From Cytophagaceae bacterium (GTDB lineage: Bacteria > Bacteroidota > Bacteroidia > Cytophagales > Flexibacteraceae): a stretch of DNA of 64,000 bases. The translations under genes and the position numbers were made by a program. Positions 1 to 64,000 of this stretch are shown here, piece by piece; within the stretch, counting starts at the first letter, position 1, and the number at the start of each line of letters is the position of its first letter. Below the pieces are notes generated by a model, which made no database searches, was not told the DNA's origin, and saw only the letters and a program-made list of their open reading frames with translations. The stretch lies in contig JAIXQU010000104.1 in NCBI GenBank assembly GCA_027485575.1, positions 19,984-83,983 of the forward strand, written 5' to 3'.

Positions 1-736
1 CAATACTTAATCTGAAACCGTCATCGCCTCCCCCACCAAAGATATAGTACCCGTCAGAAAAATTTACCCTTCTTCGCAACCTGATAGAAAAAAAATCCCG
101 ATAAGTGCCACATATTCTATTCGTATCCGGAAATATGCCGGGTGCATTTGAATTACTTCCCCAGTTATAATTAAATGACATTGTGTCCTCACTAATATAT
201 CCAATATAATTTGAAGCATTAAAAATATCTTCATTTGTGGCATCATTGATTGTACCCGTAGTACTGGGTGTCCAGCGGTAAAAATATCCCCTCCAATAAC
301 CTGTAGGATAAAAATTTGGGTCAGATGCCGTTAACTTCGAAATTGAAAATGGATGCTCATTTAAATCAGAACTAAAAGTGAGAGGATTGCTTCCTTTAAT
401 TCTCAAACGATAATTACTTCCTGCTGCGATGGAAGTTGGAAAATCAAATGAAAAAATCACACTGTTTTGACTTCCTGACTGAGTCAAGGAACCAACCAAA
501 GTAGTTGTATTTCCTGGAGCAAAACTTCCATTTGGGGAAATCTCAGCGGTAAAGACATTTCCGGCATTAAAGTTCTGGTGATCAAATTTTATCTTTAGGT
601 TAACCTTTTCACAAATATTGGCACCGGCAAAATTAAAATCAACGAGTTCCGGCCGATTCAGATATGCTGCGAAGACGGTATTTAATGAGAAAGTCAATAA
701 GAAAAATGGGAGAATATTTCGTAATCGTGTTCTCAT
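1..736 (-). CDS. Secreted protein with PA14/GLEYA-like C-terminal portion (partial, runs off window start)
   Basis: Absent from the ORF track because it has no stop inside the window. My minus-strand translation from the ATG at 736..734 stays open to position 1. It reads MRTRLRNILPFFLLTFSLNTVFAAY (signal peptide) ... GYWRGYFYRW ... YYIFGGGGDDGFRLSI, and the last part resembles PA14-type motifs. Confidence 0.6.
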   Translation of the reverse strand, partial: MRTRLRNILPFFLLTFSLNTVFAAYLNRPELVDFNFAGANICEKVNLKIKFDHQNFNAGNVFTAEISPNGSFAPGNTTTLVGSLTQSGSQNSVIFSFDFPTSIAAGSNYRLRIKGSNPLTFSSDLNEHPFSISKLTASDPNFYPTGYWRGYFYRWTPSTTGTINDATNEDIFNASNYIGYISEDTMSFNYNWGSNSNAPGIFPDTNRICGTYRDFFSIRLRRRVNFSDGYYIFGGGGDDGFRLSI

Positions 737-970
737 GACGTTTGAAAAAAACCAATTGAATAAAATATACTGGCAAATATATAGTTATTGAAAGCCTAAA
801 GTTACAATAAAAATAATCCTAAAGTATTATATAGAACAAATAAACTTAACTACTTATTTACAAGGCTTTTAACCTCTTATTTATCTAAATAAAATCAAAT
901 TAAAATCCTTGAAAAAAACAAAAAAACGGAAAATTACCTGCACCAGTTTTCAAACAAAGTCGATAACTTA

Positions 971-978
971 TATCTTTG
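971..978 (+). promoter_or_regulatory. Bacteroidota-type -7 promoter box TATCTTTG (TAnnTTTG)
   Basis: Exact match to the TAnnTTTG consensus about 29 nt upstream of the 1007 start, inside an AT-rich divergent intergenic region. Confidence 0.45.
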
Positions 979-1006
979 TGTCAATACACCATAAAATATA
1001 AATTCA

Positions 1007-3448
1007 TTGGAAACCGCTCCTCCAGTTTTGAAAAAAAAGAACGCAAAAAATACCCTTTCTAATTTACCCTCTGGTATTACTAAAGAACAAATTTTAGAGG
1101 ATTATCTCATAGGATTTGAAAGTAGACAAATCAGCCTTTTGGGTAGAAAGGAAGTTTTTGCTGGTAAGGCAAAATTTGGAATTTTCGGAGATGGGAAAGA
1201 AGTCCCTCAACTTGCAATGGCCAGGGTATTTGAAAAAGGTGATTTCAGGTCGGGTTATTATAGAGATCAAACCTTTATGATGGCAATTGGGGGATTAACC
1301 AGTCAACAGTTTTTTGCTCAACTATATGCCCACTCCAGTCTGGAAGATGAGCCAAGTTCCGGTGGCAGGCAAATGAGTTGCCATTTTTCAACCAGATTTT
1401 TGGATGAAAAAGGAAACTGGAAAAACCTGACTCAAATAAAAAATTCATCTTCAGATATTTCCCCGACTGCAGCACAAATGCCAAGGCTTTTGGGCCTTGC
1501 TTATGCTTCAAAACTTTTCAGGAATAATCCGGAATTGAAAGATTTCACCAACTTTTCAATCAATGGAAATGAAATAGCCTTTGGAACCATTGGAAATGCT
1601 TCAACCTCAGAAGGCGTATTTTTTGAAGCAATGAATGCTGCCGGAGTTCTCCAGGTACCGATGCTTGTGTCTGTTTGGGATGATGATTATGGAATTTCTG
1701 TTCCAAAGGAATACCACACAACAAAAGGTAGTATTTCAGAAGCTATGAAAGGCTTTGAAACTACAAATGATAAAAAAGGAATAAAAATATTCGTTGTAAA
1801 AGGCTGGGACTATCCAGGTTTGTTAGAGACATACAAAGAAGCTGTAAAAATTTGCAGGGATTTTCACGTGCCTGTTTTAATCCATGTAACTGAGGCAACT
1901 CAACCACAGGGACATAGTACGTCAGGTTCTCATGAAAGATATAAATCCAAAGAAAGGCTGGAATGGGAAAAAGACCACGATTGCATGTCAAAAATGAAAG
2001 AATGGATTCTTTCCAATGATATTGCTTCTGAACAAGAGATTCAGAAAATAGAGTTAAAGGCTACTGAAAATGCAAAAAATGCAAGAAATTCAGCATGGAA
2101 AGCATTTAATCAGGACCTGAAAAAAGACCATGACCTTGCGCTGCAATTAATTAACGAAGCAGTTTCTGAAAACACATCAACCGGTGAATTCACAAAACTC
2201 CATGAGAAATTTACCCAGGAGCTATTTCCGGTAAGAAGCGATACCTTAAAGGCTATTAATCAATCTTTAAGAATCCTAAGAAATACAAATGGGGAACTTA
2301 AAAGCAAATTTATCGACCTTAGAAAGTCAATAGATTTGGCCAATGCAGACAGGTACAACTCAAATCTTTACAGCGTTTCAGAAAATTCTGCTACCCGCAT
2401 AGAAGAAGTTTTGCCCACTTATGACGCTGATTCACCGGTTTTGGATGGAAGAGAGATACTACAAGCATTCTTCGACATGACTTTTGCAGTTAATCCTTTG
2501 GTTTTTGCAATTGGAGAGGATGTGGGTAAAATTGGTGATGTAAACCAGGGATTTGCCGGACTGCAAGAGAAATACGGCGAAATCCGGATATCAGATACTG
2601 GAATCAGAGAATGTACAATTGCAGGTCAGGGAATTGGAGCAGCATTAAGAGGTCTTAGGCCAATTATCGAGATACAATATCTGGATTATTTAATGTATGC
2701 CCTTCAGATCTTAACTGATGATTTGGCAACATTACAATATAGAACAAAAGGCGGACAAAAAGCCCCTTTGATTATCCGGACCAGAGGCCACAGATTGGAG
2801 GGCGTATGGCATGCAGGTTCACCCCTGAGTGTCATTATCAATTCACTTAGAGGTATTTATGTGTTAACCCCGAGGAATATGACCAAAGCAGCCGGATTTT
2901 ATAATACGTTGCTAAAATCGGACGAGCCAGGGTTGGTCATTGAATGTCTGAACGGCTACAGATTAAAAGAAAAACTTCCTTCAAACATTGGAGATATCAC
3001 TGTCCCTATTGGAGTGCCGGAAATATTGAGAGAAGGAAAAGATGTAACCATTGTAACATATGGCTCAATGACGAGAATTTGTATGGATGCGGCTGCCCTT
3101 CTTGATGAAGTAGGAATAGATGCAGAAGTGATCGATGCACAGTCATTGCTCCCATTTGACATCCATGGAATGATTTCAAAAAGCTTGGAAAAAACCAATA
3201 GAATTGTTTTTGCAGACGAGGATGTTCCAGGAGGAGCGACCGCCTATATGATGCAACAAGTACTTGAAATTCAAGCAGGTTATAAGTTTTTAGATAGTCA
3301 ACCAAAAACGATAACTGCACACCCTCACCGACCAGCTTATGCTTCTGATGGAGATTATTTTTCAAAGCCAAGTGCAGATAATGTCTTTGAGGTTGTTTAT
3401 GAATTGATGTCGGAAGCCTTTCCAACAACATTTTCGCCTATATTTTAA
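1007..3448 (+). CDS. 2-oxoacid (alpha-ketoacid) dehydrogenase E1 component, fused alpha/beta subunits
   Basis: 813-aa ORF. The N-terminal half is E1-alpha-like (GKAKFGIFGDGKE, TPP-binding region). The C-terminal half is E1-beta/transketolase-like (FAIGEDVGKIGDVNQGF, TGIRECTIAGQGIGAALRGLRPIIEIQYLDYL). The start is a TTG from the ORF track and is uncertain. Confidence 0.85.
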   Translation: METAPPVLKKKNAKNTLSNLPSGITKEQILEDYLIGFESRQISLLGRKEVFAGKAKFGIFGDGKEVPQLAMARVFEKGDFRSGYYRDQTFMMAIGGLTSQQFFAQLYAHSSLEDEPSSGGRQMSCHFSTRFLDEKGNWKNLTQIKNSSSDISPTAAQMPRLLGLAYASKLFRNNPELKDFTNFSINGNEIAFGTIGNASTSEGVFFEAMNAAGVLQVPMLVSVWDDDYGISVPKEYHTTKGSISEAMKGFETTNDKKGIKIFVVKGWDYPGLLETYKEAVKICRDFHVPVLIHVTEATQPQGHSTSGSHERYKSKERLEWEKDHDCMSKMKEWILSNDIASEQEIQKIELKATENAKNARNSAWKAFNQDLKKDHDLALQLINEAVSENTSTGEFTKLHEKFTQELFPVRSDTLKAINQSLRILRNTNGELKSKFIDLRKSIDLANADRYNSNLYSVSENSATRIEEVLPTYDADSPVLDGREILQAFFDMTFAVNPLVFAIGEDVGKIGDVNQGFAGLQEKYGEIRISDTGIRECTIAGQGIGAALRGLRPIIEIQYLDYLMYALQILTDDLATLQYRTKGGQKAPLIIRTRGHRLEGVWHAGSPLSVIINSLRGIYVLTPRNMTKAAGFYNTLLKSDEPGLVIECLNGYRLKEKLPSNIGDITVPIGVPEILREGKDVTIVTYGSMTRICMDAAALLDEVGIDAEVIDAQSLLPFDIHGMISKSLEKTNRIVFADEDVPGGATAYMMQQVLEIQAGYKFLDSQPKTITAHPHRPAYASDGDYFSKPSADNVFEVVYELMSEAFPTTFSPIF

Positions 3449-3453
3449 AATTA

Positions 3454-4542
3454 ATGCCTGAAGAGAAGATTGTAATAAACATTGTTGACCAACTCTCTCC
3501 CGTTAATTATGGAATATGGAATGCAGCCATCGCCACTGCGGAACCTCTTTTTAAAATCTATGGTGTAAAAACCATACTGGTTGCACCGGAATCTGAATTT
3601 GATTTCCCATCAAAACAGTATCCGTTTGTTGAACTAATCAGATTAAAATCTTTAAAAAAAGATTCCGCCTTAGCTTTTCTTAAAAAGTATTCTACCAAAA
3701 ACACCTTGGTTGCAAGCCATGGTGCATGGCAATATCCAACAAAATGGGGCTATTGGGCTAAGAAAATGGGATTCAATTGGGTTTATACTCCCCATGGAAT
3801 GTTAGAACCATGGAGTATGAGTCAAAAAAAGCTTAAAAAAGCCATCTATTTTTTACTCTTAGAAAAAAGGTATGCAAACCAGGCGACCTTTATTAGAGCG
3901 GTTGGAAAACCTGAATCTATCAATCTTCTGAGGCACTTCAAAGAGATCAAGCTCATTCCAAACGGGGTGTATTCATCAGATTTCAATTCTGAGGAGAAGC
4001 CGGAATCAAAAACAAACATTTTATTTCTGGCCAGGCTTCATGAAAAAAAAGGAATAATTCCTTTGGTAAATGCATGGAAATATTCGAACCTTTATAAAAA
4101 CCAGAATTTCGAGTTACTAATTGCCGGAACCGACGATGGCGAAAAAACAAAGTTGGATACTTTCTTAATCCAAAATTCGGAGATTAACATCAGGTTTTAT
4201 GGTCCAAAATTCGGAGAAGAAAAACAGCAGCTCCTTTCAAAAAGCCATTATTATATTTTACCTTCTGTCTCTGAGGGATTTCCAACTTCAGTTTTGGAAT
4301 CGATGGCGGCTTGCTTAGTCCCGATTATTACAGAAGGTTGTAATTTTCCTGAGGCAATAGAACAAGGGTTGGCAATTTTGACGCGTCAAAATAAAAACGA
4401 CCTGATAAAGACCTTAAATCAAATTGCCGAAATTTCAGAACCCGAAAGAAATAAAACTGCGCATAAATGCCAGAATTTTATTCGTCAATACTATACCTGG
4501 GAAATAATTGCCGGCAAGCAATTTGAGTTAATTCCGAACTAA
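3454..4542 (+). CDS. Glycosyltransferase, GT4 (GT-B fold) family
   Basis: C-terminal signature ILPSVSEGFPTSVLESMAACLVPIITEGCNFPE is typical of the Glycos_transf_1 domain. The gene lies 5 nt downstream of the E1 gene. Confidence 0.8.
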   Translation: MPEEKIVINIVDQLSPVNYGIWNAAIATAEPLFKIYGVKTILVAPESEFDFPSKQYPFVELIRLKSLKKDSALAFLKKYSTKNTLVASHGAWQYPTKWGYWAKKMGFNWVYTPHGMLEPWSMSQKKLKKAIYFLLLEKRYANQATFIRAVGKPESINLLRHFKEIKLIPNGVYSSDFNSEEKPESKTNILFLARLHEKKGIIPLVNAWKYSNLYKNQNFELLIAGTDDGEKTKLDTFLIQNSEINIRFYGPKFGEEKQQLLSKSHYYILPSVSEGFPTSVLESMAACLVPIITEGCNFPEAIEQGLAILTRQNKNDLIKTLNQIAEISEPERNKTAHKCQNFIRQYYTWEIIAGKQFELIPN

Positions 4543-4557
4543 ACCTGGATTAAGAAA

Positions 4558-5169
4558 TTATCTGAATGAGGTTGAATCAAAATAGGCTTCATTAATGGTT
4601 ACCGCCCAGTCAGGTTTAATATTCATAGGCTGAATAGAAAATGGCCCTGCAATTCGCTTTTTGATTTTTTGTTTTCCTAAAAAGCACTCCATAAAAATCT
4701 CTCCTCGCATATGGGGGGAAGTGGCAGCTTTGACCTCATACTCAGCTTTTTCACCAACGGCCAGACCAACAATTTTCAGGGTATCTGGCTTTAAAAAAAT
4801 CGTCCCTGAGCCATAAATTTTAATTGAATGAATGGGTTTGAATTTATTTTCAACCTTGACTTCAATTTTGGTTCTGGCTTCATCTGTTGCCATCAGAAAG
4901 CAATAACACAGAGGTAAAAATGCCAGAATATAAGACGAGGCACTCACACCTTTCAATTCGTTTTTATCATCGTTTGCATTTTTCAGCCATCCCCACAAAA
5001 ACCAAATGACTGACAGAACCCAAATAAAAATTCCAACCACCAATAAAGGAATGGTCAAATCTTCTAAGAAATCTACTGAAAAATAAGCAATAATTGTGGC
5101 AACTGAGCACAGAAATATTGCGGTCAATGCCATCCATCTGGAAACTTTTAATAAATCCTGATTAATCAT
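4558..5169 (-). CDS. Integral membrane protein of unknown function
   Basis: Three hydrophobic helices in the first ~100 aa, followed by a beta-rich soluble C-terminus. The start overlaps the stop of the upstream gene by 4 nt (5166-5169). Confidence 0.5.
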   Translation of the reverse strand: MINQDLLKVSRWMALTAIFLCSVATIIAYFSVDFLEDLTIPLLVVGIFIWVLSVIWFLWGWLKNANDDKNELKGVSASSYILAFLPLCYCFLMATDEARTKIEVKVENKFKPIHSIKIYGSGTIFLKPDTLKIVGLAVGEKAEYEVKAATSPHMRGEIFMECFLGKQKIKKRIAGPFSIQPMNIKPDWAVTINEAYFDSTSFR

Positions 5170-5903
5170 CTTTTGATATTTTCGTCTGCTTGTTGGTAGT
5201 CAAAAGGACAAATAATTTCCTTAATCGTATAGGTGATATTGATTCCTAAAAAGGTATAAATATCGGTATCAAAAATATTGCCTCTTTGCAGTTTAGTCCC
5301 TACTTCCTTGTCACTAACATTGTCTAAATAATCCGTAAACGGAAATCTTCCTCCAAACTCTACCCCTAAATTCCAGAACTGGCCCAACTGGTGTTTATAA
5401 CCAAACCCAGTGATAATGGAAGGCTGTATAATAGAAACTGAACCGCCTTTTTCTACAGGGGCTGGTGAGAAGATAAATACCGAAGGACCACCAAACAAAT
5501 AGGGTGATCCAAAAATGAATCTGTTCTTTGGATTTCGGTAATTGAAAAAATTGTATTCCAACAGCCCCGAAAACTCTATCATGGAGGTACTGAAAGAATT
5601 GGGTTGCAGTTTGGAAATATATAAATCAGGCGACAAAGAACCATCCCCAACCAAAGTTCCTACCAAAATATTAGCTCTCCCCACAACTGACATGCTGAAA
5701 TTATAGCGAAATAAACCTTGAATTGCAGGCCTTGAAAGTAGGGGATTAATCTGAGGATTCAGGTCTCCTTTATAATTTAAAAAACCAATTCCAGCCCCAA
5801 ATTCCAGGCGTTGTGCATTGGAAACATGAGTGACTCCCAGATAAATGGAAAAAAAAACGAGGGCTAAATGCCCTCGGATATTTTGAAAGTTCATTTTCAT
5901 CAA
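5166..5903 (-). CDS. Outer-membrane beta-barrel protein (DUF6089-like, from memory of the family)
   Basis: Signal peptide ending VSNAQ, alternating aromatic/glycine beta-strand pattern, and a position downstream of nadK as in many Bacteroidota. Confidence 0.55.
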   Translation of the reverse strand: MMKMNFQNIRGHLALVFFSIYLGVTHVSNAQRLEFGAGIGFLNYKGDLNPQINPLLSRPAIQGLFRYNFSMSVVGRANILVGTLVGDGSLSPDLYISKLQPNSFSTSMIEFSGLLEYNFFNYRNPKNRFIFGSPYLFGGPSVFIFSPAPVEKGGSVSIIQPSIITGFGYKHQLGQFWNLGVEFGGRFPFTDYLDNVSDKEVGTKLQRGNIFDTDIYTFLGINITYTIKEIICPFDYQQADENIKR

Positions 5904-5932
5904 ATATGTAACGAAAAATGATACGAAAAATT

Positions 5933-7159
5933 CTAACGGAATTTTGGTGGCTTTTGTTTTATCTCCAATATGTATGCCAAATGGAAGGCGGTATTCATCC
6001 AGTAATCCCTTCTCTTATTGCCTCTTGGCGCTGCATTGTTTTCATTGCCATCAATTCTTACAAAAGGGCTGTCTTTTGGTTCGGCATAAATAGGATTTCC
6101 ATCCCTGTCCAAAACTTGATTTCCTTCAGAATCCTTTTTTGGCTCGAATGGAAATCTTTCTCTTGCATCACCATTGATACCTCCGGTTGTATTTAATACT
6201 GGAGCACCCTTCCCTTTCCATGAATTTATTTTTTTAAACCGGTCCTCACCATCTACACCAGCGTATCTTTCAGCAGACCTGTTTGACATAGTCACACCTA
6301 GCTCATTTCCATCTGCAATCATCTTTTCGTAAACCTCATCCGATGGATATTTGCTACTTACATCGTCTATATAATCTGTAAATACAAACCGGTAGCACAT
6401 CTCAAGACTCAAATCCCATTTATCAGCAAGTCTGTAACGGACACCAATTCCCAAAGGAATTCCTATTTGCCATAAAGAATAAGGTGAAGGTGTTCCCGGA
6501 ATTCCGGTAAATTGACCCTCCGTTCCTAAGTCTCTAAGAGATACCCAATCACTTGATATTCTGGTAACCCCATCCGGACCAGTTATTGGTGTTTTGGCCT
6601 GTGGATTATGGTAAAAGAAAGAAAGCCCAATTACCCCATATGGGTTGATGAAGCTTCTTCGTAAAAATCCTCTGTCAGTAGGAAACAATTCAAAAACGCC
6701 CACGCTGGAAAGCTCATAAATGTCATTTCTAAAATGAAGGTTTCTTATATACCTGCCTTTGTCATCATTGGTGGGATTTGTTACATCATTAACAGAAAAA
6801 TCATCACCTCTAAGTCTCATCCAGGTAATTGCACTTCTGATGGTAACATTTGGATGAACCCGATGCAAATAAAACCCTGTCATATAGCTTCTTGTATAGC
6901 CAAGGTCTGAACTTCCCCTTCGGTTTCTTGGTGCGAGGTCTCCAAAATAATTGGTAATACCCATTCCACCTCCGAACGAAATATATTTTTTAGATTTACT
7001 AAAATCTGTTCGTACCGTAAATCTCGAAATCTGTCTGTTTCTGGTCTTTAATGCTGCTCTTTTAGACCTTTTCCCCAATTGACCGAAAACCGGATTGATT
7101 CCGGTTGACAATAGGATGATGAGCCCAAGAAAACCTGAAAGTAAAAATTTACATTTCAT
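5933..7159 (-). CDS. Outer-membrane beta-barrel-like protein, paralogous to the downstream gene, with a large insertion
   Basis: The probable start is MKCKFLLSGFLGLIILL (internal Met of the 5933..7204 ORF), which gives a signal peptide ending VFGQ. It shares the motifs GDL.P and FTDY(I/L)D.VS with the 5166..5903 product. Confidence 0.5.
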   Translation of the reverse strand: MKCKFLLSGFLGLIILLSTGINPVFGQLGKRSKRAALKTRNRQISRFTVRTDFSKSKKYISFGGGMGITNYFGDLAPRNRRGSSDLGYTRSYMTGFYLHRVHPNVTIRSAITWMRLRGDDFSVNDVTNPTNDDKGRYIRNLHFRNDIYELSSVGVFELFPTDRGFLRRSFINPYGVIGLSFFYHNPQAKTPITGPDGVTRISSDWVSLRDLGTEGQFTGIPGTPSPYSLWQIGIPLGIGVRYRLADKWDLSLEMCYRFVFTDYIDDVSSKYPSDEVYEKMIADGNELGVTMSNRSAERYAGVDGEDRFKKINSWKGKGAPVLNTTGGINGDARERFPFEPKKDSEGNQVLDRDGNPIYAEPKDSPFVRIDGNENNAAPRGNKRRDYWMNTAFHLAYILEIKQKPPKFR

Positions 7160-7253
7160 AGGGTGATATAAAATAAAGTGCAAGTCAAATACATTTACAT
7201 GCAAAATTAAACTTAAAATCTACAAACAAAAAACACTGTAAGATAATTTACTT

Positions 7254-8126
7254 TTAATTCCTTAAATCTTTTCCCCAAAATAGCTTTTCCCTGATTGTTT
7301 TGCCAAAAGAATAATTTGGAAAATCTACAAAGTTTGCGGCCAAATGACTTTTTTTAATCTCTAAAAACTTGTTAATCAGAATGGGTTTAGACCTTGAATC
7401 CATTGAAAACATAACTTTTTGTTGTCTTCCCTTTGGTTTAATTTTGATTTTGATTTTATCCGGTATTACCAAAGGTCGCATAGAAAGATTATGAGGACTT
7501 ACCGGAGTTAACACAACGCTTTCATTTTCAGGAACTAAAATAGGGCCGCCACAACTAAGTGAATATCCGGTAGAACCTGTGGCTGTCGAAATGATTAATC
7601 CATCTCCCCAGTAATCATTTAAAAATTCATCTTCAATAAAGGTCTCAATGGTAATCATTGAGGCAGTATCTCTTTTTGTTATCGCAATTTCATTTAAGGC
7701 AAAATTCTGAGGAAATGATATCGCTTCTTCTGAATTAGATATTTCTAATAAGGGTCGGTGGAAAATTGACATTGTTTCCTTTTGAAGAACAGATACAATC
7801 GCTTCATATTCGGTAGATTGAGCTGTTGCAAGAAATCCAAGTCTTCCAAAGTTAATTCCCAGAATTGGCACTTTTGCCGGAACGGCATATAGCAATGAAT
7901 CCAAAATTGTTCCATCACCCCCTAAACTTAAAATTGCTTTGAATGAAGATATATCCGATTCAAGATTGAAAGTTCTTGAAAAATTGGTTGTAAACTTTTC
8001 AAAAGGACGAACCAGTGATTGAGAAAAATAAACCAGAAATCCTGCCCTTTCAAGCATGTCGCTCAAGGCCAATATTTGGTCCTTGGGAATCTGATGAAAA
8101 GGCAAGGCATGAAGACCGATATTCAT
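7254..8126 (-). CDS. nadK: NAD kinase
   Basis: The GGDGT motif (LSLGGDGTILDSL) and TGSTGYSLSCGGPI are typical of NAD+ kinase, and the 290-aa length fits. Confidence 0.9.
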   Translation of the reverse strand: MNIGLHALPFHQIPKDQILALSDMLERAGFLVYFSQSLVRPFEKFTTNFSRTFNLESDISSFKAILSLGGDGTILDSLLYAVPAKVPILGINFGRLGFLATAQSTEYEAIVSVLQKETMSIFHRPLLEISNSEEAISFPQNFALNEIAITKRDTASMITIETFIEDEFLNDYWGDGLIISTATGSTGYSLSCGGPILVPENESVVLTPVSPHNLSMRPLVIPDKIKIKIKPKGRQQKVMFSMDSRSKPILINKFLEIKKSHLAANFVDFPNYSFGKTIREKLFWGKDLRN

Positions 8127-8136
8127 CCACTATAAA

Positions 8137-8802
8137 TTATATTCCCAGATACTTCATGAGCATATCTAATCTTTCTTTATCAAGAGATATAGTATTGGTG
8201 GTTTGATGAACCTCAATAACTTGATATTCAAATCGTTCTAAAGTAGCCACAATCCTTGACAAGTCCTTTTCATTAATTTTTAAATGAACAAAAAGCCTTT
8301 GGGGTGAATATGGATCGGATTCTACAATGACACTCAATATTTTTGCCTGGTTGGATTCAACCAAACGGGAAATCTCGGAAAGTGAATAATCATTTACCGA
8401 AACAGCGATTACCAAAATCCCACCTTCGGATTGGAAAGCCAAGGTTTGGGAAACAAGATTGATTACATTTTCTAAAATAAGATACCCCTCATACATCGAA
8501 TCTTCTCCAAGGACAGGGAGCATATTTAATCCGGATTTATGAAATGTGGCAAGAATTTCAAAAATATGCTGACCCGGAGATACAAATTCGTTAACTTTTT
8601 CTAATCCACATTGCCCAACGATTTTATTCATTTCCTTTTCCAGGTCCAGATTCTCAATAGACAAGAAACCAATAAATAAACCATTTTCAACAACTGGAAT
8701 ATAGCCCATTGAATCTGGGTAATCCTCTTCGAATACGTTTTCTAAAACAGAATCCGGAGAGAGAGGGATTATTGCCTTTTGAATAATTTCGGAAACAAGC
8801 AT
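8137..8802 (-). CDS. CBS domain-containing protein
   Basis: 221 aa. Tandem CBS-like segments (IPVVENGLFIGFLS ..., LPVLGEDSMYEGYLI) plus a C-terminal ACT-like part. This is the conserved neighbour of nadK in Bacteroidota. Confidence 0.7.
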   Translation of the reverse strand: MLVSEIIQKAIIPLSPDSVLENVFEEDYPDSMGYIPVVENGLFIGFLSIENLDLEKEMNKIVGQCGLEKVNEFVSPGQHIFEILATFHKSGLNMLPVLGEDSMYEGYLILENVINLVSQTLAFQSEGGILVIAVSVNDYSLSEISRLVESNQAKILSVIVESDPYSPQRLFVHLKINEKDLSRIVATLERFEYQVIEVHQTTNTISLDKERLDMLMKYLGI

Positions 8803-9557
8803 TATTGCTTTTTCAAAAATCTAAATAATAAATAATTAAATCTTTCTGGCTGCTCCATCATGGGTGCATGACAACATTTATCCACAAAATATAATTCACT
8901 CTTTGAAATGAGTCTATTAAATTCATGACCAACATGCGGAGGAGTTATTGTATCGTTCAATCCCCAAATTAAGAGGGTTGGGACCTGTATTTTATACAAA
9001 TCCCCGGCAAGGTTATGTCGTTGAGCTGATTTGGCAATAGCAACGATCGCCATACATTTTGAAACACTTTTGGTGATTTCAAATACTTCAGTAACAAGGT
9101 CGTCAGATGCAGTTTTGGGGTCATAGAAAGTATATCCAACCCTTTCTTTAACATATTCTAAACTGCCTCTTTTTGGGAAAGAACCGCCCATTGAGTTTTC
9201 AAATAATCCTGAACTGCCGGTCAAAATTAAAGATTTAATCATTTCCGGGTGGGCAACTGTGTAAACCAAGGCAATATGGCCACCCAATGAATTCCCCATC
9301 AGATGAAATTCTGTCAAATTCATTGCTTTAACAAAATTCTCCACATATTTTCTCAAACCATCAATTGTGGCAGAAAGCAAAGGCATTTCATAAATTGGAA
9401 GAACCGGAACTATAACCCGATAGTTTCCGGAGAGGGCATTAATGGTTGGTTCCCAATTACTTAAAGCACCAAAAAGCCCATGGAGCATCATTACTACAGG
9501 ACCCTGGCCTTCATCCAGATACTTAAAATCACCCAAATATTTTAACGACTGTTTCAA
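8802..9557 (-). CDS. Alpha/beta-fold hydrolase
   Basis: HGLFG oxyanion region, nucleophile elbow GNSLGG, and a C-terminal His in CCHAPMMEQPE. The stop overlaps the start of the CBS gene as TAATG (8800-8804). The start codon is TTG. Confidence 0.8.
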   Translation of the reverse strand: MKQSLKYLGDFKYLDEGQGPVVMMLHGLFGALSNWEPTINALSGNYRVIVPVLPIYEMPLLSATIDGLRKYVENFVKAMNLTEFHLMGNSLGGHIALVYTVAHPEMIKSLILTGSSGLFENSMGGSFPKRGSLEYVKERVGYTFYDPKTASDDLVTEVFEITKSVSKCMAIVAIAKSAQRHNLAGDLYKIQVPTLLIWGLNDTITPPHVGHEFNRLISKSELYFVDKCCHAPMMEQPERFNYLLFRFLKKQ

Positions 9558-9619
9558 TATGTTTTTGCTATTTCTTTAAGTCCCAAATAAGGCAATATTA
9601 TTTTCGTTCACAAAATAGC

Positions 9620-10189
9620 TTAGCATAAACTAAGCCAGTTTTTTAATAAATCGAATCCAAACTGAGTCAAATAGGCTTCCGGATGAAATTGAACGCCCAT
9701 AATTGGTTTGGATTTATGTTCAAATGCCATTAGTTCACCTGTATTTGTTTCTAACAAAGGAATCAATGGGTCCTTCAATTCTTTGACAATTAAAGAATGG
9801 TACCTAACAACTTCAAACTCATGGGGCAAGTTTTGGTTAAGCCTTCCCTCATTTATCATTCTAACTTTTGAAATTTTGCCGTGGCAGGGATTTCCTTTTT
9901 CAATATCAGCGCCAAACTTAAGTGCAATGGCCTGAAAACCAAGACAAATACCAAGGACTGGAAGCCTGTCCAACACATCAGAAATCACCTTCATCAATAT
10001 TGGCAGATTTTGAGGATTTCCGGGTCCGGGGCTAATAACCACTCCGTTGATGCCGTGGAAATGAGATTCTACAATGTCATTAACGCGAACGACTTTCACT
10101 TCAGCGCCAAGAATTTCCAAATACTCCACAATATTGAAAGTAAAGGAATCCAAATTGTCCACTAATAAAATTGAAAGTCGGTCAGACAT
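9620..10189 (-). CDS. Glutamine amidotransferase of the anthranilate/aminodeoxychorismate synthase component II type
   Basis: From the internal Met: MSDRLSILLVDNLDSFTFNIVEYL, catalytic Cys in GICLGFQ, RYHSL and GVQFHPE. The 69-nt upstream extension in the ORF track overlaps the preceding gene and is rejected. Confidence 0.85.
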   Translation of the reverse strand: MSDRLSILLVDNLDSFTFNIVEYLEILGAEVKVVRVNDIVESHFHGINGVVISPGPGNPQNLPILMKVISDVLDRLPVLGICLGFQAIALKFGADIEKGNPCHGKISKVRMINEGRLNQNLPHEFEVVRYHSLIVKELKDPLIPLLETNTGELMAFEHKSKPIMGVQFHPEAYLTQFGFDLLKNWLSLC

Positions 10190-11613
10190 TAAATCAGAAA
10201 GAAAACCTGCGGCTTGAAAAAGGCGAGAAATACAAAAATTCCGGCAAGAAAAAGCCAAAATAAGGATGACAATGAACTTCGCAATTTCAGTCCATCTGTC
10301 AGTTTATCCTTAAAAATCATGAGAAATGGAATCTGATAAAAGTAAGCCAAAGAAAATAACGTAGACAAAACCAAGGCTGCAAACAAAACAAATCCAAGCT
10401 GAAAATCGCCAAAAGAAAGGCCTGGCAGCAAGGTTGAAAACAAAAGCAGTTTGGCAGAAAAGCCTATGGTAGGTGGAATTCCAATTATGGACAAAACAAC
10501 CAGGGCAAAAAGGAAAGAAGCCAATGGGTGAACACCAAACTGACCTGAGAGATGCTCAATTCTTAAATTATCCTGTAAATGATTTTCGAAAAACTGGATT
10601 GCACAAAAGGCAGCCTGGTTGGCCACACCATAGGAAATGGCATACAATAAAAGCTGATTCTCTGAGTTGGGAATGTAATTGCAAAAAACCGCTGGAACCA
10701 ATAAAATACCCGCCTGTGCAATGGAAGAAAATGCAAAAAGATTTTTTAAAGTAGTTGAACGTAGTGCTGCAAAATTTCCAATAAAGATTCCGATTAAAAC
10801 AAGGACAATCAGAAAAAAAACCATGTGAGAGGAAGTATCCCTGGTTACCTGAAGAATGGCAAAAACACCAGCCACTTTTGGAGCAACTGACACAAAGCCA
10901 ACTAACGGCGTTGGTGCGCTTTCATAAACATCAGGAATCCAGAAATGAAACGGAAAACTTCCAATCTTAAAAAGCAAAAATGAAATAAACATTATGGTAG
11001 CCAGAGTTTTAAGGATTGGCAAATAAGCTTCACCCATAAAATCAGATTGACTTAGTCCTTCCAAACCAACTAAGTAGGACAATCCAAAAATGCCAATGGC
11101 AGATGCAAATGCCCCGACCCCAAAATACTTAACTACGGAGAAGACTTCTTTACCGGAGGAATTCACAGGCTTGGAAAGGCCAAAACTGCAAATCGAAACC
11201 AATTCGGCACTAAATAACAATAAAACCAGGGAACTGGATTGCAACATCAAATTCAACCCGATCACACTTAGAAGAATCAGAATAAAAACTTCGGTTCGCG
11301 ATTTTAAATTTCTGTTAACCTTCCATTCCAGATAACAAAACAATGATACTGAAGCAGATAAAAGGATAAATCTTTTGAGATAAACCGAAGAATCCCAAAA
11401 TCGAAAACCTAAAAATTCGCCATCCTGTGGTGTAAATCCAGCAAAATAAAATCCTCCCAGCAGAGAAAAAATGGTTATCCAAATTGAAATACCATAAGCA
11501 TGCTGCTGAAAGAAAAAGGAAAATATTATGATTAGGAAAACCCCAAAAAGCAAAAAAAACTCACTCCCTAATCCAGATTGCAGCAAAAATAATTTTAACT
11601 GAACCGGGAGCAT
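10189..11613 (-). CDS. NuoN-type (complex I chain N / ND2-like) proton-translocating antiporter subunit, stand-alone
   Basis: About 14 hydrophobic segments. It carries the hallmark KIGSFPFHFWIPDVYESAPTPLVGFVSVAPKVAG, the TM5 Glu (SAELVS) and the TM12 Lys (GFSAKLL). No other nuo gene is adjacent. Confidence 0.8.
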   Translation of the reverse strand: MLPVQLKLFLLQSGLGSEFFLLFGVFLIIIFSFFFQQHAYGISIWITIFSLLGGFYFAGFTPQDGEFLGFRFWDSSVYLKRFILLSASVSLFCYLEWKVNRNLKSRTEVFILILLSVIGLNLMLQSSSLVLLLFSAELVSICSFGLSKPVNSSGKEVFSVVKYFGVGAFASAIGIFGLSYLVGLEGLSQSDFMGEAYLPILKTLATIMFISFLLFKIGSFPFHFWIPDVYESAPTPLVGFVSVAPKVAGVFAILQVTRDTSSHMVFFLIVLVLIGIFIGNFAALRSTTLKNLFAFSSIAQAGILLVPAVFCNYIPNSENQLLLYAISYGVANQAAFCAIQFFENHLQDNLRIEHLSGQFGVHPLASFLFALVVLSIIGIPPTIGFSAKLLLFSTLLPGLSFGDFQLGFVLFAALVLSTLFSLAYFYQIPFLMIFKDKLTDGLKLRSSLSSLFWLFLAGIFVFLAFFKPQVFFLI

Positions 11614-11641
11614 AGAGAGTGAGTTTTAAGAAAATAAAAAC

Positions 11642-12580
11642 CTATTTCTGAACTACTTTTTGAAAATACTCTAAGGTCAATTTCAAACCTTCAGATCGGG
11701 AAACTTTGGGTTCCCACTGTAGTATTTCTCTGGCCTTAGTTATGTCTGGCTGACGCTGTTTTGGATCGTCTTTAGGTAAAGGCTTGTAAATCACCTTTGT
11801 TTTTGCACCGGTAAGTGCGATGATCTCTTCTGCAAATTGGTTAATTGTTATTTCTCCCGGATTTCCAATATTGACTGGAAACGGATAATCACTTAACAAT
11901 AGTCTGTAAATCCCATCAACCAAATCAGATACATAGCAAAAAGAACGTGTTTGGGTTCCATCACCAAATGCAGTTAAATCCTCTCCCCTTAAAGCTTGTC
12001 CAATGAATGCAGGCAAAACCCGGCCATCATCCAGACGCATTCTGGGACCGTATGTATTGAAGATCCTAACTATTCTGGTTTCTAAACCATGGTAGGTATG
12101 ATAGGCCATTGTTATTGCCTCCTGAAATCTTTTTGCTTCATCATAAACGCCTCTAGGACCAATAGGGTTAACATTTCCCCAATATTCCTCATTTTGCGGA
12201 TGAACCAACGGATCACCATATACCTCAGAAGTTGAGGCAATCAAGAACCTTGCATTTTTTGCTTTTGCCAGACCCAATAAATTATGCGTTCCCAATGAAC
12301 CCACTTTTAAAGTCTGAATAGGCAACTTTAAATAATCGATAGGAGAAGCGGGAGAAGCAAAATGAAGAATATAATCCAGATCTCCCGGGACATGAACAAA
12401 TTTTGACACATCATGGTGGTAAAATTCAAATTCCTTGAGATGAAATAAGTGTTCAATATTTGCAAGATTCCCGGTAATGAGGTTATCCATTGCAATTACA
12501 TGAAAACCTTCTTTCAGAAAACGGTCACACAGGTGGGAGCCAAGAAAACCAGCTCCTCCGGTAATTAGTACTTTTTTCAT
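11642..12580 (-). CDS. UDP-glucuronate decarboxylase (UDP-xylose synthase), SDR family
   Basis: [21 protein letters not shown] Rossmann motif, YDEAKR catalytic motif, 312 aa. It overlaps ugd by 4 nt. Confidence 0.85.
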
Positions 12581-13905
12581 TTTGATTTTAAGGATGAAAT
12601 GACGGGTTGGCGACCAATTGAATAATAATCAAATCCAAGTTCAGCCATTTGGTCTGGCTCAAATACATTTCTGCCGTCAAAAATCACTTTATTTTTCATT
12701 AATTTTTCAATCTTTTCGAACTCAGGGGTTCTAAACTCCGGCCATTCTGTGACAACCAAAAGTGCATCTGCACCATCAATGGTGTCATAAAGGTCTGAAC
12801 CAAAAGAAATTTTGTTTCCAAAAATCTTTTCCACATTTGCCTGAGCCTCTGGGTCATACGCTTTTATTACAGCACCTTCTATCAAAAGAGCTGTAATGTT
12901 TTCTAACGCAGGTGCTTCACGGATGTCATCGGTATAGGGTTTAAAAGCAAGTCCCCAAACGGCAATTTTTTTACCAGATAGGTCACCTTTAAAATAGGCC
13001 TTTATAGCCGGCAACATCTTTGTTTTTTGCTGTTGGTTCACACTCATTACTGATTTCAGAATTTTGAATTCATAGTCAAAATCTGAAGAGGTTCTTGCCA
13101 GGGCTTGAACATCTTTTGGAAAACAACTTCCACCGTAACCAATTCCGGCAAATAAAAATCTTTTTCCAATTCTGCTGTCTGAGCCAATACCTCTTCTAAC
13201 TTCATCCACATTTGCTCCAACCCTTTCACAAAGATTGGCAATTTCATTCATGAAAGTAATTTTGGTCGCCAGAAAAGCATTTGCCGCATATTTGGTCAAT
13301 TCGGCTGAACGCTCATCCATAAACATCACCGGATTGCCTTGTCTGACCAAAGGGGCATAAAGTCTTTCCATGATTTTCTTTGCTCTTTCAGAAGTAGTAC
13401 CAATAACCACTCTATCTGGCTTCATAAAATCTTCAACTGCAACACCTTCCCTTAAAAATTCAGGATTGGAAACTACATCAAAATCAACTTTGGCATTTTT
13501 TGCAATATTGGCATGAACCAACTCCGCAGTGCCAACAGGGACTGTAGACTTGTCAACAATCACCGCATATTGGCTCAAAATTGGGCCTAAATCTGTTGCC
13601 ACACCTAGTATGTAACTTAAATCTGCAGAGCCATCCTCGCCCGGAGGAGTTGGAAGGGCAAGGAAAATTATACTGGCGTCCTGAATTCCTTCCTTGAGGT
13701 TGGTAGTGAAGGTTAGTCTTCCCTGGTGAATATTTCTATCAAAAAGAACATCCAAACCCGGTTCAAATATTGGAATTACGCCGTTTTTGAGACTTTTAAC
13801 CTTTTCTTCATTTATATCTATGCAGGTCACAGAATTACCTGTTTCTGCAAAGCAAGTACCGGTTACCAAACCTACATAACCTGTTCCTACTACAGCAATT
13901 TTCAT
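12577..13905 (-). CDS. ugd: UDP-glucose 6-dehydrogenase
   Basis: [17 protein letters not shown]-terminus, GGSCFPKD catalytic Cys motif, 442 aa. Confidence 0.9.
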
Positions 13906-14042
13906 TTTTTTATTCTTCTGAATTGAGAATGCAAAACTGCTTCAAAAATTGAATGGATAAAACCTAAATTAAAATATTATTTAAGAATGACTGTTAATTG
14001 TGGGATTAAGCAGACATTTGCGGTTAAATACTGGCCCAATCT

Positions 14043-14822
14043 GTGAAATTTCTTTCATACTTTTCAATTCAAGCCCTGGTTTTAATCTCTGTTATTTCTT
14101 TGGCAAATGCTCAGGAAAATAAAGAATCGAAAGGAAAAATTGATAAACGCTGCCTCATTTTTAATGGCTTTACAGGTTTATCTGTTCCTGGCAATGACCT
14201 GGTAAAGGATTATGGAACTTTCGGAGAAATTGGTGGTGGAGTGATGTTTCAAAGCAAATCCAAATGGCTGTTTGGTTTGGATTTTTCTTACTTTTTTGGG
14301 AATGGGGTAAAAAAAGACCCTGTGGCCAATCTTCGGAATGAAGAAGGACAAATCATTGGAAATAATGGTAGTTACGCCACCTTCAAGGTTTTCCAACGTG
14401 GCTTTCAATTTCCCCATCTAAAATTTGGAAGGACCTTTGCCCTAAGAAAAAATCCAATTCAGAATTCATTTGGTGGGCTAACCTTAATTTCCGGAATTGG
14501 CTGGTTTCAACACTGGACCTACATACAAGACCTAAGTAAAAAAACACCTCAGTTTTCAAAAGATTATATCAATGGATATGACAGAATGACCAATGGGCCT
14601 AGTGTTGGTTTTTGGGTCGGATATCTTTTTATTCCCAATCGGTCAAAAATCAACTTTCATTTGGAAGGAGGATATTTTGCCAGTTTTACAAAAACAAAAA
14701 GGTATGATTTCGCAAACAACTTTCTGCCCATTGAAAAAAGGGTTGATTCCATGGTACAATTAAGGCTGAGAATTTGCTTCACCGTTCGTTCAAAAGCAGA
14801 AGAAGAATATTATTACTATTAA
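14043..14822 (+). CDS. Secreted/outer-membrane protein of unknown function
   Basis: GTG start, signal peptide ending LANAQ, and a beta-rich, aromatic-rich sequence. I recognise no family. Confidence 0.5.
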   Translation: MKFLSYFSIQALVLISVISLANAQENKESKGKIDKRCLIFNGFTGLSVPGNDLVKDYGTFGEIGGGVMFQSKSKWLFGLDFSYFFGNGVKKDPVANLRNEEGQIIGNNGSYATFKVFQRGFQFPHLKFGRTFALRKNPIQNSFGGLTLISGIGWFQHWTYIQDLSKKTPQFSKDYINGYDRMTNGPSVGFWVGYLFIPNRSKINFHLEGGYFASFTKTKRYDFANNFLPIEKRVDSMVQLRLRICFTVRSKAEEEYYYY

Positions 14823-14834
14823 AAAAACATCCTT

Positions 14835-15395
14835 ATGAAAATGCGTTCACAAACACCGAGCAATTTTAATCCATGGCATAACATCCATTTTGGTGATAAT
14901 CAACCGGATATTGTAAATGCGGTAATTGAAATCCCATCTGGATCCAAAGGAAAATTTGAACTTGACAAAGAAACAGGATTGTTAAAACTGGATAGGGTTT
15001 TGTTTTCTGCCGTTCACTACCCGGCCAATTATGGATTCATTCCCCGTACCTATTGTGATGACAAAGATCCATTGGATATCCTTGTTATCACCTCAATTGA
15101 ATTGCCGCACCTTTGCCAGGTTGATGCAAAAGTAATTGGTGTAATGCGGATGATTGACCAAGGTGAGGCTGATGACAAAATCATTGCTGTGGCAGCAAAT
15201 GACATGTCAGTAAACCATTTGGACAACATTCATGAGTTGCCCATTCACATCATCAACCAAATTCAAAGGTTTTTTGAGGATTATAAAAAATTGGAGCATA
15301 AGGAAGTGGTGGTTGAAAATTTTCTCCCAAAAGACGAGGCTTTCAAAATCATTAAGGATGCGATTCAACTCTACAAGGATACCTTTCTCTGGTAA
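14835..15395 (+). CDS. ppa: Inorganic pyrophosphatase (family I)
   Basis: [35 protein letters not shown] and DDKIIAV motifs. Confidence 0.9.
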
Positions 15396-15406
15396 AAGTA
15401 TAAAAG

Positions 15407-15423
15407 AAGCCAATTGGGCTTTT
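15407..15423. terminator. Hairpin between convergent genes (ppa and the NHL lipoprotein gene)
   Basis: gaagccaattgggcttt forms a short GC-containing stem followed by a T-rich tract on the plus strand. Confidence 0.45.
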
Positions 15424-15489
15424 GTATTTATTGCTTCTTGTAGTCCAACCAAATAAAATTGAATTGTTCTAAACCAGATAGTCCCTGGG

Positions 15490-16692
15490 TTACTGCTCGT
15501 AATCCGAAGTCAGTTTATACCGCATGATTCTCTTATTTCCGGCATCGGCTACATAAAGAATCTGGTCAAAAAAGGCAATTGCACTTGGCCTGATAAATTG
15601 AGTCGGGCCAGAACCTGTTCCTCCAAAACTCACATTAATTAGTTTGCGGTTGGTATTTTGGGCGGGAGGTATGGCTCCTTCATATCCATTTTCCTGAAAC
15701 ACAAATATGCTGTCACTACCCGCATCTGCTACAAAAATATACTTCTGACTAGTTCCGCCATAATGAACAGCCACAGGCTTTTTGAACCTGAATGTTTCAT
15801 AAAGCGCTCCATCAGCTTCACTTTTAGAAGGAAATGAGAGAGGCTTAAAATTGGTAACAAGCCCTTCCGGTGTGAGCAAAACCTCCATATATCTTACAGA
15901 AATTCCTAAATCTTCCGTAATCGATGTGTAGATAAAATCCTTTCGGGCTTCCATTCTTAATCTTTGTGGAGGCTGAACAAGGGTTGTCAATCCAATCGGA
16001 GAAATAGATTTAATTGGATCTCCTTCTGTAAAACCGCCTTGAAATTGATCTTTCTGATTAAAGGTTAAAACTGAATTTCGTCGGGTTATAAAAACCTTGG
16101 TTTCCTGAGGACCACTGGAAGAAACATAATAAGAGTTGTTATCCATAAACCCAATGGCATGAAAATTTGTTAACCGCAATGCTTCAGGCTCATTTAGTTT
16201 GGATGTTTCATTGATGCAAAAAGGATAAATCAGCTTTTTAGTTATTATCGCATCATTCAAACTAATTTGTTGGGTAACACCCTCACCTCCAGATCCTTTT
16301 TGACTTATTTTATAAATTACAGGTAAATTGTATGTCAGTGATTTAATGATCGTATCCATCCGCCCAATTGCATAAAGATCCAGACTCCTGTTTTGAATCA
16401 CAAATGTCACCCCTGGCAAATTGAACTTCCCCAATTGTTTACCAGCTGCATCAAAACTAAGGATAGCACTTCCTGAATCAACAGCATACAACAACTGGTC
16501 GTAACCAAAGTACAGGCTTACTGGCGTTATCTGAGAACCAAAAGCAGGTAAAACAGGAACGTACTCAACACTTCTTAAACTGTAATCCGGTTTTTCAATA
16601 TAGTCTTCAACCTTATTTTTCTCTCCAAAAAAAGAGCATCCCCAGGAAATGGATAGCACTAAAATAATAGATAATCTTATTCCTATTTTCAT
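15490..16692 (-). CDS. NHL-repeat beta-propeller lipoprotein (last gene of the envelope operon)
   Basis: Lipoprotein signal LSISWGC. NHL-like repeats (YAVDSGSAILSFD, FVADAGSDSIFVF, LYVADAGNKRIMRYKL). The start overlaps the upstream stop by 4 nt. Confidence 0.7.
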   Translation of the reverse strand: MKIGIRLSIILVLSISWGCSFFGEKNKVEDYIEKPDYSLRSVEYVPVLPAFGSQITPVSLYFGYDQLLYAVDSGSAILSFDAAGKQLGKFNLPGVTFVIQNRSLDLYAIGRMDTIIKSLTYNLPVIYKISQKGSGGEGVTQQISLNDAIITKKLIYPFCINETSKLNEPEALRLTNFHAIGFMDNNSYYVSSSGPQETKVFITRRNSVLTFNQKDQFQGGFTEGDPIKSISPIGLTTLVQPPQRLRMEARKDFIYTSITEDLGISVRYMEVLLTPEGLVTNFKPLSFPSKSEADGALYETFRFKKPVAVHYGGTSQKYIFVADAGSDSIFVFQENGYEGAIPPAQNTNRKLINVSFGGTGSGPTQFIRPSAIAFFDQILYVADAGNKRIMRYKLTSDYEQ

Positions 16693-17696
16693 TGTCCTAT
16701 TTTTTGAAAACCTAATGTTAAACCAAACAAAAACTGCCAGCCAAGATTGGTTGTTGGCAATGAGGTGGCTTCAATAATAAGTGGAAAAGCACCTATCCGG
16801 GACCTGACACCGAACCCAAAGGAAAAAAATTCTCCAGGAACATTAATCCTGACACCCGACCTCACAAAAATCAAGCTATCGGTTTCAAATTCCATTCCAA
16901 TCCTGATGTTCTCAGCATTGTCGTTGGGGTGATTCAATTGGCTTGAAATGGTAAATTTGTCCCCATTTTTTTTGTATGGAACAATAGATACTCCCATTGA
17001 AAACAAAGTAGGTGCGCCATATCCATCCTTGGGAACTCCGTCCTTCCGATTGTAAAGGATGGGTAAATCAGAACCGGAGACTGTAGAATTGGCACCAAAA
17101 TGCTGCAAACCGACTGCAAAAGAAAGGTCCTTCCAATCTGTTTTGTATAAAAATCCTAAATCCACAGAAAGAGCATGGGCAGAGTATTGGGCCAATTGCT
17201 CACGGATAAAATTGACATTGGCACCAAAACTAAACATTTTGGAAAGTGCTTTGGAATATCCCAAACCTAATTTTAAGGCATCAGAACTATATTGAGTTCC
17301 ATCTCCAAAAGGCTGAAATTCGGTTCTTCTTTTTTGGCTTCCAGAACTTAAATAGTTCAAGGAAAACATATAGGCTGCTTTATTTTGAGTTGGATAAATA
17401 CCGCCCAAAAAAGTTTGATACAATCCTGCAGGCAATTTTCTTGAAGATAAAGAAACCACAGGGAACGAATTACCCGCACCTCCCGCAGGATTTACAAGAC
17501 TTGAAAATCCGTCTCCTTGCAATGCTATGCTTGCCCCTCCCATTCCCACTGACCTGGGCGAAAGATCGTTTTTTAAGAAAGGCATCGCTGAAATTCCAGC
17601 CCTTTGCCCCCCAAGGTTTGGGAAAACCTGTGCAAAAAGGTCAGAAAATGAAAACAGGCAAATTTGAAAAACGACTATGAATACTTTTTTCAACAT
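16689..17696 (-). CDS. PorV/PorQ-family outer-membrane beta-barrel
   Basis: Signal peptide ending DLFAQ. N-terminal signature GGQRAGISAMPFLKNDLSPRSVGMGGASIAL...NPAG matches the conserved PorV/PorQ (LptO-like) motif as I remember it. The rest is beta-barrel-like. Confidence 0.65.
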   Translation of the reverse strand: MLKKVFIVVFQICLFSFSDLFAQVFPNLGGQRAGISAMPFLKNDLSPRSVGMGGASIALQGDGFSSLVNPAGGAGNSFPVVSLSSRKLPAGLYQTFLGGIYPTQNKAAYMFSLNYLSSGSQKRRTEFQPFGDGTQYSSDALKLGLGYSKALSKMFSFGANVNFIREQLAQYSAHALSVDLGFLYKTDWKDLSFAVGLQHFGANSTVSGSDLPILYNRKDGVPKDGYGAPTLFSMGVSIVPYKKNGDKFTISSQLNHPNDNAENIRIGMEFETDSLIFVRSGVRINVPGEFFSFGFGVRSRIGAFPLIIEATSLPTTNLGWQFLFGLTLGFQKIGQ

Positions 17697-17702
17697 ATCT
17701 TT

Positions 17703-20549
17703 CTAGAAATTAAAGCCAATTCCATATAAAAATTGCCTTGGTTGAAGAAATCTGGCAGGATTGGAAGGTGGCAATCCTGATGTATTCGGGTCCGTATACC
17801 TTGGATCTCTGGATTCAAATGGCAAGGGGTCGCCATCCCGGTAGGCCCTTCCGGTTACCGGATTTACCAACTGGGCATTCTTATTATTGAAAATATTCTT
17901 TATCTCAAAAGATAAATAAGCCCTTAGTTTTCTTGTAAAATAAATATCCCTTGAAATACTTAAATCCGTCCAAAACCAGGAAGAACCTATTTCTTTAAAT
18001 TGACTGTTTGGTTTAAGTTCATAAATAGTCCGGCCTAAATCATTTTGTCCTGCAGCCTGATAGGGTGTATATCGAAGTCCTGATTTCCAGGTCGTAAAGA
18101 CAAAGAACCGGAATTTTTTCAATGGAACTCCCCAAAGTACTGCATTTGAGTCCGGAGTATAAATCAAAGAACCCTTTAAATCGAAAGGTCGGTCCCAGGC
18201 GAGATACTGCTCTTTGGTCGTATTAACCTGACCAGTCTGGCGAATTTGGAGCAATGATTCTTTTGCTGTATTGGACTTTCCTGTAGCTACCTGATAACCT
18301 GCATTAAAACTGGCCCTGATTTCTTTTGAAAATCTGTAGTTTAAACCAATTTCAACGCCCCGAACCCTGGCATAATCCTGATTGATACTAATGACCCTAT
18401 CCACGAATTCCTGCCCAAGTCTGGGGTCAATAATCTCTGCAGTTCTGTTTACAATGAAATCAAATTGGTCCTTATAAAAAGCAGTAAGTGTTAAAGAAAA
18501 ATCTCTTGTAATCTGCGATTTAACACCTAATTCGTATGAAACGGCTACTTCTGGATTTAGGTTTGGATTACCCGCGTTGGCCCCGGAAACACGGTTTTGA
18601 TAATTGGTATCCAGGCCAGCATATAAGAATCTTGGGTGAGGTAACCGTAAAGAATGCCCATAATTGAAGTACAACACATTGTTTTCAGTTACAGGAAAAG
18701 AAACCCTCACTTTGGGCAAAAACCTGGCTTTCCACCTTAACCCAAAAATTTCTGCAGTCTGCTTTTTATACTCATCTCTGTTGGATTGCGCAATAAAGGT
18801 GTATGGATTATCAATCGCTTTATCTGCAAATTTTCCTGGTGCCCAATATTCAAAACGAGCCCCAATAACAGCAATAATGCCCTTATATTTTATTTCGTCC
18901 TGGGCAAAGATTGCTCCGTTATGTGGTTTCACTGCCCAGACATCGTTGGATTGACCAATCCTGCTGGAAGGTGTAAATGACCCATCATTCAATTGGATCG
19001 GTGCTCCAACCCACGGACGGCTCACATCAATCCATTGCATATTTTGGTATTTATGCTCCATTCCCATTGAGGCAAAATGGATTCTGTCATCTGACAAATA
19101 GGTGAACTTTCCTTTGAAAGTAAACTCCTCGTAAAAGTGGTCATGCCACAAAGTAGAAATACCTCCATTGTTGTTAAAACCTTCGCTTGGCAATACATAA
19201 AGCACAGAATCAGAAGCACTTCTGGGGTCATCATAAATGGTAACCGGATCTGTGATTATGGCATCAGGGTCATATACTTTATTTACACTTTTATCTCTAA
19301 AAGGTCTTCCATTGGCATCTGCCCGAAGGCGTGTAAAAAGCCTTCCAACCGTTGCATCAAGTTTCCACTTTTTGTTCAAACTGTGTCTGACATTTAAAGC
19401 CGATAGATTTGACCGGTGCGTATATGTTGTTGCATTGTCCATCTCTCTGGAAAATGCATATTGGAAACCAGGAACCATAATTTGGTCAAAACCAATAATC
19501 TGAAGCGTTCGCGTATTTTGGTTTATGGCAACACTATGTTGGTTTGTAATTGAAATTTTGGTGCCGGAACCCAGGTTATAAGCCATCTTAAATGTATGGC
19601 TCCATTTATTATCCTGTCTTGGTGCCCAAAAAGAATTGTTATCCATTAAACTCGAATTGAGCTGATTGGCATAAAATCTAAAATAATCACTTGTAAATCC
19701 TATGTTGGCAGAAGTAAAAAGGGTTAGTTTTTTATTTGTACCCGGGATGGGGGTACCAATGGAAATTTCAGCCAAATCCGTATTCCATGCGTTTCCAGAT
19801 AACTTATTGAAGCCCAGATTATCTCTCTGCCACCTCCCTCCTACTGTGAACCTATCTGAACCCTCCTTTATTTTTGTTACAATGGTTCCCGAATTTGAAT
19901 TGTATTCAGCGTCACTTCCTCCTGTCATTACGGTAATGTCCTGAACAGAACCAGAGGCAACCTCTGTTCCGAAACCGGTACCCGCCAAGGGATCGGATGC
20001 ATTAATCCCATCTACCAGATATTGGGTTTCATATACCCTGCCGCCCCGGATTTGCAAACCATCAGGAGATTGACTAACCCCGGCTTGCATGGCAGCAACG
20101 TCCTGAACATTTCTAACATTCATTTCCTTGATGTCCCCCGCCGAAATTCTTATCTCACTTTTTCCACTTTCAAGGTCAACAGTCGGTTTTTCGCCAATTA
20201 TTTCAACACTTTCAAGGTCATTGGCTTGCTCTTCAAGACTTGTGCTTAGAGTTACTGTTGTTCCGTTTCCAATTCGTATTCCGTTGAAGACCTTTTCTTT
20301 ATAGCCCACATAACTCACGCGTATGCTGTAATCACCCGGTTTTATTCCGGTAATGGAATACTTTCCATTAAAATCTGTGGATGCTCCTTTGTATGTTCCA
20401 ATCAATAAGACTGTGGCTCCAATTAGTCCTTCTTTGGTTGATTTATCGGCAATTACGCCTGACAGAGTCCCTTGAGCAAAAAGTTTTGAAGTTAAACTTA
20501 GAAAAAACAGACATCTAAAAAACACTGAACTACCAGTTAAAATCTTCAT
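17703..20549 (-). CDS. TonB-dependent receptor with N-terminal CarboxypepD_reg-like domain
   Basis: 948 aa with a signal peptide ending KLFAQ. It has a CarboxypepD_reg-like beta-sandwich (GTLSGVIADKSTKEGLIGATVLL...GKYSITGIKPGDYSIRVSYVGY) and a plug region (IRGGRVYETQYLVDGINASDP). A long barrel ends in the aromatic terminal residue (...YGIGFNF). Confidence 0.85.
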   Translation of the reverse strand: MKILTGSSVFFRCLFFLSLTSKLFAQGTLSGVIADKSTKEGLIGATVLLIGTYKGASTDFNGKYSITGIKPGDYSIRVSYVGYKEKVFNGIRIGNGTTVTLSTSLEEQANDLESVEIIGEKPTVDLESGKSEIRISAGDIKEMNVRNVQDVAAMQAGVSQSPDGLQIRGGRVYETQYLVDGINASDPLAGTGFGTEVASGSVQDITVMTGGSDAEYNSNSGTIVTKIKEGSDRFTVGGRWQRDNLGFNKLSGNAWNTDLAEISIGTPIPGTNKKLTLFTSANIGFTSDYFRFYANQLNSSLMDNNSFWAPRQDNKWSHTFKMAYNLGSGTKISITNQHSVAINQNTRTLQIIGFDQIMVPGFQYAFSREMDNATTYTHRSNLSALNVRHSLNKKWKLDATVGRLFTRLRADANGRPFRDKSVNKVYDPDAIITDPVTIYDDPRSASDSVLYVLPSEGFNNNGGISTLWHDHFYEEFTFKGKFTYLSDDRIHFASMGMEHKYQNMQWIDVSRPWVGAPIQLNDGSFTPSSRIGQSNDVWAVKPHNGAIFAQDEIKYKGIIAVIGARFEYWAPGKFADKAIDNPYTFIAQSNRDEYKKQTAEIFGLRWKARFLPKVRVSFPVTENNVLYFNYGHSLRLPHPRFLYAGLDTNYQNRVSGANAGNPNLNPEVAVSYELGVKSQITRDFSLTLTAFYKDQFDFIVNRTAEIIDPRLGQEFVDRVISINQDYARVRGVEIGLNYRFSKEIRASFNAGYQVATGKSNTAKESLLQIRQTGQVNTTKEQYLAWDRPFDLKGSLIYTPDSNAVLWGVPLKKFRFFVFTTWKSGLRYTPYQAAGQNDLGRTIYELKPNSQFKEIGSSWFWTDLSISRDIYFTRKLRAYLSFEIKNIFNNKNAQLVNPVTGRAYRDGDPLPFESRDPRYTDPNTSGLPPSNPARFLQPRQFLYGIGFNF

Positions 20550-22071
20550 TCAAAATTTTGTTAAATGTATTTTGTAATGCCGGCCTGTCTCCACTTAAAT
20601 AGGTCATTTCAACTGTAAAAAAGGCTAGATTCATTCTTCCATTATATAGGTTAAATGCCCTTGTGGCTATTGGCAAGGCAGGCCCAGTATAATTTGCAAT
20701 ACTGGTAACCGGTAACAAATACAAAGTATCCGCACCTTGTCTGGGAAAAAACAAATCCAATCCAGAGATTAGATGGACTGTGGTTTTCAAATCAAAATAA
20801 CCACTTTGGCGTGCAAGAACAGGTACGTTTCTCCTTAACCGGGCTGTTACAGAAAGTGGAGAGATCCTTTCAATGGGAACCAAAGAGAAAATGGGGTCAT
20901 CAACTGCCAGTTGACTATTCCCATCAGGGAAAATGACAGATGCAAGAAGCTTACCATCAAACCTCAGATATTGAATAAATGCAGGTGCCGCTGTGGTTAA
21001 GAGCAAAGGAATTTCTCCGGGTTTAGTTCCATAAATGTCTGAGTACCAAAATATCTTCTTATACAATTTGCACATCAGATAAAAAGATGCATTCCAGAAT
21101 TTTGGTTGATTGGTGTCCCCTCTACTTACCAGATCTATCTTATCAAAACTTGTTATGTTTTTTAACATTCCGGTATACAATGAGTCTCCAATAAATGCCC
21201 CCTCTCCTTTGTAAGCATCAATTAAAAGTAAATCAGAGGTCTTTCTTGTAAAGAAATAAGACTTTGAAGTTGAATCTATACTGGAAGAACCTGCAAAATC
21301 TTTAATCCTGAGATAAAATCTATTGAGGCCATCCAACTTTAAGCCACTTGCCGAAAGATTGGGTATAGGTGTTGGTTCTTTGTTTAATCCTGCAAGGTTT
21401 TCGCCTGCATAAAAAACAACATCAGATTCCGGCGCATCGGGATTTTTAGGTACGATTGAAAAAAAAGTCAGGTTTTTAGGCAAACCCACCCAGGCTGAAT
21501 TGTTACACCTGAAGAATACGGAATCAATATTTGAAAATCCATCCGGATCAGAAAAAGTGATTGGAAATGACATCGTTGACCAAATGGTGTCAGCCAAAAC
21601 CAAACCATCGGCAATAAAGGAAATAACCGGCCTGGAATTTTTTACAGGAATTTTCAAATATCCTGGAGATTGACTTACCGCACCTTTGTTATCAACCGCC
21701 TGAACAAAGAAATGAATACTGGCGGTATCAGCCGCTCCGGAAAAACTAAAAAGAAATGTGCTGTCTGTCCTGTTAACAACAGGTGACAAATTCAAACGAT
21801 CTAAAGCTTCAGAAGGATTTGTACTCCACCCGATTTTATATCCATTGATATATCCATCTGCATCGATACCAATCCAGTTAAGCTTTACCTGGGTAAACAA
21901 CCTCAACGAATCAGGCAGACCAATGGAATCTATGGAAATTCTAACCAAAGGGGACTCATTCAAAACCAAACTTGTTTTTTCCTCTGTGCACGAAGAAAAA
22001 CTTAAAATAAAGCCAAGCCACACCAAAAGGTGCGGCTTAAGCTTATTTATCAAATTATTGTCTGGCTTCAA
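20530..22071 (-). CDS. Lipoprotein of unknown function (envelope operon)
   Basis: Lipobox LSFSSC. N-terminal FN3/Ig-like segments (KLNWIGIDADGYINGYKIGWS). I recognise no enzymatic motif. The 3' end overlaps the receptor start by 20 nt. Confidence 0.6.
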   Translation of the reverse strand: MKPDNNLINKLKPHLLVWLGFILSFSSCTEEKTSLVLNESPLVRISIDSIGLPDSLRLFTQVKLNWIGIDADGYINGYKIGWSTNPSEALDRLNLSPVVNRTDSTFLFSFSGAADTASIHFFVQAVDNKGAVSQSPGYLKIPVKNSRPVISFIADGLVLADTIWSTMSFPITFSDPDGFSNIDSVFFRCNNSAWVGLPKNLTFFSIVPKNPDAPESDVVFYAGENLAGLNKEPTPIPNLSASGLKLDGLNRFYLRIKDFAGSSSIDSTSKSYFFTRKTSDLLLIDAYKGEGAFIGDSLYTGMLKNITSFDKIDLVSRGDTNQPKFWNASFYLMCKLYKKIFWYSDIYGTKPGEIPLLLTTAAPAFIQYLRFDGKLLASVIFPDGNSQLAVDDPIFSLVPIERISPLSVTARLRRNVPVLARQSGYFDLKTTVHLISGLDLFFPRQGADTLYLLPVTSIANYTGPALPIATRAFNLYNGRMNLAFFTVEMTYLSGDRPALQNTFNKILNEDFNW

Positions 22072-22086
22072 AAGCTTGTGATTTTT

Positions 22087-24246
22087 CTACTTTTGAATCA
22101 GGAGATTGCGAACTCCAATAAGTTTTTTGGAAGGTTCAGAAACCCTTACCTGATATAAACCATTAACCAATTTGTCAATGGCAATGGTATTATCTTTTCC
22201 ATTTACAGTAGTGCTCAATACCTTTTGACCTTTGGCATTGAAAATCTCCACGTTTGAAGTGGAAGAAGCTTCAATTTTAATATGCAAGGTTTCCTTTGCC
22301 GGATTTGGGAAAAGACCAAACTGATTATTTCCTGTAAGTTCCCTGGTGCTCAGGATAAGGAGGGTGATATCTAAATCATTTCTTGGAAGTAACTTCATAT
22401 TTCCAAAACTGTAAGTCATAACACCCTGAATAAATGTAACTTCAGATCCTGGCAATACAATTTCTGCCGGAACATTCATTTGGCCATCCTGGGTAAACCA
22501 CCTTGGTGAATTTACATAACGAACATTTAAAGAGCTGAAAGTATTGGAATTCTGTCTTCCTGCTAAAACACGGCAACCGGTATTTGGGTCATTCACATCA
22601 GCGCCAATTCTATACTCGCCATTATTTCTGTTCGTGGCGGCATCTGCATTGGAATCTACAACAAATAAATTCTGACCAGCAACCGGATTTTTTAGCTTCA
22701 CCAGCATTCCTTCATATTGCTCATTTTGACTGGCTCCGGTGGCGCTATATGTTGTAAACAAAGCCGGGTCAAGCTCTAAGGGGGCTGGCACTGGTTGACC
22801 TGAAGCTACAACTGCGGAATTTGTGATGTTCGAAATCCTGGTCAATCCAAAGCTTTCTTCCACTACACCTGTGATATTTACCTGGTCTCCAATGGATAAA
22901 CCTGAAATAAGCGTTCCTCCATTTACCCAAATACCTCCCCATGAAGTTAGTCCAGGTTGTTGCATGTGCACATAACCTAAGTTTCCATTAACCTGAGAAG
23001 TTACTATTCCCTGAACAACCACAGTATCACCAACATATCCGGATCTTCCATTGGTAAAGGGGGTGAACTGAATGTCTTTAATTGTACAACCATCAGAATT
23101 AACCACATAAAATAAAGGGTTAATATTTCCAGGAACGTTCGGCTGAACAGTAGTGTTATTTAAATTGTCTTTAGCCCGAACATAATATCGGACTGTAGTT
23201 CCATTCGCTTGAGCTGGAATTTGAGCAGAGTATCTGGTTCCTAACGCAGTAGCATTAACAGGCGTATACGATGTTCCATTGGTTGAGTATAAAAATTCAA
23301 CGGAAGAAACAGAACCGTCATCAGTTACATCCGCAGAAATATTGATGGCATCGGCAGGCAAAGGGCAAGACTTACTCTTCTTAATATTTCCAATGGCTGG
23401 GGATGAGGCACCTTTTACATAGTGAGTCAGACTAAAAGGATTCATATTATAACCTCGGTTTGTAGCTGCAGTTCCTGCACAAATATTTTTCCAACCTTCT
23501 ATAATCCCCTTGACAGAGGTATATGAATCTCCAACATTTGGCGGAACAAATCCGGCGGAAATCCTTTGTGTCTTAAATCGGTCATAGATCCAGATATGGT
23601 TGTTATTGGCATCTTTCACTAGGATTCTACATCTGTCAGCCACATTAAGATCAACCGATACAACCGTTACATTCTGGATTTCAACAAAATTGCCTTCGTA
23701 TTTTTCACCGGTTAAAATGTTATTTGAAGGTTGATTGTTGACATTAAGATTTCCATTAAGCTCTCCTACACCTACAAGGACAGGCAATGGCGCCGGACCT
23801 GCATCCTCACTAATGATAAAAACCCCATTCGGAATTGGGTTAAGTTGTGTTTCTCCATTTCCATTTGACCCTTGGTTAAACTCTGACACGGTTCCAATTA
23901 CTTCTATGGTATCACCTGCTATTAATGTGTTGATATCCGTAGGTGAAGTAATTCCTGAAGCACGAACAGTGATGTTTCCAAAAGGGGTTGAAGCCGTGGC
24001 AGTTACATCTCTTATCCAAATCCAACGGGTACTTCCTGTGGTTTCATTTAATCCACCGGGCGTAATAACTACACCTTTAACACGAACCGTATCATTGAGA
24101 TAGACTGGATTAGGTCCATCATTACATGAATCTGGTTGAAACTGGCCAGCCCATCCCTGTATATTTTGGATTGGAACAATTGGCAATTGAGCCCATGCCA
24201 TAAAAGGCAAAAAAAGGCTAGAAAATAAAGCTAAACGTAATTTCAT
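22087..24246 (-). CDS. Large surface protein with duplicated OB-like modules and a T9SS type-A C-terminal sorting domain
   Basis: The start is taken at MKLRLALFSSLFLPFMAWAQ (internal Met), which removes the overlap with the upstream gene. The C-terminus FPNPAKETLHIKIE...NGLYQVRVSEPSKKLIGVRNLLIQK is a classic T9SS CTD. Confidence 0.75.
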   Translation of the reverse strand: MKLRLALFSSLFLPFMAWAQLPIVPIQNIQGWAGQFQPDSCNDGPNPVYLNDTVRVKGVVITPGGLNETTGSTRWIWIRDVTATASTPFGNITVRASGITSPTDINTLIAGDTIEVIGTVSEFNQGSNGNGETQLNPIPNGVFIISEDAGPAPLPVLVGVGELNGNLNVNNQPSNNILTGEKYEGNFVEIQNVTVVSVDLNVADRCRILVKDANNNHIWIYDRFKTQRISAGFVPPNVGDSYTSVKGIIEGWKNICAGTAATNRGYNMNPFSLTHYVKGASSPAIGNIKKSKSCPLPADAINISADVTDDGSVSSVEFLYSTNGTSYTPVNATALGTRYSAQIPAQANGTTVRYYVRAKDNLNNTTVQPNVPGNINPLFYVVNSDGCTIKDIQFTPFTNGRSGYVGDTVVVQGIVTSQVNGNLGYVHMQQPGLTSWGGIWVNGGTLISGLSIGDQVNITGVVEESFGLTRISNITNSAVVASGQPVPAPLELDPALFTTYSATGASQNEQYEGMLVKLKNPVAGQNLFVVDSNADAATNRNNGEYRIGADVNDPNTGCRVLAGRQNSNTFSSLNVRYVNSPRWFTQDGQMNVPAEIVLPGSEVTFIQGVMTYSFGNMKLLPRNDLDITLLILSTRELTGNNQFGLFPNPAKETLHIKIEASSTSNVEIFNAKGQKVLSTTVNGKDNTIAIDKLVNGLYQVRVSEPSKKLIGVRNLLIQK

Positions 24247-24253
24247 CTTTGTT

Positions 24254-26461
24254 CTATTTGATGATTGTGAATTTTCCTGTTTGAATTTTTCCTGTTTTAT
24301 AATCTTTAACTGAAAACAAATATAGCCCACGGCTTATGATTTGAGAATCTTTACTTAATAAATTCCAGTCATGCTCTCCACCAGAGAAAACACGCTTATC
24401 CGGATTTAAAGGGTCTTGAGAAAAAGTACTGTATGTTTTAAACCAGCTTTCTGAGCCCTGGTAGGTGGAGGCATCATGCGTAAATTCATCAATTAAGTCC
24501 CCGGCAGCTGAAAAAATCTTAATGTCACATCTGGCCGGAAGATTTGCAAAATACAATTTTCCATCCTCAGGTTTGGTACTGGAACCTGACCAGGCTGACC
24601 CTGAATAATAGGGATCCGGGTAAACGAATGGAGGATTATCCTCTATATCAGGATTGGGAGTCGTTCCGGGAAAAACCATAAATTGGTTGGTTTTCAAAGC
24701 CGTTTCCAATGGGCCCAGGTTGTTTTTATTTGAACCTCTGTCAAATGCAGTTAATGCGATAACATGCTGCCAGCCATTTTGAACTTTTGGAAATGAAAAC
24801 TTGTATTTGTATTCAATATTGGAATCCGGAAAAATTGTATCCTTCTTTAGTTTTACGACTGAAAAACCGCTATTGAATCCAACAGTATTTCCTGTTTTAT
24901 CCCACTCTCCTACCAACTTCAATGAGTTTTGTAAATCAATGGTTGGCTTTGTATCAAAAGCAAATTCTGATTTGTACAATTTATATCCTTCAAAATCTTT
25001 TTCTTTTGAAATGGGATCAATTGAGTTTTCAGAATTATCGGACCAATAAACATCAATGGAGTTAGACCCGGCAATCACTTTGGTATTGGGGACATCCGGA
25101 GGACTTGGCAGTATGTACCGGTCCAAAATAGAATCTCCGTTAAGATCTTCTTCAATTGACAAAATTCCGTCCCCGTTTAAATCCTCACCATTAAAAGCCG
25201 TTTGAGCCCAAAGCCCGTTGGCAAATAGGTTTCTTTGTTGTATGGCTGAATTTTCGGTATTGGGAAGATTCTCTTCATTGTCCTTTTTTGCACAAATAAG
25301 CGCAAATGCCACATTGACTGATTCCCCCGGGGCTAAAGTCTGCAAACTTCCACAGGAAAGAACATTGGTTCGGTTTCCGGGTGCTTTAATTATCTTTTGG
25401 GTAGACTGAATTGGCGGCTGTGCATCCCAAACATCTTCATATTGAAGTCCGGTAGCCATCCTTCCAAATCTTTCGGGGTCGTTAGGTGGGGGAAAAAACT
25501 TAGGATCAGAACTTCCAAATAACCAGGTCTGGAAATTCACTTTGAATCTTGAGTTTTTCTTTTTTCCCGGTACTATTATAAGGCCCTTACCTTTTTTATC
25601 AAATTTTTCAGCCCCTAAAAACTTAATTCCAACATAGCTTTCTGTAAATCCAGGATCGCCAGTAGCATCAAAAACATAACCCATCCGCAATGAATCCAGA
25701 TAGCCATTTCCCCCTTTATTAAAGAATGCTGTACCTGAAGGAGTTACCCGGCTAACATTTCTAACAACGGCATTGTAGTATTGGCCAACATGCAAACTAT
25801 CAAGTGTATCTACTCCGGTATTTGTAATCCGGTAATTCAGGATTACAAAAAAATTGGCAAATGAAAAGTTCCAATTATAGGTTTCCAACTTAACATTAAG
25901 CCCCAAGGGGTTGGTATGGTCCGGGATGGTTCTTGGCGGATTTCCTGAACCAGGAATGAAGATGTTTTTGTCAGTAAATTCAGTTGAAAAATCCTGATGC
26001 GAGATTGCATTGGATTGAAAAGTTTGGTTCTGAGGCAGACTGGACTTTTCCGAAATACCCGGACTTACAGAGGTGAATTCAAAATTTCTGGAACCGGCTG
26101 AATAACCACTTGGAGCATCAAAAGCTGCCGTAGATACATAAGGACCGAATAAATTTTTAACCAGAACAGAATCAACTCCCCCAGGCGTTGGATTGAGCAC
26201 TTTTCGCCGGCTGGATTTGTAAGCACCAACCCACAGCCCACCTTGAAACATATGCTCAATGGAAGAGCCCACCGGATACTCACAACTGGGATAGTTTTTT
26301 TGGGTATAACTGCCCCTGAAAGCATTTCCAATTAAACCGAGGTTATTAATGGTCAGACCTACATTTGCCTGGGTAGTTACCCGCTCATCCAGTATTTGGC
26401 CTTTACCAACACTGGCAATAAAAACAAATATGAAAATAATTAAGTAAACGCGTTTCGGCAT
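24254..26461 (-). CDS. Large secreted protein with tandem Ca-binding-type loops and a T9SS-CTD/FlgD-Ig-like tail (first gene of the envelope operon)
   Basis: The start is taken at MPKRVYLIIFIFVFIASVGKGQ. It contains DLNGDGILSIEEDLNGDSILD (two DxNxDG loops). The C-terminus reads YFANLPARCDIKIFSAAGDLIDEF...SRGLYLFSVKDYKTGKIQTGKFTIIK. Confidence 0.7.
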   Translation of the reverse strand: MPKRVYLIIFIFVFIASVGKGQILDERVTTQANVGLTINNLGLIGNAFRGSYTQKNYPSCEYPVGSSIEHMFQGGLWVGAYKSSRRKVLNPTPGGVDSVLVKNLFGPYVSTAAFDAPSGYSAGSRNFEFTSVSPGISEKSSLPQNQTFQSNAISHQDFSTEFTDKNIFIPGSGNPPRTIPDHTNPLGLNVKLETYNWNFSFANFFVILNYRITNTGVDTLDSLHVGQYYNAVVRNVSRVTPSGTAFFNKGGNGYLDSLRMGYVFDATGDPGFTESYVGIKFLGAEKFDKKGKGLIIVPGKKKNSRFKVNFQTWLFGSSDPKFFPPPNDPERFGRMATGLQYEDVWDAQPPIQSTQKIIKAPGNRTNVLSCGSLQTLAPGESVNVAFALICAKKDNEENLPNTENSAIQQRNLFANGLWAQTAFNGEDLNGDGILSIEEDLNGDSILDRYILPSPPDVPNTKVIAGSNSIDVYWSDNSENSIDPISKEKDFEGYKLYKSEFAFDTKPTIDLQNSLKLVGEWDKTGNTVGFNSGFSVVKLKKDTIFPDSNIEYKYKFSFPKVQNGWQHVIALTAFDRGSNKNNLGPLETALKTNQFMVFPGTTPNPDIEDNPPFVYPDPYYSGSAWSGSSTKPEDGKLYFANLPARCDIKIFSAAGDLIDEFTHDASTYQGSESWFKTYSTFSQDPLNPDKRVFSGGEHDWNLLSKDSQIISRGLYLFSVKDYKTGKIQTGKFTIIK

Positions 26462-26662
26462 TGCGGTGCAAGTTGGCAAAATTGCCTGTAAGGTTTTGTT
26501 ACAGTTCTATTATTTTTCAAAAACATTTACAGTCTTCCAAATCAAAAGAAAGTTTGAAAATATTTGAATATCAATTGGTTAATTGTATTAAATTGGAGAA
26601 AAACACCGAATACTATTTGGAAAATATTTTTCATTTATTCGTTAGGCTCTTTAACTTTTCTC

Positions 26663-26926
26663 CTAAATGGATGCAAATGCGATCATAACCTTGTTTTCGT
26701 CTTCAGTAAGAATCTCAAATATTTTGAATTTACCGGTTCTTCCAGCTTTCAAAGCAATTTGGGATTAAGGAATTTTCAGGTAATTGAACAAAACCCTTTG
26801 AACGCCCAGGTTCGCTTTGCCGTTTACTGCTGGCTCTGGTACCCTTATCCAAATTTGTCCATTTGAAGTTTTCCCTATGGAATCGTTGATAGAATTAGGT
26901 TTTACCAATATTGAGACAAAAGTCAT
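26663..26926 (-). pseudogene. DUF167 (YggU) family gene interrupted by one in-frame TAA
   Basis: My minus-strand translation is MTFVSILVKPNSINDSIGKTSNGQIWIRVPEPAVNGKANLGVQRVLFNYLKIP*SQIALKAGRTGKFKIFEILTEDENKVMIAFASI*. It matches the YggU pattern (V.P.a..d.i......l.i.v.ApPvdGkAN..l..fL.....v.KS.v.i..G...r.K...i). The TAA at 26765-26767 sits where the family has Lys. Confidence 0.6.
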
Positions 26927-26936
26927 ACACAAAAAA

Positions 26937-26960
26937 AAATCCCACATTGCTGCGGGATTT
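26937..26960 (-). terminator. Rho-independent terminator downstream of rpmB
   Basis: On the minus strand, aaatcccgcagcaatgtgggattt forms a hairpin that is followed by a run of nine T. Confidence 0.65.
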
Positions 26961-26979
26961 CTCAAAAAAAAAACAAAAA

Positions 26980-27216
26980 CTATAATCTTATAATTTCTAA
27001 TCCAGACTTTCTTAAAGTTTGGCTTAGGCCTAATTTATTAATAATTCTCAAGGCATGAGTTGAAACTTTAAGGTTTACCCAAACACCTTCTTCTTCAAGA
27101 AACAATCTCTTATTCTGAAGGTTAGGATAAAACTTCCTTTTCGTTTTGTTATTTGCATGAGAAACATTGTTCCCAGATACAGTTCTCTTTCCAGTTATTT
27201 GACAAACTTTAGCCAT
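26980..27216 (-). CDS. rpmB: 50S ribosomal protein L28
   Basis: [39 protein letters not shown]... is canonical L28. The start is set at the internal Met because a -7 box lies inside the longer ORF. Confidence 0.9.
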
Positions 27217-27239
27217 ATTGATTTTCCCGTTTGGGGCTG

Positions 27240-27247
27240 CAAAAGTA
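27240..27247 (-). promoter_or_regulatory. -7 promoter box TACTTTTG for rpmB
   Basis: The plus strand reads caaaagta, which is TAnnTTTG on the minus strand, 23 nt upstream of the rpmB ATG. Confidence 0.45.
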
Positions 27248-27276
27248 GAAAAAATAATTTTATCACAATACAATTA

Positions 27277-27510
27277 CTATATATTTTTTTTCTCCTGCCA
27301 AGGGCAATGCCGGCAATTGCTTTTGCAGCAATAGCCTCTCTTAAGATGATGGGTCTCGGTAAAAACCAGAACTGAATTTGTTGAAAAATAATAATCTGAG
27401 TCCTGGATATCCGGATACTTCCTTTCCACCAAAGCTTTCAATTTTTTATTTGTCTTTATTTTTACTGTTCCCATCACAAAAAAGTAACCGATTAACAACC
27501 ACTTCTTCAT
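27277..27510 (-). CDS. Small cysteine-rich protein (DUF5522-like)
   Basis: The C-terminal motif [25 protein letters not shown] matches my recollection of the DUF5522 family (..YHL.RGYCCG.GCRHCPY). Confidence 0.55.
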
Positions 27511-27517
27511 AATGTTT

Positions 27518-27525
27518 TAAGTTTG
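27518..27525 (+). promoter_or_regulatory. -7 promoter box TAAGTTTG for rocD
   Basis: Exact TAnnTTTG 24 nt upstream of the ATG at 27550. It overlaps the TTG start proposed by the ORF track, which argues for the ATG. Confidence 0.45.
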
Positions 27526-27549
27526 CAGACTTATTGCAACATTATTATT

Positions 27550-28803
27550 ATGACAGACCAAATTAATCTCAATTCAACCAAGGCAAAATCCAGCCAACAG
27601 GCAATGGAATGGGAAGATAAATATGGAGCGCACAATTACCACCCGCTTCCGGTAGTTCTTGACAGGGGAAAAGGCCTGGAACTTTGGGATATTGAAGGAA
27701 AAAGGTATTTCGATTTCCTATCTGCTTATTCAGCTGTTAATCAAGGTCATTGTCACCCTAAGATAGTGGATGCATTAACTGAACAGGCACAAAAACTCAC
27801 CCTTACTTCAAGGGCATTTTATAACAGCCGGCTTGGAGAATTCGAAAAGCTCATAACAGAAATGCTCGGTTATGATAAGGTTTTGGCCATGAATTCAGGC
27901 GCAGAGGCGAATGAAACAGCTTTGAAACTTGCAAGAAAATGGGGATACATGGTGAAAGGCATCCCGGAAAACAAGGCTAAAATAGTTGCAGTTTCAAATA
28001 ATTTCCATGGAAGAACATTGGGGGTTATTTCGGCTTCGACAGAGCAAAGCAGCACCCATGGCTTCGGTCCATTTATTGAGGGATTTGTAATCATTCCGTA
28101 TGATGATGTGCCAGCACTTGAAGAAGCTTTGCAGGACCCAAATGTTTGTGCCTTTTGGGTTGAACCCATTCAGGGAGAAGCTGGGGTAATTATTCCGGAA
28201 CAGGGATATTTAACCAAGGCAAAAGCGGCTTGTGACAAATACAAAGTTTTATTGATGGCAGATGAGGTTCAAACCGGAATGTGCAGAACAGGAAAAATGC
28301 TTGCCTGCGACCATGAATTGGTGAGGCCAGATGTCCTTATTTTGGGAAAAGCCCTTAGTGGTGGAATCATGCCAGTTTCTGCGGTTTTAGCAGATGATGA
28401 AGTAATGCTCACAATAAAACCAGGTGAACATGGATCCACCTTTGGAGGGAATCCTCTGGCTTGTGCAGTGGGAATTGCTTCTCTTCAGGTTTTGGTAGAA
28501 GAAAACCTTGCTGACAACGCCCACCGGATGGGGAAAATTTTCCGGGCGAAAATGGAAGAAATAAAAACAAAAAGTCCAATGGTGAGAACAGTAAGGGGAA
28601 AAGGCCTGCTAAATGCTGTTGAAATTGAACCCATGAATGGATTAACCGCCTGGGATGTTTGTCTAAATTTGAAGAAAAATGGATTGCTAGCCAAACCAAC
28701 TAGGCAAGATACCATTAGATTTGCACCTCCTTTGATAATTTCAGAAACTCAAATGTTGGAGTGTTGTCATATTATTGAGGAAAGTATCATTACCATTTTA
28801 TAA
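27550..28803 (+). CDS. rocD: Ornithine aminotransferase (class III PLP aminotransferase)
   Basis: [34 protein letters not shown] and [13 protein letters not shown], with the PLP Lys in ILGKALSGG. Confidence 0.85.
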
Positions 28804-28809
28804 TACAAT

Positions 28810-29733
28810 ATGAGTCTTTTAGTCGTGGGTTCAGTCGCATTTGATGCCATTGAAACCCCTTTTGGCAAAACTGATAAAATCATTGGTGGAGCGGCCACCT
28901 ACATTTCTTTGTCATCTTCTTACTTCAACCCACAGGTAAATCTGGTGGCAGTTGTGGGTGGCGATTTTCCAAAATCTGATATCGCCCTGTTGGAAAAGCA
29001 TGGGGTCAATACAGATGGTCTTCAAATCAAAGAGAATGAAAAATCTTTTTTCTGGAGTGGAAAGTATCACAATGATATGAACAGCAGGGATACACTTGTT
29101 ACAGAACTCAACGTTTTGGGAACATTTGACCCAATTATTCCTGAATCATACCAGGATTGTGAGTTCCTAATGCTTGGGAATCTGGCGCCTTCTGTTCAAA
29201 AAACTGTTATTGAAAGACTTAAGAAAAGACCAAAACTAATAGTAATGGACACAATGAATTTCTGGATGGAAATTGCCCTTTCAGATTTATTGGAAACCAT
29301 CAAAATGGTTGATGTTCTTTGTGTTAATGATGAAGAAGCCCGGCAATTAACTAAAGAATATTCTTTAAAAAAGGCTGCCAAAAAGATCCTTGAAATGGGA
29401 CCAAAAGTTGTCATCATTAAGAAAGGAGAACATGGGGCATTGCTATTTAACAACGAAGAAGTTTTTTATGCTCCTGCATTGCCACTTGAGGAAGTATTTG
29501 ATCCAACAGGCGCTGGAGATACTTTTGCCGGAGGATTTATTGGTTATTTGGCCAGTAAAGATGAAACCAGTTTTGAAGCCATGAAGAATGCCATCATTTA
29601 TGGCTCAGCAATGGCAAGTTTTTGTGTTGAACAATTTGGTGTTGAACGGATTGTTGGCCTGCAAAATGAGGAACTGGAATCAAGAGTTCATGAATTTGTT
29701 AGCCTGGTTCAATTTGAAATTTCGTTGGTTTAA
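28810..29733 (+). CDS. PfkB-family sugar kinase
   Basis: N-terminal LVVGSVAFD plus the C-terminal ATP/anion-hole motif DPTGAGDTFAGGFIGYLA. Confidence 0.8.
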   Translation: MSLLVVGSVAFDAIETPFGKTDKIIGGAATYISLSSSYFNPQVNLVAVVGGDFPKSDIALLEKHGVNTDGLQIKENEKSFFWSGKYHNDMNSRDTLVTELNVLGTFDPIIPESYQDCEFLMLGNLAPSVQKTVIERLKKRPKLIVMDTMNFWMEIALSDLLETIKMVDVLCVNDEEARQLTKEYSLKKAAKKILEMGPKVVIIKKGEHGALLFNNEEVFYAPALPLEEVFDPTGAGDTFAGGFIGYLASKDETSFEAMKNAIIYGSAMASFCVEQFGVERIVGLQNEELESRVHEFVSLVQFEISLV

Positions 29734-29890
29734 CCCAGATTATGCATTAGGTGGCTAATCGGGTGATTCACATCAGTCAATTTTCCTCCAGAGAGAATCA
29801 AAATTTCACCATAAAGAAATGTAAATCAGCATTTTGGGAGTAATTTTTCCTTATGCGGAATCCGGATCTAATCTTAAAATGCCAAAAACA

Positions 29891-29920
29891 AAAAAGCCAC
29901 TTCAATGAAGTGGCTTTTTT
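29891..29920. terminator. Bidirectional rho-independent terminator (pfkB-like gene / groEL)
   Basis: aaaaagccacttcaatgaagtggcttttt has a 10-bp perfect stem flanked by an A-run and a T-run, between convergent genes. Confidence 0.8.
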
Positions 29921-29938
29921 GTTTCAGAAGAAATGGAA

Positions 29939-31576
<1,638 letters not shown>

Positions 31577-31598
31577 TTATTATTTAACTACTTAATGA

Positions 31599-31889
31599 TT
31601 AAAGGATTGCAAAAATATCTGACTCACGCATTATTAGGAAGTCCTTACCTTCAACGGTAATTTCGGTTCCGGCGTACTTGCCATACAAAACATTGTCACC
31701 AACTTTTACCTGAGGTTTTACAAGGGTTCCGTTATCAGCGGTCTTGCCTTCTCCTATCGCAATGATTTCGCCTCTTTGTGGTTTTTCTTTAGCTGTATCT
31801 GGAATAATAATACCGGAAGCTGTTTTTTCTTCTGCGGCAGCGGGTCTTACCAAGACTCTATCTGCCAAAGGTTTAATGCTAACTGACAT
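31599..31889 (-). CDS. groS: Co-chaperonin GroES
   Basis: From the internal Met: [46 protein letters not shown]..., 96 aa. The longer ORF-track N-terminus is rejected. Confidence 0.95.
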
Positions 31890-32080
31890 ATATAATGTTA
31901 AATGAAATGCATGAATATAAATGCAAATGATATTTACCAAATCCCATGCCATAGCTCATAAACAAACAAAACATAATTTTTAATGCCAAAAGGACAGTTG
32001 TCGTTTTGCCTTTTTGTTTAAAACTAGAAATTATGACAGAGTACAACTCCTCGTTTAATCCCAGATTAAACAAAAGGATT

Positions 32081-32162
32081 TAAATGATTGATTTTCTATG
32101 CTTTACAACCTCACCTAAATCCTCTCCAATGTAGAGGATTTAAGGTAAAAATCAATCATTTA
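32081..32162. repeat. Nested inverted repeat between the sucB terminator and groES
   Basis: The outer arms taaatgattgatttt (32081-32095) and aaaatcaatcattta (32148-32162) are perfect 15-nt complements. They enclose an inner 9-bp hairpin, aaatcctct (32117-32125) with agaggattt (32133-32141). Confidence 0.6.
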
Positions 32163-32240
32163 TGAACCAAAAGCTTTTTCTATTGCGGAATTTGGCTTAA
32201 TGATCTCTCTGAATATCAATCAGATTCAAATAAAAAACCA

Positions 32241-32266
32241 AAAAAAAATCCCGCATCAGCGGGATT
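32241..32266 (-). terminator. Rho-independent terminator downstream of sucB
   Basis: An 8-bp stem, aatcccgc/gcgggatt, with a 4-nt loop, followed on the minus strand by a T-run. It lies 7 nt after the sucB stop. Confidence 0.75.
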
Positions 32267-32272
32267 CTATGA

Positions 32273-33775
32273 TTAAACATCAAGAAGCAACCTTAACGGA
32301 TCTTCTAACAATTGCTTCACCCGAACCAAAAATCCGACCGATTCCCGACCATCAATTATCCGGTGATCATAACTTAAGGCAACGTACATAATGGGCCTGA
32401 TAACTATTTCGCCATTTACAACCATTGGCCTTTCAACGATGTTGTGCATTCCTAAAATTGCAGATTGCGGTGCATTAATTATGGGAGTACTCATCATTGA
32501 ACCAAAAACGCCACCATTTGTAATCGTAAAAGTGCCTCCGGTCATCTCTTCGATAGACAATTTGTTATCTCTGGCTTTGCCTGCAAGTCTTAAAATTTCT
32601 TTCTCAATTTCTGCAAAATCCATTTTCTCCGCATTTCTAACCACAGGAACAACCAAACCCTTTGGCGCAGAAACTGCGATTGAAATATCAGCAAAATCAT
32701 TGTATATAATTTCATCGCCATCAATCATCGCATTTACCGAAGGAAATTCAGATAGGGCAACACAAACAGCTCGGGTAAAGAACGACATAAAGCCAAGTCC
32801 GACTGCATGCTTCTCCTTAAACTTATCTTTATACTTCGAACGGAGGTCCATGATGGGCTTCATGTCTACTTCATTAAAAGTAGTAAGCATTGCGGTTTCA
32901 TTCTTAACAGCAACAAGTCTTCTGGCCACTGTTTTTCTTAATGATGAAAGCTTCTCTCTTCTTGAAACCCTATTTCCAGCTGAAATTGAAGGTTGAATGG
33001 CTGATGGGGCCTGGGCAGAACCAGCTGCTGGACTAACAACATTTGCTTTTAAGGCATCTTCTTTTGTCACTTTCCCTCCTTCCCCACTTCCAGAAACCTG
33101 AGATGGATTTATTCCCTTATCGGCAAGTATTGCAGCTGCCAATGGAGTCACGGAATTAGTCCCTTTTAAATTGTCCTGAACCGGGGCATTTGCTGCTGAA
33201 TGAACTGCAGTAGGCTGAACATCATTGGAAGCCTGCCCGCTTCCAACAAGAATGGAAGCTATGCTGGTTCCAATTTCAATTGTAGCTCCTTTTTCAACTT
33301 TTATTTGAAGAATTCCGGAAACTTCCGCCGGCAATTCAAAAGTGGCTTTATCAGATTCGATTTCACATAAAATATCATTCAAATTAACCAAATCGCCATT
33401 TTTCTTGTTCCAGGAAGCTATTGTAACTTCAGTTATCGATTCACCGACTGTTGGAATTTTCACATCAAAAACCTTTTCACTCGGCGCAGATTGAATTGCT
33501 GTTTCAACTGATTTTATCGCAACCTCAGGTATTTTCTTTTCCGCACCTTCAATCGTACATACAAGATTGCCAATTGAAACCGAATCGCCTTGAGATGCAT
33601 TCCAATGAACAATTCCCGCCTGGGGCGCTGTTAGTTCAAATGTGGCCTTGTCAGATTCTAACTCACAAAGGATTTCATCCTGATTCACAAATTCACCTTC
33701 TTTTTTCAAAATATTGGCAATGGTTACCTCGGTGATAGATTCTCCAACGCTTGGGATTTTAACTTCTAAACTCAT
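32273..33775 (-). CDS. sucB: Dihydrolipoyllysine-residue succinyltransferase (E2o) with two lipoyl domains
   Basis: Two N-terminal lipoyl domains ([11 protein letters not shown] and [11 protein letters not shown]), an Ala/Pro-rich linker, and a catalytic domain ending [27 protein letters not shown]. It sits downstream of sucA. Confidence 0.9.
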
Positions 33776-33815
33776 TGGTATTTTATGTTTTAACTAAATT
33801 TTGAAGATATATTTT

Positions 33816-36560
33816 TTAAGAAAATGCTGAATTTATGATCTGTTGTTGTTCCTGATTGTGCACCTTGAGATAGCCCACGGCTGGTGAAGCTGATTCTTTC
33901 CTGGCAACCAATTGAATATTTTTATCTCTGAGATGTCTTAAAATAAAACTCCAGGCTCCCATGTTTTCTGGCTCTTCCTGAACCCAAATCAAGTCAGCTT
34001 TACTGAAATTTGCCAGAATATCCTCTATTTTTTTCTCAGGAAAAGGGAACAACTGCTCCAATCTCACGATGGCAACATCCTTCCTTTTATCCGTTTGTTG
34101 CTTTTCCAATAAATCAAAATATATCTTTCCTGAGCATAAAAGGACTTTTTTTACCTCTTTCGGCTTAACATAAGAATCAGAAATTACTTCCTGGAAAGAC
34201 CCTGAGGTTAACTCCGAAATATCAGAAACCACCTTGGGATGTCTAAGTAGGGACTTAGGTGACATCACAATTAAAGGTTTTCTAAAAGGCCATGCAAGTT
34301 GTCTTCTCAATGCATGAAAAAAGTTGGCAGGTTGAGTGATGTTGGCAACAATAATGTTGTACTCGCCCGCAAGTTGCAAAAATCGTTCTGGTCTGGCATT
34401 GGAATGTTCGGGACCCTGACCTTCATATCCATGAGGCAACAACATAACCAAGCCATTCATCTGGCGCCATTTAGATTCTGAACTTGTAATGAACTGATCT
34501 ATCATAACCTGAGCGCCATTGGCAAAATCACCAAATTGGGCCTCCCAAATTGTAAGTGCATGAGGATTAGCCGTAGAATAACCATACTCAAAGCCAAGAA
34601 CAGCATATTCTGATAGTAAAGAATTGTAAATGCTTAATTGCTCCTGACCATCCTCAATGAAGTTAAGGGAATTGTATGGATGATTGGTAACAGAATCCCG
34701 CAGAACCGCATGTCTATGGGAAAAAGTTCCTCTTTGGACATCCTGACCCGATATCCGGACAATCTTTTTTTCAAGCAGAATGGAACCATAGGCAATGAGT
34801 TCTGCCATGGCCCAATTTATCTTACCCGTTTCAAAAACCATCTCTTCCCTTTCCTTTTGAAGCTTTTCAATTTGTTTGACAGGCTTAAAACCTTCCGGAA
34901 GTTTGATAAGTGCTCTTGCTATTTTTTCTATACTTTCTTTCGAAACGCCAGTTTGAGGCGAATTTACAAAATCTGTGGGCTCCGACTTTCTTAATGCCAG
35001 CCATTCTTTATCCAGTTTCTGTGTAGAATATGGCAGTGGCGTTTGCTTGACCATGTTTAACCTTTCCTGAAGGAGGTCTCTGAATTCCTTGTCCATTTTT
35101 TCGGCAAGGTCTGCATCAACGTCTCCCCTTTCTATAAGTTGCATCTTATAGATTTCTCTGGGATTTGCATGTTTGGCTATGAGGTTGTAGAGCGATGGCT
35201 GGGTAAATTTAGGTTCATCACTTTCATTGTGGCCATGCCTTCTATAGCAAACTAAATCGATAAAAACATCAGAACCAAAGGTTTGCCTGTACTCTGCAGC
35301 TAAAATTGCCGCAAAAACGGCTGCTTCAGGGTCATCTCCATTAACATGTAAAACCGGAGCCTCAATGATTTTTGCCAAATCAGTACAATAGGATGAAGAC
35401 CGGGCATCATCAAAATCAGTTGTAAATCCTACCTGATTGTTGATGACAACATGAATGGTTCCACCTACAGAATAACCATTCAATTTGGCCATTTGAGTAA
35501 CTTCATAAACTATCCCCTGCCCTGCGTGCGCTGCATCGCCATGGATCATGATGGGCATAATTTTCTTATAGTCATTGTCGAATTGCATGGCCATCTTAGC
35601 CCTGACAAAACCTATAACTGTGGGATTAACTGCCTCAAGATGTGAAGGATTTGGGCATAACTTCAAATGAACCGAGTGGCCATCATGGGTGGTTTGATCG
35701 GATGTATAACCCATGTGGTATTTCACATCGCCGTCACCCATTGTCAGGTCAGGTATAGATGAACCCTCAAACTCGGAGAAAATCTGTTCATATGTTTTGC
35801 CCATGGTATTTGACAAAACATTCAACCTTCCCCTGTGGGCCATTCCAATGACAACCTCTTTGGCCCCTTTTTCAGCACCGGAATTGATTACAAAATCCAA
35901 TACCGGGATGGTCGTCTCCCCACCTTCCAATGAAAATCGTTTCTGACCTACATATTTGGTATGGAGAAAGTTTTCAAAAACTACGGCTTCATTCAGCTTT
36001 TTGAAAATTCTTTTCTTTTGATCCTGTGAAGGTGAAAATGAAGGCCATTCCTTTTCAATCTTATTTTTCAACCAATTGATTTGGTCAAGGTCTCTGATAT
36101 AACCAATTTCAAAACCAATCGTACCTTGATAAATTTTAGTTAACTTGTTGATTACCTGGCCTAGAGTTTGCCCTGGCATATCAACTGACTGACTGGCCTC
36201 AAATACCTGAAGTAAATCTGATTCAGCCAAGCCAAAATCAGACAATGCCAACCTTGGTTTTCTATCTTTTCTTTTTCTTACCGGATTTGTATTTGCCAAT
36301 AAATGGCCGCGACTTCTGTACGCATCAATTAAGTTCGCAACGGCAAACTCTTTTTCCAAAGAGCCTTTTCCTGACTTTGCAAGATTGGGACTGGAAGACG
36401 GCATGGAAGGACCATCTGACCCGTAAGTTTTTGAAAATTCAAAACCCTCAAAAAACTTTTGCCATTGAGGATCCAGTTGTTCCGGGCTGGATTTAAATGT
36501 TTCGTAAAGCCCTTCTATATAATCGCCGTGGGCATTTGAAATATAGCTATACTTATCCAT
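33816..36560 (-). CDS. sucA: 2-oxoglutarate dehydrogenase E1 component
   Basis: 914 aa. N-terminus YISNAHGDYIEGLYETF, TPP region GDAAHAGQGIVYE, and HGYEGQGPEHSNARPERFLQL. Confidence 0.95.
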   Translation of the reverse strand: MDKYSYISNAHGDYIEGLYETFKSSPEQLDPQWQKFFEGFEFSKTYGSDGPSMPSSSPNLAKSGKGSLEKEFAVANLIDAYRSRGHLLANTNPVRKRKDRKPRLALSDFGLAESDLLQVFEASQSVDMPGQTLGQVINKLTKIYQGTIGFEIGYIRDLDQINWLKNKIEKEWPSFSPSQDQKKRIFKKLNEAVVFENFLHTKYVGQKRFSLEGGETTIPVLDFVINSGAEKGAKEVVIGMAHRGRLNVLSNTMGKTYEQIFSEFEGSSIPDLTMGDGDVKYHMGYTSDQTTHDGHSVHLKLCPNPSHLEAVNPTVIGFVRAKMAMQFDNDYKKIMPIMIHGDAAHAGQGIVYEVTQMAKLNGYSVGGTIHVVINNQVGFTTDFDDARSSSYCTDLAKIIEAPVLHVNGDDPEAAVFAAILAAEYRQTFGSDVFIDLVCYRRHGHNESDEPKFTQPSLYNLIAKHANPREIYKMQLIERGDVDADLAEKMDKEFRDLLQERLNMVKQTPLPYSTQKLDKEWLALRKSEPTDFVNSPQTGVSKESIEKIARALIKLPEGFKPVKQIEKLQKEREEMVFETGKINWAMAELIAYGSILLEKKIVRISGQDVQRGTFSHRHAVLRDSVTNHPYNSLNFIEDGQEQLSIYNSLLSEYAVLGFEYGYSTANPHALTIWEAQFGDFANGAQVMIDQFITSSESKWRQMNGLVMLLPHGYEGQGPEHSNARPERFLQLAGEYNIIVANITQPANFFHALRRQLAWPFRKPLIVMSPKSLLRHPKVVSDISELTSGSFQEVISDSYVKPKEVKKVLLCSGKIYFDLLEKQQTDKRKDVAIVRLEQLFPFPEKKIEDILANFSKADLIWVQEEPENMGAWSFILRHLRDKNIQLVARKESASPAVGYLKVHNQEQQQIINSAFS

Positions 36561-36578
36561 GAGTTGCTTTTATTTTTG

Positions 36579-36586
36579 CAAACATA
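36579..36586 (-). promoter_or_regulatory. -7 promoter box TATGTTTG for sucAB
   Basis: The plus strand reads caaacata, which is TAnnTTTG on the minus strand, 18 nt upstream of the sucA ATG. Confidence 0.45.
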
Positions 36587-36739
36587 AAGATTAAATACCA
36601 AATAATAAACCCGTTAATTTGAATATTCAAATTGTACTGAATTTTATTGTTTTATGCCATTTTATCCTTCTTTGGAAATAAGAATTTCTTTTCTGATTTT
36701 CGGAATTATGCAATTCAATTTTGCACTGTTTTTTCTTAA

Positions 36740-37281
36740 GCCGGGATAATTGGAACCGGAAAACAGGAACAGTATTTTTCAAGGGTTTGACTCTATGGTG
36801 GCTGCCTGCGACCCTTTTCCAAAGATAAGGATGAAATAAACCTGACATCCATTATAAATCATTAAAAGCCATTTTGAATAAACCAGCGATTCTTTCTCTC
36901 CACCTGCCCTTAACCAAAGAGTCAAAACATATTATCAATTCAGATTCAATTTCGGAAATGAAGGAAGGTGTATTTTTAATAAACACAAGCCGGGGAGGAT
37001 TAATTGAAACGAATGCATTAATAAAAGGTCTGAAATCTGGTAAAATTGGAGCTGTAGGACTTGATGTTTATGAAGAAGAAGAAGGCATTTTTTTTATAGA
37101 CCATTCATCAGATTTGATAACTGACGACAAACTAGCAAGATTACTAACTTTTCCCAATGCTTTGATAACCAGCCATCAAGCATTTTTAACTTCAAATGCA
37201 CTTCAAAATATTGCAGACACTACAATTGGAACCTTGAATGAGTTTAAAGGTGGAAAAAAACTCACATTTGAAATTATCTAA
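36740..37281 (+). pseudogene. D-lactate dehydrogenase / D-2-hydroxyacid dehydrogenase relic (5'-truncated, frameshifted)
   Basis: Three reading frames carry consecutive pieces of the family. These are AGIIGTGK (from 36740), then NRNSIFQGFDSMVAACDPFPKIRMK* (from 36762), then *NKPDIHYKSLKAILNKPAILSLHLPLT...NTSRGGLIE...GLDVYEEEE...ITSHQAF (to 37281). There is no room for the missing N-terminal domain (the whole region preceding the GxGxxG motif) before sucA. Confidence 0.7.
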
Positions 37282-37296
37282 TTCTAAAGTTCTTAG

Positions 37297-37319
37297 ACTT
37301 GATTTCTAATCAAGTTTTG
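37297..37319 (+). terminator. Hairpin plus T-tract after the dehydrogenase relic
   Basis: acttgatt tct aatcaagt forms an 8-bp stem followed by ttt. Confidence 0.45.
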
Positions 37320-37384
37320 AAATAAAATAATAGGCAGTTCTTATTATTAATTTCAATTTTGCACAATTAAACACGTAGTGCTCG

Positions 37385-37879
37385 TTGATACGGATATTTT
37401 TTTATTTTAGTTTTTTGATAACCATCTTATTTTTTGGCCAGAGTTGCAATGAAACTCCTTGCCTGAAAAAAAAAGAAATCAACCTAAGAATTGCTTTTTT
37501 TAAGGATACTGGCGGGGCTGAAGTCTCAACAGAATTGAACTTCAAAACCTTTAGAATGAAAACGGAAAAGACCGTATTTCAAAACAATGAAACACAAATT
37601 CTAAATGGAATAAAATCGCCTGCGAAGACGATGAATATTCCCATACCATCGGATTCAAAAAATGTAATTCTGGAGTTTTACAATGATACTTTAATGGATT
37701 CATTTCAATTTACATTGGACCCAAAAGCAACCTTCCTTTCAACTGAATGTGGTTTTGATTATACTTACAATATTTTGGAAATAAAATCAATAAAGAGTTC
37801 AACAATAAAAAAGCTGTCTATTGAAAATAACAAAATAGACACTACCTCAAAAACAAATCATGTTAAAGCTTTTCTTTAG
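37385..37879 (+). CDS. Small lipoprotein of unknown function
   Basis: TTG start and a signal peptide with lipobox FFGQSC. I recognise no family with confidence. Confidence 0.5.
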   Translation: MIRIFFYFSFLITILFFGQSCNETPCLKKKEINLRIAFFKDTGGAEVSTELNFKTFRMKTEKTVFQNNETQILNGIKSPAKTMNIPIPSDSKNVILEFYNDTLMDSFQFTLDPKATFLSTECGFDYTYNILEIKSIKSSTIKKLSIENNKIDTTSKTNHVKAFL

Positions 37880-38540
37880 GCTATTTCTCATTGTTGGGTT
37901 TCAAAATTTTTGTTTCGGGCAGACTGACACGTCTGCATACGCCAAAGATTCTTTGCAGAAACTGAATAAAATAATCCCTAAAATTAGAATAGGCGCTGAT
38001 GTATCCAGGTTATTCCTGAGCACTACCAGAAATGATTTCAAGGGATTTGAAGGGTCGCTTGATGCCAATATTGGTAAGAATATTTACGAATTGCATGTGG
38101 GTTTTGCCAACCAAAGTCAAAAACTGGAAAAATACAGACCCATTAGCTCAGGGATATATGCTTCTGTGGGCTACTCGAAAAACATATTTGCAGAAAGCGA
38201 CAATATTTTATCAATGGGAGGTCGCCTGGCGGGAAGCTCTTTCAACTATCAGCCAACAGAGGTAGAGATAGAAGATGATTTTTCAACAACAAATAAGATG
38301 CTGGATCTCGAAAAAAGAGCGAGCAGGGCACTTTGGGCCGAATTTGTTACTTCAATGAAGGCCAAAGTTCTGGGGTGGATTATGATGGGTTTTGAAGTCA
38401 GAATAAAAGCCAGAATTCAAGCCAAAACGGATGGCTATCAACCCTATGTGATACCTGGATATGGGTTTTACACAAATAAAACCAGCCTTGGATTTAACTA
38501 TTTTGTCTTCATTAACCTGCCTGCAAAAATCAAAAAGTAA
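37860..38540 (+). CDS. Probable outer-membrane beta-barrel protein of unknown function
   Basis: Signal peptide ending CFGQ and an alternating beta-strand pattern. It overlaps the upstream lipoprotein gene by 20 nt. Confidence 0.5.
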   Translation: MLKLFFRLFLIVGFQNFCFGQTDTSAYAKDSLQKLNKIIPKIRIGADVSRLFLSTTRNDFKGFEGSLDANIGKNIYELHVGFANQSQKLEKYRPISSGIYASVGYSKNIFAESDNILSMGGRLAGSSFNYQPTEVEIEDDFSTTNKMLDLEKRASRALWAEFVTSMKAKVLGWIMMGFEVRIKARIQAKTDGYQPYVIPGYGFYTNKTSLGFNYFVFINLPAKIKK

Positions 38541-38542
38541 AC

Positions 38543-39172
38543 ATGGGAGCAAGCCTAATAAAAATTCATCCCGAAAACCCTGATTTAAGAAAAATTGAAC
38601 AGGTTGTTGAAGTATTAAAAGCTGGTGGACTCGTCATTTATCCTACAGATACAGTATATGGAATCGGCTGCGATATTTATAATCCTAAAGCCATTGAACG
38701 GATTGCCAAGATCAAAAATTTAAAGCCGGAACGGGCAAATTTCGCATTTATTTGCCATGATCTCAGCCATTTAGCAAACTACGCCAAAGTAAGCACTCCA
38801 GTTTTCAAACTGATGAAAAAGGCACTGCCCGGCCCGTTTACATTTGTACTTTCGGCAACCAATGAAGTACCTAAAATCCTAAATAATAAGAGAAAGACAA
38901 TTGGAATCAGAATCCCTGACAATGAAATTCCCAGGATGATTGTCCGAGAACTTGGCCATCCCATTCTCACTTCATCAATTGTTGATGATGATGATATTCT
39001 TGAATATAGCACTGACCCTGAGTTGATTTTTGAAAAATTCGAAAATCTGGTGGATGTTGTTATTGATGGTGGTTTTGGGAATAATGTGGCGTCTACCATT
39101 GTCCTGTGCGCAAACGATGAATTTGAGGTGATAAGGCAAGGGCTTGGTGATTTAAATCTATACTTATCTTAA
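38543..39172 (+). CDS. tsaC: L-threonylcarbamoyladenylate synthase (TsaC/YrdC family)
   Basis: VIYPTDTVYGIGCD, PGPFTFVL and IGIRIPDN motifs, 209 aa. Confidence 0.85.
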   Translation: MGASLIKIHPENPDLRKIEQVVEVLKAGGLVIYPTDTVYGIGCDIYNPKAIERIAKIKNLKPERANFAFICHDLSHLANYAKVSTPVFKLMKKALPGPFTFVLSATNEVPKILNNKRKTIGIRIPDNEIPRMIVRELGHPILTSSIVDDDDILEYSTDPELIFEKFENLVDVVIDGGFGNNVASTIVLCANDEFEVIRQGLGDLNLYLS

Positions 39173-39200
39173 AATCGATTTTATTTAAAACCTGTTCAAT

Positions 39201-39208
39201 TAAGTTTG
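39201..39208 (+). promoter_or_regulatory. -7 promoter box TAAGTTTG
   Basis: Exact TAnnTTTG 44 nt upstream of the ATG at 39253. Confidence 0.4.
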
Positions 39209-39252
39209 TTATTCCAAGGCAAAGTCATTGATTTGAGCCAAAACCAACCGAA

Positions 39253-39975
39253 ATGGAAACAAAAATCTACTCTATTAAATCGGATAATTTTTTGTTTAAA
39301 ATAGCCATAATTGCTATTTTGGGATTGCCTTTTGGATTGTTCGGACAGCCAAAAAAATGTATGATAATTGGGGCTGTAACAAATTACAAAACCAAATTAA
39401 GGATTGAAACCAAACTGGTATTTGAAAAACAGCCTAATTCAACTCTGACAATTATTTCACATTCAGGGGAGAAGGGATACAGGGCAAGCCTATTTGATAG
39501 GGGGGAATATAACTGCATCGTTTCCGCGGAAGGATTTGTCAGCGAGCGATGTATTTTTAATCTTTTGGATGATTCATTGTTAAACAAAGAAGAGCATAAT
39601 ATTGATTTCGAACTTATTCCAATCAACCTCAATGATATTTTACCTTTTAATAAGATACTTTTTGATCCGTCCAGCTATAAAATAACGAACGAGTCCTTTC
39701 CTGAATTGAACCGTCTTCTTGAAATGCTAATTTCTAATCCCAAAATAAAAATCAGATTGGAAGGACATACGGACAATATGTCTAATGGGAACAAAAGTAA
39801 AAAACTTGCTCAAAAAAGGATTAAATCTATAAAATCATGGCTGGTAGAAAAAGGGATTTCTGGCAAAAGAATCCAACTTAAAGCCATGGGTGCAGAAAAA
39901 AGACTAACCTCAGTGGATGCCTTGAATGCAAGAAAAATCAACAGAAGAGTTGAAATCAGGGTCATCGAAATATAA
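39253..39975 (+). CDS. OmpA-family peptidoglycan-binding protein
   Basis: The C-terminal OmpA_C-like domain reads FDPSSYKITNES..IRLEGHTDNMSNGNKSKKLAQKRIKSIKSWLVEKGISGKRIQLKAMGAEK...NRRVEIRVIE. The N-terminus is a CarboxypepD_reg-like beta-sandwich. Confidence 0.8.
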   Translation: METKIYSIKSDNFLFKIAIIAILGLPFGLFGQPKKCMIIGAVTNYKTKLRIETKLVFEKQPNSTLTIISHSGEKGYRASLFDRGEYNCIVSAEGFVSERCIFNLLDDSLLNKEEHNIDFELIPINLNDILPFNKILFDPSSYKITNESFPELNRLLEMLISNPKIKIRLEGHTDNMSNGNKSKKLAQKRIKSIKSWLVEKGISGKRIQLKAMGAEKRLTSVDALNARKINRRVEIRVIEI

Positions 39976-40010
39976 CAAATCGTCGTTGAAGACCTTTTAG
40001 AAAACCAGAA

Positions 40011-40040
40011 AAAAGGCTCCGAATTAATTCGGAGCCTTTT
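40011..40040. terminator. Bidirectional rho-independent terminator
   Basis: aaaaggctccgaattaattcggagcctttt is a perfect 30-nt palindrome with flanking A and T runs, between convergent genes. Confidence 0.8.
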
Positions 40041-40042
40041 TC

Positions 40043-42157
40043 TTATTTCGCCATAATGCTCATGGCTACACCTCCTCCCCTTGCCAGAAGTACAGGAATT
40101 TTTGTTTTAAATGTAATTTCCTTTTTTTCAATCTGATAGGCTTCCGGATTTAGATCCCAACTTGCGTCAGGAGCATCTTTATATATGGTTACCTCATATT
40201 TTTTATCCTTGTCCAGAAAGCTGAAATCCAAAGTTAGTGTTCTTGAATTTTCATCAGAAACTGCACCTAAAAACCAATTATTTTTTCCCTTTGCTTTTCT
40301 TGCTATGGCAATGTAATCACCAGGTTCTGCCAACAGAACTTTGGTATCATCCCAATCTACGGCTACATCTTTGATAAACTGAAAAGCATCTTGCCTGGCC
40401 AAATAGTTTTCCGGCAAATCGGTAGCCATTTGCACAGGGCTATAGAGGGTAACATAAAGTGCCAATTGCTTTACCAAAGTAGTATGCACCTGCTCCTTGG
40501 CTTTAGGATCATAGTAGCTTTTCTTTATTTTAAATATGCCTGGTGTGTAATCCATAGGGCCACCCATCAACCGGGTAAATGGCAAAATTGTCTCATGTTC
40601 AGGTGGATTTCCTTCGCTCCAAAAATTAAACTCCTGGCCTCTGGCAGCCTCAGCAGCCATAAAATTCGGGTAGGTTCTATGTAATCCTGTTGGCCTCACT
40701 GGTTCATGAGCAACCACCATAATTCTTTTATCAGCCGCTTTCCTGATAGCCCTTAAATAATGATTTACCATCCATTGTCCATCATGGTATTCACCTCTTG
40801 GGATTATCCTTCCCACATATCCTGATTTCAGTGCCGGACTTCCCCAACGGTTCATCGCCTTGTAGGCTGTATCCATCCACCTTTCATAGTTGGTTATACT
40901 TCCACTTGTTTCATGGTGCGTTATCATTGAAACGCCTTTACTTTTTGCATATTGGTTTATTCCAACTACATCATAGTCCGCATAAGGGGTTACAAAATCA
41001 AAAACATCTTCTTTCCAATTTCCAAACCAATCTTCCCAGCCGGTATTCCAACCTTCAACCAATACGCCTCCAAACCCATTGTTTGCTGCAAAATCAATAT
41101 AGCGTTTGGTGTTTTCTGTTGTAGCGCCATGTTTTGTTTTCTTTTTTGTTGTTCCATCGGCACCTGCATCAGAAGCTGCTTGAGTTCCGGCCATGTCCCA
41201 GGTGGATAGACCAAGATGCATTTCCAGCCATACCCCAACATATTTCATTGGCTTGATGTAACCCGGGTCTTTAATTTTTGAAGGATCGTTCAGATTTAAT
41301 ATGAGTTTTGAAGAAATTATTTCTCTGGCATCTTCGCTGATGACAATCGTTCTCCATGGAGTTTGAGTAGGTGTTTGCAAATAGGCTTTGTTTCCAACCG
41401 CATCATGAGCCAGTACAGAAGATGCTTCAAATGTTGTCGTGTCAAATTTTAAATCCATTGCTGGATAATTCACAAGTGCTGCTTCATGGATATTCATATA
41501 AATTCCATCCTGTGATTTTATCATGAGCGGAGTTTGAACAAATGCGCCTTTTATTGGGGTAGCTGTAAAAATAGCGCCATCTCTTTTTTTAGCTTTTTTT
41601 GTAATCTCAGAAATCTGAGAAGTGAAGTAGACATATTCATTCGTATCAAAATCCCCGGGCATCCACCAAATTTTATGGTCTCCGGTTAAATTGAAGCGAC
41701 TATTCTCATCGTCAACAATGAAGTGCTTAAGGTGTTCCTGTTCAGGAAATTCATACCGGAAACCAACTCCATCATTAAATACACGGAATACAATTTTAAC
41801 AATATTTGCTTTGAGCATGGTATCTTTCATTGTGATAGAAAGACTTCGGTAGTTGTTTTCTATTAATTTGGTTTCACCCCAAACCGGCTCCCATTTTTCA
41901 TTAAAACGGGACGAATCTACAGACACAACCTTATACATCTTACCGAAATTTGGCTTGTCTTTTATTTTAAATCCAAGCCCCGATTCTTCAATAATTGGCT
42001 TATTTTTAAAACTTACAGAATACGAAGGTTGTCCAGAGGCATTTAAACTAAACCGAATTTGAATTTTTCCGTTTGGTGATTGACACAAATAACTGCTGGC
42101 AAGGGCGTTATAGCCAAACATAACTAAAAATGCAAGGCCAATTATTTTAAATTTCAT
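40043..42157 (-). CDS. Glycoside hydrolase family 97 (alpha-glucosidase/alpha-galactosidase type)
   Basis: KRYIDFAANNGFGGVLVEGWNTGWEDWFGNW, ITHHETSG and VVAHEPVRPTGLHRTYPN are GH97 hallmarks. The start is set at MKFKIIGLAFLVMFGYNALA (signal peptide). Confidence 0.85.
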   Translation of the reverse strand: MKFKIIGLAFLVMFGYNALASSYLCQSPNGKIQIRFSLNASGQPSYSVSFKNKPIIEESGLGFKIKDKPNFGKMYKVVSVDSSRFNEKWEPVWGETKLIENNYRSLSITMKDTMLKANIVKIVFRVFNDGVGFRYEFPEQEHLKHFIVDDENSRFNLTGDHKIWWMPGDFDTNEYVYFTSQISEITKKAKKRDGAIFTATPIKGAFVQTPLMIKSQDGIYMNIHEAALVNYPAMDLKFDTTTFEASSVLAHDAVGNKAYLQTPTQTPWRTIVISEDAREIISSKLILNLNDPSKIKDPGYIKPMKYVGVWLEMHLGLSTWDMAGTQAASDAGADGTTKKKTKHGATTENTKRYIDFAANNGFGGVLVEGWNTGWEDWFGNWKEDVFDFVTPYADYDVVGINQYAKSKGVSMITHHETSGSITNYERWMDTAYKAMNRWGSPALKSGYVGRIIPRGEYHDGQWMVNHYLRAIRKAADKRIMVVAHEPVRPTGLHRTYPNFMAAEAARGQEFNFWSEGNPPEHETILPFTRLMGGPMDYTPGIFKIKKSYYDPKAKEQVHTTLVKQLALYVTLYSPVQMATDLPENYLARQDAFQFIKDVAVDWDDTKVLLAEPGDYIAIARKAKGKNNWFLGAVSDENSRTLTLDFSFLDKDKKYEVTIYKDAPDASWDLNPEAYQIEKKEITFKTKIPVLLARGGGVAMSIMAK

Positions 42158-42194
42158 TAACTTAAGATTTGTAAAAAATAAAGGTATAAGAGAA

Positions 42195-42202
42195 CAAAAG
42201 TA
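42195..42202 (-). promoter_or_regulatory. -7 promoter box TACTTTTG for the GH97 gene
   Basis: The plus strand reads caaaagta, 37 nt upstream of the ATG at 42157 and inside the longer ORF-track N-terminus. Confidence 0.4.
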
Positions 42203-42953
42203 GGAAGAAGTCATTTTCTATTTATGATTTTATTTATGCTTCTAAACATTAAGCAAATTGTAAGGTAATTGGCGGCAATGTAAATCTGGAAATCATCCAA
42301 TTTCTATGGCCTTTTCCTAAAGCAAAGTTTGGTTTCAAAAGAACCTATTTGGGGTATAAATAATCCTTTTCTACTGTTAAAATGGAATCACTCAACCACC
42401 ACAAAATTGAATGTGCTTTTCTGGCTTATTGAGTCCTGCATATTTATTTTTTTTAACCAAAACGAAATTCAAGAAACCGTTAAAAATTTTAAACGAAGCT
42501 GCCCCGTTTTTATTTTTTGAACAAGTTCTGGCCCAACCTTTCGACATGGAATTTCAAAAAAAGAGCAGGCCTGGCATCAGCATCAATTTTTTTATTATTG
42601 GCTGTCTGTTTAAAACTATTCATGCTCAGGGGCAAAATCAGATTCCGAAAAGCACTTTTGGCCAGTTGCTCTTGCCAGACCACAGAAATCTAGTAAAGGA
42701 AAACTCCTTGAGACCAATGTGTGCAAGATAAAAATGTCTTCCTCCAGATTCGTAATATTGAATCCAATGCTGCAAGAATTATCAAAACTGATAACCTATT
42801 AAGCAACAATCAAACTACAGGTTTGAAATAAAAATTACGACCCGATTTCCCCTTTGGCGAGTGTAGGAACACATGAACCATTCGGATAACCTTTGATGCT
42901 AAATTTCCTGCCAACAAAAATAGAAATTTAGAACCCAAGGTAGCGAAACTGTT

Positions 42954-42961
42954 TATATTTG
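42954..42961 (+). promoter_or_regulatory. -7 promoter box TATATTTG for dusB
   Basis: Exact TAnnTTTG 25 nt upstream of the ATG at 42987. Confidence 0.45.
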
Positions 42962-42986
42962 CATTTCAAAGCTTTATTCCTCAGAA

Positions 42987-43976
42987 ATGCCAAAAATTGG
43001 TTCGGTAGATTTACCAGAATTTCCACTCTTGCTCGCTCCGATGGAAGATGTCAGCGATCCTCCATTTCGGGCAGTTTGCAAGCAACATGGTGCAGACCTG
43101 ATGTATACCGAGTTTATTTCATCTGAAGGTTTGATAAGAGATGCCGCCAAAAGTGTGCAAAAGCTTGATATATTTGAATATGAGCGACCTATTGGTATTC
43201 AGCTATTTGGTTCAGACATTGAAAGTATGCGGAAGTCAGCTGAAATAGCAACTTCAGCAAGTCCTGATCTGATAGATATTAATTATGGCTGCCCTGTTAA
43301 ACAGGTTGCTTGCAAAGGGGCAGGTGCTGCATTACTTCAGGACATTCCAAAAATGGTTAAAATGACGGAAACCGTAGTCAATGCTACGCATCTACCGGTA
43401 ACCGTAAAAACCAGACTTGGTTGGGATGACAATACAAAAAACATCCAGGAGGTTGCAGAGAGACTTCAGGACATTGGAATTAAAGCACTTACCATTCATG
43501 GAAGAACCCGGGTTCAGATGTACAAAGGGGATGCAGATTGGACATTGATTGGAAAAATCAAAGAAAATTCAAGGATAAACATCCCAATTTTTGGAAATGG
43601 AGACATTGACTCTCCTGAAAAAGCATTGGAATATAAAAACAGGTATGGGGTGGATGGAATAATGATTGGCCGGGCTTCTATTGGATATCCATGGTTTTTT
43701 AATGAGGTCAAGCACTTTCTAAAAACCGGAACCCATTTACCGGGACCTAATATTCAGGAAAGGGTGGAAGTATGCAAACAACACCTTGAGTTTTCTTTGC
43801 GATGGAAAGGCCCTACTTTAGGTTTGATTGAGATGAGAAGGCACTATACAAATTATTTCAAGCATATTCCCGATTTTAAACCATTCAGAATGAAGTTGGT
43901 AACTTCTGATTCTTCTGATGAAGTATTAACCACCCTCGAAGAAATCAAGCATCAATTTGAATTGGTTGAGGCCTGA
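42987..43976 (+). CDS. dusB: tRNA-dihydrouridine synthase
   Basis: LLAPMEDVSDPPFR, DINYGCPVKQV (catalytic Cys) and LTIHGRTR motifs. Confidence 0.9.
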   Translation: MPKIGSVDLPEFPLLLAPMEDVSDPPFRAVCKQHGADLMYTEFISSEGLIRDAAKSVQKLDIFEYERPIGIQLFGSDIESMRKSAEIATSASPDLIDINYGCPVKQVACKGAGAALLQDIPKMVKMTETVVNATHLPVTVKTRLGWDDNTKNIQEVAERLQDIGIKALTIHGRTRVQMYKGDADWTLIGKIKENSRINIPIFGNGDIDSPEKALEYKNRYGVDGIMIGRASIGYPWFFNEVKHFLKTGTHLPGPNIQERVEVCKQHLEFSLRWKGPTLGLIEMRRHYTNYFKHIPDFKPFRMKLVTSDSSDEVLTTLEEIKHQFELVEA

Positions 43977-43979
43977 TAA

Positions 43980-44864
43980 ATGATTAAAGGCACAACCTCA
44001 GACAAGAACCTAAGCATTATTTTATTGGCAGCCACTTCCATAATCTGGGGGACTTCCTTTATTTTAATCAAAAAGGCCACTACAGTCTTTGCCCCACTTG
44101 AGGTTGGAGCACTTCGCATCTTTTATGCGTTTCTGGCTTTTATTCCCATTTTTTGGGTTCAAAGAAAAAAAATACCAGGAGCCCTTTGGTCCTGGATATT
44201 TTTGGCTGGTTTAATCGGAAGTCTTATTCCCAGTTTGCTTTTTTCCTGGGCAGGAACCAAAATCCAAAGCTCACTTTCGGGAATGCTCAATGCGATAACC
44301 CCTCTTTTTACGATTTTGATTGGGTCAATTTTCTATAAACAAACTTTTACATTCAACCAATGGACTGGAATTTTGATTGGGTTATTTGGGGCGATCATTT
44401 TAGGATTTATGAAACCAGGTGGCGCATTGGATCTCAACTGGTTTGTTTTACCGGTCATTTTTGCAACGCTGCTTTATGCCTTGAATGTAAATCTCCTTAA
44501 GATAAAATTCAGCGGGATTCAACCTTTAGTTTTGTCAGCATCCACTATAGTTTCGGTAGGTCCATTGGCAACTATTATCCTGTTTGGATTTACCGATTTC
44601 AGCTATAAAATAATGAATATGCCCGGAGCTTTCGAAGCAGCTGGTTATGTCGCAATTCTTGGTTTTTTTGGTACAGCCATTGCCCTTGTTTTGTTTAATA
44701 AACTGATTCAAATTTCGGGTCCATTAACTGCCAGCTCAGTAACTTATATTATGCCGGTGATATCTGTCTTGTGGGGTTTGGCAGATGGAGAATTGTTTGG
44801 GTTAGTCCAGGGAATCGGGCTTTTTTCTATCTTGCTTGGCGTTTATATTGTAAACAAGAAGTAA
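43980..44864 (+). CDS. EamA/DMT-family transporter
   Basis: Ten hydrophobic segments in two repeated halves, 294 aa. Confidence 0.75.
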   Translation: MIKGTTSDKNLSIILLAATSIIWGTSFILIKKATTVFAPLEVGALRIFYAFLAFIPIFWVQRKKIPGALWSWIFLAGLIGSLIPSLLFSWAGTKIQSSLSGMLNAITPLFTILIGSIFYKQTFTFNQWTGILIGLFGAIILGFMKPGGALDLNWFVLPVIFATLLYALNVNLLKIKFSGIQPLVLSASTIVSVGPLATIILFGFTDFSYKIMNMPGAFEAAGYVAILGFFGTAIALVLFNKLIQISGPLTASSVTYIMPVISVLWGLADGELFGLVQGIGLFSILLGVYIVNKK

Positions 44865-44977
44865 TTTAATTTCTTAAATTCTGAAAATCTGCTTATAAAT
44901 TTAACCCACTTAATTGCGTCGATATACACTAAAAATGATGTTGAACTGCCAAATTTTTTATTTTAAAATCTAAGAAG

Positions 44978-47089
44978 TTGGAATCCGTTACAAGTGCATT
45001 TCCCATTTGGCATATACCCTTGAAACATGCCAGATATTTAAATGAGAAACAAATTCAAATCCTTCAAAAGGATTTGGAAATTTTCACCATAGGAGACCTG
45101 TTCAAGCACTATCCATTTAGATACGAGGACAGAAGTATAATTACTGAAATCAATAAAATACATCTTGGCTCAAACTACCTACAGGTAAAAGGGGAATTCA
45201 TAAAATTCGAAACGCTTGGAGAAGGAAGAACCAAAAGACTGATAGGTCAATTCATTGATCAAACCGGAACAATTGATGTAGTTTGGTTTCAAAAAATAGA
45301 ATCCATCCAAAAAGTCATTAGAACAAAACAGACTTATTTGATTTATGGAAAGCTAACGCATTTCAATGGCAGAAGTAGTTTTACACATCCAGAAATTGAA
45401 AATTATTCTGCATCAGAGAAAAGATCTGGTCAGGAACCCATATACAATTCAACTGAAACCCTTAAACGTTTTGGACTGGATAGTAAGGGTTTGGGTAAAA
45501 TAATTGAATGGAACTTAAATGCCTTTTCAAATGAAATTATTGAACCCTTCTCAAATAATAAACTTATACAGTGGGACCTTTTATCTCTTCGCGATGCCTT
45601 AAAACAAATTCATAGACCGACAGATGATTTAAACCTGGAAAAGGCAAAAAAAAGATTAAAAGTTGAAGAGGTTTTTCCATTACAATTCTATCTTCAAAAG
45701 AAAAAAAAGGCCAACCATGAAGTCAGTGAAGGATTCTATTTCCCAAAGCTTCAATCTTTTACTGAATTTTATAATTCAACATTACCGTATCAACTAACCA
45801 ATGCCCAAAAAAGAGTCCTTAAAGAAATTCGTAAAGACGTAACATCGGGCAAACAGATGAACCGATTGTTACAAGGCGATGTGGGAAGTGGTAAAACAAT
45901 CGTTTCATTTTTATCAATGCTCATGGCAATTGACAATGGGTTTCAGGCTTGTTTAATGGCTCCAACCGAAATTCTATCAAATCAACATTTGCATTCCCTC
46001 ACGCCTTTTGCAAATGCAACCGGAACTTCAATCGCCCTTCTAACAGGAAGTACCAAAACTTCTGAAAGGAAAAGAATAGCAGAAGAACTCAAAAACGGAA
46101 CCCTAAAGATCCTTATAGGCACCCATGCATTGATAGAGGAAAAAGTCTCATTTCAAAAACTTGGACTTTCTATTATTGATGAACAACATAGGTTTGGGGT
46201 AGCGCAAAGAGCCAAGCTTCACTCCAAAAATGAAGGAGATCTACCTCCCCATGTATTGGTAATGACGGCCACACCAATTCCCAGAACTCTTGCAATGTCC
46301 ATTTATGGAGATCTGGATATTTCAGTGATCGATGAATTGCCGCCAGGACGAAAAGAAATCACAACAGTACACCGGACAGAATCTAAAAGACTGTCCGTAT
46401 TTGGATTTATAAGACAGCAAGTTCAGGAGGGAAGACAGATTTACATTGTGTACCCGTTGATTGAGGAATCTGAAACCATGGATTTAAACAATCTAATGGA
46501 AGGCTTTGAAAGTATTACCCGGGCATTCCCAGACCTGTATGTCAGTATGGTACATGGAAAAATGAAACCAAAAGACAAAGATTTTGAAATGGCCAGATTT
46601 GTAAAAGGTGAAACACAAATCATGGTGGCCACAACTGTAATCGAGGTAGGGGTAAATGTTCCAAATGCATCCATTATGATCATTGAAAATTCTGAAAGAT
46701 TTGGCCTAACCCAAATGCACCAATTAAGGGGAAGAGTAGGCAGAGGTGAATACCAAAGCTATTGTATTTTGATGACGGGATTGAAATTAAGTAAAGAGGG
46801 AAAAGAAAGAATTGAAACCATGGTGCTGACCTCAAATGGCTTTGAGATTGCTGAAAAAGACTTAAAAATGAGGGGCCCGGGAGACCTTTTGGGTACCAAA
46901 CAAAGCGGAATTTCAGATCTAAAGCTTACAAATCTATCAACGGATGGAGAATTATTAGAAAAAATAAAAGACTGGGTTTTAGAGTTAATTTATGAAGATC
47001 CGGATTTATTACTTCCTGATAATCAATCCCTAAAGCGCCATTTAGACCTGAAAAACAAAGACAAAATCCAGTGGTCCAAAGTTTCCTAA
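44978..47089 (+). CDS. recG: ATP-dependent DNA helicase RecG
   Basis: Wedge-domain N-terminus (HYPFRYEDRS), Walker A GDVGSGKT, DEQH box (IIDEQHRFGV) and QLRGRVGRG. The start is a TTG from the ORF track. Confidence 0.9.
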   Translation: MESVTSAFPIWHIPLKHARYLNEKQIQILQKDLEIFTIGDLFKHYPFRYEDRSIITEINKIHLGSNYLQVKGEFIKFETLGEGRTKRLIGQFIDQTGTIDVVWFQKIESIQKVIRTKQTYLIYGKLTHFNGRSSFTHPEIENYSASEKRSGQEPIYNSTETLKRFGLDSKGLGKIIEWNLNAFSNEIIEPFSNNKLIQWDLLSLRDALKQIHRPTDDLNLEKAKKRLKVEEVFPLQFYLQKKKKANHEVSEGFYFPKLQSFTEFYNSTLPYQLTNAQKRVLKEIRKDVTSGKQMNRLLQGDVGSGKTIVSFLSMLMAIDNGFQACLMAPTEILSNQHLHSLTPFANATGTSIALLTGSTKTSERKRIAEELKNGTLKILIGTHALIEEKVSFQKLGLSIIDEQHRFGVAQRAKLHSKNEGDLPPHVLVMTATPIPRTLAMSIYGDLDISVIDELPPGRKEITTVHRTESKRLSVFGFIRQQVQEGRQIYIVYPLIEESETMDLNNLMEGFESITRAFPDLYVSMVHGKMKPKDKDFEMARFVKGETQIMVATTVIEVGVNVPNASIMIIENSERFGLTQMHQLRGRVGRGEYQSYCILMTGLKLSKEGKERIETMVLTSNGFEIAEKDLKMRGPGDLLGTKQSGISDLKLTNLSTDGELLEKIKDWVLELIYEDPDLLLPDNQSLKRHLDLKNKDKIQWSKVS

Positions 47090-47214
47090 TTGTAAATTAA
47101 TTTTAGTTTTAGGATAAAAGACACCTTAAAAAGTTTTTTTTTGATGAACCCTTTCTATTTTTACCCTTCCAAAGTCTGAAAAATTTTATTGAAGACAGAT
47201 CGAAAAATCCTGGT

Positions 47215-49311
47215 ATGAAAATACAAAAATTCCTCTCTATTATAGGGATAGCATCATTATCTTTTTTCTATTCCTGCAAAGAAGAAAAAAAAGAACAAGT
47301 TTCAGAGCAACAAGCTCCACCGGTTATTACAAATAATGACATTGAGCAAGCCAGAATATTAACCTTATCAAACCCGCTGATAGACAGCACGTGGGAAATT
47401 GATAGCAGCAATGTTGGGTACGGACAAAGGCAGGATTTCAATGCCGATTCGGCTTTGGCTAAACATCAATTGCCAATTGAAGAAAATACCGATTGGTACA
47501 AATTTATCGGTTCAACTGACACATCTGTTTCAATAACAATAGAACCAAATGATCCTACCCAGGAATACGATTTGGTTTTATTTAAAAGTACCGGAGACAG
47601 TGTTAGCAGCGATTTAAGAAATGGTTTAATTCCTGCAATAAGGTCCAATTTTGCAAAAATTTCAAAACCGGAAGACACCATTACAGGATTTAATTGCGAC
47701 CCAAAACTTTATGATTTTGTGCCAGCAGATTCAACCCGGCAGTTTTCAAGGGCATTCTGGATGCAAAATGGGGAGACCTATTATCTCGTATTAAACACCC
47801 CCACCGGAAAAGGTGCCGGATATAAACTAAGAATTCATGCATGCGCCCCGGGCGAGGCTGGAAATACGAATTCATCCAACGTCATAAGAAAACCTAATGG
47901 ACCGGAAATAATGTCTTTTTATCCTTCAAGGGGATCTGAAGGTAAAGAAATAACCATTCAGGGAAATGGCTTTGAGAAGGCTACATCAGTAACTTTTGGT
48001 GGTGTAGATGCTGTTAAATTTTACGTTATATCAGACAGCAAAATAAAAGCCACTGTAGGTTCAGGAGCTTCCGGAAATGTTTCAGTAAGTACTCCTGTTG
48101 GACAATCTGAGAAAGAAGGTTTTACCTGGTCAGAAAGGTCCAAAAGAAAAAAGTCAAATTCTGGTTACAAGAAAAGAAGAAAGAAATCAGAATCTGACAA
48201 TGGAGACTATTATATAGTTAAACCTAAAGACACCATGTTTTCTATTGCATTTATCTTTGGTATGACTGTGGATGAAATACTAAAGTTAAATAAACTGAAT
48301 AACACAAACGTATTTGTAGGTCAAAAGTTAAAAGTAATTCGCCGGGAATTACCTCAGAAAAAAATAGATCAAAAGTTGTCTGTAGCTAAGCCTGTAAAAC
48401 CCTCAGAACCAATAAAAGGAAGCACGACAGACCCTAAAGTTATTGCAACTCAAAAGGAAGAAATCAAGCCAATTGAACTTACTAAACTAGACAATAAATT
48501 GGCTGGCTTTAACCAAACGCCAAATATGCCAAAGGAAAATCCAACCCTTACAAGCGATGTTGAAAACAAAAATTCATTGGCTCCTTATTCTAAATCTTTT
48601 TATATGTACTGCAATGTAACCTCAGGTGTTAATAAACAACCCGTTGCAGGAACTTTACAGGTAGTAGATTTAAAAAAGAAATCCCTCGTTTACAACGTTC
48701 AGGCAAATAGAACCCAAGGCGTTCCATTATTTAATGAGGGTGGAAAACAGAAGCTTATTATTTGCGACATTTTCGGCTACAAAAAGCAGGACTTTGACCT
48801 AAACCTTGACAACATTATAAATGACTCTACTGAACAACAAGTTCAAATTGTAGATGATACGATTGTTGTAAATTTTGAATTAAAGCGTCTTGAAAAAGGG
48901 GATGTTGCTGTTGCGTACAATATATTCTTCTATGATGATGCTTCCGTAATGTTACCAAAATCAACTTACGAACTTGACCAGCTTCTGGAGTTGATGCAGG
49001 AAAACAACAAAATAAAGATAAGAATCCATGGTCACACCAATACAAGTAAATTGGGTAAAATCCTTTATCTGGATAAAGGAGACAATACTTTTTTCCGGTT
49101 GACCAACAAAAACAAAGAGACATTTGGACCAGCTAAGCAACTTTCTAAAAAAAGAGCTGAAACCATTAAGTCCTATTTGCAATACAAAAGGATATCCGAA
49201 GACAGAATTCAAACTGAAGGACATGGTGGCAGCGATATGCTTTACCCAAACACGCATCCTTTGGCCTTTAAAAATAAAAGAGTAGAAATTGAAATTTTGG
49301 CGGATAAATAG
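47215..49311 (+). CDS. Lipoprotein with IPT/TIG, LysM and C-terminal OmpA-like domains
   Basis: Lipobox FFYSC. TIG-like segment PEIMSFYPSRGSEGKEITIQGNGFEKATSVTFGG...VSVSTPVG. Basic linker KRKKSNSGYKKRRKK. LysM segment YYIVKPKDTMFSIAFIFGMTVDEILKLNKLNNTNVFVGQKLKV. OmpA_C segment IRIHGHTNTS...KKRAETIKSYL...NKRVEIEI. Confidence 0.7.
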   Translation: MKIQKFLSIIGIASLSFFYSCKEEKKEQVSEQQAPPVITNNDIEQARILTLSNPLIDSTWEIDSSNVGYGQRQDFNADSALAKHQLPIEENTDWYKFIGSTDTSVSITIEPNDPTQEYDLVLFKSTGDSVSSDLRNGLIPAIRSNFAKISKPEDTITGFNCDPKLYDFVPADSTRQFSRAFWMQNGETYYLVLNTPTGKGAGYKLRIHACAPGEAGNTNSSNVIRKPNGPEIMSFYPSRGSEGKEITIQGNGFEKATSVTFGGVDAVKFYVISDSKIKATVGSGASGNVSVSTPVGQSEKEGFTWSERSKRKKSNSGYKKRRKKSESDNGDYYIVKPKDTMFSIAFIFGMTVDEILKLNKLNNTNVFVGQKLKVIRRELPQKKIDQKLSVAKPVKPSEPIKGSTTDPKVIATQKEEIKPIELTKLDNKLAGFNQTPNMPKENPTLTSDVENKNSLAPYSKSFYMYCNVTSGVNKQPVAGTLQVVDLKKKSLVYNVQANRTQGVPLFNEGGKQKLIICDIFGYKKQDFDLNLDNIINDSTEQQVQIVDDTIVVNFELKRLEKGDVAVAYNIFFYDDASVMLPKSTYELDQLLELMQENNKIKIRIHGHTNTSKLGKILYLDKGDNTFFRLTNKNKETFGPAKQLSKKRAETIKSYLQYKRISEDRIQTEGHGGSDMLYPNTHPLAFKNKRVEIEILADK

Positions 49312-49335
49312 CGTTATCTCAAAAATCAATCTCCA

Positions 49336-50175
49336 ATGGTAAATAATATTTCTTCTGATGAGATCAGAAATGAGCGAATTGGCTGGTTAGTTTCCATTGT
49401 TTTTCATGGATTATTGGTCCTTTTTTGTTTTTTTGCTCTGGCCTGGAAAAGACAAATACCAGCTCCACCCGAGTACGGTATCGAAGTAAATTTCGGAACA
49501 GACGACCAGGGATTCGGAGATGTTCAGGATTTTTCCTCTCCAGGTGACGAACCTGGTCCAAAGGAAACTCAAATTACGCCTGTAACTCCAGAAGAAACTG
49601 TTCAGCCGGAACAGCCATCAGAATCTGAGCCTGAAAAACTAATTACCGGAGAAGAAGAAACCGTTGAAATTGCCCCAAAACCAGTAAAAAAAGAACCTGT
49701 AGTTACGGAAAAACCGGAAAAGGTAGTTTCTACTCCTGCAACAAAACCAACGCCTTCCCCAACTTCATTGTTTCCAAATGAAAAATCCGGAAATGCAAGT
49801 AACAACAACGGCAATAAACCTGGAACTGTTGGAGACATGGGCAAGATTAATGGAAATCCAGATGCCAGAGGAATCTATGATGGAAATCCAGGAAAAGGAA
49901 AAGGTGGTTCGAGTCTTGATATGGCAGGTTGGAAGTGGGAAAGCAAACCCGTTGTCAATGATGAATCTGCGGAGGAAGGTAAAATTGTATTTCAGGTAAA
50001 AGTTGATGAGGATGGAAACATCATTTCGGTGAATATACTTGAGAAAAACGTTAGTCCTGCTTTGGTTAAAAAGTATCAGAAAGAAGTAGAAAGCCTATCT
50101 TTTTTAAGGACAAGCGGAAGCAACAATGGGGAGGGCGCCACTGGCAGAATCACTTTTATTCTAACCTCAAAATAA
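49336..50175 (+). CDS. TonB-like energy-transducer protein
   Basis: N-terminal membrane anchor (WLVSIVFHGLLVLFCFFAL), a Pro/Glu/Lys-rich spacer, and a C-terminal domain (GKIVFQVKVDEDGNIISVNILE...GRITFIL). It lies immediately upstream of folC, as is often seen in Bacteroidota. Confidence 0.6.
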   Translation: MVNNISSDEIRNERIGWLVSIVFHGLLVLFCFFALAWKRQIPAPPEYGIEVNFGTDDQGFGDVQDFSSPGDEPGPKETQITPVTPEETVQPEQPSESEPEKLITGEEETVEIAPKPVKKEPVVTEKPEKVVSTPATKPTPSPTSLFPNEKSGNASNNNGNKPGTVGDMGKINGNPDARGIYDGNPGKGKGGSSLDMAGWKWESKPVVNDESAEEGKIVFQVKVDEDGNIISVNILEKNVSPALVKKYQKEVESLSFLRTSGSNNGEGATGRITFILTSK

Positions 50176-50182
50176 GAATTCA

Positions 50183-51496
50183 TTGAAAAGGACCTACGTT
50201 GAAACCGTAGATTATCTTTTTTCCCTTCTTCCGGTGTTTCAAAGAGATGGTGCTGCCGCATATAAACCCGGTCTTGAAACAACACTCCGATTATGTGAAG
50301 CTGTAGGCAATCCACAAAATAGCTTTAAATCTATTCATATTGGCGGAACAAATGGGAAAGGAAGTTCCAGCCATACTCTTGCATCTATTCTACAGGAAGA
50401 AGGTTATAAAACAGGGCTTTATACCTCCCCGCACCTTGTAGATTTCAGGGAAAGAATCCGGATAAATGGAGTGAAAATTCCAGAAGAAACCATTGTTGAA
50501 CTTGTTGAGTCCTGGTCTTCACTTATAACTGATTTAAAACCATCATTCTTTGAACTAACCGTTGCCCTTGCATTCTGGTATTTTTCAAAAGAAAAAGTTG
50601 ACATAGCTGTTATCGAAGTGGGTATGGGGGGCAGACTGGATAGCACCAACGTAATTACACCCGTAGCTTCCCTGATAACCAATATTGGTCTGGACCATCA
50701 GGCATTTTTAGGAGATACAATTGAGAAAATTGCAACAGAAAAAGCGGGTATCATTAAGCCAAAAATTCCGGTAATTGTTAGTGAGCGCAGGAATGATTCT
50801 GATTTTGTCTTTTTACAAAAGTCAAATCTTGAGAAATCCGGGATTGAATTCGCTTCAGATAAAGTCACAACCGAAGACTTAGAACTTAAAAATGGCTTTA
50901 GACACATAATTGCTAAACTCGAAAATGGTGAATCATTCAATCTTTCGATGTCATTGGCAGGCATTTACCAATTAAAAAATATAAAAGGCATCCTTTGGAC
51001 TTGCAAAGTGCTGAATGAAAATGGATTTCAAATCGGCAAAAAATCGATTGAGGAAGGCATATCTAAGGTTCAGGAAAATACATCTTTAATGGGTCGTTGG
51101 CAGACTTTGATGCATAATCCTACGATTGTATGTGATACAGGGCATAATGAGGATGGAATTAAGGAGATTGTAAGCCAGCTATCAACCTGCTTTTTTCAAA
51201 ATTTATGGTTAATTTGGGGAATGGTTAGCGACAAAGACCACGGAAAAATTCTTAATTTATTGCCCAAAACAGCGAAAATAATTGCGACTCAGCCCCATAT
51301 CAACAGGGCCCTGCCAGTAGAAAAAATGACGGAGTTATTTATCAACCATGGCTTTTTAACTTTTCAAAAAAATAATGTTTCCGAAGCCATTGATTTTGCC
51401 CTGAAGAACGCTTCTACAAATGATCTAATCTTAATTGGAGGAAGCACATTTACTGTTGCAGAGATCCCATTTGAAAAATTTAATATCTCCTTTTAA
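50183..51496 (+). CDS. folC: Folylpolyglutamate synthase / dihydrofolate synthase
   Basis: P-loop IHIGGTNGKGSSSH, YTSPHLVDFRERI and VIEVGMGGRLDSTN. Confidence 0.85.
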   Translation: MKRTYVETVDYLFSLLPVFQRDGAAAYKPGLETTLRLCEAVGNPQNSFKSIHIGGTNGKGSSSHTLASILQEEGYKTGLYTSPHLVDFRERIRINGVKIPEETIVELVESWSSLITDLKPSFFELTVALAFWYFSKEKVDIAVIEVGMGGRLDSTNVITPVASLITNIGLDHQAFLGDTIEKIATEKAGIIKPKIPVIVSERRNDSDFVFLQKSNLEKSGIEFASDKVTTEDLELKNGFRHIIAKLENGESFNLSMSLAGIYQLKNIKGILWTCKVLNENGFQIGKKSIEEGISKVQENTSLMGRWQTLMHNPTIVCDTGHNEDGIKEIVSQLSTCFFQNLWLIWGMVSDKDHGKILNLLPKTAKIIATQPHINRALPVEKMTELFINHGFLTFQKNNVSEAIDFALKNASTNDLILIGGSTFTVAEIPFEKFNISF

Positions 51497-51541
51497 ACCT
51501 TTACCAGCGGTTGGCATCAAAAGCCAAGTTGAAAAAAACCA

Positions 51542-52096
51542 TTGGAAATAGACGATAAAGATATACTTGAAAAATTTAAACATGAAGAATCCAGGCAACT
51601 GGCATTCAACATGTTGATACGAAAGTATCAAAAAAGAGTATATTGGTTGGCCAGGAAAATGGTCATTGATCACGATGATGCCAACGATATTTCTCAGGAA
51701 GTTTTTGTCAAAGTCTGGTTTCATCTTGAAGATTTCAGACAAGATTCCGGATTGTTTACCTGGATATACAGAATAACGAGCAATGAATGTTTAAGAATCC
51801 TTAAGAAAAAAAGACAAAGATTTTTTTTACCCTTGGGTGATGTGGAAGGCGAATTATCAGGTAAAATTCAAGCCGGACACCAAATGAATGGAGATGAAAT
51901 ACAAAAAAAACTACAACTCGCGATTTTGAAATTACCGGAAAAGCAGCGATTGGTATTTAACATGAAGTATTTTGAAGAAATTACTTATGAAGAAATGTCA
52001 GTGATTTTAGAAACTTCAGTGGGTGCTTTAAAAGCATCTTATCACCACGCTGTACAAAAAATACAAACCGAATTAAAACTTGAAGAATTTATATGA
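51542..52096 (+). CDS. ECF-type RNA polymerase sigma-70 factor
   Basis: Region 2 (DDANDISQEVFVKVW, WIYRITSNECL) and region 4 (LPEKQRLVFNMKYFEEITYEEMSVILETSVGALKASYHHAVQKI). Confidence 0.85.
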   Translation: MEIDDKDILEKFKHEESRQLAFNMLIRKYQKRVYWLARKMVIDHDDANDISQEVFVKVWFHLEDFRQDSGLFTWIYRITSNECLRILKKKRQRFFLPLGDVEGELSGKIQAGHQMNGDEIQKKLQLAILKLPEKQRLVFNMKYFEEITYEEMSVILETSVGALKASYHHAVQKIQTELKLEEFI

Positions 52097-52638
52097 ACTT
52101 AAAAGACCAGGCTAACCAAAGAAAAGAAGAAGTTCCGGAAGAGTTTTTTCAATCCCAGTTTGACCAGATTCTTAATAAAACAGTTGCCATTTCAAATTGG
52201 GAACTACCAGGAACCAGGAAAGTTGAGGCCTGTTTCACCGTCCCTGAAGGCTACTGGCTACAAATGGAAAATGGAATAAGGGCAAAACTTAAAGCCAATT
52301 CAGAACCCGCTTTTGAAATATCAAGGCAATGGAAACTGGCTTCAGTTTTTGCGTCATTTCTAATAATCGGAGTTTCTATTGTTGTATTTTTAAAGATTAA
52401 CCCGGATAAAACCGAAAACTGGAATGCAAAAATAGAAAAGGCAAGCGATTCAGAAATAATGGCAGCAATTGACCTTGAAAAATCAGAAAATCAGGAACTT
52501 GCATTACAAATGGTTGCACTTAGTCTTAAGAAAAATGACATTCTGTTTCAACCCGAAAAACTAAAAAAGGAAGACATTGAAAAGTCAATTGATGACCTTA
52601 CTGAGAATGAAATTTATAACGAATTAGATATTAATTAG
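52093..52638 (+). CDS. Putative anti-sigma factor (single-pass membrane protein)
   Basis: It overlaps the sigma gene by 4 nt and has one central TM helix (LASVFASFLIIGVSIVVFL). The call rests on position only. Confidence 0.45.
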   Translation: MNLKDQANQRKEEVPEEFFQSQFDQILNKTVAISNWELPGTRKVEACFTVPEGYWLQMENGIRAKLKANSEPAFEISRQWKLASVFASFLIIGVSIVVFLKINPDKTENWNAKIEKASDSEIMAAIDLEKSENQELALQMVALSLKKNDILFQPEKLKKEDIEKSIDDLTENEIYNELDIN

Positions 52639-52639
52639 C

Positions 52640-53125
52640 ATGAGAATAAATATGAAACTACTTCCAATTTTACTTTCACTTTTTTTTCTGGGGTTTAATG
52701 CCAGTGGTCAAAGTGGAGAATCTGATGATAAATCCGGGCCGGGTGACCGAATTCAGTCAGCCAAAGTTGCTTTTATAACCAACAAGCTCAATCTCAATTC
52801 AAATCAGGCACAGCTATTCTGGCCCATTTTTAACGAGTTTGAAAGCTCCAAAAAGAAAATAAGGAAGCAACTTAGAAGGCTCAAATTTGAAAACGAATTT
52901 GGAGGCGGGACGGAAGAAGAACTTAAAACAGATATCAAAAAAATGTTTTCCTTGAGACAAGAAGAACTGGATCTGGAAAAAAGTTACTCTGAGAAATTTA
53001 TGAAAGTTATTTCTGCCAGGCAGTTGGCAGATTTCTACAAAGCCGAGAAAGAGTTTACAAAAATGCTTCTTAAAAAACTTAAGTCGAGAAAAGGGGACTT
53101 GAATTTAGATGGAAATGAGGATTAA
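52640..53125 (+). CDS. Periplasmic helical protein, Spy/CpxP-like (LTXXQ-type) candidate
   Basis: Signal peptide, helical K/E-rich sequence, and the segment KLNLNSNQAQLFWPIFNEFE, which resembles LTXXQ motifs. It is the third gene of the sigma module. Confidence 0.4.
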   Translation: MRINMKLLPILLSLFFLGFNASGQSGESDDKSGPGDRIQSAKVAFITNKLNLNSNQAQLFWPIFNEFESSKKKIRKQLRRLKFENEFGGGTEEELKTDIKKMFSLRQEELDLEKSYSEKFMKVISARQLADFYKAEKEFTKMLLKKLKSRKGDLNLDGNED

Positions 53126-53146
53126 TGACGGAGCAATGAGCAAAGT

Positions 53147-54250
53147 CTAAATTCTATATCCATTTTGAATCCAGCCTCCTCCTACTACATCGTCGCCTTC
53201 GTAGAAAACTGCTGCCTGTCCGGGCGCAATGGCTGAAACCCATTCATGAAATTTAACATGAACTTCATTTCCAATTTGGGTTATCTGCGCCGGCGTTCCT
53301 TCATCTTTGTACCTTACTTTAGTTACAGTTTCTAAAGTTTTACCTTCAAAATTTTCATACTTCATCAAGCGCAATTGATTCACAGTCATTGCATTTTTCA
53401 TCAAATCGGTATCTTTTCCAAGAATAACCCGATTGTTTTCTTTGTCAATTCCCGTCACAAAAACAGGATATCCAAACGCAAGACCAAGGCCCTTTCTCTG
53501 ACCGATGGTGTAAAATGGATAGCCTTCATGGATTCCCAATACAGTTCCTGATTCATCAACAAATTCTCCACCAGCTACCTGTTCGGTTAAGCCGGGAACA
53601 CGTCTTTTCAAAAAACCCCGGTAATCATTGTCCGGAACAAAGCAGATTTCATAACTCTCAGATTTATTAACCAGGTCTACAAATCCTTTTTGGGCGGCCA
53701 TTTCATATATTTCCTTTTTGGTTAAATTGCTTAGTGGCAATACAGTCCGCGAAAGGCTTTCCTGGCTAACTCCCCACAACGCATAGGATTGGTCTTTGCC
53801 TTTATCAAGTCCTTTTGAAACAAAATACCTATTGTTCTCATGTTTCAGATTTGCATAATGACCAGTAGCAATAAAATCACAACCCAACATATCTGCCCGC
53901 CTTAAAAGTGCATCCCATTTTATATGGGTATTGCAAAGGACACAAGGATTTGGAGTTCGGCCATCGAGATACTCATTCGTAAAATGGTCAATGACATAAT
54001 CTCCAAACTCAGACCTGATATCCAGAATATAATGAGGAAAACCCAGATTGACAGCCACATTTCTTGCGTCATTTATGGAATCTAGGGAGCAACAACCCGT
54101 TTCCTTTTTCGAAGAACCGCTACTTGCATAATCCCATGTTTTCATGGTCATGCCAATCACTTCATATCCTTCCTCATGAAGGAGTACCGCTGCCAGTGAA
54201 CTGTCAATACCACCGCTCATTGCGACAAGAACTTTTCCTTTTTTGCTCAT
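53147..54250 (-). CDS. mnmA: tRNA 2-thiouridine(34) synthase
   Basis: PP-loop VLVAMSGGIDSS, NPCVLCN, ATGHYA and DQSY motifs. Confidence 0.92.
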   Translation of the reverse strand: MSKKGKVLVAMSGGIDSSLAAVLLHEEGYEVIGMTMKTWDYASSGSSKKETGCCSLDSINDARNVAVNLGFPHYILDIRSEFGDYVIDHFTNEYLDGRTPNPCVLCNTHIKWDALLRRADMLGCDFIATGHYANLKHENNRYFVSKGLDKGKDQSYALWGVSQESLSRTVLPLSNLTKKEIYEMAAQKGFVDLVNKSESYEICFVPDNDYRGFLKRRVPGLTEQVAGGEFVDESGTVLGIHEGYPFYTIGQRKGLGLAFGYPVFVTGIDKENNRVILGKDTDLMKNAMTVNQLRLMKYENFEGKTLETVTKVRYKDEGTPAQITQIGNEVHVKFHEWVSAIAPGQAAVFYEGDDVVGGGWIQNGYRI

Positions 54251-54481
54251 TTTGAGAAAATTACTTTTATATCCAGATATGGAAGTTCTAAGTTTAATTG
54301 TAAGTCGGAGTTGTATTTTGTAATTATTCTTCGACTGCTACTTAGCGCAGATTCAAAGTCTGCATCGGTTGCTTTTATTACTGACATATAGAAAAAAATA
54401 CTGTAAATCATGGCACTAAGACCATGCCAAAACTAAATTAAGAAGATTCTGATTTTTTTGATTCAAGAATAAAATCCAGAG

Positions 54482-55231
54482 CTACTTGTTATTACTCAAA
54501 ACTTCCATCAACTGAGCCTTAGGAACTTTTGGGTATAATTTCTCTGCATACTTTTTCTGAATATTCATTACAGAATCTTTATTGGCAGTAGAATTGGATA
54601 TAAAATTAAGTTCTGCCCTTATTTCTTCCTTATCCAGAAACTCGATTTCTGCCAACACTTCAGAATTCATGTTTCCTTTGGTGAAATGAAGATTATAAAA
54701 CCCCACCTTTCCGGGATAAATTACCAAATATTCTCCTTCTATCTTCAGGACATTATTGGGTGCCTCCATATACAGGTTAAACAGTTTAAAACTTGATAAG
54801 GGAGAATCAGGACTTCTTTTTAAATCATTGACAATGTGGAGCTTAATTGTATCCTTTAAAGACTGAAAACTGGAACTTGATTCTAATCCACGCACATTAA
54901 CCGAAACATTCTTTAATGCATTTCTTTCTCTTGCGGTTTCATTAACAAAGTCACTCACTTTCAGCAATCTTTTCAGTTGATTGGGACTTTTGGGTCTCAA
55001 ATAAATTTTATCAAAACCCACGTTTAACAAAATAGCGACATCACTAATGGTAGTGAACATCACTTTTTCATTATCCTCTATTTTTTGTCCATCCCTTAAT
55101 TTTTCTTTTCCACTTCTAAGGGGGGAACCTTTTACCAGAATAATTCTATAAAGGCCATTTTGGGTTTGGGCAAACAAAGGCAAGCTTCCTTCAAATAAAA
55201 ACAAACAAAAAAACACACCTATCAATTTCAT
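54482..55231 (-). CDS. Secreted protein of unknown function
   Basis: Signal peptide ending LFAQ. I recognise no family. Confidence 0.5.
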   Translation of the reverse strand: MKLIGVFFCLFLFEGSLPLFAQTQNGLYRIILVKGSPLRSGKEKLRDGQKIEDNEKVMFTTISDVAILLNVGFDKIYLRPKSPNQLKRLLKVSDFVNETARERNALKNVSVNVRGLESSSSFQSLKDTIKLHIVNDLKRSPDSPLSSFKLFNLYMEAPNNVLKIEGEYLVIYPGKVGFYNLHFTKGNMNSEVLAEIEFLDKEEIRAELNFISNSTANKDSVMNIQKKYAEKLYPKVPKAQLMEVLSNNK

Positions 55232-55235
55232 GATA

Positions 55236-55243
55236 CAAATCTA
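55236..55243 (-). promoter_or_regulatory. -7 promoter box TAGATTTG only 4 nt from the ATG
   Basis: The minus strand reads GATTTAGATTTGTATC-ATG. The box is part of a 16-nt core identical to 59902-59917. Confidence 0.4.
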
Positions 55244-55305
55244 AATCAAAAAACAGTCAAAAAGTTTAATGTAGAAAATTGATTATACCTCCAATAATTT
55301 TAAAG

Positions 55306-56796
55306 TCATTTTTCTTCTAAAAGATATTGAAAAGCAGGTCCGATTTTTTTGATAAGGTCAGAAATGGTAAAACCAATTTGACCAAGTTCTTTAGCGGCCA
55401 GGTCTCCAGCCAACCCATGAATATAAACTGAAAGAAGGCAAGCTTTGTCTATTGGGAATCCCTGGGCAAGAATACTTGTTAAAATCCCTGTAAGCACATC
55501 GCCACTTCCGCCCTTTGCCATTCCAGGATTTCCTGTTGAATTGAAATAGCAATGGCCATTGGGAAAACATATCGCAGTGTGGGCTGATTTCAAGATAACA
55601 TAAACCTTATTCTCTCTACTAAACTGTCTGGCCTTTTGTAGCATTTCCAGATTGGATTCCGATTTACCGACCAACCGTTCAAATTCCTTTGGGTGCGGAG
55701 TCAAAACAGAGTTTTCAGGAAGTATCTTCAACAACTCAATATTCTCAGACAATATATTCAAGGCATCTGCATCCAATACCAAAGGACAATGAACCTGAGT
55801 CATTAATTCTTTGAGAAGGTTTTGACTTTCCTGACCTTTTCCCAGTCCGGGACCAATACCAATACTCTTAAAATGAGATATTTGAGGCAAACCCTTTCCA
55901 TGATTGGCTATTGCCATTGCCTCAGGCACAGAAACCTGAATTATTTCCAGGCCACATTCCGGGACAAAAACAGTGACCAGACCTACACCAGACCGGATCA
56001 TTGCCGAGGCTGCTAAAACAGCTGCACCCATTTTGCCTTCAGAACCAGCAATCAGGAAAGCATGTCCATAAGTTCCTTTATGAGAAAATTTTGGCCTCGG
56101 GTTGATGGCAGTTTTTACATCTTTTGCTTCCAGGTAAAATATCGGGTCATTTTGGGGCTCAACTTCAGATAATTGGATGTCAATGATCTCAAAACCCGGA
56201 ACAAATTCCTGTGCTTCGGGAAAGAGAAAATTTAATTTTGGTGAATGGAAGGTCCCTACCCAGTCCGCCTTGAAAACAACTTCCGAAGTTTGATTGCCCT
56301 CTTGAAAACCGGAAGGAATATCAATGGCAATTTTCAATCCTCCAAAGAGATTCATCACTTTGATAATGGATTGGATTTCAGGTCCAAATCCCCGATTCAA
56401 CCCAATTCCAAAAAGTGCATCTCCCAGCCAATCAAATCCTGAAACCAGTTGAGCCAAGTCATTTTCCTCTCCTCGATAAATATCCACCGACTTTGGCAAA
56501 AGCTCCAGGTTCTCAAGAAAATCAGGTGAAAATGAGCTGAAAAGAGAAGGCAAAAAAACAGCAACTGAAGTTTTTTCAGAAAGAATCCTGGCGATGGCCA
56601 ATCCATCTCCTCCATTGTTTCCCGGACCACAAACAACCAGGCCCTTTCCTGGATAAGGAAACTTGCGAATAAACGTTTTTGCAAAACCATTCGCTGCCCT
56701 CTCCATAAGCTCCCATGAACTTATCCCCTGAACTCCAAGGGTTAATGCATCTGATTGTTTAATTTCATTGTTTGATAGTATTCTCATTGAAACCAA
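55306..56796 (-). CDS. nnr: Bifunctional NAD(P)H-hydrate repair enzyme (epimerase/dehydratase)
   Basis: YjeF_N part (CGPGNNGGDG) and the C-terminal kinase-like part (GGSGDVLTG), 496 aa. Confidence 0.85.
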   Translation of the reverse strand: MVSMRILSNNEIKQSDALTLGVQGISSWELMERAANGFAKTFIRKFPYPGKGLVVCGPGNNGGDGLAIARILSEKTSVAVFLPSLFSSFSPDFLENLELLPKSVDIYRGEENDLAQLVSGFDWLGDALFGIGLNRGFGPEIQSIIKVMNLFGGLKIAIDIPSGFQEGNQTSEVVFKADWVGTFHSPKLNFLFPEAQEFVPGFEIIDIQLSEVEPQNDPIFYLEAKDVKTAINPRPKFSHKGTYGHAFLIAGSEGKMGAAVLAASAMIRSGVGLVTVFVPECGLEIIQVSVPEAMAIANHGKGLPQISHFKSIGIGPGLGKGQESQNLLKELMTQVHCPLVLDADALNILSENIELLKILPENSVLTPHPKEFERLVGKSESNLEMLQKARQFSRENKVYVILKSAHTAICFPNGHCYFNSTGNPGMAKGGSGDVLTGILTSILAQGFPIDKACLLSVYIHGLAGDLAAKELGQIGFTISDLIKKIGPAFQYLLEEK

Positions 56797-56825
56797 TTAG
56801 AACAAGAAATAAACAAAAAATTTAA

Positions 56826-57809
56826 TCAATGCAATCTTTTATTCATTACAGAAAACCATAATGGAGGAATCAGGGCAATATAAAACATGCCATAGTATCC
56901 GAATGGCAGGAAATTACCCTTTTCAAGGGATTGAAGCTGGTGATATGGAACCGAAGCATCAATGTGATGGTGACTATGCCTGCTCAATTCAAACAGGGTA
57001 AATCTTGAAGTGGCAGAATCTGATTGCCAGGCATGTTGAACACCAACTCTTTCGCCAGTGTTTCGAACCAATCCATAGTGTTCTATATAATTTACATATT
57101 CTAATAAAACAATGGCTATAAGTGCCTGAATGCAAAAGGCGATTGCAGCTCCTTTCCCCAGAAACAAAAAAAGAAGACCTACTAATCCTATCTCAGCCAA
57201 AGAAATATTAAAAACAAAATTTCTGTAGGATAATCCCCTGACATGGACTCTTTTCAGTCGTTCCATTTCAATTTTCAGGCCACTAATCCATTGACCGGGA
57301 ATGGTTCGAAGCAAAAAAAAGTAAAAAGACTCCCCTTTTCTGGCCGTGGCTGGATCTTTTAATGTTCCAACAAATGCGTGGTGGCCCTTTCGGTGTTCAA
57401 CAAAAAAGTGGCCATACATGCAAAAAACCAAATTCAGAATTCCAACAAATTTTAAGAATATGCTTTTACGATGAATTAATTCGTGGGCTGATGTTATTCC
57501 GATAAGTCCGGAATTTAAACCTGTGGAAATGGAAGCCCAAATGATGTAATTGCCATCAAGAATTCCAGAAGAGACTCCATAAATCAGGGAAACTACTGAA
57601 AAGCAATGACATATAGAACCAAAAATCAAAGCATAATTTGGTATATCAGAGTTTTGGCCCGTTTGATCTGAATGGTCCGGCTTTGATAAAAAATCAACCA
57701 AAACCATAAATATTAAGGAGAAAAGCATGTTGGCAAACGCCCAATTCCCTCCAATAAGATTACCCAGAAGGACAAAAAATGTAGGAAGGATCGATTGAAA
57801 ATATCTCAC
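56826..57809 (-). CDS. AlkB-type integral-membrane alkane 1-monooxygenase / fatty-acid-desaturase-family hydroxylase
   Basis: His boxes HELIHR, EHRKGHH and SRHSHHH, plus the NYIEHYGL motif. GTG start. Confidence 0.8.
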   Translation of the reverse strand: MRYFQSILPTFFVLLGNLIGGNWAFANMLFSLIFMVLVDFLSKPDHSDQTGQNSDIPNYALIFGSICHCFSVVSLIYGVSSGILDGNYIIWASISTGLNSGLIGITSAHELIHRKSIFLKFVGILNLVFCMYGHFFVEHRKGHHAFVGTLKDPATARKGESFYFFLLRTIPGQWISGLKIEMERLKRVHVRGLSYRNFVFNISLAEIGLVGLLFLFLGKGAAIAFCIQALIAIVLLEYVNYIEHYGLVRNTGERVGVQHAWQSDSATSRFTLFELSRHSHHHIDASVPYHQLQSLEKGNFLPFGYYGMFYIALIPPLWFSVMNKRLH

Positions 57810-57860
57810 TTATTTTTGGTAATATAACTTAAGCGAAGAAAGTTAAAACTTGTTTAAACA

Positions 57861-57890
57861 AAAAATCGGACCAAAAGAATCCTTTGGCCC
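57861..57890 (-). terminator. Imperfect hairpin plus T-run after the metalloprotease gene
   Basis: The minus strand reads gggccaaagg att cttttggtcc followed by gatttttt, about 20 nt after the stop. Confidence 0.45.
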
Positions 57891-57912
57891 GGCTCAAAAA
57901 TAAAATGAATCC

Positions 57913-59883
57913 CTAAATTCCCGGCACAAAAATATATGTCCTCGTCCTGTTTGTTGTTGTACAACCAGAACCAGAGCATAAAACATCAACGCTATACCAG
58001 AAACTTCCCATACCCGGAGTAGATGCATTGGAAGGCTGAGGGTCCGCTACTCTTTCAATAAATCCTGCCGTTCTTTCGGCCGTAGTTGGCGAATAGGCTG
58101 CCATCCCGTTTCTTACACCACAGGCAATGGGAGTTGCTGTTCCGATTGGTGTAGTACTTTGATTTTGAAGATCATATCTACATACCTGCACATTATAGGT
58201 AGTACATGTTGGACTCAAATTAAATTTGAAACGCATTTTATTGTTTGCATCAAACCATGCCTGGAGGCCAGAGGCGGTACAATTGCCATTGGTTGGAGCT
58301 GGGGCTGGAACCGCCACTACCACAGCAATCTGACTGCTGGCAGAAACTGTTGTACCTGCCACTAACTGAGCTGAATAATTAAAAGTACCATTTGGTTTGT
58401 TTGAAATCGGAACTTGAATGCTGGCTGCATTTTGGTTGGATAAAACACCGGTTTGAATTACAGTAGTCCCCTCCAACAATGACCATGAAGTTGCATTATG
58501 ATTGGCAGGAATATTAACTGTGATTTTGTAATTTTTATCCAGATTAGTAGAACTATCCGCAACCAGAGTCGGAACGCCTAAACAACCACTTGAACCAATG
58601 CAAGTTGCATTTGACAAACCGGTACGAATTGTGTTTCCAGGCAATGAACCAAAACCACGATTTAAATTAACAGCACCATTGTTGTAACAATAACTCATAA
58701 TGGTACCATTCAGATTCATCTTTTTTGTTGAGCCACAAGTTCCTTCGCCTGCATAGCATGAATCAATTCTACCTGTAGTCCCATTTGGCAAAGTCCATCC
58801 ACACCAATGCGTGTGCCTGGAACCAAAATTGTGACCCACTTCATGGCTTACACAAAAAACTGACCATGAAAATGAAGGCATTGCATTGTATGAATAAAAT
58901 ATACTTGAATACCCATGTCTGGCGCCTGTGTTACAAAGTACTCCAACAAATGCCATGCCACCAAGACTTGCACTTCTAAAATCCAGTAGATGAATCAGAT
59001 CACCATTAATTCCGGAAACGGGTCTATTGGCATTAAATTTTGACAAAATCGTCGATGAATTGGTTTCTGCTGCATATGGGTCTGTTGTTGTCCAAACAAA
59101 AACTCCACTTATGTTTAAGATGATTTGCTCATTGAGATAAACCTGTTTTACGACGTTAAAAAGCCCGGTCACAAAATTTGTGGCTATGGAAACACTGTTT
59201 GAAGACTTTTGATATAGTTCAACATCGGCCTCAAAAAAGATTCTGACTGGCTTGCAAAGTGTACTATTGGAAGCGATTTTATTAATTCCTGTCTTCGGAT
59301 TCAACTCTTCAAAAGTTGGTTTTGAATCACTAGTGCCACAATTCCATCCAGGAAATTCCATTCTAGAGTCATCAGAAATAATGTAGTTACCGCGGCCCGG
59401 AACTTCCTCGCCTATGTTGTAGTTTCCTGCATCATGGGAAATCATGCCCATGATACCATCTTCTCTGAAACTTAATCCCCCAAGTCTGGTATTACTTTTG
59501 CTTACCAACTTATAATGTACACCCAGATACTCTTTTCCATAAAGCTTCCTGCCATCAGAGGTTGAAATATAAAAATCGTCAGTAGCTATATTATTCTTTT
59601 CAAAATCAAGCTTTTCTGACAATCCATTTGGCATTGGGAATTGAATGGAAAATTTGGCAGGCTCTGATTCCCAAATTTTAAATGCCAATTCTTTATTTAA
59701 AACAACATTTAAAGCCCCATCCTTTCTTTCCTTTTTTGATGGGATCAACAATTCCTTTTGCGAAAGTTCATTGGCCCCACTATTTTTAGAAGAAATTCGA
59801 TTTTCTTTTCTTTTTGATTCGGATTGCCCCCAGGCATTTCCCGATAAAATAACAATTGAAATAATTAAAAGTAGTTTTTGCAT
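57913..59883 (-). CDS. Secreted zinc metalloprotease, reprolysin/M12B-like
   Basis: Signal peptide ending NAWGQ and the zinc site HEVGHNFGSRHTH (HExxHxxGxxH). Additional beta-rich and Cys-rich C-terminal modules follow. Confidence 0.8.
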   Translation of the reverse strand: MQKLLLIISIVILSGNAWGQSESKRKENRISSKNSGANELSQKELLIPSKKERKDGALNVVLNKELAFKIWESEPAKFSIQFPMPNGLSEKLDFEKNNIATDDFYISTSDGRKLYGKEYLGVHYKLVSKSNTRLGGLSFREDGIMGMISHDAGNYNIGEEVPGRGNYIISDDSRMEFPGWNCGTSDSKPTFEELNPKTGINKIASNSTLCKPVRIFFEADVELYQKSSNSVSIATNFVTGLFNVVKQVYLNEQIILNISGVFVWTTTDPYAAETNSSTILSKFNANRPVSGINGDLIHLLDFRSASLGGMAFVGVLCNTGARHGYSSIFYSYNAMPSFSWSVFCVSHEVGHNFGSRHTHWCGWTLPNGTTGRIDSCYAGEGTCGSTKKMNLNGTIMSYCYNNGAVNLNRGFGSLPGNTIRTGLSNATCIGSSGCLGVPTLVADSSTNLDKNYKITVNIPANHNATSWSLLEGTTVIQTGVLSNQNAASIQVPISNKPNGTFNYSAQLVAGTTVSASSQIAVVVAVPAPAPTNGNCTASGLQAWFDANNKMRFKFNLSPTCTTYNVQVCRYDLQNQSTTPIGTATPIACGVRNGMAAYSPTTAERTAGFIERVADPQPSNASTPGMGSFWYSVDVLCSGSGCTTTNRTRTYIFVPGI

Positions 59884-59905
59884 GTTGTTGATTTAGATGT
59901 CGATA

Positions 59906-59913
59906 CAAATCTA
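59906..59913 (-). promoter_or_regulatory. -7 promoter box TAGATTTG for the metalloprotease gene
   Basis: The minus strand has TTTG, then 18 nt, then TAGATTTG, about 22 nt upstream of the ATG. The box is embedded in a 9-bp inverted repeat (59890-59898 with 59909-59917). Confidence 0.5.
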
Positions 59914-60222
59914 AATCAGCCATTTACGCATCAAACATTGGTCAAACTTTTTCTTTGAATAATACCATTGAAAAAATAACACTTCATTGAGCCAGAAAAA
60001 TTTTGGACTCAATTCCAAAGCAATTCTATTTCTACAACATAAAACAATGACAAACCCAAGCAAAATTGAATTTTTCTAAGGTAAAAATATGATTTCAAAA
60101 ATTGCACTTATCAAATATTCCAATTGACGAAACTGCCCTTTAAAGAAGAATTTCGCTGAAATTCTAAGATTTCACAAAATTTTCTATGGTTTGAGGGGTC
60201 ATAATTTTTAATTTTTTGAACC

Positions 60223-60230
60223 TACATTTG
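60223..60230 (+). promoter_or_regulatory. -7 promoter box TACATTTG
   Basis: Exact TAnnTTTG about 110 nt upstream of the first possible start of the heparinase-like gene. Confidence 0.35.
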
Positions 60231-60341
60231 CATCATAAAATAGTAAAACTTCCTTTCGTTGTTTGGAATGAGGTCAAGAGGAAAAAAAAATGATTTTTTA
60301 GGCGCTTTACCAATTACAGGAACAATCATCCAAAACCAATT

Positions 60342-62270
60342 TTGCAATATCATCAGAAGGTAAAAAAACCAGGGAAGCTTTCATTACTTATTGGGATTTT
60401 ATCCAACATGGGAATCCGCTATTTCATTTTTCGATTGTTTTATGAATTGAAAAGGAAATCAGGATTACTTAGAAAAACTTATCCGCAAAATCCTGAAAGA
60501 CTACAGTACCCTGACTTCCAAAATTGGAAATCTTCCTTTTTAAGATGGCCATGGGGCGCATTGGAAAATCTGGATATCGAAAAAAATAAAGACCAGGTAC
60601 TTGCACAATCTGCCAAGGAAATTTTAGAAAACAGATTGATGCTCTTTAATTCTATTCCCTATCAATTTTTGAAAAAAGAAGATTGGATAACCAATCCAGA
60701 TACCGGGTTTGTATATGATAAAAATAAACATTGGACTAAAATAGCCGATTTTGACCAAACGGCTGGTGATATCAAATACGTCTGGGAAAAGTCCAGATTT
60801 AGTTTTCTTCATTCCATATTAAGATATGACCATCATTTTGAAATGAACCACTCAGAATGGGTTTTTAAGGAAATAGAAGGCTGGATGGAAATGAATCCCA
60901 TTAACTCAGGACCCAATTTCAGATGCAGCCAGGAAATTAGTTTGAGGATAATTAATTGGCTGGGTGCAATTTCATTTTACCAAAACAGCAATTCAATTAC
61001 TGAAAGCAGATGGAAAAACATGGTTCACTATATGTATTGGCAAGTTCATCATGTGAGGCAAAACATACAGTTTTCACGGATTGCCGTCAGGAACAACCAC
61101 GCCATAACTGAATGTCTTACTTTATATATTTTCGGCACTTTGTTCCCTCAATTGCCTCATGCTCAGGAGTGGAAAGAAAAAGGAAAAAAATGGTTTGAAG
61201 AAGAAATTGAATACCAGGTTTATCCGGATGGGAGTTATCTTCAATTTTCCATGAATTACCACAGGGTAGTAGTTCAACTTCTTACCCTCGCCATTCGATT
61301 TTCAGATATTCACAAAGATAAATTTTCAGCTATAGTTTACACAAGGGCAGCGAAAAGTCTGGATTTCTTAAAGTGCTGCCAGGACCCTATTTCCGGCCAA
61401 CTTCCCAATTATGGGGCAAATGATGGCGCATTATTTTTTCAATTTAGCAATTTGCCTTACCGGGTTTTCACAAGTCAACTCAATGCCCTTCAGGTTGCAT
61501 TGTATGGTAAAAACGAAAATCCAGAGAATGATTTTGAAGAATCTCAGTGGTTTGGTGCAGCCGAAAAACCAGTTCTTTTTGAGAAATATCATATGCCAAA
61601 TAAGGCACATTTGTTTTCGGCGGGAGGCTTTGCCACGATTCAGGAGGAAAAAACCCTGACTTTTTTCAGATGTGGGCGTCACGAGGATCGACCGTCCCAG
61701 GCAGATAATCTGCACGTGGATATCTGGCATGAAGGCGAAAATATATTTCGGGATGGCGGTACGTATAAATACAATGCAGAAGAGGAAGACATTAAATACT
61801 TCTTTGGCACCAGAAGCCATAATGCTATTATGGTCAATGGCGAAGACCAAATGAGGAAAGGCCCCAGATTTGTGTGGCTAAATTGGTCCCAGGCCATTGG
61901 TTTATCCTTAAAAGAAGATTCGGATTTCTGGAAAATATCGGGTGAAGCCATCGTTTTTGACCAATTGAAAAGAAGAATAATTCAGAAAAGGATTATCACA
62001 AAATCAAAAACAAAAGCGGAATGGAAAATTGAAGATTCCTTTACCGGATTAAAAACAGATTTATTAGAGTTGTTATGGCACCCCTCGGAGGCCGGATTAA
62101 AAAACTTTGAAATTATAGTTAAGGATGGCCTTGGCAATCAGATATCACCAGAATTAGAAATAGGATTTGTATCGGAACAATATGGAAAAAAAATTGAAGC
62201 CCCTTTTTACAATTTCAAGTCTGAGTCACATCAGTTGACTACCATCATTTATCAAAAACCAAAGAATTAA
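60342..62270 (+). CDS. Heparinase II/III-like (alginate-lyase-fold) protein of a polysaccharide biosynthesis locus
   Basis: VRNNHAITECLTLYIFG in the toroid part and SQADNLHVDIWHEGENIFRDGGTYKYN in the C-terminal Hepar_II_III-like part. The start is uncertain (TTG at 60342 or Met 23). Confidence 0.65.
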   Translation: MQYHQKVKKPGKLSLLIGILSNMGIRYFIFRLFYELKRKSGLLRKTYPQNPERLQYPDFQNWKSSFLRWPWGALENLDIEKNKDQVLAQSAKEILENRLMLFNSIPYQFLKKEDWITNPDTGFVYDKNKHWTKIADFDQTAGDIKYVWEKSRFSFLHSILRYDHHFEMNHSEWVFKEIEGWMEMNPINSGPNFRCSQEISLRIINWLGAISFYQNSNSITESRWKNMVHYMYWQVHHVRQNIQFSRIAVRNNHAITECLTLYIFGTLFPQLPHAQEWKEKGKKWFEEEIEYQVYPDGSYLQFSMNYHRVVVQLLTLAIRFSDIHKDKFSAIVYTRAAKSLDFLKCCQDPISGQLPNYGANDGALFFQFSNLPYRVFTSQLNALQVALYGKNENPENDFEESQWFGAAEKPVLFEKYHMPNKAHLFSAGGFATIQEEKTLTFFRCGRHEDRPSQADNLHVDIWHEGENIFRDGGTYKYNAEEEDIKYFFGTRSHNAIMVNGEDQMRKGPRFVWLNWSQAIGLSLKEDSDFWKISGEAIVFDQLKRRIIQKRIITKSKTKAEWKIEDSFTGLKTDLLELLWHPSEAGLKNFEIIVKDGLGNQISPELEIGFVSEQYGKKIEAPFYNFKSESHQLTTIIYQKPKN

Positions 62271-62275
62271 AAAAA

Positions 62276-63517
62276 ATGAGAATTCTTTTGATACACCAAT
62301 ATTTCCTCGAAAAGCAGGATGCCGGTGGTTCAAGATTTAATGAAATGACGAAAATATGGGCTTCTGAAGGCCATAAAGTGACAGTAATTGCCGGGATGAT
62401 TCATGCCAATGCGTCAAAAAAATATCCCAGATATAAGGGCAAATTCTTTTTCAAGGAAGAGTTTTCGCCCAACATCACAGTTCTTCGATGCCATGTTTCA
62501 GAAAGTTACAATGTCAATTTTATTGGTCGGTTATGGGGATATTTTTCGTTTGTATTTTCAAGTATTCTTGGGTTTTTCCTTAAGGTGAAGGGACCGTTTG
62601 ATATGGTTTTGGTAACCTCACCGCCCCTATTTGTGGGAATTACAGGGCTGGTTATCAGCAAAATAATGAGAATTCCATTGGTTTTTGAAGTGAGGGATCT
62701 TTGGCCGGAGTCGGCGATAGATACAGGTGTTTTGACCAACAAACCCATTATTAAAATGGCATATTGGTTTGAAGCTTTGATGTATAAATCGGCCAGTTTG
62801 ATTAATGTTTTAACACCTGCATTCCAAAAAACATTGATAGAGAAAAAGGGAATAAATCCCTCCAAAATAATCATGATTCCCAATGCCACAGACTTTTCAT
62901 TGTCGGACCATCTGTTGCCTATTGTTGACAGAGAAAAATTGAGAACTGAATTGGGGTGGACAGATAAATTCGTTATCGTTTATGTCGGGGCACATGGCGT
63001 TGCCAATCACCTGGAACAAATTCTGGATGCAGCGGATAGACTGAGAGATACAAATGCCTTGTTTGTATTGATTGGAGATGGGATGAGAAAACCTGATTTG
63101 AAAGCAAAAGCAAAAGAAATGAAGCTTGAAAATGTCCGGTTTATGGACCCTGTAAACAAGGAAAAAGTTTTTGAATACATCATTGTCTCAGATGCAGGTG
63201 CATCCATTTTGAAAAAGGTTGACACTTTCAAAACCATTTACTCAAACAAAACTTTTGACTACATGGGTTGCAAAATACCAATCTTAATGGTCATTGATGG
63301 GATTTCTAAAGTTCTGGTAGAAGACGCCAAGGCCGGAATCTATGTAGAACCCGAAAATGCCGAAGACTTTTCAGAAAAAATTATTTGGATGATGAACCAC
63401 CAGGAAGAAACCAAAAAGATGGGCGAAAACGGATATGCATATGCCAAAATGCACATGGACAGAAATGTCTTAGGTTATAAATATCTTCAAAATCTTTTGA
63501 AATTTGACAGAAAATAA
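62276..63517 (+). CDS. Glycosyltransferase family 4, WbuB-like
   Basis: MRILLIHQYFLEKQDAGGSRFNEMTKIWASEGHKVTVIAG is the characteristic WbuB-type N-terminus. RDLWPES and a C-terminal GT-B domain are also present. Confidence 0.8.
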   Translation: MRILLIHQYFLEKQDAGGSRFNEMTKIWASEGHKVTVIAGMIHANASKKYPRYKGKFFFKEEFSPNITVLRCHVSESYNVNFIGRLWGYFSFVFSSILGFFLKVKGPFDMVLVTSPPLFVGITGLVISKIMRIPLVFEVRDLWPESAIDTGVLTNKPIIKMAYWFEALMYKSASLINVLTPAFQKTLIEKKGINPSKIIMIPNATDFSLSDHLLPIVDREKLRTELGWTDKFVIVYVGAHGVANHLEQILDAADRLRDTNALFVLIGDGMRKPDLKAKAKEMKLENVRFMDPVNKEKVFEYIIVSDAGASILKKVDTFKTIYSNKTFDYMGCKIPILMVIDGISKVLVEDAKAGIYVEPENAEDFSEKIIWMMNHQEETKKMGENGYAYAKMHMDRNVLGYKYLQNLLKFDRK

Positions 63518-63814
63518 AAACAAGAAACAAATTCATCCAGTTAATTCATTGATAAACAAATACTTAAAACTATAGACTGGAATCCCGCTTTTTTTACCTT
63601 TCTTTGCACCACTTAAACTAATCTTTTAACCTTGGTTTTACAGGCCCTTTAAGGTTCAAAAGATTACCCTGATGGGCAGCCCTTGCGACGTATCGGCTTT
63701 CTAATTTAAAAATTCATCGAATCTTTTCGAAAAATTTATCAGGACATCCTCCTTAAATGAATGATGAACCACGTCGAAAATTTTTCGGGGCCTGCTCGTT
63801 TATAATAACAGTCA

Positions 63815-64000
63815 ATGACTTTTGAAAACCTCGATTTAATCGAACCTATTTTGCGTGCCCTGAAAGAAGAAGGGTACACAACACCAACCCCAATCCAGGA
63901 ACAGTCCATTCCATCCTTATTACTGGGAAAAGACCTTCTTGGATGCGCCCAAACAGGAACTGGAAAAACGGCAGCTTTTGCCATTCCAATTCTTCAAATT
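63815..64000 (+). CDS. DEAD-box ATP-dependent RNA helicase (N-terminal fragment, runs off window end)
   Basis: My translation is [62 protein letters not shown], which has the Q-motif and motif I. The opposite-strand ORF 63739..63984 is spurious. Confidence 0.9.

Follow-up and report, generated by a model that had tools for sequence, protein, structure and literature searches.

A conserved and uncharacterised six-gene outer-membrane operon of Bacteroidota combines a TonB-dependent transporter with T9SS-associated proteins and is a candidate for nucleic-acid uptake

Gene organisation of the operon

The operon lies in a 64,000-nt stretch of a Cytophagaceae genome, hereafter the window, and consists of six minus-strand genes, which we named p6 to p1 in the order of transcription (Table 1). 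Successive genes are spaced by 7, 15, −20, 6 and −4 nt, and both the coordinates and the spacings agree with those of a first-pass annotation. A mechanical ORF finder starts two of the six ORFs further upstream, at 26479 and 24330; the ATG starts of the first-pass annotation were kept because they result in proper signal peptides. All six products carry an export signal as annotated: four have SPI sites with Gln at +1 (...GKGQ, ...AWAQ, ...LFAQ and ...LFAQ), and two have lipoboxes, FSSC in p4 and SWGC in p1. Pfam and NCBIfam HMM searches found no SusD, glycoside hydrolase or regulator in the window operon, as had been stated.

The hairpin annotated where p1 ends and ppa converges on it was located and is likely a bidirectional terminator that closes the operon. 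At the opposite end, the non-coding leader is presumed to represent the putative promoter region. It sits downstream of the rpmB terminator (26963-26934) and of a DUF167 relic about 200 nt 5′ of p6, in which an in-frame TAA is present. The order rpmB–DUF167–p6 is also found in a relative (L087). A further strong hairpin lies close to the start of p4. The 96-nt segment around it folds with −27.8 kcal/mol (z −3.4), and none of 200 shuffles folds equally well. In five close relatives a hairpin of different stem sequence occupies the equivalent position, and this element may act as an intra-operon attenuator or a processing/stability element. The window genes that flank the operon are housekeeping genes.

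Table 1. Features of the operon in the window
Feature	Position	Strand	Description
p6	24254..26461	-	735-aa exported protein
p5	22087..24246	-	719-aa predicted T9SS type-A cargo
p4	20530..22071	-	513-aa lipoprotein
p3	17703..20549	-	948-aa TonB-dependent transporter
p2	16689..17696	-	335-aa PorV/PorQ-family outer-membrane barrel
p1	15490..16692	-	400-aa NHL-propeller lipoprotein
Hairpin between p1 end and convergent ppa	15405..15423	.	terminator-like matches on both strands
Non-coding leader 5′ of p6	26462..26662	-	201 nt; from sequence reading and terminator scan
Strong RNA hairpin	22013..22040	-	in the first 60 nt of the p4 ORF; terminator-like, 12-bp stem

Conservation of the gene set

Syntenic homologues occur in Cytophagales, Flavobacteriales and other Bacteroidota, and a relative of p6 is present in at least 553 species genomes. 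The full p6-p5-p4-p3-p2-p1 order was found across Bacteroidota orders in 37 of the 54 informative loci, defined as those whose downstream flank extends for at least 9.3 kb, at 27%–55% identity in distant genomes. The median junctions between operon genes at related loci range from −1 to 48 nt, and the ORFs overlap in 56% of cases for p4/p3 and in 64% for p2/p1. The operon goes beyond a chance arrangement, because the same gene order returns in dozens of distant genomes. A search of the literature found no paper on a locus of this composition, in line with the first-pass view. The six genes form a genuine, as yet uncharacterised outer-membrane operon that is conserved across hundreds of species of Bacteroidota.

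At 12 loci p6-p5-p4 occur without an adjoining transporter trio, so the module is separable. One alternative takes this separation of the operon halves, together with the strong hairpin between p5 and p4 in the window lineage, the housekeeping genes on either flank and the fact that interaction among the products is only inferred, to mean a conserved neighbourhood of independently acting outer-membrane proteins, co-regulated but sharing no common machine. We regard this as highly improbable. The order is kept across Bacteroidota orders at the divergence given above, as are the overlaps and short gaps, which would be unexpected without functional coupling, and all products belong to one compartment.

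The transporter p3 and the lipoprotein p4

In p3, a carboxypeptidase-regulatory-like domain at the N-terminus (CarbopepD_reg_2, E = 4e-19) precedes a plug (Plug, E = 1e-7) and a barrel (TonB_dep_Rec, E = 6e-30), consistent with the TonB-dependent barrel annotated earlier. Its orthologues are 49%–83% identical, making it the most conserved gene of the six. It scores far under every NCBIfam subfamily cutoff, and assignment to the SusC/RagA type was rejected (59 bits against a cutoff of 368).

The p4 ORF overlaps the p3 gene by 20 nt in the window. In p4 the lipobox is followed by TEEK, two Ig/FN3-like domains and a C-terminal alpha/beta domain that closes with a conserved ...FNW. The lipobox Cys is present in 49 orthologues, 40 of which have an acidic residue among the four residues after it. 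No Pfam or NCBIfam match was obtained among 39 members. Searching the AF2 model (pLDDT 86) with Foldseek retrieved adhesins with tandem Ig domains, levan utilisome chain 8aa2_G and SGBP-B of an MLG locus (6e57_D). p4 is an Ig-stalk lipoprotein whose modelled overall fold resembles that of the surface glycan-binding lipoproteins of utilisomes.

The cargo proteins p5 and p6 and the PorV/PorQ-family barrel p2

The first-pass annotation described p5 and p6 as two giant T9SS-tailed proteins. At only 719 and 735 aa neither is giant, and the T9SS tail held up in HMM searches for p5 and not for p6. p5 passes TIGR04183 as well as Por_Secre_tail (47 bits, cutoff 27), and all 27 of its orthologues have a CTD; the HMMs confirm p5 as a genuine type-A T9SS cargo. 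Its CTD is the least conserved region of the protein (0.35–0.38).

The p6 protein begins with an SPI signal (Gln at +1) and a beta-supersandwich domain, continues with a D/N-rich stretch that resembles a Ca loop and with an FN3 domain, and ends in a CTD-like domain. The window protein and 60 family members gave no sequence match in Pfam, NCBIfam or the PDB, and no Pfam or NCBIfam HMM for T9SS CTDs matched any of them. Comparison by hhalign of the p6 C-terminus with the CTDs of p5 and of p7, a protein of related loci described below, yielded P values of 5e-6 to 1e-5, against 0.03–0.55 for the controls, and the C-terminus aligns with type-A CTDs motif by motif. On this profile–profile comparison only, it is assigned as a putative divergent CTD-like domain. 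With conservation of 0.70–0.79 it is the best-conserved part of p6. The p6 N-domain was also found in other architectures, and all five such proteins end in canonical T9SS CTDs.

The p2 protein passes the PorV_fam model NF033709 (128 bits against a cutoff of 90), in support of the annotated PorV/PorQ-type barrel. PorQ and PorV proper were both rejected (76 against 220 and 44 against 250, respectively). PorV_fam is also matched by each of the 24 orthologues tested, for which PorQ ranks second by E-value and PorV is weaker, and the orthologue profile matches Flavobacterium johnsoniae PorV (6h3i_F) with E = 4e-15. By these scores, p2 is placed in a putative third PorV/PorQ paralogue class, nearer PorQ than PorV. 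NCBI labels the p2 orthologues "PorV/PorQ family protein". The neighbouring p1, whose ORF overlaps p2 by 4 nt, is an NHL-repeat six-bladed beta-propeller lipoprotein, as first suspected: every one of 27 orthologues matched NHL (best E = 1e-9) and 5 matched DUF5128, and the p1 profile matched NHL propellers in the PDB (TRIM71, E = 1e-19). Its lipobox Cys is found in 29 orthologues and begins the conserved motif C-E-x-F-F-G-x-K.

Since p2 is a true member of the PorV/PorQ barrel family and is encoded alongside two or three proteins with CTDs, the cluster might serve mainly as an accessory or sorting unit of the T9SS. Together with p1, p2 would then act as the dedicated shuttle or anchor of the adjacent cargo proteins, analogous to PorQ–PorZ or to PorP/SprF with type-B cargo, and the transporter a structural neighbour or an unrelated co-regulated gene. 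The CTD-like domain of p6 is conserved as in a retained CTD. Moreover, cognate barrel–cargo gene pairs are an established T9SS theme in a review in which cognate PorV-like barrels are proposed to hold uncleaved CTDs (PMC10202324). However, p2 adjoins p3 and p1 rather than the cargo genes, the 12 split loci keep p6-p5-p4 without p2 alongside, and canonical PorV and PorQ are already needed by every strain. The high conservation of p3 and its overlap with p4 further argue that import is central. This explanation appears distinctly unlikely.

Nucleic-acid-related features of p5 and of related loci

From the N- to the C-terminus, p5 comprises a signal peptide, OB-fold module 1, an Ig domain, OB-fold module 2 and the C-terminal sorting domain, the two OB modules being duplicates (hhalign E = 2e-18). 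Residues 411-623 resemble the N-terminal part of ExeM/NucH (NF033681, E = 1e-14; ExeM, E = 7e-6), at scores far under the family cutoffs (54 against 300), and the N-terminus of an EEP-domain protein in the PDB, 9sf8, resembles p5 (E = 7e-4). Among 27 orthologues, 23 match a nucleic-acid-binding OB-fold, 14 a tRNA_anti-like family, 4 DUF4131 and 3 DUF5689 (best E = 3.5e-6). DUF5689 is the family of DdbD (PMC12478041) and of Riemerella RA0C_RS04920 (PMC8459023). A carboxypeptidase-regulatory-like TonB transporter and a DUF5689 protein mediate DNA depletion in Bacteroides thetaiotaomicron (PMC12478041), and the same transporter type and a DUF5689 protein mediate natural transformation in Riemerella anatipestifer (PMC8459023).

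In 34 of 71 related loci, a gene for a T9SS-tailed protein with an EEP nuclease fold, p7, lies directly upstream of p6, and one locus retains the p7–p6 pair alone. The EEP catalytic residues of p7 are all invariant; 17 of 22 p7 proteins match Exo_endo_phos and 19 match Por_Secre_tail. Taken as a pair, p7 and p5 are equivalent to an ExeM/NucH divided over two proteins. The place of p7 can go to an unrelated nuclease fold, Endonuclease I: a gene with Endonuclease_1 and a CTD follows p1 by 11 nt at one locus (L085; E = 2e-32), and one with Endonuclease_1, LTD and a CTD lies 2.6 kb upstream at another (L091). The excess is small, because these 2 loci among about 88 compare with a chance expectation below one, a rough estimate that assumes one or two such genes per genome.

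Proposed function

We tentatively propose, at a probability of roughly 45%, that the operon is a nucleic-acid (DNA or RNA) capture and uptake machine assembled through the T9SS. The machine would sit in the outer membrane, act on an extracellular polymer and be built partly from T9SS cargo, not from lipoproteins alone. p5 and p6, as well as p7 or Endonuclease I where present, would cross the outer membrane via the T9SS. With its ordinary CTD, p5 would be processed and, as normal cargo, displayed or released, and its OB modules would bind nucleic acid. p6 would retain its CTD-like domain and dock on the PorQ-like barrel p2, hence beside the transporter, as PorZ is kept on PorQ and PorU on PorV. 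This docking is suggested by the fact that the CTD-like end is the most conserved part of p6, whereas the CTD is the least conserved part of p5. Nucleases, encoded in the operon or elsewhere, would cut the polymer, and the p4–p3 pair would import the fragments with TonB energy, in analogy to SusD/SusC and DdbD/DdbC, with p1 as an accessory propeller. The imported nucleic acid could serve either as a nutrient or for natural transformation.

The first-pass annotation had envisaged a surface module that couples T9SS-delivered proteins to the TonB-energised barrel. This is fair as gene content; the coupling itself was inferred, the p6 tail fails the CTD HMMs and 12 loci are split. That reading also missed the clues to the substrate, namely the OB/ExeM-like modules of p5, the attached nuclease genes and the DNA loci of Bacteroides and Riemerella.

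Several observations count against the nucleic-acid reading. The OB-fold Pfam matches of p5 are mostly under gathering scores, and the window p5 itself does not reach DUF5689. In all 27 orthologues these modules have an acidic pI (4.05–5.2), which is unusual for non-specific DNA binding. There is no nuclease gene in or adjoining the operon in the window and its closest relatives, and the cluster encodes no periplasmic nuclease, nucleotidase or inner-membrane transporter. Phosphatases and lipid phosphodiesterases likewise belong to the EEP enzymes. The 12 loci with p6-p5-p4 apart from the transporter trio count against a single machine. Finally, both the N-domain of p6 and the architecture of p4 are reminiscent of carbohydrate-associated modules. 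For the AF2 model of p6 (pLDDT 83), Foldseek listed GH94 and GH116 N-domains and the P1 domain of YidC, followed by FN3 domains, and the p6 N-domain matched those of GH94, GH116 and ExoMA2 with E-values of 4.5e-8 to 2.8e-6.

The same architecture could instead serve a glycan, glycoconjugate or other polymer, with the beta-supersandwich of p6 and the head domain of p4 as the binding elements. In that case the OB folds would be oligosaccharide binders, and p7 a phosphodiesterase for a phosphate-linked polymer (teichoic-acid-like or phosphoglycan). Besides the p6 matches, this explanation draws on the likeness of p4 to glycan-binding lipoproteins of levan and mixed-linkage-glucan loci, the acidic OB modules, the nuclease-free window lineage and the EEP fold, which is not confined to nucleases. 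Yet the TM-scores of the glycan-related folds are low (0.2–0.3) and reflect a generic beta-sandwich architecture. The window operon is devoid of glycoside hydrolases, lyases, esterases, SusD and sugar-responsive regulators, and Pfam matches revealed none of these classes among the called genes of twelve related operons. The only recurrently attached enzymes are of two unrelated nuclease folds, and p5 specifically matches OB families that are nuclease-associated and others that bind nucleic acid. We consider a non-nucleic-acid substrate unlikely.

Comparison with characterised systems

Among characterised systems, the ddb locus for DNA utilisation in Bacteroides and the transporter for natural transformation in Riemerella come closest, and T9SS parts are described for neither. 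Like p6–p1, ddbABCDEF of B. thetaiotaomicron (PMC12478041) comprises six genes, all for exported products, with a TonB-dependent transporter but no SusD, and follows a PUL-like logic without CAZymes. Both have an OB-type nucleic-acid-binding partner (DdbD belongs to DUF5689, which some p5 orthologues match) and secreted nucleases, the latter in about half of the relatives of our operon and not in the window. In contrast, the Ddb proteins are SPI/SPII exported and lipid-anchored, with no T9SS part mentioned in PMC12478041, and ddb lacks a PorV/PorQ barrel, an NHL lipoprotein and any member of the p6 or p4 families. The OB-fold protein p5 is a predicted T9SS cargo instead of a barrel-adjacent lipoprotein. 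p3 is a candidate counterpart of DdbC by domain and locus description. In Riemerella, DNA uptake needs RA0C_RS04915/RA0C_RS04920 (PMC8459023), an outer-membrane transporter with a carboxypeptidase-regulatory-like domain, as in p3, and a surface DUF5689 protein. The core of that system is two genes with a nuclease nearby, and neither a PorV-like barrel nor T9SS cargo is described for it; it has a transformation phenotype, whereas none is known for carriers of p6–p1.

SusC/SusD PULs and utilisomes (levan, PDB 8aa2) likewise encode a TonB transporter and surface binding lipoproteins in one operon, along with surface enzymes, and p4 resembles their surface glycan-binding protein. Unlike them, p6–p1 has no SusD, CAZyme, hybrid two-component or ECF regulator, p3 is not of the SusC/RagA type, and the surface parts would be T9SS-delivered. 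PorQ–PorZ, PorV–PorU and PorP/SprF with type-B cargo (PMC10202324) share with p6–p1 a PorV-family barrel encoded with CTD-bearing proteins, and p6 has the conserved CTD-like domain expected for a retained, bound CTD. However, p2 is neither PorV, PorQ nor PorP by HMM, and p6 is unrelated to PorZ or PorU. The p2 gene has a TonB transporter gene on one side and a lipoprotein gene on the other, an arrangement mentioned neither in the available text of that review nor in the literature found.

ExeM/NucH (NF033681, NF033680) share the N-terminal OB region with p5 and the EEP catalytic fold with p7 of related loci, but in our loci these parts are on separate proteins, and p5 carries two copies of the module and lacks a catalytic domain. 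ExeM is sorted by an ExeM-type C-terminal sorting signal, whereas p5 would be sorted by its T9SS CTD.

Organization of the operon

The ORF table and translations bear out the six minus-strand genes of the first-pass annotation, here p6 to p1 in transcription order, together with its spacings of 7, 15, -20, 6 and -4 nt. The mechanical ORFs of p6 and p5 reach further upstream, to 26479 and 24330, respectively; the annotated ATG starts were kept because they yield proper signal peptides. As previously claimed, all six products carry export signals, of which four are SPI signals with Gln at +1 and two are lipoboxes; the lipobox Cys is present in 49 p4 and 29 p1 orthologs. Upstream lies a DUF167 gene, with 201 nt between it and p6, and the operon ends, as also described earlier, at a hairpin facing and common to the convergent ppa gene. 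The DUF167 gene had been called a relic, and indeed it contains an in-frame TAA (26767-26765) in the window. It shares 40% identity with an intact 100-aa counterpart in L087, a related locus from another genome (a 70%-identical relative); the window copy is a pseudogene or a sequencing error. The neighbors of the operon are housekeeping genes (ppa, UDP-glucose dehydrogenase, rpmB, groEL and sucAB), and G+C is flat over the whole window. Outside the operon, ppa and the UDP-glucose dehydrogenase gene enclose an ORF of 259 aa that has a signal peptide (…SLANAQ), ends in YYYY and may encode a small outer-membrane protein.

Features of the operon, its surroundings and the related loci (window positions unless a locus is named)
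Feature	Position	Strand	Basis or remark
p6	24254-26461	-	ORF table and translation
p5	22087-24246	-	ORF table and translation
p4	20530-22071	-	ORF table and translation
p3	17703-20549	-	ORF table and translation
p2	16689-17696	-	ORF table and translation
p1	15490-16692	-	ORF table and translation
DUF167 (PF02594) gene	about 26663-26941	-	between rpmB and operon
Intact DUF167 gene	L087:9586-9888
Hairpin at operon end	15405-15423
Hairpin at p4 start	22013-22040	-
p4 C-terminal motif	20530-20541
259-aa ORF	14043-14822	+
Inserted lipoprotein gene	L018:14291-15145; L023:14326-15213		between p5 and p4
931-986-aa protein gene	L005:7053-9848; L010:3118-5913; L004:2672-5632		just upstream of p6
Endonuclease I + CTD gene	L085:12218-14479		same contig as L054
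Endonuclease I-LTD-CTD gene	L091:3751-7371

Conservation and modularity

Among 54 distinct loci with at least 9.3 kb of downstream sequence, 37 possess all six genes in the same order, distant genomes included, so that the gene order on which the earlier reading depended holds beyond the window. The operon is real, far beyond chance. Its closest relatives are in freshwater Catalimonadaceae/Cytophagales MAGs (69-73% identity in p6); in distant genomes the identity to the window proteins is about 45-50% for p6, 30-40% for p5, 27-35% for p4, 49-56% for p3, 37-48% for p2 and 32-39% for p1. The operon is also modular: 12 of the 54 loci have p6-p5-p4 alone and then unrelated genes, a few have fewer genes, and L090 keeps only p6 and p7, a seventh gene found upstream of p6 in related loci. 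Loci in which p6-p5-p4 precede unrelated housekeeping genes are L036, L038, L039, L041, L043, L052 and L058, as well as L059, L060, L089 and L091.

All loci have short junctions, with ORF overlaps at p4/p3 in 56% and at p2/p1 in 64%, which suggests two sub-modules with p4-p3 and p2-p1 as the most tightly coupled pairs. A co-regulated set of independent proteins, with which the shortened loci would be compatible and against which the recurrent six-gene order speaks, is a highly improbable reading.

Two further genes were seen in subsets of the relatives. One sub-lineage carries an extra 284-295-aa lipoprotein gene between p5 and p4 (L018 and L023), whose product has no Pfam match. Some of the closest relatives encode, just upstream of p6, a 931-986-aa protein with a T9SS C-terminal sorting domain (CTD) and a weak, sub-threshold CARDB match, which is absent from the window.

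The transporter and a neighboring lipoprotein

HMM searches assigned a CarbopepD_reg domain, a plug and a barrel to p3, in agreement with the proposed TonB-dependent barrel (Plug, 32.4 bits against a threshold of 23.9; TonB_dep_Rec_b-barrel, 106 against 27). After the N-terminal domain the sequence reads ESVEIIG, which is TonB-box-like. The protein falls in no named substrate subfamily at the NCBIfam cutoffs and matches no PDB sequence at E up to 0.001. A siderophore, heme or zinc receptor was rejected, given weak partial matches far under the cutoffs and no metal-related neighbors. A classical polysaccharide utilization locus was likewise rejected: p3 scores 58.6 bits on the SusC/RagA model TIGR04056 (cutoff 368), matching at its N-terminus only, and the operon is free of SusD, CAZyme and regulator genes, just as the first-pass annotation had stated. 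Neither p4 nor p1 matches SusD, and the p4 model is beta-rich plus alpha/beta rather than the helical SusD fold.

The p4 family has no match in Pfam, NCBIfam or PDB sequences across 39 members. Its predicted model (pLDDT 86) comprises two Ig-like domains and an alpha/beta head, and resembles overall the surface glycan-binding lipoproteins of utilisomes. The inspected p4 proteins end in (E/Y/A)F(N/D)W, while the remainder diverges fast (27-35% identity) despite this common motif, which may serve for docking to the transporter.

A T9SS cargo and a candidate second one

Both p5 and p6 had been described as giant T9SS-tailed proteins. For p5 the tail is secure, as Por_Secre_tail (PF18962) gives 47.1 bits against 27 and TIGR04183 gives 42.7 against 23, and a CTD was matched in 27 of 27 orthologs; for p6 the HMMs find none (0 of 60 members), and the cargo size was overstated.

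Profile alignment revealed a duplication in p5, where two modules of about 240 residues flank an Ig domain (hhalign E 2e-18). The second module resembles the N-terminal region of ExeM/NucH extracellular nucleases (E 1e-14). Only positions 1-212 of the 546 in that model are matched, at 54 bits against a cutoff of 300, and p5 has no endonuclease/exonuclease/phosphatase (EEP) domain, both of which set it apart from ExeM/NucH. The p5 profile also touches the N-terminus of 9sf8, a solved EEP-domain protein. Among the 27 orthologs, 23 match a nucleic-acid-binding OB-fold, 14 tRNA_anti-like, 4 DUF4131 and 3 DUF5689 (best E 3.5e-6); window p5 itself has no DUF5689 match even at E 10.

The p6 family comprises 1,593 representative clusters at 50% identity (exhaustive search, E up to 0.001) and has relatives in at least 553 species genomes. 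We scored 1,451 homologs; among the 120 listed, all those named at source are called "hypothetical protein". Across 60 members there is no match in Pfam, NCBIfam or PDB sequences, and the family profile finds nothing among PDB sequences at E up to 1. The predicted model (pLDDT 83) has, by Foldseek, a beta-supersandwich followed by an FN3 domain and a terminal beta-sandwich, the first of which resembles the N-domains of GH94 and GH116 enzymes and the YidC P1 domain. An enzymatic role was rejected, since Foldseek gives only non-catalytic glycoside hydrolase/phosphorylase N-domains and FN3; the family does have many invariant His, Asp and Glu residues. The p6 and p4 families, both large and unannotated, now have a structural description and a genomic context.

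The last 136 residues of p6 align blockwise with the CTD profiles of p5 and p7, apart from two insertions, sharing the blocks YPNP, I-x-I-Y-x-x-x-G and G-x-Y-x-x-x-V ... K (hhalign P 5e-6 to 1e-5, compared with 0.03-0.55 for five control domain pairs and 3e-17 for a positive control). This end is the best-conserved part of p6 (majority fraction 0.70-0.79), whereas the CTD of p5 is the least conserved part of that protein (0.35-0.38). Moreover, p6 is modular: the exhaustive search found its N-domain in other architectures in five proteins, all five of which end in a canonical T9SS CTD. The blockwise alignment, the peak conservation and the CTDs of proteins sharing the N-domain together suggest that the p6 C-terminus is a divergent CTD, which is probably retained rather than cleaved. 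A paralogous family of 630-730 aa, with no Pfam match, shares only the C-terminal module of p6 (FN3 and CTD-like domain, residues about 447-735), joined to an N-terminal part of another kind, as in P0322, P0329, P0336, P0343 and P0363 from the exhaustive search.

A PorV/PorQ-type barrel beside the transporter

Bacteroidota encode several PorV/PorQ paralogs beyond PorV and PorQ. The earlier assignment of p2 to this family stands at 128.2 bits on NF033709 (cutoff 90). PorV_fam is matched by all 24 orthologs; in E-value PorQ ranks second, ahead of PorV. The ortholog profile matches the F. johnsoniae PorV structure 6h3i_F (E 4e-15). A housekeeping PorV or PorQ was rejected on the equivalog scores (NF033710 and NF033711 for PorV and PorQ proper), which are 43.6 against 250 for PorV, 17 bits against 325 for PorV2 and 76.4 against 220 for PorQ. 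By these profile comparisons, p2 is a distinct PorV/PorQ paralog. The next protein, p1, is a lipoprotein with an NHL six-bladed propeller. In hundreds of species a p2-type paralog is fixed between the transporter and this lipoprotein, which points to cargo docking at the import site. A T9SS review proposes that uncleaved CTDs are held by dedicated PorV-like barrels, the precedents being PorQ-PorZ, PorV-PorU, and PorP/SprF with type-B cargo (PMC10202324). Given this precedent and the conserved CTD-like domain of p6, p2 is a candidate partner of this domain. We found no paper that reports a TonB transporter with a PorV-family barrel next to it.

If the cluster served mainly T9SS sorting or anchoring, with import as a side function, it would draw on this barrel and the CTDs; the tight coupling of p4 with a TonB-dependent p3 tells against this reading, and we consider it improbable.

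Nuclease genes and comparison with known systems

In 34 of 71 loci with an upstream flank, p7 lies directly upstream of p6 (median gap 2 nt). It has an EEP fold with every catalytic residue invariant; 17 of 22 p7 proteins match Exo_endo_phos and 19 of 22 Por_Secre_tail. In ExeM/NucH nucleases an OB region and an EEP domain are fused in one protein; p7 and p5 therefore resemble such an enzyme divided between two T9SS cargos. L085, a Flavobacteriales MAG locus without p7, has an Endonuclease I + CTD gene 11 nt after p1, and L091, which has no upstream EEP gene, encodes an Endonuclease I-LTD-CTD protein with three LTD-like repeats 2.6 kb upstream. A survey of the flanks with HMMs built here found p7 only at its fixed position and Endonuclease I in these two loci, an association that is suggestive and not statistically strong. 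No nuclease gene is present at the locus in the window or in its nearest relatives.

Among the nearest known relatives is ddbABCDEF of B. thetaiotaomicron, defined in 2025, in which the TonB-dependent transporter DdbC is accompanied by secreted nucleases and by DdbD, a DUF5689 partner with predicted DNA binding (PMC12478041). It is required for depletion of exogenous DNA (PMC12478041) and is related to the R. anatipestifer transporter/DUF5689 pair needed for natural transformation (PMC12478041, PMC8459023). The present operon shares with ddb its logic and some domain families, including the CarboxypepD_reg N-domain of p3. What sets the operon apart is its PorV/PorQ-family barrel and NHL lipoprotein, the presence of p6 and p4, and surface parts delivered by the T9SS; the ddb study mentions no T9SS component (PMC12478041). 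Moreover, p5 is a T9SS cargo two genes off the transporter rather than a lipoprotein adjoining the barrel, and secreted nucleases, absent from the window locus, occur only in relatives, as the EEP protein p7 or as Endonuclease_1 (L085 and L091). For T9SS nucleases with uptake or DUF5689, the literature yielded only the two DNA-uptake studies cited here, a BAM paper and a T9SS review. We class the locus with TonB-dependent polymer-utilization or DNA-uptake loci; its putative T9SS/PorQ-like coupling is unexplored.

A putative model for capture and uptake

The first-pass annotation saw a surface module coupling T9SS-delivered proteins to a TonB-energized barrel, for ligand capture and uptake or for cargo anchoring; this was a fair outline, drawn up without the nucleic-acid evidence and the closest known relatives. 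We propose that the operon encodes a machine, assembled through the T9SS and energized by TonB, that captures and takes up a substrate, most likely extracellular nucleic acid; to this reading we assign a probability of roughly 45%. In this model, p4-p3 would form the import core, p5 would bind nucleic acid through its OB-folds, p6 would dock on p2 through its retained CTD, and nucleases would be supplied in cis or in trans.

Several points weaken the nucleic-acid assignment: the window operon is devoid of a nuclease, the OB modules of p5 are uniformly acidic (pI 4.05-5.2), the predicted folds of p6 and p4 lean towards carbohydrate-associated modules, and the operon contains no periplasmic or inner-membrane follow-on genes. 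The same machine acting on a polymer other than nucleic acid would suit these folds; the OB-fold matches of p5 and the nucleases beside related loci speak against it, and we regard it as rather unlikely.

To our knowledge, only the gut Bacteroides and Riemerella systems of DNA uptake are characterized in Bacteroidota, and both use lipoproteins. Environmental Bacteroidota are abundant degraders of dissolved organic matter, and their DNA uptake route is largely unknown. A bolder and doubtful proposal is that the PorQ-like barrel physically tethers T9SS cargo to the TonB transporter by a retained, specialized CTD, as an unrecognized class of outer-membrane "utilisome", and that free-living Cytophagales and Flavobacteriales rely on it as their chief means of capturing and importing DNA, as a nutrient and possibly for natural transformation. 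The locus makes the role of a PorV/PorQ paralog, environmental DNA uptake and the unannotated families testable at one place. If the substrate assignment is true, the operon would also allow nucleic-acid turnover to be tracked in metagenomes from fresh and marine waters.

A hairpin within the operon

The 5' end of the p4 ORF contains a strong hairpin with a 12-bp stem, a UUUU loop and a U-rich tail, and the surrounding 96-nt segment folds at -27.8 kcal/mol (z -3.4). Hairpins of 10-17 bp are present at the matching position in five close relatives (L087, L006, L007, L009 and L010) and absent from distant ones; the stems differ in sequence, and the hairpin is kept even where the encoded peptide is not the same. 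This hairpin may be an intra-operon attenuator or an element of mRNA processing or stability.
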